A stretch of 32,000 nt of DNA from positions 11,796-43,795 of the forward strand of contig JBHLMI010000020.1 in assembly GCA_048938295.1 (NCBI GenBank), in the 5' to 3' direction. Of this stretch, positions 1 through 32,000 are shown piece after piece. Numbering within the stretch: the first letter of the stretch is position 1; every line of letters starts with the position of its first letter. The position numbers and the translations under genes were made by a program. The notes under the pieces are model-generated. The model was not told the DNA's origin. It saw nothing but the letters and a program-made list of their open reading frames with translations, and did no database searches. Source of the stretch: Promethearchaeota archaeon (GTDB lineage: Archaea > Asgardarchaeota > Hermodarchaeia > Hermodarchaeales > Hermodarchaeaceae).

Positions 1-533
1 CCTAATTGATCATCATGAACCATATTTGGTCTATTGTACCAGAAACCAATTAGAGCATAGGAGCAAAGTCCGACGATTTCCCAACCAATAAAAGTCTGCA
101 GCAGGTTATTTGCCATGACTAGAAGGACAATGCCTCCTATGAAAAATAGCATAAAGAACCAATAACGTGTGAGTGAAGAGTCACCTTTCATGTAACCAAG
201 ACTGTAAACGAGAATAAGGAAGCTGATTGAAGACGCTAGAACGGCCATGAAAACTGAAAGTGGATCTACCAAGACACCCCATTCGAATGTAGCGAAGCCG
301 GGGATTGCTATCCAGGGGATGGCCTCTTCATACCAAAGTATAGGCGGATTGTTTATCCAGGCTGTCCCAAACATAATATCAGGAATCATGGAGATTGCCA
401 TGATCATAGCGAGAAAGCCAAACACGATGGCCCCATAATCACGTACTTTTGGATGAATTTTCGCAAAGACTGGTGTCAAGAGAGCACCAATAAGTGGTAA
501 TAACCAGCAAAGCCAAGCAGCATAAGGTAACAT
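1..533 (-). CDS. nuoL: NuoL/MrpA-like antiporter subunit of a complex I-like membrane oxidoreductase (5' part; runs off the window)
   Basis: Not in the ORF track. Hand translation from ATG at 533: MLPYAAWLCWLLPLIGALL...GVLVDPLSVFM...YSLGYM...RYWFFMLFFIGGIVLLVMANNLLQTFIGWEIVGLCSYALIGFWY, the NuoL/ND5 N-terminal signature. SD GGGGTGA upstream; follows nuoK. Confidence 0.93.
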   Translation of the reverse strand, partial: MLPYAAWLCWLLPLIGALLTPVFAKIHPKVRDYGAIVFGFLAMIMAISMIPDIMFGTAWINNPPILWYEEAIPWIAIPGFATFEWGVLVDPLSVFMAVLASSISFLILVYSLGYMKGDSSLTRYWFFMLFFIGGIVLLVMANNLLQTFIGWEIVGLCSYALIGFWYNRPNMVHDDQL

Positions 534-552
534 TTTTTCTTTTCACCCCAAG

Positions 553-888
553 TTAATGGCGTAGTTTGTTGAGTTTTCGGATGTCGAGAGTTCCGAATTT
601 GTTGTAAGCGCGAATGATGAAGGACAAGGCAATTGCTATGACACCACCGCCGATACAGATGCTGACGATGACAATTGCCTGAGCCATTAAGTCAATATAA
701 AAGCCCGACCAAGCCGTCGCAAAGGTAATGAAGTTCAAATGGGCTCCGTCAAGTAGCAATTCCAACGCGATGAGGAATTTGATCATGTTACGTTTTGTTG
801 CCATCCCATAGATGCCAACAGCGTACAGAAAAACCGCCAAGATAAGAAATACCTGCAATGGGACGCCTAAGATATCAAGATACGTCAT
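553..888 (-). CDS. nuoK: NuoK-like subunit
   Basis: Three TM helices with RNMIKFLIALELLL, the conserved Glu motif of NuoK/ND4L; lies between nuoJ and nuoL. Confidence 0.9.
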   Translation of the reverse strand: MTYLDILGVPLQVFLILAVFLYAVGIYGMATKRNMIKFLIALELLLDGAHLNFITFATAWSGFYIDLMAQAIVIVSICIGGGVIAIALSFIIRAYNKFGTLDIRKLNKLRH

Positions 889-894
889 CTTGTC

Positions 895-1218
895 TTACTC
901 CTTCTCCTCTGGTTTCGTCGATTCTTTCGTTACCTCATAGAAGAACGCGGAGCTAGCTAGAGCAGCTGCCAGCAAAAACACACTCAACAGGACCATATCG
1001 ATGCCACGATAATGCCACAGCATATTTCCCAGATATTGAATCATAGTATACACATCAACCTGCAAAGGTTGGATCGCTTCCACGAATCGTGATAACCACA
1101 ACGCTGGATTAACCACCACACTGGGGACTAAATAAAACCCAGCAGCCATCACAATTACCCAAGCAGCAATGACACCAAACAGGAAAGTGAGGATACAGCC
1201 AGCAACTTTGATTCTCAT
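895..1218 (-). CDS. NuoJ C-terminal half / MbhE-like membrane subunit (J2)
   Basis: Hydrophobic; LWHYRGIDMVLLSVFLLAAA resembles the NuoJ C-terminal and MbhE/MnhB YRGxD region; start overlaps the J1 stop; directly before nuoK. Confidence 0.7.
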   Translation of the reverse strand: MRIKVAGCILTFLFGVIAAWVIVMAAGFYLVPSVVVNPALWLSRFVEAIQPLQVDVYTMIQYLGNMLWHYRGIDMVLLSVFLLAAALASSAFFYEVTKESTKPEEKE

Positions 1219-1583
1219 CGGACGTCCTCCTCTTCAACTTCCCCAGTCCCACGACGCGTTGTTAATGAAATCCCTGCAATAATCAGAACTACCACGGCGC
1301 CACCGTATATGGCTAACTGGAAGAAGGCAACCCAGATGGCGAAGAGTAGCAGGTAGATGAGGGCTAAGGTTATGGCGGAGCCAGCGAGGTATAGTGCGGC
1401 GTATAGGAGATCCTTTTCTTCGATGGCCAGTATCGCAAACAATGCAGTCATGATGATGAGGAGGTATATGGTGATCACTCGGAGTCCGGGAAAGAACATG
1501 TCGAGTGCTACAAATAAAATCATAATAATGCCAAGAAGAGTAAGGCCAAGTAGAACAAGGAACGCAGTGCGTGATAATGACAT
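1215..1583 (-). CDS. nuoJ: NuoJ N-terminal half (J1)
   Basis: KDLLYAALYL...FFQLAIYGGAVVVL matches the NuoJ QxxxYxGAxxVL motif; split nuoJ is common in archaea. Confidence 0.8.
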   Translation of the reverse strand: MSLSRTAFLVLLGLTLLGIIMILFVALDMFFPGLRVITIYLLIIMTALFAILAIEEKDLLYAALYLAGSAITLALIYLLLFAIWVAFFQLAIYGGAVVVLIIAGISLTTRRGTGEVEEEDVR

Positions 1584-1672
1584 CGATAAGTCTCTCCGTC
1601 ACTGTGACTGAGGTCTAGACCCGCTCTTTGCTGTGTTCTGCTTAAAAGTGTGACTACAAGTTTGAACTTTTC

Positions 1673-2329
1673 TTGGTTGAACTGGAATCATGGTTTTTAT
1701 TCGGTGATTTGAGGCAAATGGTTATACGCAAAGAACCTCCCATCTTCTTGAGAAGCCTGTTTTCGGGAGGATTGCTGACAGTATCATTGCCACCAACTAT
1801 CTCAGTGTTTGGATACAAAGGGTCGGGCAAAACCATAGTGATCACACGCATTATTACTCACCTCGTTAAGCAAGGTAGGCGTGTTCTGAGCGCCAAACAT
1901 ATCGGTGAACCGGAATTTTCACTTGATTCTCCAGGAACTGATTCATTTCGCCATTTGGAAGCGGGTGCTGAAGCGACATTTCTTCATAGCAACGCTTCGA
2001 CTGCATTGTTGCTTCGTCAACCCATTGCCAATTTAACACAACTTCTGCAGTATAGCATCTCGGTTGTTCCTGCAGAAGTTATTTTGTTGGAAGGGTTTCG
2101 ATTTTGGACTCAGAAAGACCCGAATATTGCAAAGATTATCTGTGTTCGCACGATGGAGGAAGTAGCTGAATTCCAGGCAGAAACTGTGAGCCCGATATTG
2201 GGCCAATGCACTCTTGATCCGGATATTACATCAGTGATTCGCATTCCCGATGAGTTTCCATTCCTTTTGGAAGCTGTTGACAAATGGCTTCTAAACGCTC
2301 CATCAATTCCGATAGGTGAAAATGAATGA
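1673..2329 (+). CDS. mobB: Molybdopterin-guanine dinucleotide biosynthesis protein B (true start probably downstream, e.g. TTG near 1772)
   Basis: P-loop GYKGSGKT, then vKH (SAKHIG), DxPGTDSFRHLEAGA and LLEGF, all MobB motifs. Confidence 0.88.
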   Translation: MVELESWFLFGDLRQMVIRKEPPIFLRSLFSGGLLTVSLPPTISVFGYKGSGKTIVITRIITHLVKQGRRVLSAKHIGEPEFSLDSPGTDSFRHLEAGAEATFLHSNASTALLLRQPIANLTQLLQYSISVVPAEVILLEGFRFWTQKDPNIAKIICVRTMEEVAEFQAETVSPILGQCTLDPDITSVIRIPDEFPFLLEAVDKWLLNAPSIPIGENE

Positions 2330-2493
2330 CATCTAATGAGAAAAAAACAACCCTGGTTGTATTTGGTCGTGAAATTAATCTGAACGAGTATGTTGACAAG
2401 CTCCTGCAAACGGTGGTTCTAGCAGTAGTGTCAACCCTTCGAGCACCCAAGCCGAAGGGCACGGAGAAGGTCCGTATCGAAATCAGTGATTAG
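2326..2493 (+). CDS. 55-aa protein resembling the C-terminal domain of archaeal MobB, encoded separately
   Basis: Not in the ORF track. MTSNEKKTTLVVFGREINLNEYVDKLLQTVVLAVVSTLRAPKPKGTEKVRIEISD; ATGA overlap with the mobB stop; SD AGGTGA at about 2314. Confidence 0.7.
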   Translation: MTSNEKKTTLVVFGREINLNEYVDKLLQTVVLAVVSTLRAPKPKGTEKVRIEISD

Positions 2494-2535
2494 TCACAAA
2501 ACAGACTTAAAGAAAAGTTCCTGCGGGAGCAAGCC

Positions 2536-2544
2536 TTTTAAATA
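2536..2544 (+). promoter_or_regulatory. Probable TATA box of nuoABC
   Basis: TTTTAAATA about 40 nt upstream of the nuoA start. Confidence 0.45.
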
Positions 2545-2581
2545 AAGCCATACCTTGAACTGCTAACAAGCCATAGAACCT

Positions 2582-2938
2582 GTGGTGAAAACGATAATGC
2601 AGGTTGATTATTTCAGTTGGCTGAATAACATCAGCAATATTGGCTGGTTCATTGCCGCCTTTGGCGTTATCCTACTGATTGTCCTTCTTATGTATTGGAT
2701 TGGCAAACGAATAGCTCCTAGTAACCCTACAAAGGAAAAACTTACCACTTATGCCTGTGGTGAAGACCTTCCCGCCATAAAAGCTCAGGTTCACACGCAT
2801 CTAATCCGATATGCTGTCTATTTCACAATCTTTGACATCGTCGCATTCGTGCTGGCCACATCAATGAGTGTCCTCGGGTGGGTTCCAATTATCTTTCTCA
2901 CTATCGCGTTTCTGGCGATAATCATCCTGCGAAAATAA
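2582..2938 (+). CDS. nuoA: NuoA-like subunit
   Basis: TM - K..TYACGE loop - YAVYFTIFD - TM, as in NuoA/ND3; precedes nuoB. Confidence 0.88.
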   Translation: MVKTIMQVDYFSWLNNISNIGWFIAAFGVILLIVLLMYWIGKRIAPSNPTKEKLTTYACGEDLPAIKAQVHTHLIRYAVYFTIFDIVAFVLATSMSVLGWVPIIFLTIAFLAIIILRK

Positions 2939-2955
2939 ACGAAGAGGTAAACAGA

Positions 2956-3390
2956 ATGGGAATCGTTGATAAAATCGTAACCTGGGCACGCATCAAATCC
3001 CCTTGGGTGCTCCATCTGAATTCAGGTGGATGCAACGGATGCGACATCGAAATCCTCGATGCACTTACACCTCGGTATGATTTAGAAAGGTTTGGCGTCC
3101 TCCTAAAGGGCAGTCCGCGCCACGCTGATGTGCTTCTTTGTAGTGGGCCAATCACCAAACAAGTCGTGGAACGTTTTCTGAGAATCTATAACCAGACTCC
3201 GGATCCAAAATTCGTAGTTGGTATTGGGTCTTGCACGATGTCAGGTGGTGTGTTCCGGCAGTGCTATAATGTTGCTGGTGGCCTTGAAGACGTCATTCCC
3301 GTGGATGCATGGATTCCAGGATGCCCACCGAAACCAGAAGCAATCATCTATGGCGTTGCGGCTCTATTGGGTAAATTAGCAGGTTCATGA
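2956..3390 (+). CDS. nuoB: NuoB/EchC/MbhJ-family Fe-S small subunit (group-4 hydrogenase-type Cys pattern)
   Basis: GGCNGCDIE, SPRHADVLL, GSCTMSGGVF, IPGCPPKPE; start refined to ATG 2956 (SD GAGGT). Confidence 0.92.
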   Translation: MGIVDKIVTWARIKSPWVLHLNSGGCNGCDIEILDALTPRYDLERFGVLLKGSPRHADVLLCSGPITKQVVERFLRIYNQTPDPKFVVGIGSCTMSGGVFRQCYNVAGGLEDVIPVDAWIPGCPPKPEAIIYGVAALLGKLAGS

Positions 3391-3423
3391 GTTTCTGATG
3401 GAATTGATGGAGGAAGCAGATAT

Positions 3424-3921
3424 ATGGCTGAAGAAGAAAAACCCCCGAAGAAGCCCACAAAAAAAGAAGGAGAAATGATGGCTCAGTTTGAAAAGGCTAT
3501 GGGCGATGATTTCATTTCTTCAGAATTTTTACGAGAGCACAGCATCTATGTGACTGTCAAGGCTGAAGCTGTACGAAAGGCGGTTGATTGGATGAAGACT
3601 GAATGGGGATTAACCCATCTTTCCACAATAACGGGAATGGATCTTCGAGGTGAACTAGCTGTCGTTTATCACTTCGAGGTTAAAGCCGTGTCTGTGAGCT
3701 TACACATCCAAGTGCCTACCTCCCACCCGGAAGTTGATTCAATTACGCCACTGATTCCTGGTGCAGTCCTTTACGAACGCGAGGTCCATGATCTTTTAGG
3801 CGTCAAGTTCAGGGGACACCCGAACCTCGCCCGGCTTATCTTACCCGAAGATTGGCCCAAAGATGTCTATCCATTACGCAAGGACTGGGAATCACCACGT
3901 CTTGATAAGCCAGAGAAGTAA
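3424..3921 (+). CDS. nuoC: NuoC-like subunit (complex I 30-kDa family)
   Basis: LSTITGMD, LYEREVHDLLGVKFRGHPNLARLILPEDW...YPLRKDW. Confidence 0.93.
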   Translation: MAEEEKPPKKPTKKEGEMMAQFEKAMGDDFISSEFLREHSIYVTVKAEAVRKAVDWMKTEWGLTHLSTITGMDLRGELAVVYHFEVKAVSVSLHIQVPTSHPEVDSITPLIPGAVLYEREVHDLLGVKFRGHPNLARLILPEDWPKDVYPLRKDWESPRLDKPEK

Positions 3922-3927
3922 TCAGTC

Positions 3928-3973
3928 TTCCATTGATATTCTCAGTCATTTTCAATGAGAGTCGATAATGGAA
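3928..3973. terminator. Imperfect stem-loop between convergent nuoC and mtd
   Basis: TTCCATT (3928-3934) pairs with AATGGAA (3967-3973); inner CTC/GAG and TCATT/AATGA stems. Confidence 0.4.
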
Positions 3974-4005
3974 ATGCAATTGAGATGTTTAGGTTACACT
4001 ATTAG

Positions 4006-4854
4006 CTATTTGGGTTTCTCGGGTTTGGTACCAAGTTTTGATATGGTGCCGACTGTACCATCGTTGAAGTGCGGTGAACGGTGTAAGCTATCGCCATATT
4101 TTTCGATTTCCCGGGCTTCATCCGCAAGACGCGCAGCAGTTCGCATCATTTCATGGGCACTGGCCACAAGGGGAATATACTTCTCGTGTTCTTTCTCTTT
4201 GAAACAGCCGTTCACGTTGATAGGGGCTACTGCAACTGCCATTTCGTAAGCTGCCATCGCTTTTGCTTTTGCGTAGGGATTGGTAAAGTTACCCGCATTG
4301 ACAGCGCGTGTGGCATTAATTATGAGGGTTGGAAGTGTGGGCGCTTTACCAGTAGCGATAGTGGTGATAACCTCATCTAGGGCTAGCTGTACTCGTCGAA
4401 GGGCGCCGGTCGCTGCTAAAACCCGAACCACATCAGCATTGAAGAGCGCCATTTCAGTGGGATCCAAGAATTCACGTCGTGCTCCAATCATCGAGTCAGC
4501 TGGAAGGAGGATATATCCAAATCCTGCTTCGGCTAGGGATTCACGTTGATCCTTGGGTAATAGATCAGAGAGTAAGATGACAGGAATTCCTGCTTCCTTT
4601 ATGAGGGTTCTGGCTTTCGCTGGCCCTTTGAGTGCCGCGTTGGGGCTTGGAATGAGTACGAGATGTGGTTTTTGTTCGATAAGCAATTTCGCGCTGCGTT
4701 CTGCAGCAGCTTCGTCCATCTTGGCACCGGAGCCAATTAATATAACATCGAAGTTCTCGCGTTCTGCGCGTTCATCGAAAAGAAGTTCGAGTAATGGTGA
4801 TGCTCCGATGTTACCGAGTTTGAGGACACCGAGGAGAAAGGGTGAGGAACTCAA
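4006..4854 (-). CDS. mtd: F420-dependent methylene-H4MPT dehydrogenase
   Basis: GVLKLGNIGAS...LFDERAERE...GSGAKM, SPNAALKGP, DSMIGARREFLDPTEMALFNAD, SAHEMMR...AREIEK: diagnostic Mtd motifs. Confidence 0.97.
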   Translation of the reverse strand: MSSSPFLLGVLKLGNIGASPLLELLFDERAERENFDVILIGSGAKMDEAAAERSAKLLIEQKPHLVLIPSPNAALKGPAKARTLIKEAGIPVILLSDLLPKDQRESLAEAGFGYILLPADSMIGARREFLDPTEMALFNADVVRVLAATGALRRVQLALDEVITTIATGKAPTLPTLIINATRAVNAGNFTNPYAKAKAMAAYEMAVAVAPINVNGCFKEKEHEKYIPLVASAHEMMRTAARLADEAREIEKYGDSLHRSPHFNDGTVGTISKLGTKPEKPK

Positions 4855-4962
4855 TGTTTAACCACCAATTAATTCTGATTAGGTATAGTGACTAACAGCT
4901 TCTGGCGTGGTCTACTGAAAAAAGTGTTTACCTTCAAAGGAATAAGTTGGGTAGAGTAGTGT

Positions 4963-6012
4963 TTAGTGAGGCGCTTTGATTTTTTGTGTTGCGATTTTTC
5001 GTAGTTGGTCCAGTCTTTCATCAACTAGTTCTTCATGTAAAAATAGGCTTTTAGCGATCATCTCTTCAATTACAGCTTGCCCCTGTTCAGTACGAACGAG
5101 AACTGAAGACCATTTGCCTGGAGTGCCTGCTCCACCCACGGAAATGTCTGCGAATTCGGAGGCAAAGTCCTTGCACCCATAACAGCCTGGGTCAACCCAG
5201 CCTTTCGCTTCGTTCAATGGAATTTCCAGCGATTCTTCGCCACCTCGAGGATAAACGAGTAGTTTGCCTTTGATGTCGAGTTTCCGTAGGTTCGCCAAAG
5301 GTACGTCGAGTTCACCAACGATTTTGTCTTCCATGAGTTCCTTGAATTTGAAAACTTCACTACAGAATAACCCGATGGTCATGACTACAGTTCGATCTAC
5401 TTTCTTTAGTGGGGCTAGCCGCATCCGTTGGATAGCCTGAATGTGGCAAGGTGTGCCTACGACGGCAACTTGTTTAAGTTTCAACTCTTTCATGGCATGC
5501 TTAAGAGCTACAAGATTTGCTGATCGTGTATATCGTGACTTGGCAGCAGATATGATGTCTGTGCGGGTCGTTGCGACCATTGGCTTGGGTTTCCAGGGCT
5601 CGTTAGGGTTAATTCCAGAAACGATAGCCCCCTCGATAGCGCCAGTCTCAAGTAGGTAAATAAGAATTGCTGTGACGATGCCACCATCCTGGGCTCGCTT
5701 TCGTATTGATTCATCCGCGTTTCGTAAAGCATAAGCTTGACGAAATACGCCGAGGACTGGATCCCTGTGCACATTTTCCCCATATACTATTGGATAGATA
5801 GCAGAATAATCGTCAATCATTCGGGGACAAGATTTCCAGCAGAACTCACACTTCGTACAATCTTTCACGAGTGTGGGGCGGAGATTTTGGAGTTCAATCG
5901 CTCCGATGGGACAGGCTGCTTCGCAGCCACCACAGCTGCAGCATTTCGCGGCATTAATCACATTGACCTCTAGGTGCTCGAACCCAAGCTTTTCAGTACT
6001 CAACGGTCTCAC
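4963..6012 (-). CDS. FrhB/FpoF-family F420-binding flavoprotein with an N-terminal 2x[4Fe-4S] domain
   Basis: CCSCGGCEAACP and CTKCEFCWKSCP ferredoxin motifs; AQDGGIVT, VVGTPCHIQA, IGLFCSE, GCYGCKDF..EFADISVG. Confidence 0.9.
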   Translation of the reverse strand: MRPLSTEKLGFEHLEVNVINAAKCCSCGGCEAACPIGAIELQNLRPTLVKDCTKCEFCWKSCPRMIDDYSAIYPIVYGENVHRDPVLGVFRQAYALRNADESIRKRAQDGGIVTAILIYLLETGAIEGAIVSGINPNEPWKPKPMVATTRTDIISAAKSRYTRSANLVALKHAMKELKLKQVAVVGTPCHIQAIQRMRLAPLKKVDRTVVMTIGLFCSEVFKFKELMEDKIVGELDVPLANLRKLDIKGKLLVYPRGGEESLEIPLNEAKGWVDPGCYGCKDFASEFADISVGGAGTPGKWSSVLVRTEQGQAVIEEMIAKSLFLHEELVDERLDQLRKIATQKIKAPH

Positions 6013-6096
6013 CGTTAATCAAAACGCTGTTGTAAAGACAAAAAGGAAGTCTGCCTACTTAAACTTGACAGACAGACCGAACTCGATAAAATAGAG

Positions 6097-6546
6097 CTAG
6101 TCGAGTTGCCTTATTTTGGATTCAACATGCATTTTACTGGCAACTGACCGAGAGACGTGACAATATTTCTCGGTTAAAGTCACTGCTCGTTGGACCTGTT
6201 GAAGGTTTGCCTCTTTGGGTATAGTGATGTTCATGGTGACGTAGATGTCGGAGAAATACCACCCTCCTTCAGGATGCTGACGTAATACTGCACGTCCCAG
6301 AGCTTGATGGGCTATTAGTGGTTGTTTCATTCGTTTCATCATACTAGCAAAGGTGGTGATATAACATCCCGTGACTGCGGACACGAAGAGATCCTGTGGT
6401 GAATAAACATCAGGTTTTCCATCCCAATAAACCGGCGCACTTATTGGCAACTCCGTTTTTCCAACTAAGCTGATGGTGCCTTCCTTGCCTCCGGTCCAAG
6501 TGACGGTTACATCAAATTCAATGGTTTTTGGTGTCTCGTCACCCAT
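6097..6546 (-). CDS. OsmC/Ohr family protein
   Basis: SPQDLFVSAVTGC...TEKYCHVSRS two-Cys OsmC pattern; start refined to ATG 6546. Confidence 0.88.
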   Translation of the reverse strand: MGDETPKTIEFDVTVTWTGGKEGTISLVGKTELPISAPVYWDGKPDVYSPQDLFVSAVTGCYITTFASMMKRMKQPLIAHQALGRAVLRQHPEGGWYFSDIYVTMNITIPKEANLQQVQRAVTLTEKYCHVSRSVASKMHVESKIRQLD

Positions 6547-6701
6547 TGATGATCCCTTCCTCGGCACTGACTTACTCGGGGTTTTTAGCTCTTCGGGAGA
6601 TTCGAACCGTCGGTAAAGATGCAACTGCGAAAGAAGTATTAGGTATCCTATATGACAGAATGTGTACTTTAGAGAGTATAGATAGAATTGAGGAGCTTAC
6701 A

Positions 6702-7823
6702 ATGACAGGAAGTTTCGCTAATATGGATCCCTTGGAAGTGCAAAAGGCCTTCCGAGATGCTGAACTTGCACAGAAAGCAGCGCAGAGAATCAAAGAACTA
6801 GCGAAGACGCGTTCCTTCAAGTTTATGCATCTGTGTGGAACACACGAGTATACTATTACACATTCGGGGCTTCGCCAGCTGTTACCTGAGAACGTGGAAT
6901 TAATCGCTGGTCCAGGATGTCCTGTTTGTGTCTGCCCACCTGAAGATGTCGCATTAGCAATTATGGTGGCAAAGCAGCCCAATGCCCTACTCACCACTTA
7001 CGGGGATATGATGCGAGTCCCAGCAGGTGACCTTGGGTCATTGAATACAGCACGCACCCAAGGAGCTCATGTGCAGGTCGTGTACAGCATGATGGATGCA
7101 ATCATTGCTGCTAAAGAACATCCCGACAAAGAAGTCGTCCACTTTGCAATTGGCTTTGAAACGACAACGCCTCCAACCGCTGCAGAAATTCTGGGAGATC
7201 CCCCCACAAATTTCAGTGTCTTGGTAAGTCATCGTCTCATTCCACCCGCTGAAGAATTTCTGCTTAAACAGGGCGAGGTCGGATTGCACGGTTTTCTTCT
7301 ACCAGGTCATGTTTCTGTCATCATTGGCGAGCAGGGATACGAGCACATATCTAAACGATGGAAAGTTCCTCAGGTTGTTGCTGGGTTTGAACCTTTGGAT
7401 GTGCTACTCGCCCTTGTGATGTTATTACAGCAAATTAAAGATGGTCGTGGAGAGGTTGAAAACGAATACACACGCGCTGTTACCTACGAAGGGAACGTCC
7501 GAGCCCAACAAATGATTGAACAAGTGTTCCAGCCAGTAGACTCACGGTGGCGTGGAATTGGTGTCATTCCGGAATCGGGTCTAGCCTTGCGTGAGAAATA
7601 CATGAATTTCGATGTGCGAACACGGTTTGAGATAGAAGTGGAACCACAAAAATATGAAATGCCTCCTGGATGTAAATGTGGTGAGGTGCTCCGTGGTATT
7701 ATGAGACCTGAGGAATGTCCACTCTTTGGGAACAAGTGTACACCGGAAAACCCCATTGGACCCTGTATGGTGTCTACGGAGGGGACTTGCAGTGTTGTTT
7801 ATGGGGCGCAGATGATTCCTTAG
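6702..7823 (+). CDS. hypD: [NiFe]-hydrogenase maturation protein HypD
   Basis: HLCGTHE, GPGCPVCV, GFETT, PGHVS, GFEPLD, CxCG..L.G...P.ECPLFG..C.P..P.GPCMVS.EG.C; start refined to ATG 6702 (SD GAGGAG). Confidence 0.97.
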   Translation: MTGSFANMDPLEVQKAFRDAELAQKAAQRIKELAKTRSFKFMHLCGTHEYTITHSGLRQLLPENVELIAGPGCPVCVCPPEDVALAIMVAKQPNALLTTYGDMMRVPAGDLGSLNTARTQGAHVQVVYSMMDAIIAAKEHPDKEVVHFAIGFETTTPPTAAEILGDPPTNFSVLVSHRLIPPAEEFLLKQGEVGLHGFLLPGHVSVIIGEQGYEHISKRWKVPQVVAGFEPLDVLLALVMLLQQIKDGRGEVENEYTRAVTYEGNVRAQQMIEQVFQPVDSRWRGIGVIPESGLALREKYMNFDVRTRFEIEVEPQKYEMPPGCKCGEVLRGIMRPEECPLFGNKCTPENPIGPCMVSTEGTCSVVYGAQMIP

Positions 7824-8163
7824 GTTTGTTCAGATAAGTTGCGAGAATGGTTTTGTGAAACCCGGGACTTTGAACCCATTTTTCCGCTAGTCGTTCAACT
7901 TCAATCACCTTTTCCCGGAGATAACGGTCGACAATAATTTCACGCTGAATATTTGGAATCCCTTGATTTTGCCAGAAGGTGTCCCGGATTTTCGGTGTGA
8001 TTGGTTGGGGAGTGTTAGTATTATCCTGCTCAAGGGTAAACCGGGCTAGTTGTGCAGCGAGTAGCTTTGAGTCGGTGTAGAGAATTCGTCCACGAATCCA
8101 GAGTCGACATTTAGCGCGTCCTATGCAAGGACCATGGACAGTTGGACAAAACACCACAATCAA
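7774..8163 (-). CDS. Hypothetical protein with an N-terminal C-x6-C-x5-C-xx-W motif
   Basis: Open 129-aa frame co-oriented with the upstream ORF; overlaps the hypD 3' end by 50 nt, so the C-terminus is uncertain. Confidence 0.45.
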   Translation of the reverse strand: MIVVFCPTVHGPCIGRAKCRLWIRGRILYTDSKLLAAQLARFTLEQDNTNTPQPITPKIRDTFWQNQGIPNIQREIIVDRYLREKVIEVERLAEKWVQSPGFHKTILATYLNKPKESSAPHKQHCKSPP

Positions 8164-8231
8164 TCACCGAAGGTTATCGTCGCAAGGTCAAAGATGAGAT
8201 AAAACTTTTCGTATGATCAGTTTCATGTTCA

Positions 8232-9149
8232 TTAGCCAATAGGCCAGTAGATGTCTTCTGATGCCGTTGTTGCTTCAGCAAGATCACGCATTAAGGTCAT
8301 GAGGGTGAAGATGTCATAGTTGATACCTTCCCCGATTGTGGCAAATCGTTGGGATTCATTCACGAATGCTGTTTCGGGACGCCAATCAGAAGGCCAAGAA
8401 GGAACTGTTTCGAATTGAATGATGGTTTGCTTTACACCATCAGCATATGTGATGATTAGGGGGACAGTTGGGAGCCGTAGGAGATAGCTCTCAGGCCGTA
8501 GGATATCGTCGATGCCGCTCCGCACGACTTGAATGGGAGGAAAGAAGCGTTTTCCCACCTCTCGTTCTATGGGAAATGGGATGAGCTGTTCAAGAGTGGT
8601 TACATCACGTGGGCTCAAGGAGCGCGTTTCCAAGGATTCACGAAGTAGTACAGATGCGGTAATAAGATCATTAGGTTTGGTAGCATGAGTTGGAAGGGTC
8701 GGTGCAGGCCCACGGGATGCGTTGAAGGCACCCTGTGGATTGAACCCTTCCGGGGTGATACCTGGATGAGTAGGATTGAGGGTCAACCATAAGGCAAATG
8801 GCAAGATGGGAGGCTGATTTGTGAAAATCGTGAGTTTAAGCTTATTGGAGAAAGGTCTTGTAAGATATAGGGTGTTAAAAGGTTCTGTTGAAGAGAGAGG
8901 GACAACTAACGTATAACCACCAAAATCAATAGGCGCAGGTGTTTTTCCCCGCATCTCCAAATCAACCGCAGCTTCAGAGTAGGATTTGATGCGTTCCAAA
9001 GCTTTAGGCATTAGGAGAAGATGGGGAGGTTCTTTAGTGTAGGGTTTGAGTTGTTCGAGGAAGGAGGAGAGTAATTGATTATGCTGATCTGTAGCTACAC
9101 GGTCTAAGAGTGTGAATAACGCTGGCTCTTGTTTCCGTAGACTTTCCAT
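8232..9149 (-). CDS. Hypothetical protein (305 aa) with a Pro/Thr-rich middle segment
   Basis: Long ORF starting 38 nt after the aor stop on the same strand; no family recognised. Confidence 0.7.
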   Translation of the reverse strand: MESLRKQEPALFTLLDRVATDQHNQLLSSFLEQLKPYTKEPPHLLLMPKALERIKSYSEAAVDLEMRGKTPAPIDFGGYTLVVPLSSTEPFNTLYLTRPFSNKLKLTIFTNQPPILPFALWLTLNPTHPGITPEGFNPQGAFNASRGPAPTLPTHATKPNDLITASVLLRESLETRSLSPRDVTTLEQLIPFPIEREVGKRFFPPIQVVRSGIDDILRPESYLLRLPTVPLIITYADGVKQTIIQFETVPSWPSDWRPETAFVNESQRFATIGEGINYDIFTLMTLMRDLAEATTASEDIYWPIG

Positions 9150-9187
9150 AGTTTCATCCTACTTGGATTCGCAGGAATCCTTTCTTC

Positions 9188-11023
9188 TCATAAATCATCG
9201 AGTCCGACTTTTTTAAGGGCAGCGGCTGAAGGGTGACCCGTCTTCCGGTCCCAGTCTCGGTAGGCATAGTAGTCATTTAGTTGCTTTTCAATGTCAGGAA
9301 CCATACCATGTGTGCCACCATTGGGAAGGGGCTGAAGCAGAAGTGTGGGAAGCCGGTCATCTTCGGGTGTGAATCCGAGATTAAGGTTGATGAGCCTTTT
9401 CAACGTGATAATCCGGTCTCCAATATGAAGCAGTTCTTGGGGAGTCGTTTTGCGACCAATAACAAGACTATAGAACTGGGCAATCTCAGCCACTGGGAAA
9501 GTAGGGAATTGACAGATGATTAGAGAGTTGGACACTTGGCGCCAGCTTTGTGACTTGGCGGCGATTTCGCCCATGCCTTCATCGGTTTGAGGGTCATCAG
9601 CATCGATTCCCAGCTCCATTTGGACCTGTCCTTGGAGAACCATATACATATCGCCGTCAAGATGGGTACCTCCCCGTGGACTAGTCGCATAGCTAGTCGC
9701 CATACCAAAAAGTGCACGGGGATCCCAACAGGATACTTCAAGACCCTTGACATGGACGGCTAGGTCTTCGGCATCATAGCGTTCTCCCATTGAGCGTACA
9801 CCTTCAGCGAGTATGTCACCAAAACCTTCCCGATGAGCGATCTGCTGGATTAGGTTGATAACTGGACCAGGGTTGCCCCATTCGAGGAGCATCCCCACCT
9901 CTTTGGGTGTCAACTTATCTTGGTTCATGAGGTAGTGGGCAAACCCGATAGAGTTTCCTGTGCTAATCGTGTCTAGACCCAAGTCATCACAGAGATGGCT
10001 CATTGTTAATACAGCATCGAGATTATCGATAAGTAGCATAGAGCCTAGTGCTGCTAGTGTTTCGTACTCGGGTCCAGATACTCGCGGAAGTTTATATTCC
10101 CCATCTGGTACTTCAACAACGCGACCACATTGAATGGGGCACCGGTGGCAGCCATCACGACCTACAAGCCGTGTTTCAGACAGGGTGGCTCCGCTAATGT
10201 TGTCATGAGTGGGAAATTCACCTTGAGTGAAGTATTTGTTAGGCATTGAACCGATTTCTTGCGAAGGACCTACTGCAGTTGCTGTGCCCATCATACGATA
10301 GCAGTCGGGCATGAAATCTTCTATCATGATTTTGTTTGCTGATCGGGCTAGTTCTACAAGTGCATCATGATTTGCCACAGGAACAGGTTGATCACCGACA
10401 ACTGCCACGGCTTTGAGGTATTTACTTCCCATTACAGCGCCAAGACCCATGCGTCCGGCGGCTCTCCCACCTTCAGACATTATGTTTGCGTATTTGACGA
10501 GGTTTTCGCCTGCAGGGCCAATACTAAGGGTGAAGAAGCGTTTTTCATCGATATCTTCGCGCAGCAGTTGTTGCGTTGCAGAAATGGTCTGAGACCAAAG
10601 GTGTTCTGCACTGTGGATTTCCGCATTACCATAAAGGAGTGAAAGATAGAGGGGCTTTTCTGCTCGTCCTTGAATGAGAATTCCATCATATCCTGCTTGT
10701 CGCATTTCAGCACCAAAATATCCTCCTATATCCGATTCGCCCCATAACTGAGTTAACGGTGAACGGGCACAAAGTGCCATGCGGCCAGAACTGGGCACGG
10801 CGGTTCCAACACAGGGTCCGGCCATCAACAGCATAGGGTTATTAGGACCCAATGGTTCCGTTTCCTTTGATAAGAGAGGATAAAGTATTCGAGCTGCAAG
10901 TCCAGCACCCCCAATGAACTGATCAGCCCAATCTAGTGGTGTGGGTGCATCTTTCAAGAGTCCTTTCGTTAAATCGACATGGAGCATTTTTCCGGTGAAG
11001 CCATTTCCGTTCTTCTTTGACAT
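9188..11023 (-). CDS. aor: Tungsten-type aldehyde:ferredoxin oxidoreductase family protein
   Basis: IGGAGLAARIL, RSPLT, GPAGENLVKYANI, GRAAGRMGLGAVMGSKYLKAV, GCHRCPIQCG, GPEYET, CDDLGLDTIS, VKGLE, RGGTH, P.....LKKVGL. Confidence 0.95.
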   Translation of the reverse strand: MSKKNGNGFTGKMLHVDLTKGLLKDAPTPLDWADQFIGGAGLAARILYPLLSKETEPLGPNNPMLLMAGPCVGTAVPSSGRMALCARSPLTQLWGESDIGGYFGAEMRQAGYDGILIQGRAEKPLYLSLLYGNAEIHSAEHLWSQTISATQQLLREDIDEKRFFTLSIGPAGENLVKYANIMSEGGRAAGRMGLGAVMGSKYLKAVAVVGDQPVPVANHDALVELARSANKIMIEDFMPDCYRMMGTATAVGPSQEIGSMPNKYFTQGEFPTHDNISGATLSETRLVGRDGCHRCPIQCGRVVEVPDGEYKLPRVSGPEYETLAALGSMLLIDNLDAVLTMSHLCDDLGLDTISTGNSIGFAHYLMNQDKLTPKEVGMLLEWGNPGPVINLIQQIAHREGFGDILAEGVRSMGERYDAEDLAVHVKGLEVSCWDPRALFGMATSYATSPRGGTHLDGDMYMVLQGQVQMELGIDADDPQTDEGMGEIAAKSQSWRQVSNSLIICQFPTFPVAEIAQFYSLVIGRKTTPQELLHIGDRIITLKRLINLNLGFTPEDDRLPTLLLQPLPNGGTHGMVPDIEKQLNDYYAYRDWDRKTGHPSAAALKKVGLDDL

Positions 11024-11064
11024 TGGATTCCTTCCTAGAATTTGGGGTGAAGTGATATGTACAG

Positions 11065-12237
11065 TTAGAAATCTATGGACTTGCCTTCAAACATATAGTG
11101 CCAGAATCGTTCAATATCCTCGTTTGTCGGTTCGCGACAATTGAATATATTGACGGCTGATTCTTGGGTAAATCGGACTAAGTCATCAAAATGGCTCTCA
11201 AATTTCTCCTTTGATATCCCGTAGGCTTTGAGGCTGCGTGGAACTTCGAGTTCATCCATTATCTTCCACACCGCATCACGAAGTTTTAGGGTTGCTTTTG
11301 TGTCATCGTCCTTTGAATCAGCCACGCCGATTGCCCGGGCGAGTTCACCATACAAATCAGCACTCGTTTTTAGGGCAAACTCGATGGAGTAGGGCAGCAC
11401 TATTCCTACGGTGAGTCCATGGGGCATTTTGAAGATGGCACCCATAGCATGTCCAAAGGAATGTGTGATGCCTAAGAATGAGTTACTCCACGCTAATCCG
11501 CTGATGGTAGCAGCATTATGCAGTTTTTCACGGGCTTCGGTGTCATCCGGGTTTTCAAACACTTTGGGTAAATACTCCATAATCATTCGCGCGGAATGGA
11601 TACATAAGGCGTTGCTAAAGTCATTCCGCCATTGAACAGTATAGCCATCGATGGCCTGACCCAGCGCATCCATACCTGAAGAGGCAATCACTTTTGGTGG
11701 CAACGATTTTGTAAGCGAGGGGTCTAGAATTGAGATATAGGGAATCAACTCAGGGTGGGTTAGTTCCATCTTATTACCATCTTTGGTATCTGTAATAACG
11801 GCAGCCCAAGTCGCATCGGCACCTGTACCAGATGTCGTTGGGATGGCAACAAGCATCGTTTTTGAAATGGTAATCGGTGTGAGTGGAGTTATGTCAATAA
11901 TCGGATGATCTGGATGTTCGTTCAGAATCCTAGAAACTTTTGCGACATCCATCGCTGAACCCCCACCTAAACCAATGATGATATCAGGATCAAATGCCCG
12001 AACTTGCCTCGCACATGCCTGAGCCACTGTGTCAGGAGGTTCGGAGGTAATATCATCAAAAAAGGAAACTTCTTTTCCGCTATCTTTCAGCTTTTGCAAA
12101 ATCCTGTCCAGTACGCCTAATTTTGAAAGGGTCTTATCTGTGACAACAAATACCCGTTGCCCTTCGAGCTCCTTGAGATGATCCAGTGCATCTTCACCAA
12201 AGACGATAAGCCGTGGAGACCGGAAATACCACATCAC
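11065..12237 (-). CDS. Iron-containing (group III) alcohol dehydrogenase
   Basis: GLGGGSAMD, IPTTSGTGA, GMDALGQAID, GITHSFGHAMG...PHG metal/NAD motifs. Confidence 0.93.
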   Translation of the reverse strand: MMWYFRSPRLIVFGEDALDHLKELEGQRVFVVTDKTLSKLGVLDRILQKLKDSGKEVSFFDDITSEPPDTVAQACARQVRAFDPDIIIGLGGGSAMDVAKVSRILNEHPDHPIIDITPLTPITISKTMLVAIPTTSGTGADATWAAVITDTKDGNKMELTHPELIPYISILDPSLTKSLPPKVIASSGMDALGQAIDGYTVQWRNDFSNALCIHSARMIMEYLPKVFENPDDTEAREKLHNAATISGLAWSNSFLGITHSFGHAMGAIFKMPHGLTVGIVLPYSIEFALKTSADLYGELARAIGVADSKDDDTKATLKLRDAVWKIMDELEVPRSLKAYGISKEKFESHFDDLVRFTQESAVNIFNCREPTNEDIERFWHYMFEGKSIDF

Positions 12238-12272
12238 TTACAACCTCTTTCGTTTCTTGAAAAAATCATGAA

Positions 12273-12324
12273 GTAAATCCTTCAAGATTTACATCCACTT
12301 CTATGTTCCACTAAAAAAGTGGAT
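12273..12324. promoter_or_regulatory. Cluster of inverted repeats upstream of adh
   Basis: GTAAATC-N6-GATTTAC (12273-12292). ATCCACTT (12293-12300) or TCCACT (12307-12312) can pair with (A)AGTGGA(T) (12317-12324). Confidence 0.4.
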
Positions 12325-12363
12325 AGGATAAGGGAGTGAGCAGACCGCGAGGGTGATTTTAGA

Positions 12364-12771
12364 TTAAAATTCTGTTTTAATCATTTGTGCTGTTCTAACA
12401 AGTTCTTTTGCAGCTCGTGTTGCCCGCATGACTTTAGCACGATCACCAGTCAGTTTCATCTTCCGTGTGAGTAAGGCTTTAATTGGATCTAGCCGGCCTT
12501 CGATGATATCCTGCCAGTTCGCAAGTTCACCTTCATAAATGAAAGCAGTTTCTTTTACATCCCGGTTCGCTAACATAGCATGATCGCGGCATTTCCCGTG
12601 CCACAAATCCATCCACATCACCACTTCCTCATCAAAGCCAGCTTCTTTGTTAGGCCACACTATGAAGAGGAAGTCGCCCTCCCACGTTTCAGCTGCTTCA
12701 GCATATGCCTTATTTTCGTTGAGGATTTTAACAAATTGTTCTATCCATTCAGGGGTACCAAATTGCACCAT
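12364..12771 (-). CDS. SCP2 sterol/lipid-binding domain protein
   Basis: FGTPEW..., W..II.G.LDP..A...RKMKL.GD...VMR, typical of stand-alone SCP2. Confidence 0.88.
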   Translation of the reverse strand: MVQFGTPEWIEQFVKILNENKAYAEAAETWEGDFLFIVWPNKEAGFDEEVVMWMDLWHGKCRDHAMLANRDVKETAFIYEGELANWQDIIEGRLDPIKALLTRKMKLTGDRAKVMRATRAAKELVRTAQMIKTEF

Positions 12772-12904
12772 CTATCTTCACCGGATTGTCCCAAGACTTG
12801 ATGAGCATTTAGCAAAGTGTATGTTTAAAATCTGGGCTTTGTTCGAATAACTCGACCCGAATGGATTAATACTAAGTGAAAAGGATGTTTTCAAAGTAAG
12901 TGAT

Positions 12905-13690
12905 GTGATAAAAATGGCAAAACATACAATTATCCAAATATCCGATCTACACGTGGGAGAATCTGGATACCGAAAAGACATGATTGTTTCTGCTGTTGAC
13001 GAAATTAACAAGATGAACCCCAACCTTGTAATGGTATGTGGTGACCTCACCTGGAATGGGGTCCGTGAACAATTTATTGAAGCCCGTGATATTCTCCAGA
13101 ATATCGAAGCACCTATAATACACACGATGGGTAATCATGATGCCTCTAATGTAGGATACATGACCTTCGAAGAACTCTTCGGTCCACGATTCGCTGAATA
13201 CAAAGACGATACCATATTCCTCATGGCAGCAGACAGTTCCGAACCTGACCTAGATACAGGTCATATAGGGCGTGAGGGTAGATCCTGCATTGACAAAAGC
13301 TTCTCAAGCGTCGATGAGGGCCTTTTAAAGGTGTTTGCGTTACACCATCATCTTGTTCCAGTACCTCGTTCAGGTCGAGAGCGGGATAATATGGTGGATT
13401 CGGGGGATATGTTGGAGTTATTAATGCACAAGGGTGTTGGTTTGGTGCTAAGTGGCCACCGTCATTATCCGTGGGTGTGGCGTCTGGAGAACATGGTGTT
13501 AGTGTACTCAGGGACTTCTGGAAGTCCTCGACTTCGTGGAAGTCCTTGTCAAAATTATAACATCATCACGATTGGAAAGAGCACACTGGAAATTTCCACT
13601 AAACTCATCGGTGGTCCTGGTCGACGGCGTGGACGCTATCGATGGGGTAAACGCGGTATCACCTCGCGAAGTGATCGTTCTGAAGAATGA
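12905..13690 (+). CDS. Calcineurin-like metallophosphoesterase (CpdA/Icc-like)
   Basis: SDLH, CGDL, GNHD, LHHH and SGHRH motifs. Confidence 0.9.
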   Translation: MIKMAKHTIIQISDLHVGESGYRKDMIVSAVDEINKMNPNLVMVCGDLTWNGVREQFIEARDILQNIEAPIIHTMGNHDASNVGYMTFEELFGPRFAEYKDDTIFLMAADSSEPDLDTGHIGREGRSCIDKSFSSVDEGLLKVFALHHHLVPVPRSGRERDNMVDSGDMLELLMHKGVGLVLSGHRHYPWVWRLENMVLVYSGTSGSPRLRGSPCQNYNIITIGKSTLEISTKLIGGPGRRRGRYRWGKRGITSRSDRSEE

Positions 13691-13743
13691 GTGAAGCTAG
13701 AGATGGTGGACTTTTCTAATGTCGCGGAATTCAATGACCTGAA

Positions 13744-14736
13744 CTAAAGATTCTTGATTTCTTCGAGAAGCCTTGGGTCGATATTACTTCCGCTAGCAAT
13801 GATGGCCACGGTTTCACCTTTGTGGAGTAAAACTCGTTTTTCTAAGATAGCCGCAATTCCAACAACACCAGCGGGTTCAAGGATTTGCTGTTCATGATCG
13901 ATCGTCCAGCGTATCGCTGGACGCAGACCATTTTCTTCGACGAGGACAATCTCGTCCACATATTGGAGTGCAATATCAAGGTTAAGCTGGTTAGTATTTC
14001 CTGCTAAGCCGTCAGCAATGGTAGATTCGATGGGCACATGAAAGAGTTGTTGCGCCCTGTAGTTCTCGTAAAACGCCCGAGCGGCTGTGGTTTGCACACC
14101 AATCACACGAATTTGAGGATCGATGTTTTTAGCCCATAACGAAATACCGGAGATTAAGCCCCCTCCACCAATTGGTACAATAACCACATTCACATCTGGG
14201 AGATCTTCAAGGAGCTCAACACCAACAGTTCCCTGTCCTGCAATGACGAGTGGATCAGCATAAGCATGAACGAGGGTTAATTTATTTCGTTGAGCATACT
14301 GCACACTATAGGCTGCGGCTTCATCGTAGTTGCTACCATGTTCAAGAATGGTTGCCCCATATCGTTTGCACTTTTTTAATTTCAATGGCGACGCATTATG
14401 AGGAACCACAACTGTTGCTGAGACATTGCGGTGTTGGGCAGCATAGGCTACTGCAAGCGCATGATTACCAGTAGAGGCTGTAATCACCCCTCGCTGTGCC
14501 GTCTCCTCAGGGAGCGAGGCAATCTTGTTGTAGGCACCCCGGAGCTTGAATACCCCCGTGTGCTGTTGGCACTCCCACTTCACAAACACTTTAGCCCCTG
14601 CTATCTCCTCTAGATTCGGAGAAGGAGATACGGGGGTATGTGAGATGAGGCCATCCAAACGTTTACGAGCCTGGAGAATCAGCCGTGGAGTCACAGGAAG
14701 TGAAAGAGGTCTAGACGGATTCATGATACCCTGCAC
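13744..14736 (-). CDS. PLP-dependent serine/threonine dehydratase/racemase family (fold type II, no ACT domain)
   Basis: KWE..Q.TGVFKLRGA, ASTGNH, AGQGTVG.E, PIGGGGLISG, EPAG, SGSN. Confidence 0.9.
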   Translation of the reverse strand: MQGIMNPSRPLSLPVTPRLILQARKRLDGLISHTPVSPSPNLEEIAGAKVFVKWECQQHTGVFKLRGAYNKIASLPEETAQRGVITASTGNHALAVAYAAQHRNVSATVVVPHNASPLKLKKCKRYGATILEHGSNYDEAAAYSVQYAQRNKLTLVHAYADPLVIAGQGTVGVELLEDLPDVNVVIVPIGGGGLISGISLWAKNIDPQIRVIGVQTTAARAFYENYRAQQLFHVPIESTIADGLAGNTNQLNLDIALQYVDEIVLVEENGLRPAIRWTIDHEQQILEPAGVVGIAAILEKRVLLHKGETVAIIASGSNIDPRLLEEIKNL

Positions 14737-14810
14737 CTAGTAATCATGGATATTAACTGGGTTAGATAATGATTTCTCAGCAAGAATTTTCTATTCCTCC
14801 TAAGTTACGA

Positions 14811-14824
14811 GTTTTTATAAGTCT
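14811..14824 (+). promoter_or_regulatory. TATA box of the multi-zinc-finger gene
   Basis: TTTTATAA at 14813-14820, 30 nt before the GTG start, consistent with a short leader. Confidence 0.6.
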
Positions 14825-14850
14825 GCATTTTCGTTAATGGGACTAAGAGC

Positions 14851-15336
14851 GTGATCTATATGTCCCGAGATGAAATTCAACAGAAACTCCACTGTCGACG
14901 TTGTGGTCGACCGCGCATTGTTAATCGAGTTAGCAAACCCAATCCGAATACAATCAAACTCTACATGATCTGCCCAGTGCACACTGCTGAGGTCGTCTAT
15001 TCAATGCCAGAAAACCGCTACGAGGAGGCCAGCGACCTAATCCGAGAACACGTCCTTCTATGCAAGAAGTGTGGACAACCCGTTGATATCGTTGGCCAAC
15101 GAGCAGGCAGTCTTTCAACAAATCTCAGCATCCAGTGCCCCGAACACGGCAGCGGTGAACGAATGATCAACAACTCGCTCCTTGACCCAATCCTCGCAGC
15201 AGTCCCAGCGAAACCAGCACCTTATGAAGTAAAGGCAACTGCTGGTGCTACAACAAAATTCTGTGCTAGCTGTGGTTCACCAGTCCCAACAGCTGAAGCC
15301 CGATTTTGTCACCACTGTGGCGCTTCACTTGAGTAG
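14851..15336 (+). CDS. Multi-zinc-finger protein: two CxxCG...CPxH repeats plus a C-terminal double zinc ribbon
   Basis: CRRCG...CPVH; CKKCG...CPEH; FCASCG...FCHHCGASL. Confidence 0.8.
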   Translation: MIYMSRDEIQQKLHCRRCGRPRIVNRVSKPNPNTIKLYMICPVHTAEVVYSMPENRYEEASDLIREHVLLCKKCGQPVDIVGQRAGSLSTNLSIQCPEHGSGERMINNSLLDPILAAVPAKPAPYEVKATAGATTKFCASCGSPVPTAEARFCHHCGASLE

Positions 15337-15384
15337 ATCTCTAATAAGAGGTCCTAGCGTCGGACAGAAGAGCGCATACTAGGT

Positions 15385-16218
15385 TTAGCCTTTCGGGGGA
15401 TACACCTTTCTAGCTGAGGTGAGGTATCCGGTGTGCCCAATCATCCGAGTGGCGGGTCGAGTTTTTCCTGGACGAACGAGAATTTCCCGTTCAATGAGTT
15501 CACGTGTCATGATTTCGGTAAAGTGAGAAGCATAGATCGCGTCTACTGTGCGTTGGGTTTGCTCAATGGTCGGTGAAAACGATACTATGACTCCACCTCC
15601 ATGCAACGCCTCATAGGCCAGTGGTACTACGTCCCATGGCACCGCCATATCGAGCACCACGGCATCAACTTCGGTTTCATGTATGCCCGCCAGAATATCC
15701 TGTTGTTTGATGGTAACGATATCACCAAGACCGATTTTCACGATGTTCTTTTGCGCCTCCTTTGCGAAATCCTCTCGGAGTTCATAGGAAATCACACGCC
15801 CTGCTGGAGCAACGTGATGACCAAGGAGGGAGGTAAGTGCCCCACTGCCGGTACCCGCTTCGAGCACCACTGAACCGGGGCCAATCCCCGCTAACAATAT
15901 AATAAGTCCAGCATCTTTGGGATACACAATATTAGTTTGCCGCCCCATCTTCACAGCCTGATCCCGGGGGAGTGGGTTCAATGCAGCAACGTGAACCCCA
16001 AGAGAGGTCTTAATTAAGCTCCCAAAAGGTTGACCGATTACTTCATCAAATTTTAGAATGCCTCTGTGAAGGTGAAATGATTTTCCTGCTTCTACCCGGA
16101 GCAGCCAATGTCGTCGAGTATCTAAAAAAAAGAGCACTTGGTCACCGTCAAGTATTGGAGTCAAAGTGTTCACCAACGTGCCTAGCCCCTCGCACCTTTT
16201 CAGGTTTCTGTCCACCAT
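15385..16218 (-). CDS. trmI: tRNA (adenine-57/58-N1)-methyltransferase
   Basis: IVYPKDAGLI, VLEAGTGSGALT, DAVVLDM..PW, HTGYLTSARK; the true start may lie a little downstream. Confidence 0.95.
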   Translation of the reverse strand: MVDRNLKRCEGLGTLVNTLTPILDGDQVLFFLDTRRHWLLRVEAGKSFHLHRGILKFDEVIGQPFGSLIKTSLGVHVAALNPLPRDQAVKMGRQTNIVYPKDAGLIILLAGIGPGSVVLEAGTGSGALTSLLGHHVAPAGRVISYELREDFAKEAQKNIVKIGLGDIVTIKQQDILAGIHETEVDAVVLDMAVPWDVVPLAYEALHGGGVIVSFSPTIEQTQRTVDAIYASHFTEIMTRELIEREILVRPGKTRPATRMIGHTGYLTSARKVYPPKG

Positions 16219-16309
16219 TCAATATGCCGAAAGAATTCGAAATCTGAAGAAAATGAGAGGAAACAGTTAAGGGCATTCTTCGTAATGTCTGAGAACAGGA
16301 GGAAGCACA

Positions 16310-17299
16310 GTGGCAACACAGCCAATTGAAACCATGACAGCTCTTAAGTGCCAATCCTGCAACGCCCCCCTCGCAGTTTCTCCCGATGATGTCGTCATCA
16401 CCTGTGGTTACTGTGGTTTTACAGTTACCGTTGAGGGAGAGAAGGTAGAGAATCACTTTACCTTGGAGCCCACACTGACGGCGGATGAAATCCGCGATAT
16501 GGTTACTGAGTGGGTGGGTCGAGGTGGTAAAGCCCGAGTGACAGAATCACATCTGCGATTTGTTCCCTTTTGGGTGGAATCGATGCATGCGTATACCTCA
16601 TATCAGGGGTATAAGGAGCACCGCGAAACCGAATACTACACTGACTCACAAGGGAAACGGCGTTCACGAACTAAAATCGAATATGAACCCATCCAGGGCC
16701 AATTCGACGAGAATCGTTCAGTGAATGTCTTGTGTCGACGAGGCGCTACCTTCTACAGTCTTGGCGAATTGGATAAGGCACTAAACGTGACTAAGAGGGG
16801 AATCCAACCTTTTGATTACAATGCAATCACAGCCGTGGAAGAAAAGCCCCTCTTTTTGAATAGCGAACTCACCGACGATGATGCCTACGAGATTGCTGAA
16901 ACATTTATTTCCCAGGATCATCGCAGCCGCGCTGATTCCCGGGCCACAAAGATCTGGGACTGCAACAGCCGGATCAACAAGACCGGCTCATACCTATTGC
17001 ATGTCCCGCATTGGCTTGTCCGCTACCAATTTGGTACTGAAACGTATCGTGTTGGTATCGACGGACATACGAAGAAAATCCTGAAAGGTGAAGTACCCAT
17101 TTCTGCAAGCTATCGGGCTACTATGTTCGTGTTAAGCCTCATAGGAGTGCTCATTGGAACCATCGGCACCTACTTTGCTGCGCTACTACTCGCACCAGAC
17201 TATTCGTTCTTATCCTTGGTGCTAGTCGTTATTGGACTAGCAATTGGTGTCCTAGCGACCCGGAATAGCTTCAAGATACATGCAGAAAAACGAGGGTGA
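16310..17299 (+). CDS. Zn-ribbon protein with two C-terminal TM helices (YdjG-like), copy 1
   Basis: CQSCNA...TCGYCG; VPFW; YYTDSQGKRRSRT; VPHW..RY....Y.V.IDG.T..I..GEVP; two TM helices; GTG start with SD AGGAGG. Confidence 0.75.
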   Translation: MATQPIETMTALKCQSCNAPLAVSPDDVVITCGYCGFTVTVEGEKVENHFTLEPTLTADEIRDMVTEWVGRGGKARVTESHLRFVPFWVESMHAYTSYQGYKEHRETEYYTDSQGKRRSRTKIEYEPIQGQFDENRSVNVLCRRGATFYSLGELDKALNVTKRGIQPFDYNAITAVEEKPLFLNSELTDDDAYEIAETFISQDHRSRADSRATKIWDCNSRINKTGSYLLHVPHWLVRYQFGTETYRVGIDGHTKKILKGEVPISASYRATMFVLSLIGVLIGTIGTYFAALLLAPDYSFLSLVLVVIGLAIGVLATRNSFKIHAEKRG

Positions 17300-17322
17300 C
17301 TGAGGAAAAACGGTGAAAAGAA

Positions 17323-18312
17323 ATGGCAAAACATTGCATAAATTGTGGCGCACAGCTTAACATCCATCCAACGGATGCGATTATCACCTGTAACTATTGT
17401 GGTACTTCATTCACCCCTGAAGGGACAAGAATGAAGGAGCATTTTGCACTGGGAGTGAATTACACTCAAAGTGAGGCGCTTGATACTCTCAAAGCGTACC
17501 TGGTGAAGGTTCCTGGCGTCTCAGATGATTTAGCCTTACAAATCCAATTGCAGGATCTCTCAATGACCTACTACCCCTATTGGACTGTAACTGTTCAAGG
17601 GGATGTTGCCTACAAGGGAATTGACCGAAAAGCCTCATTCCGGGGCCAATCTGGTGGACGTTATTCAAGTATCCATTGGGAATGGGTTGCTGAATCCGGA
17701 CATCAAGAACAGACACGTCAAATCCGACTATACGCTGGACCCAAAACTCGTCCTGAAATAGTCAACTACCCGATTGCCACTCGGTCACGACGGTACTTCA
17801 ATTTCGAAGAAGTCCAGCAATATACAGGGAACGTGCTGTTTTCAAAGGTCTCAGAAGAAGATGCACGACAACAGGCAATCGCTGCTACACGTAATATGAT
17901 CTTTGCAAGGATAAAGCGAGAAACGGAAAAAATCGATGATACCCGGGAAAACTTTCAGGTCACCGACCAAGCCTACATCCACGTGCCCATCTATCATGTC
18001 AAATTCTCAGTTGGTGGAAACAAAAGCTATGAAGCAGCCCTTGATGCATCGAACGGTCGAGTTATTTATACCCAGATTCCCACCACCGCAGGATTCAAAG
18101 TGAAGACCATCGGCATGTCCCTTATATGGTTCCTTCTCACCATTGCAGGTGCCATCCTGACGTATTTAGGTTATTCTGAATTTTCACTCCTGGGACTCAC
18201 TCCAGCATATCTCTTCTACGCCGGTCTTGGACTGACGATCATTCCGTTGCTATTAGCCTTGATGACGATATTTTATGCCTCACGAAAAACCGCAGCAGAA
18301 CGAGCGCAATAG
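17323..18312 (+). CDS. Zn-ribbon protein with two C-terminal TM helices (YdjG-like), copy 2
   Basis: CINCGA...TCNYCG; YPYW; VPIY..KF.....Y...LDASNG.V; two TM helices; 23-nt gap with SD GGTGA; same 329-aa length as copy 1. Confidence 0.75.
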   Translation: MAKHCINCGAQLNIHPTDAIITCNYCGTSFTPEGTRMKEHFALGVNYTQSEALDTLKAYLVKVPGVSDDLALQIQLQDLSMTYYPYWTVTVQGDVAYKGIDRKASFRGQSGGRYSSIHWEWVAESGHQEQTRQIRLYAGPKTRPEIVNYPIATRSRRYFNFEEVQQYTGNVLFSKVSEEDARQQAIAATRNMIFARIKRETEKIDDTRENFQVTDQAYIHVPIYHVKFSVGGNKSYEAALDASNGRVIYTQIPTTAGFKVKTIGMSLIWFLLTIAGAILTYLGYSEFSLLGLTPAYLFYAGLGLTIIPLLLALMTIFYASRKTAAERAQ

Positions 18313-18419
18313 AAACCTGCCACATATGTCTACAACTGGTCACACACAGTCGATGTAGCGAATACCATCAATACTTGGGTATCAATTATGCTTCTCGTAG
18401 AAATCAGCTAGGTTGGCGA

Positions 18420-18434
18420 GATTTTATAAGGTCT
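18420..18434 (+). promoter_or_regulatory. TATA box of the helical-protein gene
   Basis: TTTTATAA at 18422-18429, about 35 nt before the start. Confidence 0.55.
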
Positions 18435-18464
18435 CAACCCAATGCCTAGATAGCGACCATCGAG

Positions 18465-19019
18465 GTGATCTCCTTGGGAGATAAAGATAAACCATCCATT
18501 ATGGAAAAAGTCGATGACGAACGCACTCTAACACAGAAAATCATGAAATTAATTCCCGGATGGCGGGGATACCGGATCAAGGAAGAACGGCGGAATGCCG
18601 ATCGAATTCTTCGTGACCAAATCGTCAACCGTCTACGAGAATCCACAGATAAAATTCAAGATATTCGTTCTGCTGTCGTGGAAAACGATATTGAAGAGGC
18701 CTACCGAATGGTTGACTCAGTTATGAGTCGAACGGAGAAGCTCATCAGCCAAATCGAACATGCGGATTATGGATACCGTCCCTTCTTTGACGCCATCAAA
18801 ATCAAAGAAGACGATTTAGAGAATATGCTCCGCTACGACAGTTGGTTTGTAGAGAACGTCCAAACCTTCGATCAACGCTGTGACGATGTCCTGACGTTGA
18901 TTGAAGATGATGCCGATGAAGCAATAGGTCACATCAAGGATCTTCGAAAAATGGTTTCGAAAATGAACCTCCAGTGGAAGGAACGAGAACAAGTCATCAT
19001 GGGTATTGAAGTCGTTTAA
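18465..19019 (+). CDS. Soluble, all-alpha/coiled-coil hypothetical protein
   Basis: IPGWRGYRIKEERRNADRILR...; charged heptad-like helices, no TM; followed by a T-rich tract. Confidence 0.8.
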   Translation: MISLGDKDKPSIMEKVDDERTLTQKIMKLIPGWRGYRIKEERRNADRILRDQIVNRLRESTDKIQDIRSAVVENDIEEAYRMVDSVMSRTEKLISQIEHADYGYRPFFDAIKIKEDDLENMLRYDSWFVENVQTFDQRCDDVLTLIEDDADEAIGHIKDLRKMVSKMNLQWKEREQVIMGIEVV

Positions 19020-19051
19020 CTAACTGGTTGCGACTACTGCCCCTGAAGTGT

Positions 19052-19082
19052 GTCCTTCCATTCTTTTTCTCTTTTTATTTCT
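19052..19082 (+). terminator. T-rich archaeal-type terminator
   Basis: TTCTTTTTCTCTTTTTATTTC, about 40 nt after the stop at 19019. Confidence 0.5.
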
Positions 19083-19280
19083 TCAAGTCAATAAAAGCCG
19101 TCGAGGATTTTTATGGATTCAAAGTGATCGACCATCTTGCCTTCCAATTCCCTTTTCGAGAGACTCGTAGAACGACTCTAAAGGGAGTTGTAGTTGAATA
19201 CTTATTTCATAATAAAAATCAATGAATCTTATTTTTCTAAACTGACTTGAATTTTAATGAGTGTTTAAAAGGAAGAAGAC

Positions 19281-20585
19281 TTGACACTATTAACAAAGTT
19301 TGACAGGTATAACAGGATGCCCTTCACCACAACAATTGATGAAAACTTGGCTCGTGGACGTAAAGCCATCAAAAGGGCTTCAATTGTTGTTTCACTCTTA
19401 ATCATTACATGGTTTCTCATAGCACACCTTTCGGGAAGCCTTGGCCTTTTAGCAAAGGGAGTCGACTCGATCTCAGATCTGATTGCCATTATCACAGTGT
19501 TTCTTGGATTATGGCTCGCTCAACGAGATCCCAACCAAAAATATCCCTATGGTTATTTCAAGGCAGAATCATTAGCAGCCCTGATTGTCGCAGTCTTTAT
19601 CTTTATAACGGGTTTAGGTGTGCTTTGGCAAGCAATCCAACGAATATTCATTCCAATAGAACTACGCTTCATCGATCTGGCATTAGTGGTTTCAATTGCA
19701 TCAATTCCAATCATCTTTGTCATGTCCTGGTATCTGAAAAAAATTGGTCGAGAAACTAGGAGTAATGCAGTATATAATAAGGGTCAAGAATTTCAAATGG
19801 ATATTTTGGCCTCGATTGCTGTTATCTTAGGATTGGTCTTTGCTTTAGTTGGATTACCATGGGTTGAATCCATTGTGGGATTTATAATTGGTCTGTTGAT
19901 TCTTAGAAGTAGTTTCCAATTGGCATATGAATCAATACTCGTCCTAATGGATGCTGGGCAAGATCTCGAAAAGATAAAGGCTATTGAACAACTCGCTGTA
20001 CCTGTTCTTGGTGTCCTTGGTGTTCATGACATAAAGTTACGAAGAGCAGGACCAATTTATTTTGGAGAAATGCACCTTGAAGTTGCTGGTAAAACAACGG
20101 TCCTCCAATCACATCGCCTCACAGAAGAAATCGAAGCACGAGTCAAAGAAGTGTACCCTGAAGTTCTTTCAGTTCTCGTTCATGTGGAGCCAGTAACACC
20201 TATCACCTTCCGCGTCGCATTTCCCGTAGACTCTCAGAATGCCACTCCCCAATCCAAGCCTAGCTCGGTATTTGGATTTGTTGATTTTTTCCTGATAATG
20301 GATATTCAACAGGAACAAATCTCACTCTGGGAGATTGTACCAAACCCTGCTTCACAACAGGAGAAAGAACGTGGGAAAGACACAGCGAAACTACTCATCG
20401 ATGCAAAGGTAGAGGTTGTCTTTGCGGAGAGAATGGGCGAAACCCCCCTAAGCATTCTCCGAAACCACTTGATCCGCGTTTATAAACAGGAGTCCAAGGC
20501 TAGCTGCCAAGAGAACCTCAAATACTTCTTTGCTGACCAACTGGATTATCTTACACCCAAAGAAACGACAGACCACCACAAGTAG
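19281..20585 (+). CDS. Cation diffusion facilitator (FieF-like) fused to a NifB/NifX-like (Nitro_FeMo-Co) C-terminal domain
   Basis: VDSISD, YPYGYFKAESLAAL, ZT_dimer motifs HDIKLRRAG and VLVHVEP, then RVAFPV...FG....I.D...PNP...G...A.LL....V.VV....MG. Confidence 0.9.
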   Translation: MTLLTKFDRYNRMPFTTTIDENLARGRKAIKRASIVVSLLIITWFLIAHLSGSLGLLAKGVDSISDLIAIITVFLGLWLAQRDPNQKYPYGYFKAESLAALIVAVFIFITGLGVLWQAIQRIFIPIELRFIDLALVVSIASIPIIFVMSWYLKKIGRETRSNAVYNKGQEFQMDILASIAVILGLVFALVGLPWVESIVGFIIGLLILRSSFQLAYESILVLMDAGQDLEKIKAIEQLAVPVLGVLGVHDIKLRRAGPIYFGEMHLEVAGKTTVLQSHRLTEEIEARVKEVYPEVLSVLVHVEPVTPITFRVAFPVDSQNATPQSKPSSVFGFVDFFLIMDIQQEQISLWEIVPNPASQQEKERGKDTAKLLIDAKVEVVFAERMGETPLSILRNHLIRVYKQESKASCQENLKYFFADQLDYLTPKETTDHHK

Positions 20586-20719
20586 ATCCAAGTCTATGTT
20601 ATTCCCAAAACAAAAATCGTTCAAAAAAGCAAAGTCGTAAAGTTGAAAAGGCTGAGCACGAATTGCAACACAGACCTTCTGTACCTTCCAAACTTGGATT
20701 TCCAGAGGGAGAAATCAAC

Positions 20720-21715
20720 ATGCCCGAAATAATCGAATGGAAAAACATGCGAAAGAACGACATCGTCTATCGATGGCCCAATGACCTCGTGAAATGGGGC
20801 AGCCAATGCCTCGTTCGCGAAAACCAAGCTGCCGTCTTCTACCGCGACGGCAAAGCCCTCGACGTAATGGGCGTTGGGCGCCACACCCTCACCACCGCTA
20901 ATGTTCCGATTCTCACAGGAATTCTACGCCGTATTGCAGGTTTCGACAAATCCCCCTTCAACGCTGAAGTCATCTTCCTAAACACGACCAAATTCCAAGG
21001 CAAATTCGGTGGCAAAGGCCAAACCCGTGATTTAGCTCCCCTCCAGTTCCATGGAGAATTTTGGTTCGAAGTGGAGGATGCACAAATCTTTGTTAACGAA
21101 GTCGTCGCTGGAGAAAACTACACCACTCAAGATGTTACCGACTTCATTCGGTCCAAATTCGTCGAACTCGCCATGGATGAACTCGCTGGCTATACCCTAC
21201 AAAACGCCATGACCCGCCTTGACGAAACCAGCATGAAAACCAAAACCATCCTCTCCGACAAGTTCGAAGAATACGGCCTTAAACTTCTAGACATGGCCTT
21301 CGCTGGAATGGACACTTCACCCGAATACCGCGAGCGCCTCTTCTTTGCCGTCCAAGGCGTCTCCGGCAACCAAGTTCTCACCGCTGAAACCATGCGCCGC
21401 AGCGCCGAAGCCCTCGGCCAAGGTGGCGGCGGAGGAGCTGCAGCTGGTGCTGGCATCGTCCTCATCCCACAACTCGCTGAAATGATGCGCCAATCCCAGA
21501 AGCCCCAAGAACAAGGCGTCACTCATGTCGCCTGCCCCTTCTGCGGCGCTGCAATGCCGCTGAAAGACGGTAAGCCTCCGAAATTCTGTTCAGAATGCGG
21601 AAAACAACTTCGTCAGGAAGTTGATGCACGGGTGAAAGCCAAGAAGTTTTGCCCAGAATGCGGGGCGCCTGCTTCGAAAGGGAAGTTTTGCAGTGAGTGT
21701 GGTGCTGAGCTTTAA
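20720..21715 (+). CDS. SPFH (band-7, YdjI/virion-core-like) domain protein with four C-terminal CxxC knuckles
   Basis: IVYRWP....KWGSQCLVRENQAAVFYRDGKA.D....GRHTL.T.N.P, SPF.AEV.F.N, G.F; tail CPFCG, CSECG, CPECG, CSECG; start refined to ATG 20720. Confidence 0.88.
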   Translation: MPEIIEWKNMRKNDIVYRWPNDLVKWGSQCLVRENQAAVFYRDGKALDVMGVGRHTLTTANVPILTGILRRIAGFDKSPFNAEVIFLNTTKFQGKFGGKGQTRDLAPLQFHGEFWFEVEDAQIFVNEVVAGENYTTQDVTDFIRSKFVELAMDELAGYTLQNAMTRLDETSMKTKTILSDKFEEYGLKLLDMAFAGMDTSPEYRERLFFAVQGVSGNQVLTAETMRRSAEALGQGGGGGAAAGAGIVLIPQLAEMMRQSQKPQEQGVTHVACPFCGAAMPLKDGKPPKFCSECGKQLRQEVDARVKAKKFCPECGAPASKGKFCSECGAEL

Positions 21716-21718
21716 GTA

Positions 21719-21758
21719 GACAAGAGGGCAGGTGGCCCTCTTTGTCCTTATTTTCTTT
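21719..21758 (+). terminator. GC-rich hairpin plus T tract after the SPFH gene
   Basis: GACAAGAGGGC-AGGTG-GCCCTC(T)TTGTC followed by CTTATTTTCTTT. Confidence 0.65.
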
Positions 21759-21869
21759 GTAGGGGTCCTAGGGGACCTGTTCTAGTTTTTATACGGGATT
21801 GTCAATCGTGCTTGTCTAGGAGGACAGTTGTTCTTTTCATTTTGCTTATATACACTCGTTGAGTAAGGA

Positions 21870-23300
21870 TTGAGGCTAGCGAACTGTGTGTTGTGTGGTT
21901 CTAGGTTGAAAGGGTATGCTAAATGGCTAACATTTGCCCTGTTCGGGTTTTGCCTATTATTCTTCATATCTCCAGTTCAGGTGGGTGCGCAACCACCAGA
22001 AAGCTGGGTGCCTGGTAGTGAACGCCACTTCTTTGGCCATACCTTCGCTGAGGATTCGTGGACTAATGATTCCATAGTTTTTGAATCAGTAGAGAACGCT
22101 TCGGTCCAATTCATCGCCAGTTACCTGAACTATAAGGAAGGACCACGTTCATTTCAGGCCATGCTCCTAGCACTAGGAGTGATTGAGAACGAAAACGGTA
22201 CACAATCGACGCTTCCTTACCAGCTCTTCGGGTTGCATTTCACGACGAAGGGAGGACGGGATATCTTCGCCGGTTCGTTGTTAGCTTTCTTATTTGGATT
22301 CAATGACACTGATCACAACGGAATTCCAAGCCCTGGCGAGAACCGGTTTTTCATCATCCCGTATGGATATAATGAGGGGAACGCGACGGAGCCATTAACG
22401 GTCGAAGCGATTCCTGTGACGAAGTTGGGAGATGACCACTATCAGTTTGGGATTCGGTATCGGAACTTGTATGGTCGGTTGGTGTCAGCGAATAGTGAGG
22501 CTGATTTTTTGTGGACATTGATTGTTCCGTTCTTTGAAATCTCATTTAGCGAATTGACAGTAGTTTACGATGTCCAAGTAGATGTCGAGAGTGGAGAAAT
22601 CACCACTGAAACCTATTATACGATAGGTCAGGTTACCGAATTTCGGTTTCTTGGTATTCCAGTGCCCAACTTCCACGAGTCACTGAAGGATGTGGGAATC
22701 GGTGTTGCCCATTTGGGCATCATCTTGACAACTAGATATTATGCACGAACCGTTCCCTCAACGCCGATAAGTGGAACGGATCACACCCTTGTCAATATCT
22801 CGACGGACGCGGCGGGACGAAATCGAGCTTTCGCTGTGACCACTTGGGGAACCTACGATGTTCTCAATGAAAGTACACAGCCCATTTCACTAGTTCAAAG
22901 TGGCCTTCCCGCGTACAGTTGGATTCTCACCCCACAGCCAATTGACTTGGTCCTTTTACTCTGGCAGTTACCGATTTCAGCTAACATTTTCAGCATTTTT
23001 GCCTATGCCATGAGCGCGTACCTTCAAGACAATTTCGATGGGCCGCGAGACGTATATAATAACGCAGATCTAATCTTCAATGGCGCCGCTTTCTGGTATG
23101 GGACCACGTTTCCTAAATCGCAGGGGTATCGTGTTGAGTATGATCCCGTTTATACCGCGTTTTCAAATATCGGACAAGCCACGAATGTTCTGGGAGTGGT
23201 CCTCATCGGAACAGTGGTATTAGTCGCACTCATTATTGTGGTTCTACGCGTAGTGCGATCTAATGGCCGTAAGAAGCTCGCAGCTGAAATGGAAGCGTAA
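21870..23300 (+). CDS. Secreted, C-terminally membrane-anchored glycoprotein of unknown family, paralog A
   Basis: Signal peptide (...LLFFISPVQVGA-QPP), at least 7 N-x-S/T sequons, DTDHNG motif, C-terminal TM plus basic tail; start possibly TTG 21906. Confidence 0.85.
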   Translation: MRLANCVLCGSRLKGYAKWLTFALFGFCLLFFISPVQVGAQPPESWVPGSERHFFGHTFAEDSWTNDSIVFESVENASVQFIASYLNYKEGPRSFQAMLLALGVIENENGTQSTLPYQLFGLHFTTKGGRDIFAGSLLAFLFGFNDTDHNGIPSPGENRFFIIPYGYNEGNATEPLTVEAIPVTKLGDDHYQFGIRYRNLYGRLVSANSEADFLWTLIVPFFEISFSELTVVYDVQVDVESGEITTETYYTIGQVTEFRFLGIPVPNFHESLKDVGIGVAHLGIILTTRYYARTVPSTPISGTDHTLVNISTDAAGRNRAFAVTTWGTYDVLNESTQPISLVQSGLPAYSWILTPQPIDLVLLLWQLPISANIFSIFAYAMSAYLQDNFDGPRDVYNNADLIFNGAAFWYGTTFPKSQGYRVEYDPVYTAFSNIGQATNVLGVVLIGTVVLVALIIVVLRVVRSNGRKKLAAEMEA

Positions 23301-23425
23301 GGTGTTGACGATATGTATAAAGGCGCAATTTCCTCAGTGAGTATAGAAGGTGGCTACTCCAACTTTTACGGAGAGCAGTCTATGGACTTTAAGTTATGAC
23401 AAGATACTGGGGATGAAACCGACCA

Positions 23426-24172
23426 ATGACGGATTTGGACGAATTTCTTACTGCGATTGGCCATCCGTTACGTCGTCAAATCCTTGAAACTGTCTACGAA
23501 ACCCCAGGTATCTCCTATTCACAAATCCTTGCGCGAATGAATATTTCCAGCGGTAAACTTAATTTCCATTTACAGCGGTTGGAACCGTTTCTTGCCCAAG
23601 TTAATGGTGAATACCAGATTTCTAATGAAGGTTTGAAGCTGTATCGGACATGGAAAATGCTGGAAGGTCGCCTCAGCGGAACCCAAATCACAGGCACGGC
23701 TACTCCTGGACTTTTTGTAGGTCGTCGGACGTTGGCATTTCTTATCGACGTCATATTAATCCTGTCTGTGCTATTCATTGCAGCAGATTTTTCGTCAGCA
23801 TTCACATTAGTTCCAGCTTGGTGGCTCAGTGGATTTCCCCTGCCCCTTTTCGTCACAAGGATTGTTGACACGTTTCTAATCTACCCCGATTTGACAGTTG
23901 TCCTGATCCGTGCCTTCATTGTGGCGATTTTGTGGATGTATTTCACCTTACTAGAGGGCTATCGGGGACAATCACTTGGTAAGATGATACTGGGGATTCG
24001 CATCGTAGATGTGAGTGGTGCCCGTGTCGCTCAACAACCCGCGGCAATCCGGGCTCTCACTAAGGTGCTCATCTTACCTTTCGACATTCTGGTAGGACTA
24101 ATTAAATCACGTAAGGCAGGATTTCTCCGGTTCTTCGGGCAATATACTCGGAGCTGGGTTGTTCGGAACTAA
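23426..24172 (+). CDS. ArsR-like winged-HTH fused to an RDD-family membrane domain
   Basis: AIGHPLRRQIL...ISYSQI...ISSGKLNFHL..L wHTH; RRTLAFLID...YFTLLEG..GQSLGKM.LGIRIV...R RDD motifs. Confidence 0.88.
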   Translation: MTDLDEFLTAIGHPLRRQILETVYETPGISYSQILARMNISSGKLNFHLQRLEPFLAQVNGEYQISNEGLKLYRTWKMLEGRLSGTQITGTATPGLFVGRRTLAFLIDVILILSVLFIAADFSSAFTLVPAWWLSGFPLPLFVTRIVDTFLIYPDLTVVLIRAFIVAILWMYFTLLEGYRGQSLGKMILGIRIVDVSGARVAQQPAAIRALTKVLILPFDILVGLIKSRKAGFLRFFGQYTRSWVVRN

Positions 24173-24206
24173 CCAACCCGTTCTACTCGGAAAATCTTAG
24201 TAAACC

Positions 24207-24250
24207 TTAGTTTTCTAGACTGAAAACTAAACTTATCAGCTTCTTTAAAT
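24207..24250 (+). promoter_or_regulatory. Palindromic operator plus TATA box of paralog B
   Basis: Perfect TTAGTTTTC-N6-GAAAACTAA (24207-24230), 13 nt upstream of TTTAAAT (24244-24250). Confidence 0.6.
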
Positions 24251-24327
24251 TCGTCATTTGAGAGGGAGAGCTAACGAGCAAACACTTGCCGATAACGGTA
24301 AAGATGTGCTTAAAATTGATAAGCAAA

Positions 24328-25722
24328 ATGAAAACCATTCCAATAGTGGCTCTAGCGCTTGCATTGACAGTTGTCTTGGCTCCAATGACTACTACCGCCC
24401 TCCCACCTGAGACATATGTTCCAGGCAGTGAAGCAGCGATCTTTGATCACACATTCGCTGAGCATTTCTGGAGTAGCACGAAGACATTCACAAACGAGAC
24501 ATCAGGTGACAGTATCGAGATCATCATGCACAGCGTCAATTACCAAGGTGCTGGTGAATTCCAAGCGGCCCTGTTAGCTCTGGGCGATGTGTATATTGCG
24601 GAAAACGATACCAGTGCGACTTTACCCTATCAAATCTTCGGCATGCACTTCACAACTCCTGAAGGACATGAAATGTTTACTGGGGCAATTTTTGCCTTCA
24701 TGTTTGCCTTTAACGACACAAATGGCAACAATGTTCATAATCCCGGAGAAGATCAATGGTTTGTCATTCCATATGGATATGATAATCCAGAAAGCAATCA
24801 CACTGGCACTGATCCCACCGTTGAATCCATTGATATGACTAATCCCAATCCTGGTGAATACCGTTTTGGCGTTAGCTACAAGAATCTCTACGCGCGACTA
24901 GTTTCCACAGAAAATTGGTTAGCCTTCTGGCTAACCTTAGCAGTACCTTTCGTTGAAGTCCAAATTAGTGAACTGACATTCGAATATGTCATCAACGTAG
25001 ATGAATCGACTGGTGAAATTACCGCTGAAACTTTCTACACCATTGGGCAGGTCCAATCCTTGCATTTCCTCGGTCAGACACTCGATGTTCCTGACCAAGA
25101 AATTCACAACGCCCTAGCCAATGTTACTGTAGGTGTCGCACACCTGATAACAGCATGGGGTTCAACTTATCACGTCCACAACGGAAATCAACTCGATCCT
25201 CAACCTGCGGCCAATTGGATTTACGCAAACATCACTACCGATGCCCTTGGACGAGACCGCGCCTTCGCAGTTGGTGTCCGAGGAACCTATGATCTCCAAA
25301 ACGAAACAACTGAACCTTACCCAACGCTCAACGCAAGTCTTCCAGCATATAGTTGGATCTTGTCGCCTGCGCTCTTTTCACTTGAAACGTTGCTTGTGCT
25401 CTGGCAATTACCACTCTCAGCAGACTTTCTAGCTTTGTGGGCGTACGCTATCAGTCCAACGATGCAATCGATGTACACTGGACCTCGCGCGCTCTACCAA
25501 CACGCCTATGAAAACTTTAACAAGATTGCCTTCTGGTACGCAATCACCTTCCCCAAGTTTGGCGGATATCGTATTGTCCACGATCCCGTGTATACAGCCT
25601 ACTCCAATGTTGGACAGGTTGCACCTCCAGGTATCCCCGGATTCCCATGGGAAGCCATCCTGATTGGCGTCGTCGTCTGCGTGGTTGCTGTCTTCCTCGT
25701 TCGCCGCCGTAAGAAAGCGTAA
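24328..25722 (+). CDS. Secreted glycoprotein of unknown family, paralog B, with a PGF-type C-terminal sorting signal
   Basis: MKTIPIVALALALTVVLAPMTTTA signal peptide; 8 sequons; collinear motifs with paralog A; ends PGIPGFPWEAILIGVVVCVVAVFLVRRRKKA. Confidence 0.87.
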   Translation: MKTIPIVALALALTVVLAPMTTTALPPETYVPGSEAAIFDHTFAEHFWSSTKTFTNETSGDSIEIIMHSVNYQGAGEFQAALLALGDVYIAENDTSATLPYQIFGMHFTTPEGHEMFTGAIFAFMFAFNDTNGNNVHNPGEDQWFVIPYGYDNPESNHTGTDPTVESIDMTNPNPGEYRFGVSYKNLYARLVSTENWLAFWLTLAVPFVEVQISELTFEYVINVDESTGEITAETFYTIGQVQSLHFLGQTLDVPDQEIHNALANVTVGVAHLITAWGSTYHVHNGNQLDPQPAANWIYANITTDALGRDRAFAVGVRGTYDLQNETTEPYPTLNASLPAYSWILSPALFSLETLLVLWQLPLSADFLALWAYAISPTMQSMYTGPRALYQHAYENFNKIAFWYAITFPKFGGYRIVHDPVYTAYSNVGQVAPPGIPGFPWEAILIGVVVCVVAVFLVRRRKKA

Positions 25723-25750
25723 CCGCCCTGTGGAAAAACCACATCAATCC

Positions 25751-25794
25751 ATCCGCTCATCTATCATGATTGGGCGGATCCCTTCTCCTTTTTT
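25751..25794 (+). terminator. Hairpin plus T tract after paralog B
   Basis: ATCCGCTCA (25751-25759) pairs with TGGGCGGAT (25771-25779, one G-U), then CCCTTCTCCTTTTTT; a small TGTGG/CCACA hairpin precedes it. Confidence 0.6.
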
Positions 25795-25879
25795 AAAACC
25801 ACTACTGTGGATACACAGTTAGTCGAATGCAATAGGAAGAGAGTATTGGTTAAAAACTTAGAAAGTCAACACTGTTAAC

Positions 25880-26575
25880 ATGCCTATCCGGGAAATCATC
25901 GAAATTGATGAAGAGAAATGCACGGGCTGTGGCGAATGTATTCCCAACTGCGCTGAAGGCGCATTACAGATCATCGATGGGAAAGCGAAGCTGATTCGCG
26001 ATGATCTATGTGATGGGCTTGGCGCGTGTCTAGGTCATTGCCATATAGGTGCATTGAAGATTATCCACCGAGAAGCCCCAGACTTTGATGAAGAAGCCGT
26101 GGAAAAGCACCTGGCTAAAAGTGTGCCAGCAGGATGTGTGTCCTGCGATGTTAAAGTTGATGGACTCACCGCTGGAACCACAACCCATCTTAGCGGAGAG
26201 GTCGTGCCTATTGGACAGCGACAATGGCCGATTGCATTACGGTTGGTTTCGGTCAATGCCCCGTTTTTCAAGGAGTCCGACTTGTTAGTTGTCGCCGATT
26301 GTGTACCCTTTTCCTATCCGCAGTTTCAGCAGGAATTCTTGAAGGACCGAGTGCTGGTTTATGGGTGTCCGAAGTTCGATAATGCTCAGTATTATGTGGA
26401 GAAACTCACAGAGATTTTTCAGAACAATTCCATCAAAAGTGTAACAATGGTGAAGATGGAAGTCCCCTGTTGTTCCGGTCTCCAACGAATCGTTGAACTC
26501 GCGCTCAAGCAATCTGGGAAAAAAATCTTAGTGAAAAACATCACCATTTCATTACAAGGATCAAAGAAGCCGTAG
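25880..26575 (+). CDS. 4Fe-4S dicluster protein of the family usually found beside hybrid-cluster (Hcp) and stress genes
   Basis: CTGCGECIPNCAEGA, CDGLGACLGHC, QWP..L.LV, ADC, GCPKFD, MEVPCC. Confidence 0.85.
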   Translation: MPIREIIEIDEEKCTGCGECIPNCAEGALQIIDGKAKLIRDDLCDGLGACLGHCHIGALKIIHREAPDFDEEAVEKHLAKSVPAGCVSCDVKVDGLTAGTTTHLSGEVVPIGQRQWPIALRLVSVNAPFFKESDLLVVADCVPFSYPQFQQEFLKDRVLVYGCPKFDNAQYYVEKLTEIFQNNSIKSVTMVKMEVPCCSGLQRIVELALKQSGKKILVKNITISLQGSKKP

Positions 26576-26591
26576 CATCCGAATTGTGACT

Positions 26592-27089
26592 CTAGCTTGA
26601 TGATGGCACGCGCCCAATATCATCGACAGCGTGTTGGATTTCACCATAAGGAGGCTCGATGGCGGCGTTGTCCGTGACCCATTTCCATCGGATGAACCCT
26701 TCTGGACTTATGACGAAGACTGCGCGTTTTGCGAAGGTGTAATCCTTAAGTGTTCCTAAACCTTCTCCGACCACATCATAGGCACGGATAACGACACGAT
26801 TATAATCACTAAGAATGGGGAAAAGGAGGCGATTCTGTTCCGCGAAAGCCTTGTTAGTGAACGGGTCATTCACGCTAATGGCAATGACTTGGGCGTTCAT
26901 AGATTCGAAGTTGGCAAGACTATCACGAAAGCTACATAGCTCCTTCGTGCAGACAGCGGTGAAGGCACCGGGGAAGAAGACGAGAACAACAGTCTGTCCT
27001 TTGAACTCTTTTAGGGTGCGTTGATTTAAGTCGGTGTCATAGAGTTTGATTGGGGGAGCGGATTGACCTATTTGCAAACGTAAGGACAT
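26592..27089 (-). CDS. Peroxiredoxin, BCP/PrxQ type
   Basis: FFPGAFTAVCTKELC (PxxxTxxC with a resolving CxxxxC), LSD, RAVFVI; start refined to ATG 27089. Confidence 0.9.
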   Translation of the reverse strand: MSLRLQIGQSAPPIKLYDTDLNQRTLKEFKGQTVVLVFFPGAFTAVCTKELCSFRDSLANFESMNAQVIAISVNDPFTNKAFAEQNRLLFPILSDYNRVVIRAYDVVGEGLGTLKDYTFAKRAVFVISPEGFIRWKWVTDNAAIEPPYGEIQHAVDDIGRVPSSS

Positions 27090-27235
27090 GAATATTCTAC
27101 CTGTAGCCTTGTATGAAATAATGTAGGTCAAAAAGATTCTGGCTAAAAAACATACATATCCAACCTGCCTAAATCCTTTTGAAAGGGGAGGTATGCATTT
27201 AGAGGTTAGAATTGGAGTCAAAAGAGGTTTTTCAG

Positions 27236-28630
27236 ATGCCGCAACCTAAACTTGGATTAATCACTCCAAATGAGCTGGCCTTGTTCATAGATTATTATGA
27301 GTTGACAAGCACCAAAGCTGATTTCGACCATGAAAACGATGCTGTGGTCACTCAAGAGTACTTTGTGCGTTTGATACCGTTTGGAAGCTATTTGGTTGCA
27401 GCAGGATTAGAGCAGGTTATTGCATTTGTGCAGAACCTTCGATTTGAAGAGAAGGATTTGGGATGGTTGGAAGCCACATCAGGGCCTGACTTTCGAAATG
27501 GCTTTTTAGATTTTCTCATGAACTTTAAATTCAGTGGAGATATCTATGCAGTGCCTGAGGGAACAGTGGTCTTCCCCAACGAGCCTATCATAAACGTAAC
27601 TGGACCCACTATAGAGGTACAGCTTCTTGAAACGTATTTACTGAATGTGATGAACTTCCAGTCACTGGTAGCAACAAAAACCGCTCGGATGGTCGATGTG
27701 GCCGGTGAACGAACTGTCGTGGATTTCGGTGCACGTCGTGCACATGGACGAGACGCTGCACTCTTAGCTGCCCGTGCAGCGTACCTTGCCGGAGCCACTG
27801 GAACCTCACTTGTGTTGGCAGGCAAAACCTGGGACATCCCATATATTGGCACCATGCCCCATTCTTTCATTCAGAACCGCCCAGACGAGATACAAGCCTT
27901 CCGAGAATATTCAGCTTCATTTCCTCATAACACCATCCTACTCGTAGACACCTATGACAGCCTTCAGGGCGTACGCAATGCCATAACCGTTGGAAAAGAA
28001 TTGCATGAGCAAGGATACCGTCTCACCGGGATTCGATTAGATAGCGGCAACCTAGCAAATTTGTCCATCGAAGCCCGTAAGCTGTTGGACGAATCGGGAT
28101 TCGAAAACACGAAAATCTTTGTCAGTAGTGATCTTGACGAATATCGTATCGAGGAATTGATTCGCCTAGGTGCCCCGATCGATGGATTTGGTGTTGGTAC
28201 CAGACTTGTTACCGGAGCGAATTTCAACCCCATAAGCCGGGAAGGCGGAGTATCAGCACTTCAGGGCGTCTACAAGCTCGTTGAACGCATTGAAAAAGAT
28301 GGCTACCCCATTCCCAAAACCAAACTTAGTACTGACAAAGTATTGTTGCCTTATCGTAAACAAATCCACCGCTTAACCGATAATGAGGGACTGTTTAATC
28401 GGGATATTATTGCACGATGGGATGAAGAGATTCCAGATTCTAATCCCCTCTTGATACCGATTATCGAAAAAGGAGTCCTAACCTACGATTTTCCATTATT
28501 AGAAGAAAGTCAGCAATATTGCCGAGAACAGCTAGCACTCCTACCAAAATCGTATCGATTACTCAGTGAAGCACCAGTCTTCCCGGTCAAACTCAGTCCG
28601 CAACTAGAAAAAGTAGGCACATCGACCTGA
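27236..28630 (+). CDS. pncB: Nicotinate phosphoribosyltransferase
   Basis: DYYELT, VPEGT.VFPNEP, LET.LLN..N.QSL.ATK..R, DFGARRAHG, GTMPHS, LVDTYD, GIRLDSG, GVGT.L, VYKLVE. Confidence 0.96.
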   Translation: MPQPKLGLITPNELALFIDYYELTSTKADFDHENDAVVTQEYFVRLIPFGSYLVAAGLEQVIAFVQNLRFEEKDLGWLEATSGPDFRNGFLDFLMNFKFSGDIYAVPEGTVVFPNEPIINVTGPTIEVQLLETYLLNVMNFQSLVATKTARMVDVAGERTVVDFGARRAHGRDAALLAARAAYLAGATGTSLVLAGKTWDIPYIGTMPHSFIQNRPDEIQAFREYSASFPHNTILLVDTYDSLQGVRNAITVGKELHEQGYRLTGIRLDSGNLANLSIEARKLLDESGFENTKIFVSSDLDEYRIEELIRLGAPIDGFGVGTRLVTGANFNPISREGGVSALQGVYKLVERIEKDGYPIPKTKLSTDKVLLPYRKQIHRLTDNEGLFNRDIIARWDEEIPDSNPLLIPIIEKGVLTYDFPLLEESQQYCREQLALLPKSYRLLSEAPVFPVKLSPQLEKVGTST

Positions 28631-28636
28631 GGGATC

Positions 28637-29185
28637 CTACTTCTTGAGATCTTTGATAATGGCATCTGATTCGGTTATGTTTGCGGCGTAGTATTCTTTC
28701 AGATACGCTAATCCCGATTCATGATCTTCCTTTGTGAAGGAATCAACACCATTTTCGGGAATCTGAATTTTGTATCCTCGGAAGAAGGCATCAGCGGCGG
28801 TATGACGAACACATAGATGAGTATGAAGCCCAGTGAGAACCACAGTGTCGACTTTACGACTACGAAGAATCGAATCTAATGGAGTTTCGAAGAAGCTGCT
28901 GTATACGTGTTTACCAATAATGATATCGTCTTTTTCGGGCGTTAATTCCGGGATGACCTCGGCGCCTTTTGTGCCTTCAATGGCATGAGCACCCCACCTT
29001 TCCATTTCAAAATCTGTATCGAGATGGCTGTCATTCACGAAGATTACAGGAAGCTTGTGCTTGTGAAAGGAGTTCATGAGATTACGAATGTGAGGAATGA
29101 TTCGTTGGGCTCGTTCACATTTTAGGGAGCCGGTTACAAAATCATTTAACATGTCAACGATGATTAATGCCTTCATTGTAATCAA
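28637..29185 (-). CDS. pncA: Nicotinamidase / isochorismatase-family cysteine hydrolase
   Basis: IVDMLNDF, HA..GT.G, K..YSSF, G..T..CV..TA; convergent with pncB. Confidence 0.8.
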   Translation of the reverse strand: MITMKALIIVDMLNDFVTGSLKCERAQRIIPHIRNLMNSFHKHKLPVIFVNDSHLDTDFEMERWGAHAIEGTKGAEVIPELTPEKDDIIIGKHVYSSFFETPLDSILRSRKVDTVVLTGLHTHLCVRHTAADAFFRGYKIQIPENGVDSFTKEDHESGLAYLKEYYAANITESDAIIKDLKK

Positions 29186-29250
29186 CAGTGTAAAGATGAC
29201 CTCAGGATAAAAGGCTATTGAACTGTCGATAGGAGCTTCTAAGTTCTTAT

Positions 29251-29289
29251 TTCTTAACTATGTTAAGAAGTGCACTACAAATATAAAGA
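29251..29289 (+). promoter_or_regulatory. 19-bp palindromic operator plus TATA box of ferritin
   Basis: TTCTTAAC-TAT-GTTAAGAA (29251-29269, perfect), 11 nt before ATATAAAAG (29281). Confidence 0.62.
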
Positions 29290-29337
29290 GGGAGTGTCAA
29301 CGCACGACTAACATTACACTTACGGAAGTGATAATGC

Positions 29338-29832
29338 ATGGAAATTAGCGATGACTTAGAAAATGCAATGAACGACCAGCTCAACTTCGAACTCTATTCT
29401 GGGTACATTTACCTGTCAATGGCAGCATATTTTGAAGATAAGAATCTCCTTGGTATGGCCCATTGGATGAAAGTCCAGGCTGGCGAAGAATACAAACACG
29501 CCATGCGATTCTGGACACATATCAGTGATCGTGGTGGTCGTGTAAAACTGACTGAAATCAAAGCTCCTGAAATCGACTGGGAGTCACCTCTGAATGCGTT
29601 TCTAACTGCCTACAAGCATGAAAAACTTGTCACTGATCGTATCTTTAAAATAGGTAAGTTAGCTGAAAAACTAGAAGATAAGTCTGCGATCCCAATGCTC
29701 AACTGGTTTTATAATGAACAGATTGAGGAGGAAGAACAGACCAAACGTATCGCACTCTTGCTGAAAGAGATTGGTGATAATAAAGGCGCACTATTAATGC
29801 TCGATGCCAAACTCGGACAACGAGGGGAATAG
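29338..29832 (+). CDS. ftnA: Non-heme ferritin
   Basis: N.Q.N.ELYS.Y.YLSMAAYF, EE..HA, HEK.VT, L.WF..EQ.EEE ferroxidase motifs. Confidence 0.96.
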   Translation: MEISDDLENAMNDQLNFELYSGYIYLSMAAYFEDKNLLGMAHWMKVQAGEEYKHAMRFWTHISDRGGRVKLTEIKAPEIDWESPLNAFLTAYKHEKLVTDRIFKIGKLAEKLEDKSAIPMLNWFYNEQIEEEEQTKRIALLLKEIGDNKGALLMLDAKLGQRGE

Positions 29833-29876
29833 CTACTAACTAATGTGATCTTTTCAGAGACACCCCTTTTTACCGC

Positions 29877-29922
29877 AGAGGGTTGGTTGAAGCCACCCAT
29901 CTGCAACCCTCTTTTTCTTTCC
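29877..29922 (+). terminator. Hairpin plus T tract after ferritin
   Basis: AGAGGGTTG (29877-29885) pairs perfectly with CAACCCTCT (29904-29912), followed by TTTTCTTTCC. Confidence 0.6.
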
Positions 29923-30010
29923 TTTATAATAGCCTGAGAGAAGACGAAATCTATTTCAGTATCTTCAATCCGAATACTAGTGGGTTTTGCAATTGGAAGG
30001 CAGATCGTAT

Positions 30011-30139
30011 ATGGCACAAGTTCAAAGCATTGGAGAAATGTATCGTTGCCTTATCTGTGGAAATGAGGTTGAAGTGACTGCTGCAGGCGGTGGAAAGATA
30101 GCCTGTTGTGGTCAACCGATGCTTCGAGTTGGACGATAG
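30011..30139 (+). CDS. Stand-alone desulforedoxin (desulfoferrodoxin N-terminal FeS4 domain), 42 aa
   Basis: Not in the ORF track. [42 protein letters not shown] has the YxCxxCGN...GGG...CCGQPM signature; SD-like GGAAGG upstream. Confidence 0.93.
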
Positions 30140-30211
30140 TAGGAAATTATAAGGCAGGCAAACACATCCACCAGCACCGAATTTACACCTTATTCAATAG
30201 GAGGTATTCAA

Positions 30212-30712
30212 ATGGGAACTAAAGGTCGTGAAATTGTCAAATATGACCTCAAAGAACTAATCGAATTACTGAACAAAGCGTTAGCGGATGAATGGTTAGC
30301 GTATATCCAGTATTGGAATGGGGCAAAAGTTGTGGTTGGCCCAATGCGTGCTGTAGTCGCTGGTGAACTTGAGGAACACGCCGGTGAAGAACTGGAACAC
30401 GCTGAAATGCTCGTAGATCGAATCATTCAGCTGGGGGGCACTCCGATTCTGACTCCATCCGAATGGATGTCAAAGACAAATTGTGGCTATGAAGCGCCAA
30501 CTGATCCATTCGTTGTTCCGATTCTGAAACAGAACATCAAGGGCGAACAGTGTGCCATCAAAACCTATTCTGCAATCATTGAGAAAATCAAAGGCAAGGA
30601 TCCAATAACTACACACATCATCTACAAAATCTTGGCAGACGAAGTGGGTCACGAAGAGGACCTCGAAGTCATCATGGATGATATCGAAGCCGCGAAGAAA
30701 TACTACAAATAA
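30212..30712 (+). CDS. DPSL / bacterioferritin-like ferritin-superfamily protein
   Basis: LNKALADEWLAY.QYW, EELEHAEML.DRIIQLGGTP, NCGY, GEQCAI..Y, IL.DEV.HEEDL; SD GGAGGT. Confidence 0.9.
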   Translation: MGTKGREIVKYDLKELIELLNKALADEWLAYIQYWNGAKVVVGPMRAVVAGELEEHAGEELEHAEMLVDRIIQLGGTPILTPSEWMSKTNCGYEAPTDPFVVPILKQNIKGEQCAIKTYSAIIEKIKGKDPITTHIIYKILADEVGHEEDLEVIMDDIEAAKKYYK

Positions 30713-30779
30713 AACGAATCGATGAACCAAATATTACGAGCCGAGGAAGTTACCAGCCGGTTCGCAGTTTCTTTTCTTT

Positions 30780-31706
30780 TTAAAAACCTAAGACTACCAG
30801 CCACACTCCACTTATAGTCAGAAAAGTTCCCAGAAGGATGAGCGGAGTGACCTTCTCCTTGAGGAAGAGAATGGTAAAGGGGAGTGCGAAGAGGGGAGCC
30901 GTTGCAGCGATGACAGAAGTTACCGCGGCGCCTGTGAAGAAGACAGCATTGACATAAAGGATGGACCCAACCCCCATACCAAAGAAGCCGGCTATAGCCA
31001 CAATTTTTGTTGCACGCTTAGTGGGCATGGACATACCCTGCCGTCTTGCAATCAGAAAGAGGGGCAGAAGAAAGACGGAGCCAATAAGTATGCGAATGAG
31101 ATTCGAATCAATCGGATCAGCCCCCACTAAACCGACCTGCAGTATCACGGTGGCGCTGGCCCAACTGAGAGCCGCCAAAATAGCGAGAGCCACGCCGATT
31201 ACGTCGAATCTTCTTCGCGCATGTTCATTGGTGTTTTCAGGTATATCCTTAGACTGTCGAGCTTGTTCGCGAGTGATGCTGATGATTCCGATGATAGCAA
31301 GAATAACCCCTGCGAATCGGGTGAGTAGGAGGGGTTCACCGAGTAAAACAAAAGAGAAGAAGTAGGTGATAATTGGAAAAGCCATCGCAATGGGAAATGC
31401 TCGAGATACTCCAATACGAGATTGACTAGTCAAATACAGAAGATCGCCAATCCCAGGGCCAAGGATGATTGAGGATGCGAGAAATGGAACAGCACCAAGA
31501 GGGACATTAAATCCTGTAGGATAGAGCAGCAACAGGGCAACAACCACGATAACAGGAAGGGCAATCCACATCTTGTATGCGTTGATGGCGATAGGCTGAA
31601 TTTCTTCACTTTGCGATTTGTAGACCACATTGGACATGCCAAACAGGGCAGCACCAAGGAGGCCCATGAAGACACCGCTAAGAAACAGCTCAGAAGGAAC
31701 AACCAT
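30780..31706 (-). CDS. EamA/DMT family transporter
   Basis: About 10 TM helices in two repeats; G.G..LY..S...IGVSRA.PI and P.FA..F..LFLKEK.T motifs. Confidence 0.9.
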   Translation of the reverse strand: MVVPSELFLSGVFMGLLGAALFGMSNVVYKSQSEEIQPIAINAYKMWIALPVIVVVALLLLYPTGFNVPLGAVPFLASSIILGPGIGDLLYLTSQSRIGVSRAFPIAMAFPIITYFFSFVLLGEPLLLTRFAGVILAIIGIISITREQARQSKDIPENTNEHARRRFDVIGVALAILAALSWASATVILQVGLVGADPIDSNLIRILIGSVFLLPLFLIARRQGMSMPTKRATKIVAIAGFFGMGVGSILYVNAVFFTGAAVTSVIAATAPLFALPFTILFLKEKVTPLILLGTFLTISGVWLVVLGF

Positions 31707-31848
31707 GATGAATCGCCCATTTCGCAGCTCCTATTCCCAAGGAGAGACTCCGATATGTGAGTTGAGTCTAAAAACCTTGCAGAGAGGGAAGTTTTTTGAA
31801 GAGGATATGAACAAATGGGGTACACCTTGGACGTGGAGGTTACTTCCA

Positions 31849-32000
31849 ATGTATCCTATTGATATTCTGCTTGATGAACACAAATTAGTTGAAAGAGTTT
31901 TTACCATCATAGAGAAAGCCCGAGATAAACTACAGGATAAAGAAGAAATTCCAGCCCCGATTTTTTGGAAAATCGTAGAGTTCATTCGTGGATACGCAGA
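31849..32000 (+). CDS. Hemerythrin/HHE cation-binding domain protein (5' part; runs off the window)
   Basis: Not in the ORF track. MYPIDILLDEHKLVERVF...IVEFIRGYAD matches the L..EH..I.R...F.R.YAD(..HH.KEE) pattern; SD GGAGGT at 31835. Confidence 0.8.
   Translation, partial: MYPIDILLDEHKLVERVFTIIEKARDKLQDKEEIPAPIFWKIVEFIRGYA

Follow-up and report, generated by a model that had tools for sequence, protein, structure and literature searches.

The locus at 16310-21715 of the DNA stretch analysed here (the window, 32,000 nt) raises the question of whether its genes form a relative of the Bacillus YdjG/YdjI membrane complex without PspA, and what part its small helical protein plays. SPFH scaffolds and ESCRT-III-type proteins are among the few membrane-organising systems common to all domains of life, and to our knowledge the YdjI-PspA link in Bacillus is the sole one between an SPFH protein and an ESCRT-III-type protein demonstrated in a prokaryote so far. 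A sequence-only reading had described the locus as two zinc-ribbon/2-TM paralogs (A and B), an all-helical soluble protein (H) and an SPFH protein, with a CDF gene interrupting the set. All five ORFs were recovered, co-oriented on the + strand, and the supposed Asgard host was borne out, the source genome being that of a Hermodarchaeota-type Asgard archaeon. Our analysis favoured the explanation that the four genes are a PspA-less relative of the YdjG/YdjI (SamG/SamI) membrane complex with a third conserved partner, H, which we consider somewhat probable.

Genes A (16310-17299, + strand) and B (17323-18312, + strand, 23 nt downstream of A) each encoded a protein of 329 aa with one N-terminal CxxC-x14-CxxC zinc ribbon and two C-terminal TM helices, the hydrophobic helices lying at about 264-321 in A and about 260-321 in B. 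In A, the ribbon cysteines (C14, C17, C32 and C35) were followed by a beta-rich domain with PFW and HVPxW motifs, predicted to be cytoplasmic, and then by the C-terminal two-helix membrane hairpin. The two proteins were aligned by BLASTP at 23% identity across 325 residues (E 4e-24), as expected of paralogs. The profile built from A and B matched Bacillus YdjG in hhalign (98.4%, E 4.3e-15, 239 columns), with A/B residues 11-266 placed onto YdjG 52-313, a stretch comprising zinc ribbon and central domain. A pattern based on a published primer served to retrieve the YdjG sequence, whose identity was confirmed by the Pfam order of the Bacillus operon, namely PspA, YdjG, TPM-YdjH and Band_7_1-YdjI. 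The profile alignment thus identified A and B as YdjG homologs, in agreement with the earlier proposal. No PF08271 TFIIB-type zinc ribbon was matched by Pfam in A or B; this model was present in YdjG residues 5-45 (E 1.3e-10).

The YdjG family proved to be large, with 3417 representative proteins found by exhaustive HMMER search at E <= 1e-3, and no variation at the four Cys, P86, P233 or P263 was seen among 54 members from archaea and bacteria. The tandem A/B pair was the usual state among Asgard genomes. In the tree, the B-type genes (second in each pair) of three Asgard families formed one clade with support of 100/100, which argues that the duplication is old, and bacterial two-ribbon YdjG forms fell into a separate clade. 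The AlphaFold2 model of A reached a pLDDT of 92 and a pTM of 0.83. Foldseek with this model returned nothing at E <= 0.001, and the VIA matches, for which the full-length model was queried, had Z <= 6.2 and lay mostly over the TM hairpin.

The SPFH protein was encoded at 20720-21715 (+ strand) within an ORF of 20663-21715, and the start at 20720 was favoured because orthologs begin with MP..IEW. The protein matched Band_7_1 (PF13421) at E 1.6e-24 with 87.2 bits against a curated cut-off of 24, and DZR at E 8e-7. Its Band_7_1 domain was followed by a linker rich in Gly/Ala and by a pair of zinc ribbons at the C-terminus, which accounted for the four CxxC knuckles noticed before, and a TM-like segment was lacking, again as first described. 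Bacillus YdjI was aligned over its full length by BLASTP (1e-17) and had a similar domain layout. The likeness to YdjI suggested by eye was therefore sustained, and by sequence and architecture the SPFH protein is of the YdjI type.

Gene H (18474-19019, + strand; ORF 18465-19019, likely start 18474) encoded a protein of 181 aa in which no TM segment was present. Its AlphaFold2 model was all-helical, a compact four-helix bundle with a mean pLDDT of 76 and a pTM of 0.70, in line with the all-helical soluble protein first envisaged. Conserved motifs of H were PGW-GY-KE-RR-D-LR and ADYGY. The NCBIfam model NF047596 (LIMLP_15305) matched H end to end (H residues 10-175 against model positions 8-173 of 175) at E 6e-11 and 42 bits, and also matched 13 of 13 orthologs tested. 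As the curated cut-off of this model is 210 bits, H is to be seen as a distant relative outside the LIMLP_15305 equivalog. A Chloroflexota homolog was aligned to H with an hhalign probability of 99.5%. Judged from these alignments, H is a member of a widespread family that has no name and is a distant relative of LIMLP_15305; no Pfam model and no literature were found for it.

A relationship of H to ESCRT-III-type proteins was sought at the levels of sequence and fold. No PspA or Snf7 match was obtained against Pfam even at E <= 1, and the hhalign probability was 0.1-0.3% against Bacillus PspA and the Snf7 of the source genome itself; by these comparisons, H is unrelated to PspA or Snf7. The H model was also queried by Foldseek against PDB, by ESM Atlas shape search and by VIA-align wide, which returned generic four-helix-bundle matches only, with no ESCRT-III, PspA or Vps28 entry among them; the best match, a designed repeat protein at Z 11.7, lay inside the helical-bundle background. 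The H profile against PDB sequences likewise gave only insignificant matches, including the N-terminal helical region of Pasteurella dermonecrotic toxin (E 0.03).

The CDF metal-efflux transporter gene between H and the SPFH gene (19281-20585, + strand) was recognised by Pfam and NCBIfam, with a Cation_efflux match at E 2.5e-41, a ZT_dimer domain and a C-terminal Nitro_FeMo-Co domain. It was absent from between H and the SPFH gene in five Hermodarchaeota loci (L004, L014, L015, L017 and L018) and from the loci of three Asgard families outside Hermodarchaeota (f2, f7 and f18), in which H directly abuts the SPFH gene. Membership of the CDF gene in the module was rejected, as its presence at this position differs among loci; it is a lineage-specific insertion and probably a passenger. 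The intergenic gaps in the source genome were 161 nt from B to H and 261 nt from H to the CDF gene. A TATA-like hexamer, TTTATA, was read at 18423..18428 (+ strand), 46 nt upstream of the H start, where it may mark a separate promoter for H, and T-runs were read downstream of H. Given these gaps, the TATA-like element and the T-runs, A, B, H, the CDF gene and the SPFH gene are probably not one transcript in the source genome. Scanned with PADLOC and PHROGs, the four proteins A, B, H and SPFH gave no matches, and thus no sign of defence or phage origin.

Clustering of these genes in other genomes was seen across Hermodarchaeota, other Asgard families, Chloroflexota and, for the YdjI-YdjG pair, a Bacilli MAG, so that the original grouping was not peculiar to the window. 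In locus L004, A, B, H and the SPFH gene were contiguous, with the CDF gene missing, and the gene order was retained in 16 further Hermodarchaeota loci; this synteny says little, since the flanking genes within Hermodarchaeota were equally syntenic. The search of genome contigs with the H alignment reached Hermodarchaeota-type genomes only, and the distant relatives came from a separate genome search. Among the latter, H lay directly upstream of the SPFH gene in families f2, f7 and f18, with a gap of <=21 nt or an overlap, and the two were 1.6-10.5 kb apart (start to start) in families f6 and f26. In Chloroflexota, the SPFH gene was directly downstream of H on the same strand in 14 of 23 H loci. 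H and the SPFH gene are thus a tightly spaced, co-oriented gene pair in several lineages. In several complete Asgard genomes, 138 kb to about 1 Mb separated the A/B array from H-SPFH, and the link of A/B to the other two families therefore leans on co-occurrence over adjacency. YdjG and YdjI genes are also linked in Bacillus, and in the Bacilli MAG a YdjG-family gene was directly downstream of the Band_7_1 (YdjI) gene. H was not found by a search of that MAG, nor was it detected in B. subtilis by a control search with NF047596.

Among 201 Asgard genomes, A/B was present in 103, the SPFH gene in 94 and H in 82, and all three were present in 72. Both A/B and the SPFH gene were carried by 92 genomes, A/B only by 11, the SPFH gene only by 2 and neither by 96. 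In Chloroflexota, H was found in 23 of 151 genomes and the YdjG family in 11 of 151, every one of these 11 being H-positive. Kinship among the genomes inflates these counts. Asgard archaea and Chloroflexota alike show phyletic co-occurrence of the three families.

The absence of PspA and TPM, noticed at first within the window, was found to hold genome-wide: neither PspA_IM30 (PF04012) nor TPM (YdjH, PF04536) had a match in the source genome (2.52 Mb, 91.6% complete), and PspA had no match above cut-off in the 201 Asgard genomes. No ESCRT gene was near the A-B-H-SPFH set in the window; the Snf7 genes of the source genome were solely on another contig, and its EAP30 genes were also on contigs other than that of the window. 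A fusion was encountered in one other Asgard lineage (L057), where a 386-aa protein combined a domain resembling H at its N-terminus (hhalign 92.3%, E 5e-7, a moderate probability) with EAP30 (PF04157, E 6e-17), and its gene was directly upstream of a Band_7 plus zinc-ribbon gene.

These results suggested how the module might work. A and B, an old paralog pair and probably a heteromer, would be anchored in the membrane through the helical hairpin at each C-terminus, their zinc ribbons and beta-rich domains facing the cytoplasm. The SPFH protein would be recruited by A/B and bound by H, whose role would be that of an adaptor or regulator. Complex prediction of the SPFH protein with H, both supplied as alignments, scored 0.00, which speaks neither for nor against binding. 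The output may be an SPFH platform coupled to membrane-remodelling machinery, because an H-like domain is fused to the ESCRT-II (EAP30) winged-helix module in one Asgard lineage; such coupling would parallel the recruitment of the ESCRT-III relative PspA by YdjI in Bacillus. The further proposal of the H family as an ancient adaptor dedicated to YdjI-type SPFH platforms, which it would couple to ESCRT-II/ESCRT-III in Asgard archaea, is doubtful.

Three other explanations were weighed against this reading. The strongest of them is a membrane-associated signalling or regulatory complex, not one for remodelling or repair, in which the SPFH protein would restrain membrane partners and H would be a regulatory subunit. 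Such restraint has been proposed for SamI and SamH of B. subtilis, SamI mainly regulates SamG/H according to a 2026 B. subtilis study, and the lack of a physical link to ESCRT genes in the source genome is in keeping with it. However, the signalling partner proposed in Bacillus is the TPM protein SamH, for which the source genome has no gene, no recognisable output domain was present in A, B, H or the SPFH protein by Pfam and NCBIfam, and the H-EAP30 fusion points to ESCRT-type machinery; we regard this explanation as possible but not probable. The functional pair might instead be H and the SPFH protein only, with A/B of independent function and neighbours merely by lineage-specific synteny. 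H-SPFH adjacency was indeed the tightest and most widespread signal, complete genomes from other Asgard families had their A/B arrays far from H-SPFH, and an SPFH gene was present in two Asgard genomes with no A/B gene detected. This separation is nevertheless quite unlikely in view of the joint presence of A/B and the SPFH gene in 92 Asgard genomes against 11 and 2 with one alone, the presence of H in all Chloroflexota genomes with the YdjG family, the YdjG-YdjI adjacency in Bacillus and the Bacilli MAG, and the experimental dependence in B. subtilis (PMC8581546), where membrane localisation of YdjI and PspA needs YdjG and YdjH (PMC8581546, PMC13713150).

H could also be imagined as a very divergent PspA/ESCRT-III member or a functional analogue, a membrane-acting effector replacing PspA; the sequence-only reading had spoken of a different helical effector. 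In favour of this role, H is a small, soluble helical protein, the Asgard genomes yielded no PspA match above cut-off, and the H model resembled the membrane-active bundles Rx-CC, NRG1 CC-R, MLKL and SPECT at Z 7-11, values within the helical-bundle background. The hhalign probabilities below 1% against Bacillus PspA and the host's own Snf7, the missing Pfam matches, the lack of ESCRT-III entries among the fold matches and the predicted compact bundle, which is not the long alpha1-alpha2 hairpin of ESCRT-III, make this role highly improbable. The evidence recasts H as the most tightly linked, cross-domain partner of the YdjI-type SPFH protein and not as a local replacement of PspA.

The closest known system is the B. 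subtilis sigma-W operon pspA-ydjGHI (renamed pspA-samGHI). It shares with the archaeal locus a YdjG-family zinc-ribbon membrane protein homologous over about 240 residues, a soluble SPFH protein of the Band_7_1 type that has a low-complexity linker and a zinc ribbon at its C-terminus, and the linkage of the genes. Unlike this operon, the archaeal locus lacked PspA and the TPM protein YdjH and contained H as an added third family. The YdjG-like gene, single in B. subtilis, was duplicated into the old A/B pair; A and B had one zinc ribbon and a two-helix hairpin, against two ribbons and a single weak TM helix at the C-terminus of YdjG, and the archaeal SPFH protein had two zinc ribbons compared with one in YdjI. 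For H, the nearest described entry was the Leptospira hypothetical protein LIMLP_15305 (NF047596), similar in length and aligned end to end, but H scored far under its cut-off, and the function of that family is undescribed. HflK/C, flotillin and stomatin have in common with the SPFH protein the SPFH core and association with the cytoplasmic membrane face. They differ from it in that the protein here lacked both an intrinsic TM or hairpin anchor and an NfeD partner and, compared with these cage-forming proteins, had a short helical region after the SPFH domain.

Archaeal ESCRT neighbourhoods containing SPFH and zinc-ribbon proteins have been described, and YdjI-PspA has been cited as a possibly ancient SPFH-ESCRT-III connection, in the SPFH passages of Makarova et al. 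2024 (PMC10936438). The H-EAP30 fusion beside an SPFH gene fits the theme of these passages. The SPFH link presented there concerns the 'Meth_adaptin' systems of methanogens, and the YdjG-like pair, the H family and the Asgard/Chloroflexota module are not mentioned in those passages.

Taken together, the YdjG/YdjI core exists, without PspA, in archaeal relatives of eukaryotes, where it is accompanied by the uncharacterised family H, which is coupled tightly to the SPFH gene in Asgard archaea and Chloroflexota. These findings point to a membrane module, conserved but unstudied, which may work without PspA. If H were an ancient adaptor, the flotillin-ESCRT link of eukaryotes and the YdjI-PspA link of Bacillus would share a prokaryotic origin, and the ancestral module would have had three parts, a YdjG-like anchor, H and an SPFH protein. 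The locus gives a concrete set of small proteins with which questions of binding, membrane recruitment and handover to ESCRT can be addressed.

The region 16310-21715 contained five open reading frames (ORFs) in the same orientation, and the gene content proposed in the sequence-only reading was borne out, namely two paralogs with a zinc ribbon and two transmembrane (TM) helices, a helical protein, a CDF transporter and an SPFH protein. The paralogous genes A (16310-17299, + strand) and B (17323-18312, +) each encoded 329 aa, with a CxxC-x14-CxxC zinc ribbon at the start and two hydrophobic helices at the end. The helical protein H (181 aa, without TM segment) was encoded by the ORF 18465-19019 (+), in which the start used by orthologs lies at 18474. 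The CDF gene (19281-20585, +; Pfam and NCBIfam matches) carried a C-terminal Nitro_FeMo-Co domain (PF02579, E = 5.6e-13), and the same fusion was present in locus L003. The SPFH gene (20663-21715, +, likely start 20720) encoded a Band_7_1 domain, a Gly/Ala-rich linker and four CxxC knuckles, without TM segment. A and B were spaced by 23 nt and were probably co-transcribed. The 161-nt gap 5' of H contained TTTATA at 18423, the spacer 3' of H (35% GC) showed several T-runs (19064-19112), and, judged from sequence, several promoters probably drive the module in the window's genome.

Two genes 5' of A, past a divergent TrmI-like gene, 14851-15336 encoded a protein of 161 aa with many CxxC pairs (DZR, Zn_Ribbon_1 and 4-Cys prefix domain), which was kept in all related loci covering the position and could be an additional zinc-ribbon partner or simply syntenic. 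On the other side, a pair of paralogous membrane-protein genes (21870-23300 and 24286-25722; products of about 476 aa without Pfam family) enclosed an HTH and RDD-domain gene (23426-24172). This trio was syntenic 3' of SPFH across Hermodarchaeota loci, and in related loci the downstream membrane-protein copy was about 45% identical to the query of 476 aa.

A Bacillus pspA-ydjGHI locus was retrieved from public metagenome contigs by a degenerate pattern derived from the ydjG primer in PMC8581546, and its products were assigned by Pfam to PspA_IM30, a 341-aa TFIIB-type zinc-ribbon protein, a TPM protein and a Band_7_1 plus zinc-ribbon protein. A profile built on 24 orthologs of A and B aligned with Bacillus YdjG over 239 columns (hhalign 98.4%, E = 4.3e-15), and the YdjG-likeness suggested by eye was confirmed. 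The aligned region spanned the second zinc ribbon and the entire central domain of YdjG, with P-[FY]-W and H-x-P-x-W, two motifs already noted in the sequence-only reading. Unlike A and B, Bacillus YdjG has an additional N-terminal zinc ribbon and a single weak C-terminal TM helix. The AF2 model of A was confident (pLDDT 92, pTM 0.83). The SPFH protein matched Pfam Band_7_1 (E = 1.6e-24, 87 bits, cut-off 24) and gave a full-length alignment with YdjI (BLASTP 1e-17) in identical domain order, as had been expected of a YdjI-like protein. A further, weak Band_7_1 match (27 bits, barely over the cut-off) was detected in the same genome at contig C14:5044-5325 (L006), within a 326-aa ORF that may encode an additional SPFH paralog.

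No Pfam or NCBIfam model was found for the YdjG family of A and B, and an exhaustive HMMER search with their profile matched 3417 representative proteins, bacterial ones included, at E ≤ 1e-3; the stricter limit of E ≤ 1e-10 left 931. In a Bacilli MAG, a YdjG-family gene was located immediately 3' of a Band_7_1 gene, and PspA and TPM genes were absent from this 13-kb locus. In a Phototrophicaceae genome of Chloroflexota (L064, 6001-8541), a YdjG-family protein of 485 aa carried additional zinc ribbons at its N-terminus and was followed by a 359-aa protein without Pfam family, and these genes may be a bacterial counterpart of the A/B pair. In Asgard genomes the A/B genes occurred mostly in tandem pairs or triplets. 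A and B shared 23% identity (E = 4e-24), and the second genes of the pairs formed one clade (100/100 support) across three Asgard families, which indicated an old and maintained duplication, as would be expected for a putative heteromer.

The reported lack of PspA and TPM in the window extended further, as no PspA_IM30 or TPM match was found in the window's genome (2.52 Mb, 66 contigs, 91.6% complete), and PspA was above cut-off in 0 of the 201 sampled Asgard genomes. Close homologs bear names such as Promethearchaeota, Hermodarchaeota and Thorarchaeota archaeon. The lack of Snf7 did not extend to the genome: two neighbouring Snf7 genes above the Pfam cut-off (L001, L002) were found on another contig (C6:13323-14403), and they are probably the canonical Asgard ESCRT-III cluster. 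An ORF of 425 aa on the other strand adjoined this pair. An EAP30 gene of the genome likewise lay outside the window.

Pfam gave nothing for H beyond weak coiled-coil noise. NCBIfam NF047596 (LIMLP_15305 family) matched it from end to end at 42 bits, far under the 210-bit cut-off, and the same sub-cut-off match was seen in 13 of 13 orthologs tested. The AF2 model of H was a four-helix bundle (pLDDT 76), for which fold searches returned no specific structural neighbour. H showed no detectable relationship to PspA or Snf7 (hhalign probability below 1%). The family is widespread, being present in 82 of the 201 Asgard and 23 of 151 Chloroflexota genomes, and a profile built from Asgard sequences aligned with one of the Chloroflexota proteins (hhalign 99.5%, E = 3e-22). 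Conserved features comprised the segment PGW/Y-x-GY-x2-KE-x-RR-x2-D-x2-LR and the loop ADYGY. In family f7, in-frame TAG or TAA stops occurred within the H matches of G056, G076 and G082, and L050 and L060 (f7) as well as L045 (f18; no in-frame stop reported) had H ORFs cut to about 130 aa. Each disrupted gene lay directly 5' of an intact SPFH gene, and decay, assembly error or recoding could account for the disruption.

The order A-B-H-(CDF)-SPFH was retained in 16 further Hermodarchaeota loci, which is weakly informative because the flanking genes were equally syntenic. In five Hermodarchaeota loci no CDF gene separated H from SPFH; in one of them, L004, A, B, H and SPFH were contiguous. The decisive evidence for association is the linkage outside Hermodarchaeota, where the anticipated clustering was also found. 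H was directly 5' of SPFH (gap ≤21 nt or 4-nt overlap) in Asgard families f2 (genomes of about 1.4 Mb), f7 and f18, the two were separated by 1.6-10.5 kb, start to start, in f6 and f26, and H was followed by a same-strand YdjI-type SPFH gene in 14 of 23 Chloroflexota loci. Counted as raw genomes with relatedness ignored, A/B was present in 103, SPFH in 94 and H in 82 of the 201 Asgard genomes; 92 carried both A/B and SPFH, 11 had A/B without SPFH, 2 had SPFH without A/B and 96 had neither, and all three families were found in 72. The largest family lacking all three was f9 (0/41 genomes). The YdjG family was present in 11 of 151 Chloroflexota genomes, all 11 within the 23 H-positive ones. In raw counts, the three-family association recurs in one archaeal and one bacterial phylum. 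Since some complete Asgard genomes placed the A/B array and H-SPFH 138 kb to about 1 Mb apart, the link of A/B to H-SPFH is more phyletic than positional.

At the level of members, the module is related to two parts of the Bacillus system. Compared with pspA-ydjGHI, it lacks PspA and the TPM protein, its YdjG form is duplicated with one ribbon and two TM helices, and H is an additional partner. Makarova et al. 2024 (PMC10936438) described SPFH-ESCRT context in other archaea and cited YdjI in their SPFH passages, and neither the H family nor the three-family module was found described in the matching passages of the papers retrieved on YdjG/YdjI/PspA, LIMLP_15305, Band_7_1 and Asgard ESCRT/SPFH. 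In B. subtilis, YdjG/YdjH dock YdjI (PMC8581546, PMC13713150). By analogy, A and B would act as a membrane anchor, offering the soluble SPFH protein a docking site in their cytoplasmic zinc-ribbon domains, and H would bind SPFH as adaptor or regulator. In locus L057 of Asgard family f15, a one-strand run of three genes (5770-10040) encoded a 495-aa double-zinc-ribbon protein, a 386-aa protein and a 523-aa Band_7 SPFH protein whose N-terminus bore a zinc ribbon. The middle gene, 3' of the double-zinc-ribbon gene and directly 5' of the Band_7 gene, encoded an H-like N-terminal domain (hhalign 92.3%, E = 5e-7, 148 columns) starting with PGWRKE and fused to an EAP30/Vps36 module (PF04157, E = 6e-17, 62 bits vs cut-off 27), and H/SPFH would be wired to ESCRT-II in at least this lineage. 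As far as gene content can suggest, the output of the module may be membrane repair or remodelling, or it may be signalling, as lately argued for SamGHI, the YdjG/YdjH/YdjI proteins of B. subtilis.

Follow-up and report, generated by a model that had tools for sequence, protein, structure and literature searches.

A probable envelope-sensing module of GLMP-like surface glycoproteins and a membrane-tethered wHTH regulator in one Asgard genus

Membrane-tethered one-component transcription regulators that act with co-sensors are known from bacteria, where ToxR/ToxS and CadC/LysP are examples. Among archaeal surface proteins, the Haloferax S-layer glycoprotein is a PGF-CTERM/archaeosortase substrate, and we know of no experimental demonstration that Loki-CTERM proteins are processed. 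In eukaryotes, GLMP (NCU-G1; PF15065; PDB 6NYQ and 8R8Q chain B) is a lysosomal membrane glycoprotein that serves MFSD1, a dipeptide transporter of the lysosome, as an accessory subunit. Here we compare with these systems a locus in a window of 32,000 nucleotides (positions 11,796 to 43,795 of contig JBHLMI010000020.1, assembly GCA_048938295.1, a Promethearchaeota archaeon of the family Hermodarchaeaceae), whose genes A, R and B probably constitute a co-regulated envelope signalling (sensing) module specific to one Asgard genus. The analysis establishes the paralogy, topology and predicted fold of A and B, a common cis-element, phyletic and positional coupling of the three genes, and recurrent coupling of related ectodomains to wHTH domains.

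All three genes lie on the forward strand, in open frames at 21870-23300 (A, 476 aa), 23426-24172 (R, 248 aa) and 24286-25722 (B, 478 aa), and neither Rfam families nor tRNAs were found in the window. TATA boxes at 21846 and 24244 stand upstream of the likely starts of A (TTG at 21906, MKGYAKW...) and B (ATG at 24328, MKTIPIV...), from which the genes run over 21906..23300 and 24328..25722 and encode 464 aa each, as the orthologues do. The initial annotation had described A and B as collinear paralogues, and their alignment bears this out, with 45% identity across 443 aa (E 1e-126) and the listed motif blocks visible. In both, a signal peptide precedes a sequon-rich ectodomain of ~400 aa, which is followed by one C-terminal transmembrane (TM) helix (residues 440-458 in A, at 23187..23243, and 454-472 in B, by hydropathy) and a short basic cytoplasmic tail, the topology of GLMP. 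Contrary to what had been supposed, they are type-I membrane-anchored and not freely secreted; B also has a Loki-CTERM tail. Conserved sequons had been reported as well; A contains seven and B eight where composition predicts ~3.4, and four columns are kept across 44 family sequences (N143 in 42, N171 in 35, N315 in 29 and N339 in 35). The loop that had been likened to a calcium-binding DxDxNG motif is present, but its conservation is partial, with the consensus FNDTxxNGxPxPGE.

Structure models of the two proteins (pLDDT 84.6 and 89.0) show the ectodomain as a GLMP-like supersandwich, and Pfam has no dedicated family for the archaeal superfamily to which it belongs. GLMP was the best structural match of these predicted models, which have its beta-sandwich ectodomain, at 6–9% sequence identity. 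Foldseek against the PDB found no match to either model at E <=0.001. Shape- and feature-based searches of the ESM Atlas yielded two archaeal clusters, both unnamed, and nothing else, HMM searches of PDB sequences with profiles A1 and A2 gave no matches, and phmmer with B against the PDB gave noise only. Compared with GLMP, the archaeal ectodomain is ~90 aa longer and contains a four-helix insert (B 366-410), and A and B would reside at the cell surface, whereas GLMP is lysosomal. The same supersandwich is found in galactose-mutarotase-like proteins (aldose 1-epimerases; PL, GH and GH94 domains; cellodextrin phosphorylase, 5NZ7/5NZ8), and A and B might be membrane-anchored enzymes or sugar binders acting on envelope or environmental glycans, with R as a substrate-responsive regulator. 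We consider this very unlikely: identity to mutarotases is 6–12%, no match to catalytic residues was established, the supersandwich domain is usually non-catalytic in lyases and glycosidases, and the best match, GLMP, has no known enzymatic activity. A and B also differ from these proteins in being stand-alone and membrane-anchored.

The two paralogues differ in their anchors. B ends in a Loki-CTERM sorting signal (25633..25716; IPGFPWEAILIGV...VRRRKK), which scores 28.7 bits against NCBIfam NF033507 (cut-off 19.9) and consists of a PGF-type motif, a TM segment and a basic cluster, while A gave no match at that cut-off and, by hydropathy and comparison of tails on the tree, has a plain TM anchor without the PGF motif, followed by a conserved cytoplasmic RxNGRK tail. 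NF033507 is matched by 21 of the 44 family members and, in this genome, by 12 ORFs above the cut-off; the genome also encodes an exosortase/archaeosortase homologue (TIGR04178, 31.7 bits, cut-off 23). B resembles the PGF-CTERM/archaeosortase substrates, both in its ending and in the presence of an exosortase/archaeosortase-family gene, and A, lacking the signal, does not. This asymmetry is conserved on the tree. A duplication probably gave rise to two unlike copies, of which B kept Loki-CTERM, with processing by the genome's archaeosortase and lipid anchoring being probable, and A lost it, keeping a true TM helix and gaining the RxNGRK tail.

Between them, R (23426..24172) combines an N-terminal wHTH domain (DUF7347/HTH_24; 23438-23650) with a polytopic RDD membrane domain (23717-24097). 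The reading of this gene as a wHTH-RDD regulator with its RDD domain in the membrane is borne out by Pfam matches to RDD (PF06271, 52.7 bits, cut-off 24.1), DUF7347 (34.9 bits, cut-off 27.6) and HTH_24, and by three strong TM segments in the hydropathy profile (residues 102-120, 158-176 and 208-226). Alignment of orthologues showed that the RDD domain carries an insert, PAWWLxGxPxPxF, that is specific to the clade linked to A and B.

Alignment of 10 promoters from 5 loci revealed a 28-nt element (TTnTCTAGn6AnnTn3CTnnTCA) that is common to the A and B promoters and abuts the TATA box. Both copies are on the forward strand, at 21812..21839 for A, followed by TTATATA (21846-21852), and at 24211..24238 for B, where the element overlaps a 9-6-9 palindrome (24208-24231) and is followed by TTTAAAT (24244-24250). 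A half-site at 21782-21790 was rejected as part of the element, whose conservation begins at 21812. It stands upstream of both genes in every genome of the genus that was examined, in the 5 loci as in 11 more genomes, with 0–1 mismatches to its 16 specified bases. In eight genomes that lack R, the sister genus included, it was not found upstream of the single-copy homologues. Its pattern occurs three times in the 2.5-Mb genome, in the A promoter, in the B promoter and once within a gene; the third match was dismissed as chance because it lies in a coding region and has no TATA box. A copy with one mismatch that closely follows a distant R homologue (L021) was likewise set aside, as it is not conserved at the equivalent loci L018, L030 and L031. 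The promoter of R itself lacks the element. We infer that R, whose RDD domain tethers its DNA-binding wHTH domain to the membrane, would bind this element next to the BRE/TATA of both promoters and so set the transcription of A and B, while the state of their N-glycosylated ectodomains (ligand, glycan, occupancy or envelope integrity) may feed back on R within the membrane.

Within the phylum sample, all 15 of 15 genomes of the genus carry A, R and B together, with R as the central gene, and R orthologues are absent from the single-copy lineages (g2, f3, f6 and f26). By itself, such adjacency is weak evidence, because a whole 15-gene block (including Band_7, ferredoxin, AhpC, NAPRTase and ferritin) is syntenic across the genus, and the triad arose once, so that its co-occurrence counts as a single evolutionary event. 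Moreover, no wHTH-RDD gene adjoins the distant A/B homologues, and distant wHTH-RDD homologues (31–38% identity, Bathyarchaeia-type) have no A/B neighbours. Upstream neighbours of two distant homologues (528 aa in L005 and 485 aa in L013) were ruled out as paralogues by HMM and BLAST. The block synteny, together with the varied and unrelated neighbours of single-copy homologues elsewhere and a B sorting signal that about 12 other ORFs of the genome also carry, would suit A and B being merely structural surface proteins (glycocalyx or S-layer-like), with R between them by inherited synteny and regulating something else, or being no regulator. We nevertheless regard such a role as improbable, given that the A/B promoter element occurs only together with R, that R remains between A and B after local rearrangement and that other lineages repeatedly have the ectodomain fused to wHTH domains or next to them.

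That recurrence takes several forms. In the P0190 class (four clusters, in tandem in L012), the ectodomain and TM helix are fused to two wHTH domains, and an ectodomain-wHTH fusion is also found in L094. Genes of the related N family adjoin polytopic DUF7347-wHTH proteins in the same genome (L069), in the sister genus (L054) and in family f4 (L066 and L067), and a single-pass DUF7343-wHTH protein in f7 (L098). Among Asgard genomes, the S family occurs in 46 of 151 sampled and the N family in 216 of 301. Polytopic partners of this kind, and a closest structure and topology that are those of GLMP, would also be expected if A and B worked as GLMP does, as glycosylated accessory subunits that bind a polytopic protein, either R through its RDD domain or a transporter, and keep extracellular proteases off it while sensing nothing themselves. 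This shielding role seems unlikely to us, as no MFS transporter adjoins A, B or the N genes examined, and as the direct fusions of ectodomain and TM helix to wHTH domains do without a polytopic partner and so favour signalling. The proposal that the surface-protein pair is functionally tied to a transmembrane wHTH regulator is thus strengthened by the common promoter element, the triad in all genomes of the genus and the wHTH-linked ectodomains elsewhere.

The initial annotation had raised, as a weak hypothesis only, a resemblance to LAMP- or GLMP-like proteins; the GLMP side of it gained support from the structural match and from a faint sequence signature that would link A and B to GLMP transitively, through the N family. 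Pfam NCU-G1 (PF15065, gathering score 27 bits) matched neither A, B nor the 44 family members even at E <=10, and had no match in this genome. In the Asgard N family, six members matched PF15065 at E 9e-7 to 2e-4 and one reached 28.7 bits; of 42 members, 16 matched at E <=0.01. Between the A/B and N families, hhalign gave an alignment with 94.8–95.3% probability (E 2e-8 to 5e-8) over only 39–42 columns. An N profile placed GLMP first of 177,635 PDB sequences, but at E 1.2, and a broader N profile (A8) no longer gave this weak match; the acidic region of that profile drew in a de novo designed protein. More tentatively than for the module itself, and at rather less than even likelihood, we suggest that Asgards hold a phylum-wide superfamily of true GLMP homologues, type-I surface glycoproteins serving as extracytoplasmic sensor or partner subunits of membrane-tethered wHTH factors, from which eukaryotic GLMP descended. 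No paper joining Asgard or other archaea with GLMP/NCU-G1 was found in the literature searched. If the link reflects real homology, the lysosomal membrane glycoprotein gains an archaeal ancestor, with a bearing on the origin of the eukaryotic endomembrane proteome, and GLMP would be a previously unlisted eukaryotic signature protein connecting the lysosomal membrane with the envelope of archaea. A sizeable set of Asgard proteins listed as 'exported proteins of unknown function' gains a predicted fold, a topology and a likely role, and the locus supplies a testable archaeal design for transmembrane signalling (a GLMP-like ectodomain with a wHTH domain that is fused, carried on RDD or carried on another polytopic anchor), complete with a precise candidate operator in the 28-nt element.

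Set beside the known systems, A and B share the topology and predicted fold of GLMP, whose partner is an MFS transporter, whereas their apparent partner is a wHTH membrane protein. As in ToxR/ToxS and CadC/LysP, the DNA-binding domain is tethered to the membrane, the extracytoplasmic sensor is separate or fused, and the target promoters are next door. The wHTH domain differs from those of the bacterial systems in being archaeal, of the DUF7347/HVO_0163 kind, and its anchor is RDD or another polytopic domain; a GLMP-like supersandwich would serve as the sensor, and the apparent targets are the two sensor genes themselves, which are paralogous and asymmetric.

The A, R and B genes lie in the same orientation, with open reading frames at 21870–23300 (A), 23426–24172 (R) and 24286–25722 (B), and TATA boxes at 21846–21852 (A) and 24244–24250 (B), together with orthologue lengths of ~460 aa, place the probable starts of A and B at 21906 and 24328. 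Pairwise alignment of A and B gave 45% identity over 443 residues (E 1e-126); the two are collinear, and the motif blocks listed in the initial annotation are present in this alignment. Four sequon columns are conserved, as had been proposed, with 7 (A) and 8 (B) N-x-S/T sequons versus ~3.4 expected. Each protein has a signal peptide, a ~400-aa ectodomain and a single C-terminal transmembrane (TM) helix, and both are accordingly predicted to be anchored type-I membrane proteins rather than secreted as first described. R matches the Pfam families RDD (52.7 bits), DUF7347 (34.9 bits) and HTH_24, its N-terminal winged helix being followed by three strong hydrophobic segments, which agrees with a membrane wHTH-RDD regulator between A and B. 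In one genome of the genus carrying the A-R-B triad, the A-position gene contains an in-frame TGA and is recovered as two separate matches (G110 C129:766-2087), which could reflect a pseudogene or an assembly error.

Adjacency of A, R and B is by itself weak evidence for a functional tie, because ~15 unrelated genes are syntenic across related loci; those around the triad include Band_7, ferredoxin, AhpC, NAPRTase, isochorismatase and ferritin genes. Stronger sequence-based evidence is provided by a shared 28-nt promoter element, its absence where R is missing, the distribution of the triad, the conservation of R and recurrent wHTH ties; the element, the distribution and these ties support the earlier proposal of a functional tie between the surface pair and a transmembrane regulator. 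The element (TTnTCTAGn6AnnTn3CTnnTCA) stops 6 nt short of the TATA box in the A as well as the B promoter. Ten promoters from five loci agree at all 16 of its specified bases, and 11 other genomes of the genus carry it with 0–1 mismatches. Only three occurrences of the pattern were found in the 2.5-Mb genome to which the window belongs: the A promoter, the B promoter and one intragenic site. It holds two TTxTC(T)AG-like boxes ~20 nt apart, and the B copy overlaps a 9-6-9 palindrome (24208–24231). The element was not found 5' of single-copy homologues in eight genomes lacking R, including the sister genus. The R promoter region (23310–23345, CGATATGTATAAAGGCGCAA...) is conserved across orthologous loci and also lacks the element, which makes autoregulation of R via this site unlikely.

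Across 151 sampled genomes of the phylum, A, R and B occur with R central in every one of the 15 that belong to the genus; the other lineages with close homologues (g2, f3, f6 and f26) are single-copy and lack an R orthologue. R still lies between the paralogues after a rearrangement that brought in a ferredoxin gene and inverted R. R orthologues are 62–93% identical, versus 42–66% for A/B orthologues, and contain an insert in the RDD domain (PAWWLxGxPxPxF) that is absent from distant wHTH-RDD proteins. Among the loci inspected, these distant wHTH-RDD genes had no A/B-family neighbour and distant A/B-family members had no wHTH-RDD neighbour. The triad is a single evolutionary event. A 231-aa 4Fe-4S/AF_0155-type protein is encoded after B in the window (25880–26575) and at loci L003, L004, L006 and L007, downstream of the sister genus's single-copy gene (L022), and between A and R at L001 and L002.

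Outside the triad, A/B-type ectodomains are repeatedly tied to wHTH domains. Four protein clusters comprise 730–741-aa sequences in which the ectodomain is followed by a TM segment, HVO_0163_N and HTH_24, with two tandem copies at L012, and the same fused HVO_0163_N and HTH_24 tail follows an ectodomain of the second, NCU-G1-like Asgard family (N family) at L094. N genes also adjoin DUF7347-wHTH polytopic membrane proteins in the window's own genome (L069), the sister genus (L054) and another family (L066, L067); their wHTH domains share 27–32% identity with that of R, and their membrane domains differ from RDD. In a further family (L098) the N gene adjoins a single-pass DUF7343-wHTH protein. 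The L069 module (L069:1489-3476; G000 contig C66:16934-18900), a second of this kind in the genome and outside the window, comprises a 284-aa DUF7347/HTH_20 wHTH protein with at least 4 TM segments directly upstream of, and in the same orientation as, a gene for a 327-aa N-family type-I membrane protein. At L012, each tandem 730-aa gene has on its 5' side a gene (6116–6799 and 9429–10004) for a small protein of 191–227 aa that is anchored by an N-terminal TM segment and matches no family, an arrangement that suggests a duplicated two-gene unit.

The two paralogues differ in their C-terminal tails. B ends in a match to the Loki-CTERM sorting signal of NCBIfam (28.7 bits, cut-off 19.9), which marks the source as an Asgard archaeon. 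The genome (2.5 Mb, 91.6% complete) contains 12 Loki-CTERM ORFs above cut-off and an exosortase/archaeosortase-family gene. Six of the matches above cut-off, five of them ORFs of 850–970 aa, share contig C32 with the exosortase/archaeosortase homologue (C32:67585-68112). In a maximum-likelihood tree, the two paralogues of every genome in the genus are of different types: one carries the PGF/Loki-CTERM signal (B type), and the other (A type) lacks it and has a conserved cytoplasmic RxNGRK tail instead; the single copy of the sister genus is of the PGF type. Duplication may thus have yielded one copy that is lipid-anchored and another that kept its TM helix and would suit cross-membrane signalling.

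Apart from the Loki-CTERM tail, A and B have no Pfam or NCBIfam family match. Searches recovered ~65 close homologues, labelled as Hod-, Thor-, Odin- or Promethearchaeota, and searching 1.84 billion representatives with a profile gave 201 homologues at E<=0.001, those that are named being all archaeal (Asgard, Bathyarchaeia or Thermoplasmata). AlphaFold models of full-length B (pLDDT 84.6, pTM 0.80) and of the A ectodomain alone (pLDDT 89.0, pTM 0.88) predict large beta-supersandwiches carrying a four-helix insert. Within one genus of a different Asgard family, the single-copy homologue has a small Arf-family GTPase gene directly beside it in the same orientation (L023:4152-4805, L024:6254-6898), and at L013 (8585-9562) an Arf/Ras/Roc GTPase gene adjoins a distant homologue. 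Distant Bathyarchaeia-type wHTH-RDD genes are followed 3' by a conserved repeat, TTTGCAA-n-TTGCAAA (L018:6715-6760; L021:6720-6745; L030/L031:4730-4790), and then by a small wHTH gene (110–131 aa) or a gene for a 178-aa exported protein; a copy of the A/B element with 1 mismatch is also present at L021 but is not conserved in sister loci.

The N family was uncovered by searching 301 Asgard genomes with the model of NCU-G1, the Pfam family of the eukaryotic lysosomal protein GLMP, and occurs in 216 of these genomes and 56 of 70 genera in 1–7 copies, often in tandem, with one copy in the window's own genome. In its members (320–450 aa) a signal peptide precedes the ectodomain, and a pre-TM motif x(H/Y/W)DPxxG leads into a TM helix and an RRR tail. 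NCU-G1 is the sole or top Pfam match for six members (E 9e-7 to 2e-4), one member scores 28.7 bits against a 27-bit cut-off, and the model matches 16 of 42 members at E<=0.01, with no other family recurring meaningfully. Many Asgard genomes carry tandem N pairs (L073-L080, L090-L092, L095-L097) whose second member (~430–460 aa) has an extra ~100-aa cytoplasmic tail with no Pfam match and a conserved motif (LTAxSxxF...W...EKxxFIKEMLxLxPxER), making these another asymmetric pair.

Profile–profile comparison of the N and A/B families gave 94.8–95.3% probability (E 2e-8 to 5e-8) over 39–42 columns only, centred on F..IIEF.D.N.NG (N) and F.AFNDT..NG.P.PGE (A/B). Against 177,635 PDB sequences, an N profile ranked GLMP first at the same motif (GLMP 116–161), but with an E value of 1.2, and this match was lost with a broader N profile. 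The resemblance to GLMP that the initial annotation offered as a weak hypothesis thus stands in part: NCU-G1 gives no direct match to A or B, but on sequence and modelled structure the two appear tied to GLMP by a transitive, motif-level link via N and by a direct structural link. Searching a literature library returned no paper joining Asgard or other archaea with GLMP/NCU-G1. We judge it somewhat more likely than not that A/B and GLMP are truly homologous at the family level; less likely is the full evolutionary reading, in which an Asgard-wide family of surface proteins, partners of membrane-tethered wHTH factors, would be ancestral to eukaryotic GLMP. The comparison with GLMP is nonetheless the most interesting part of this reading of A and B.
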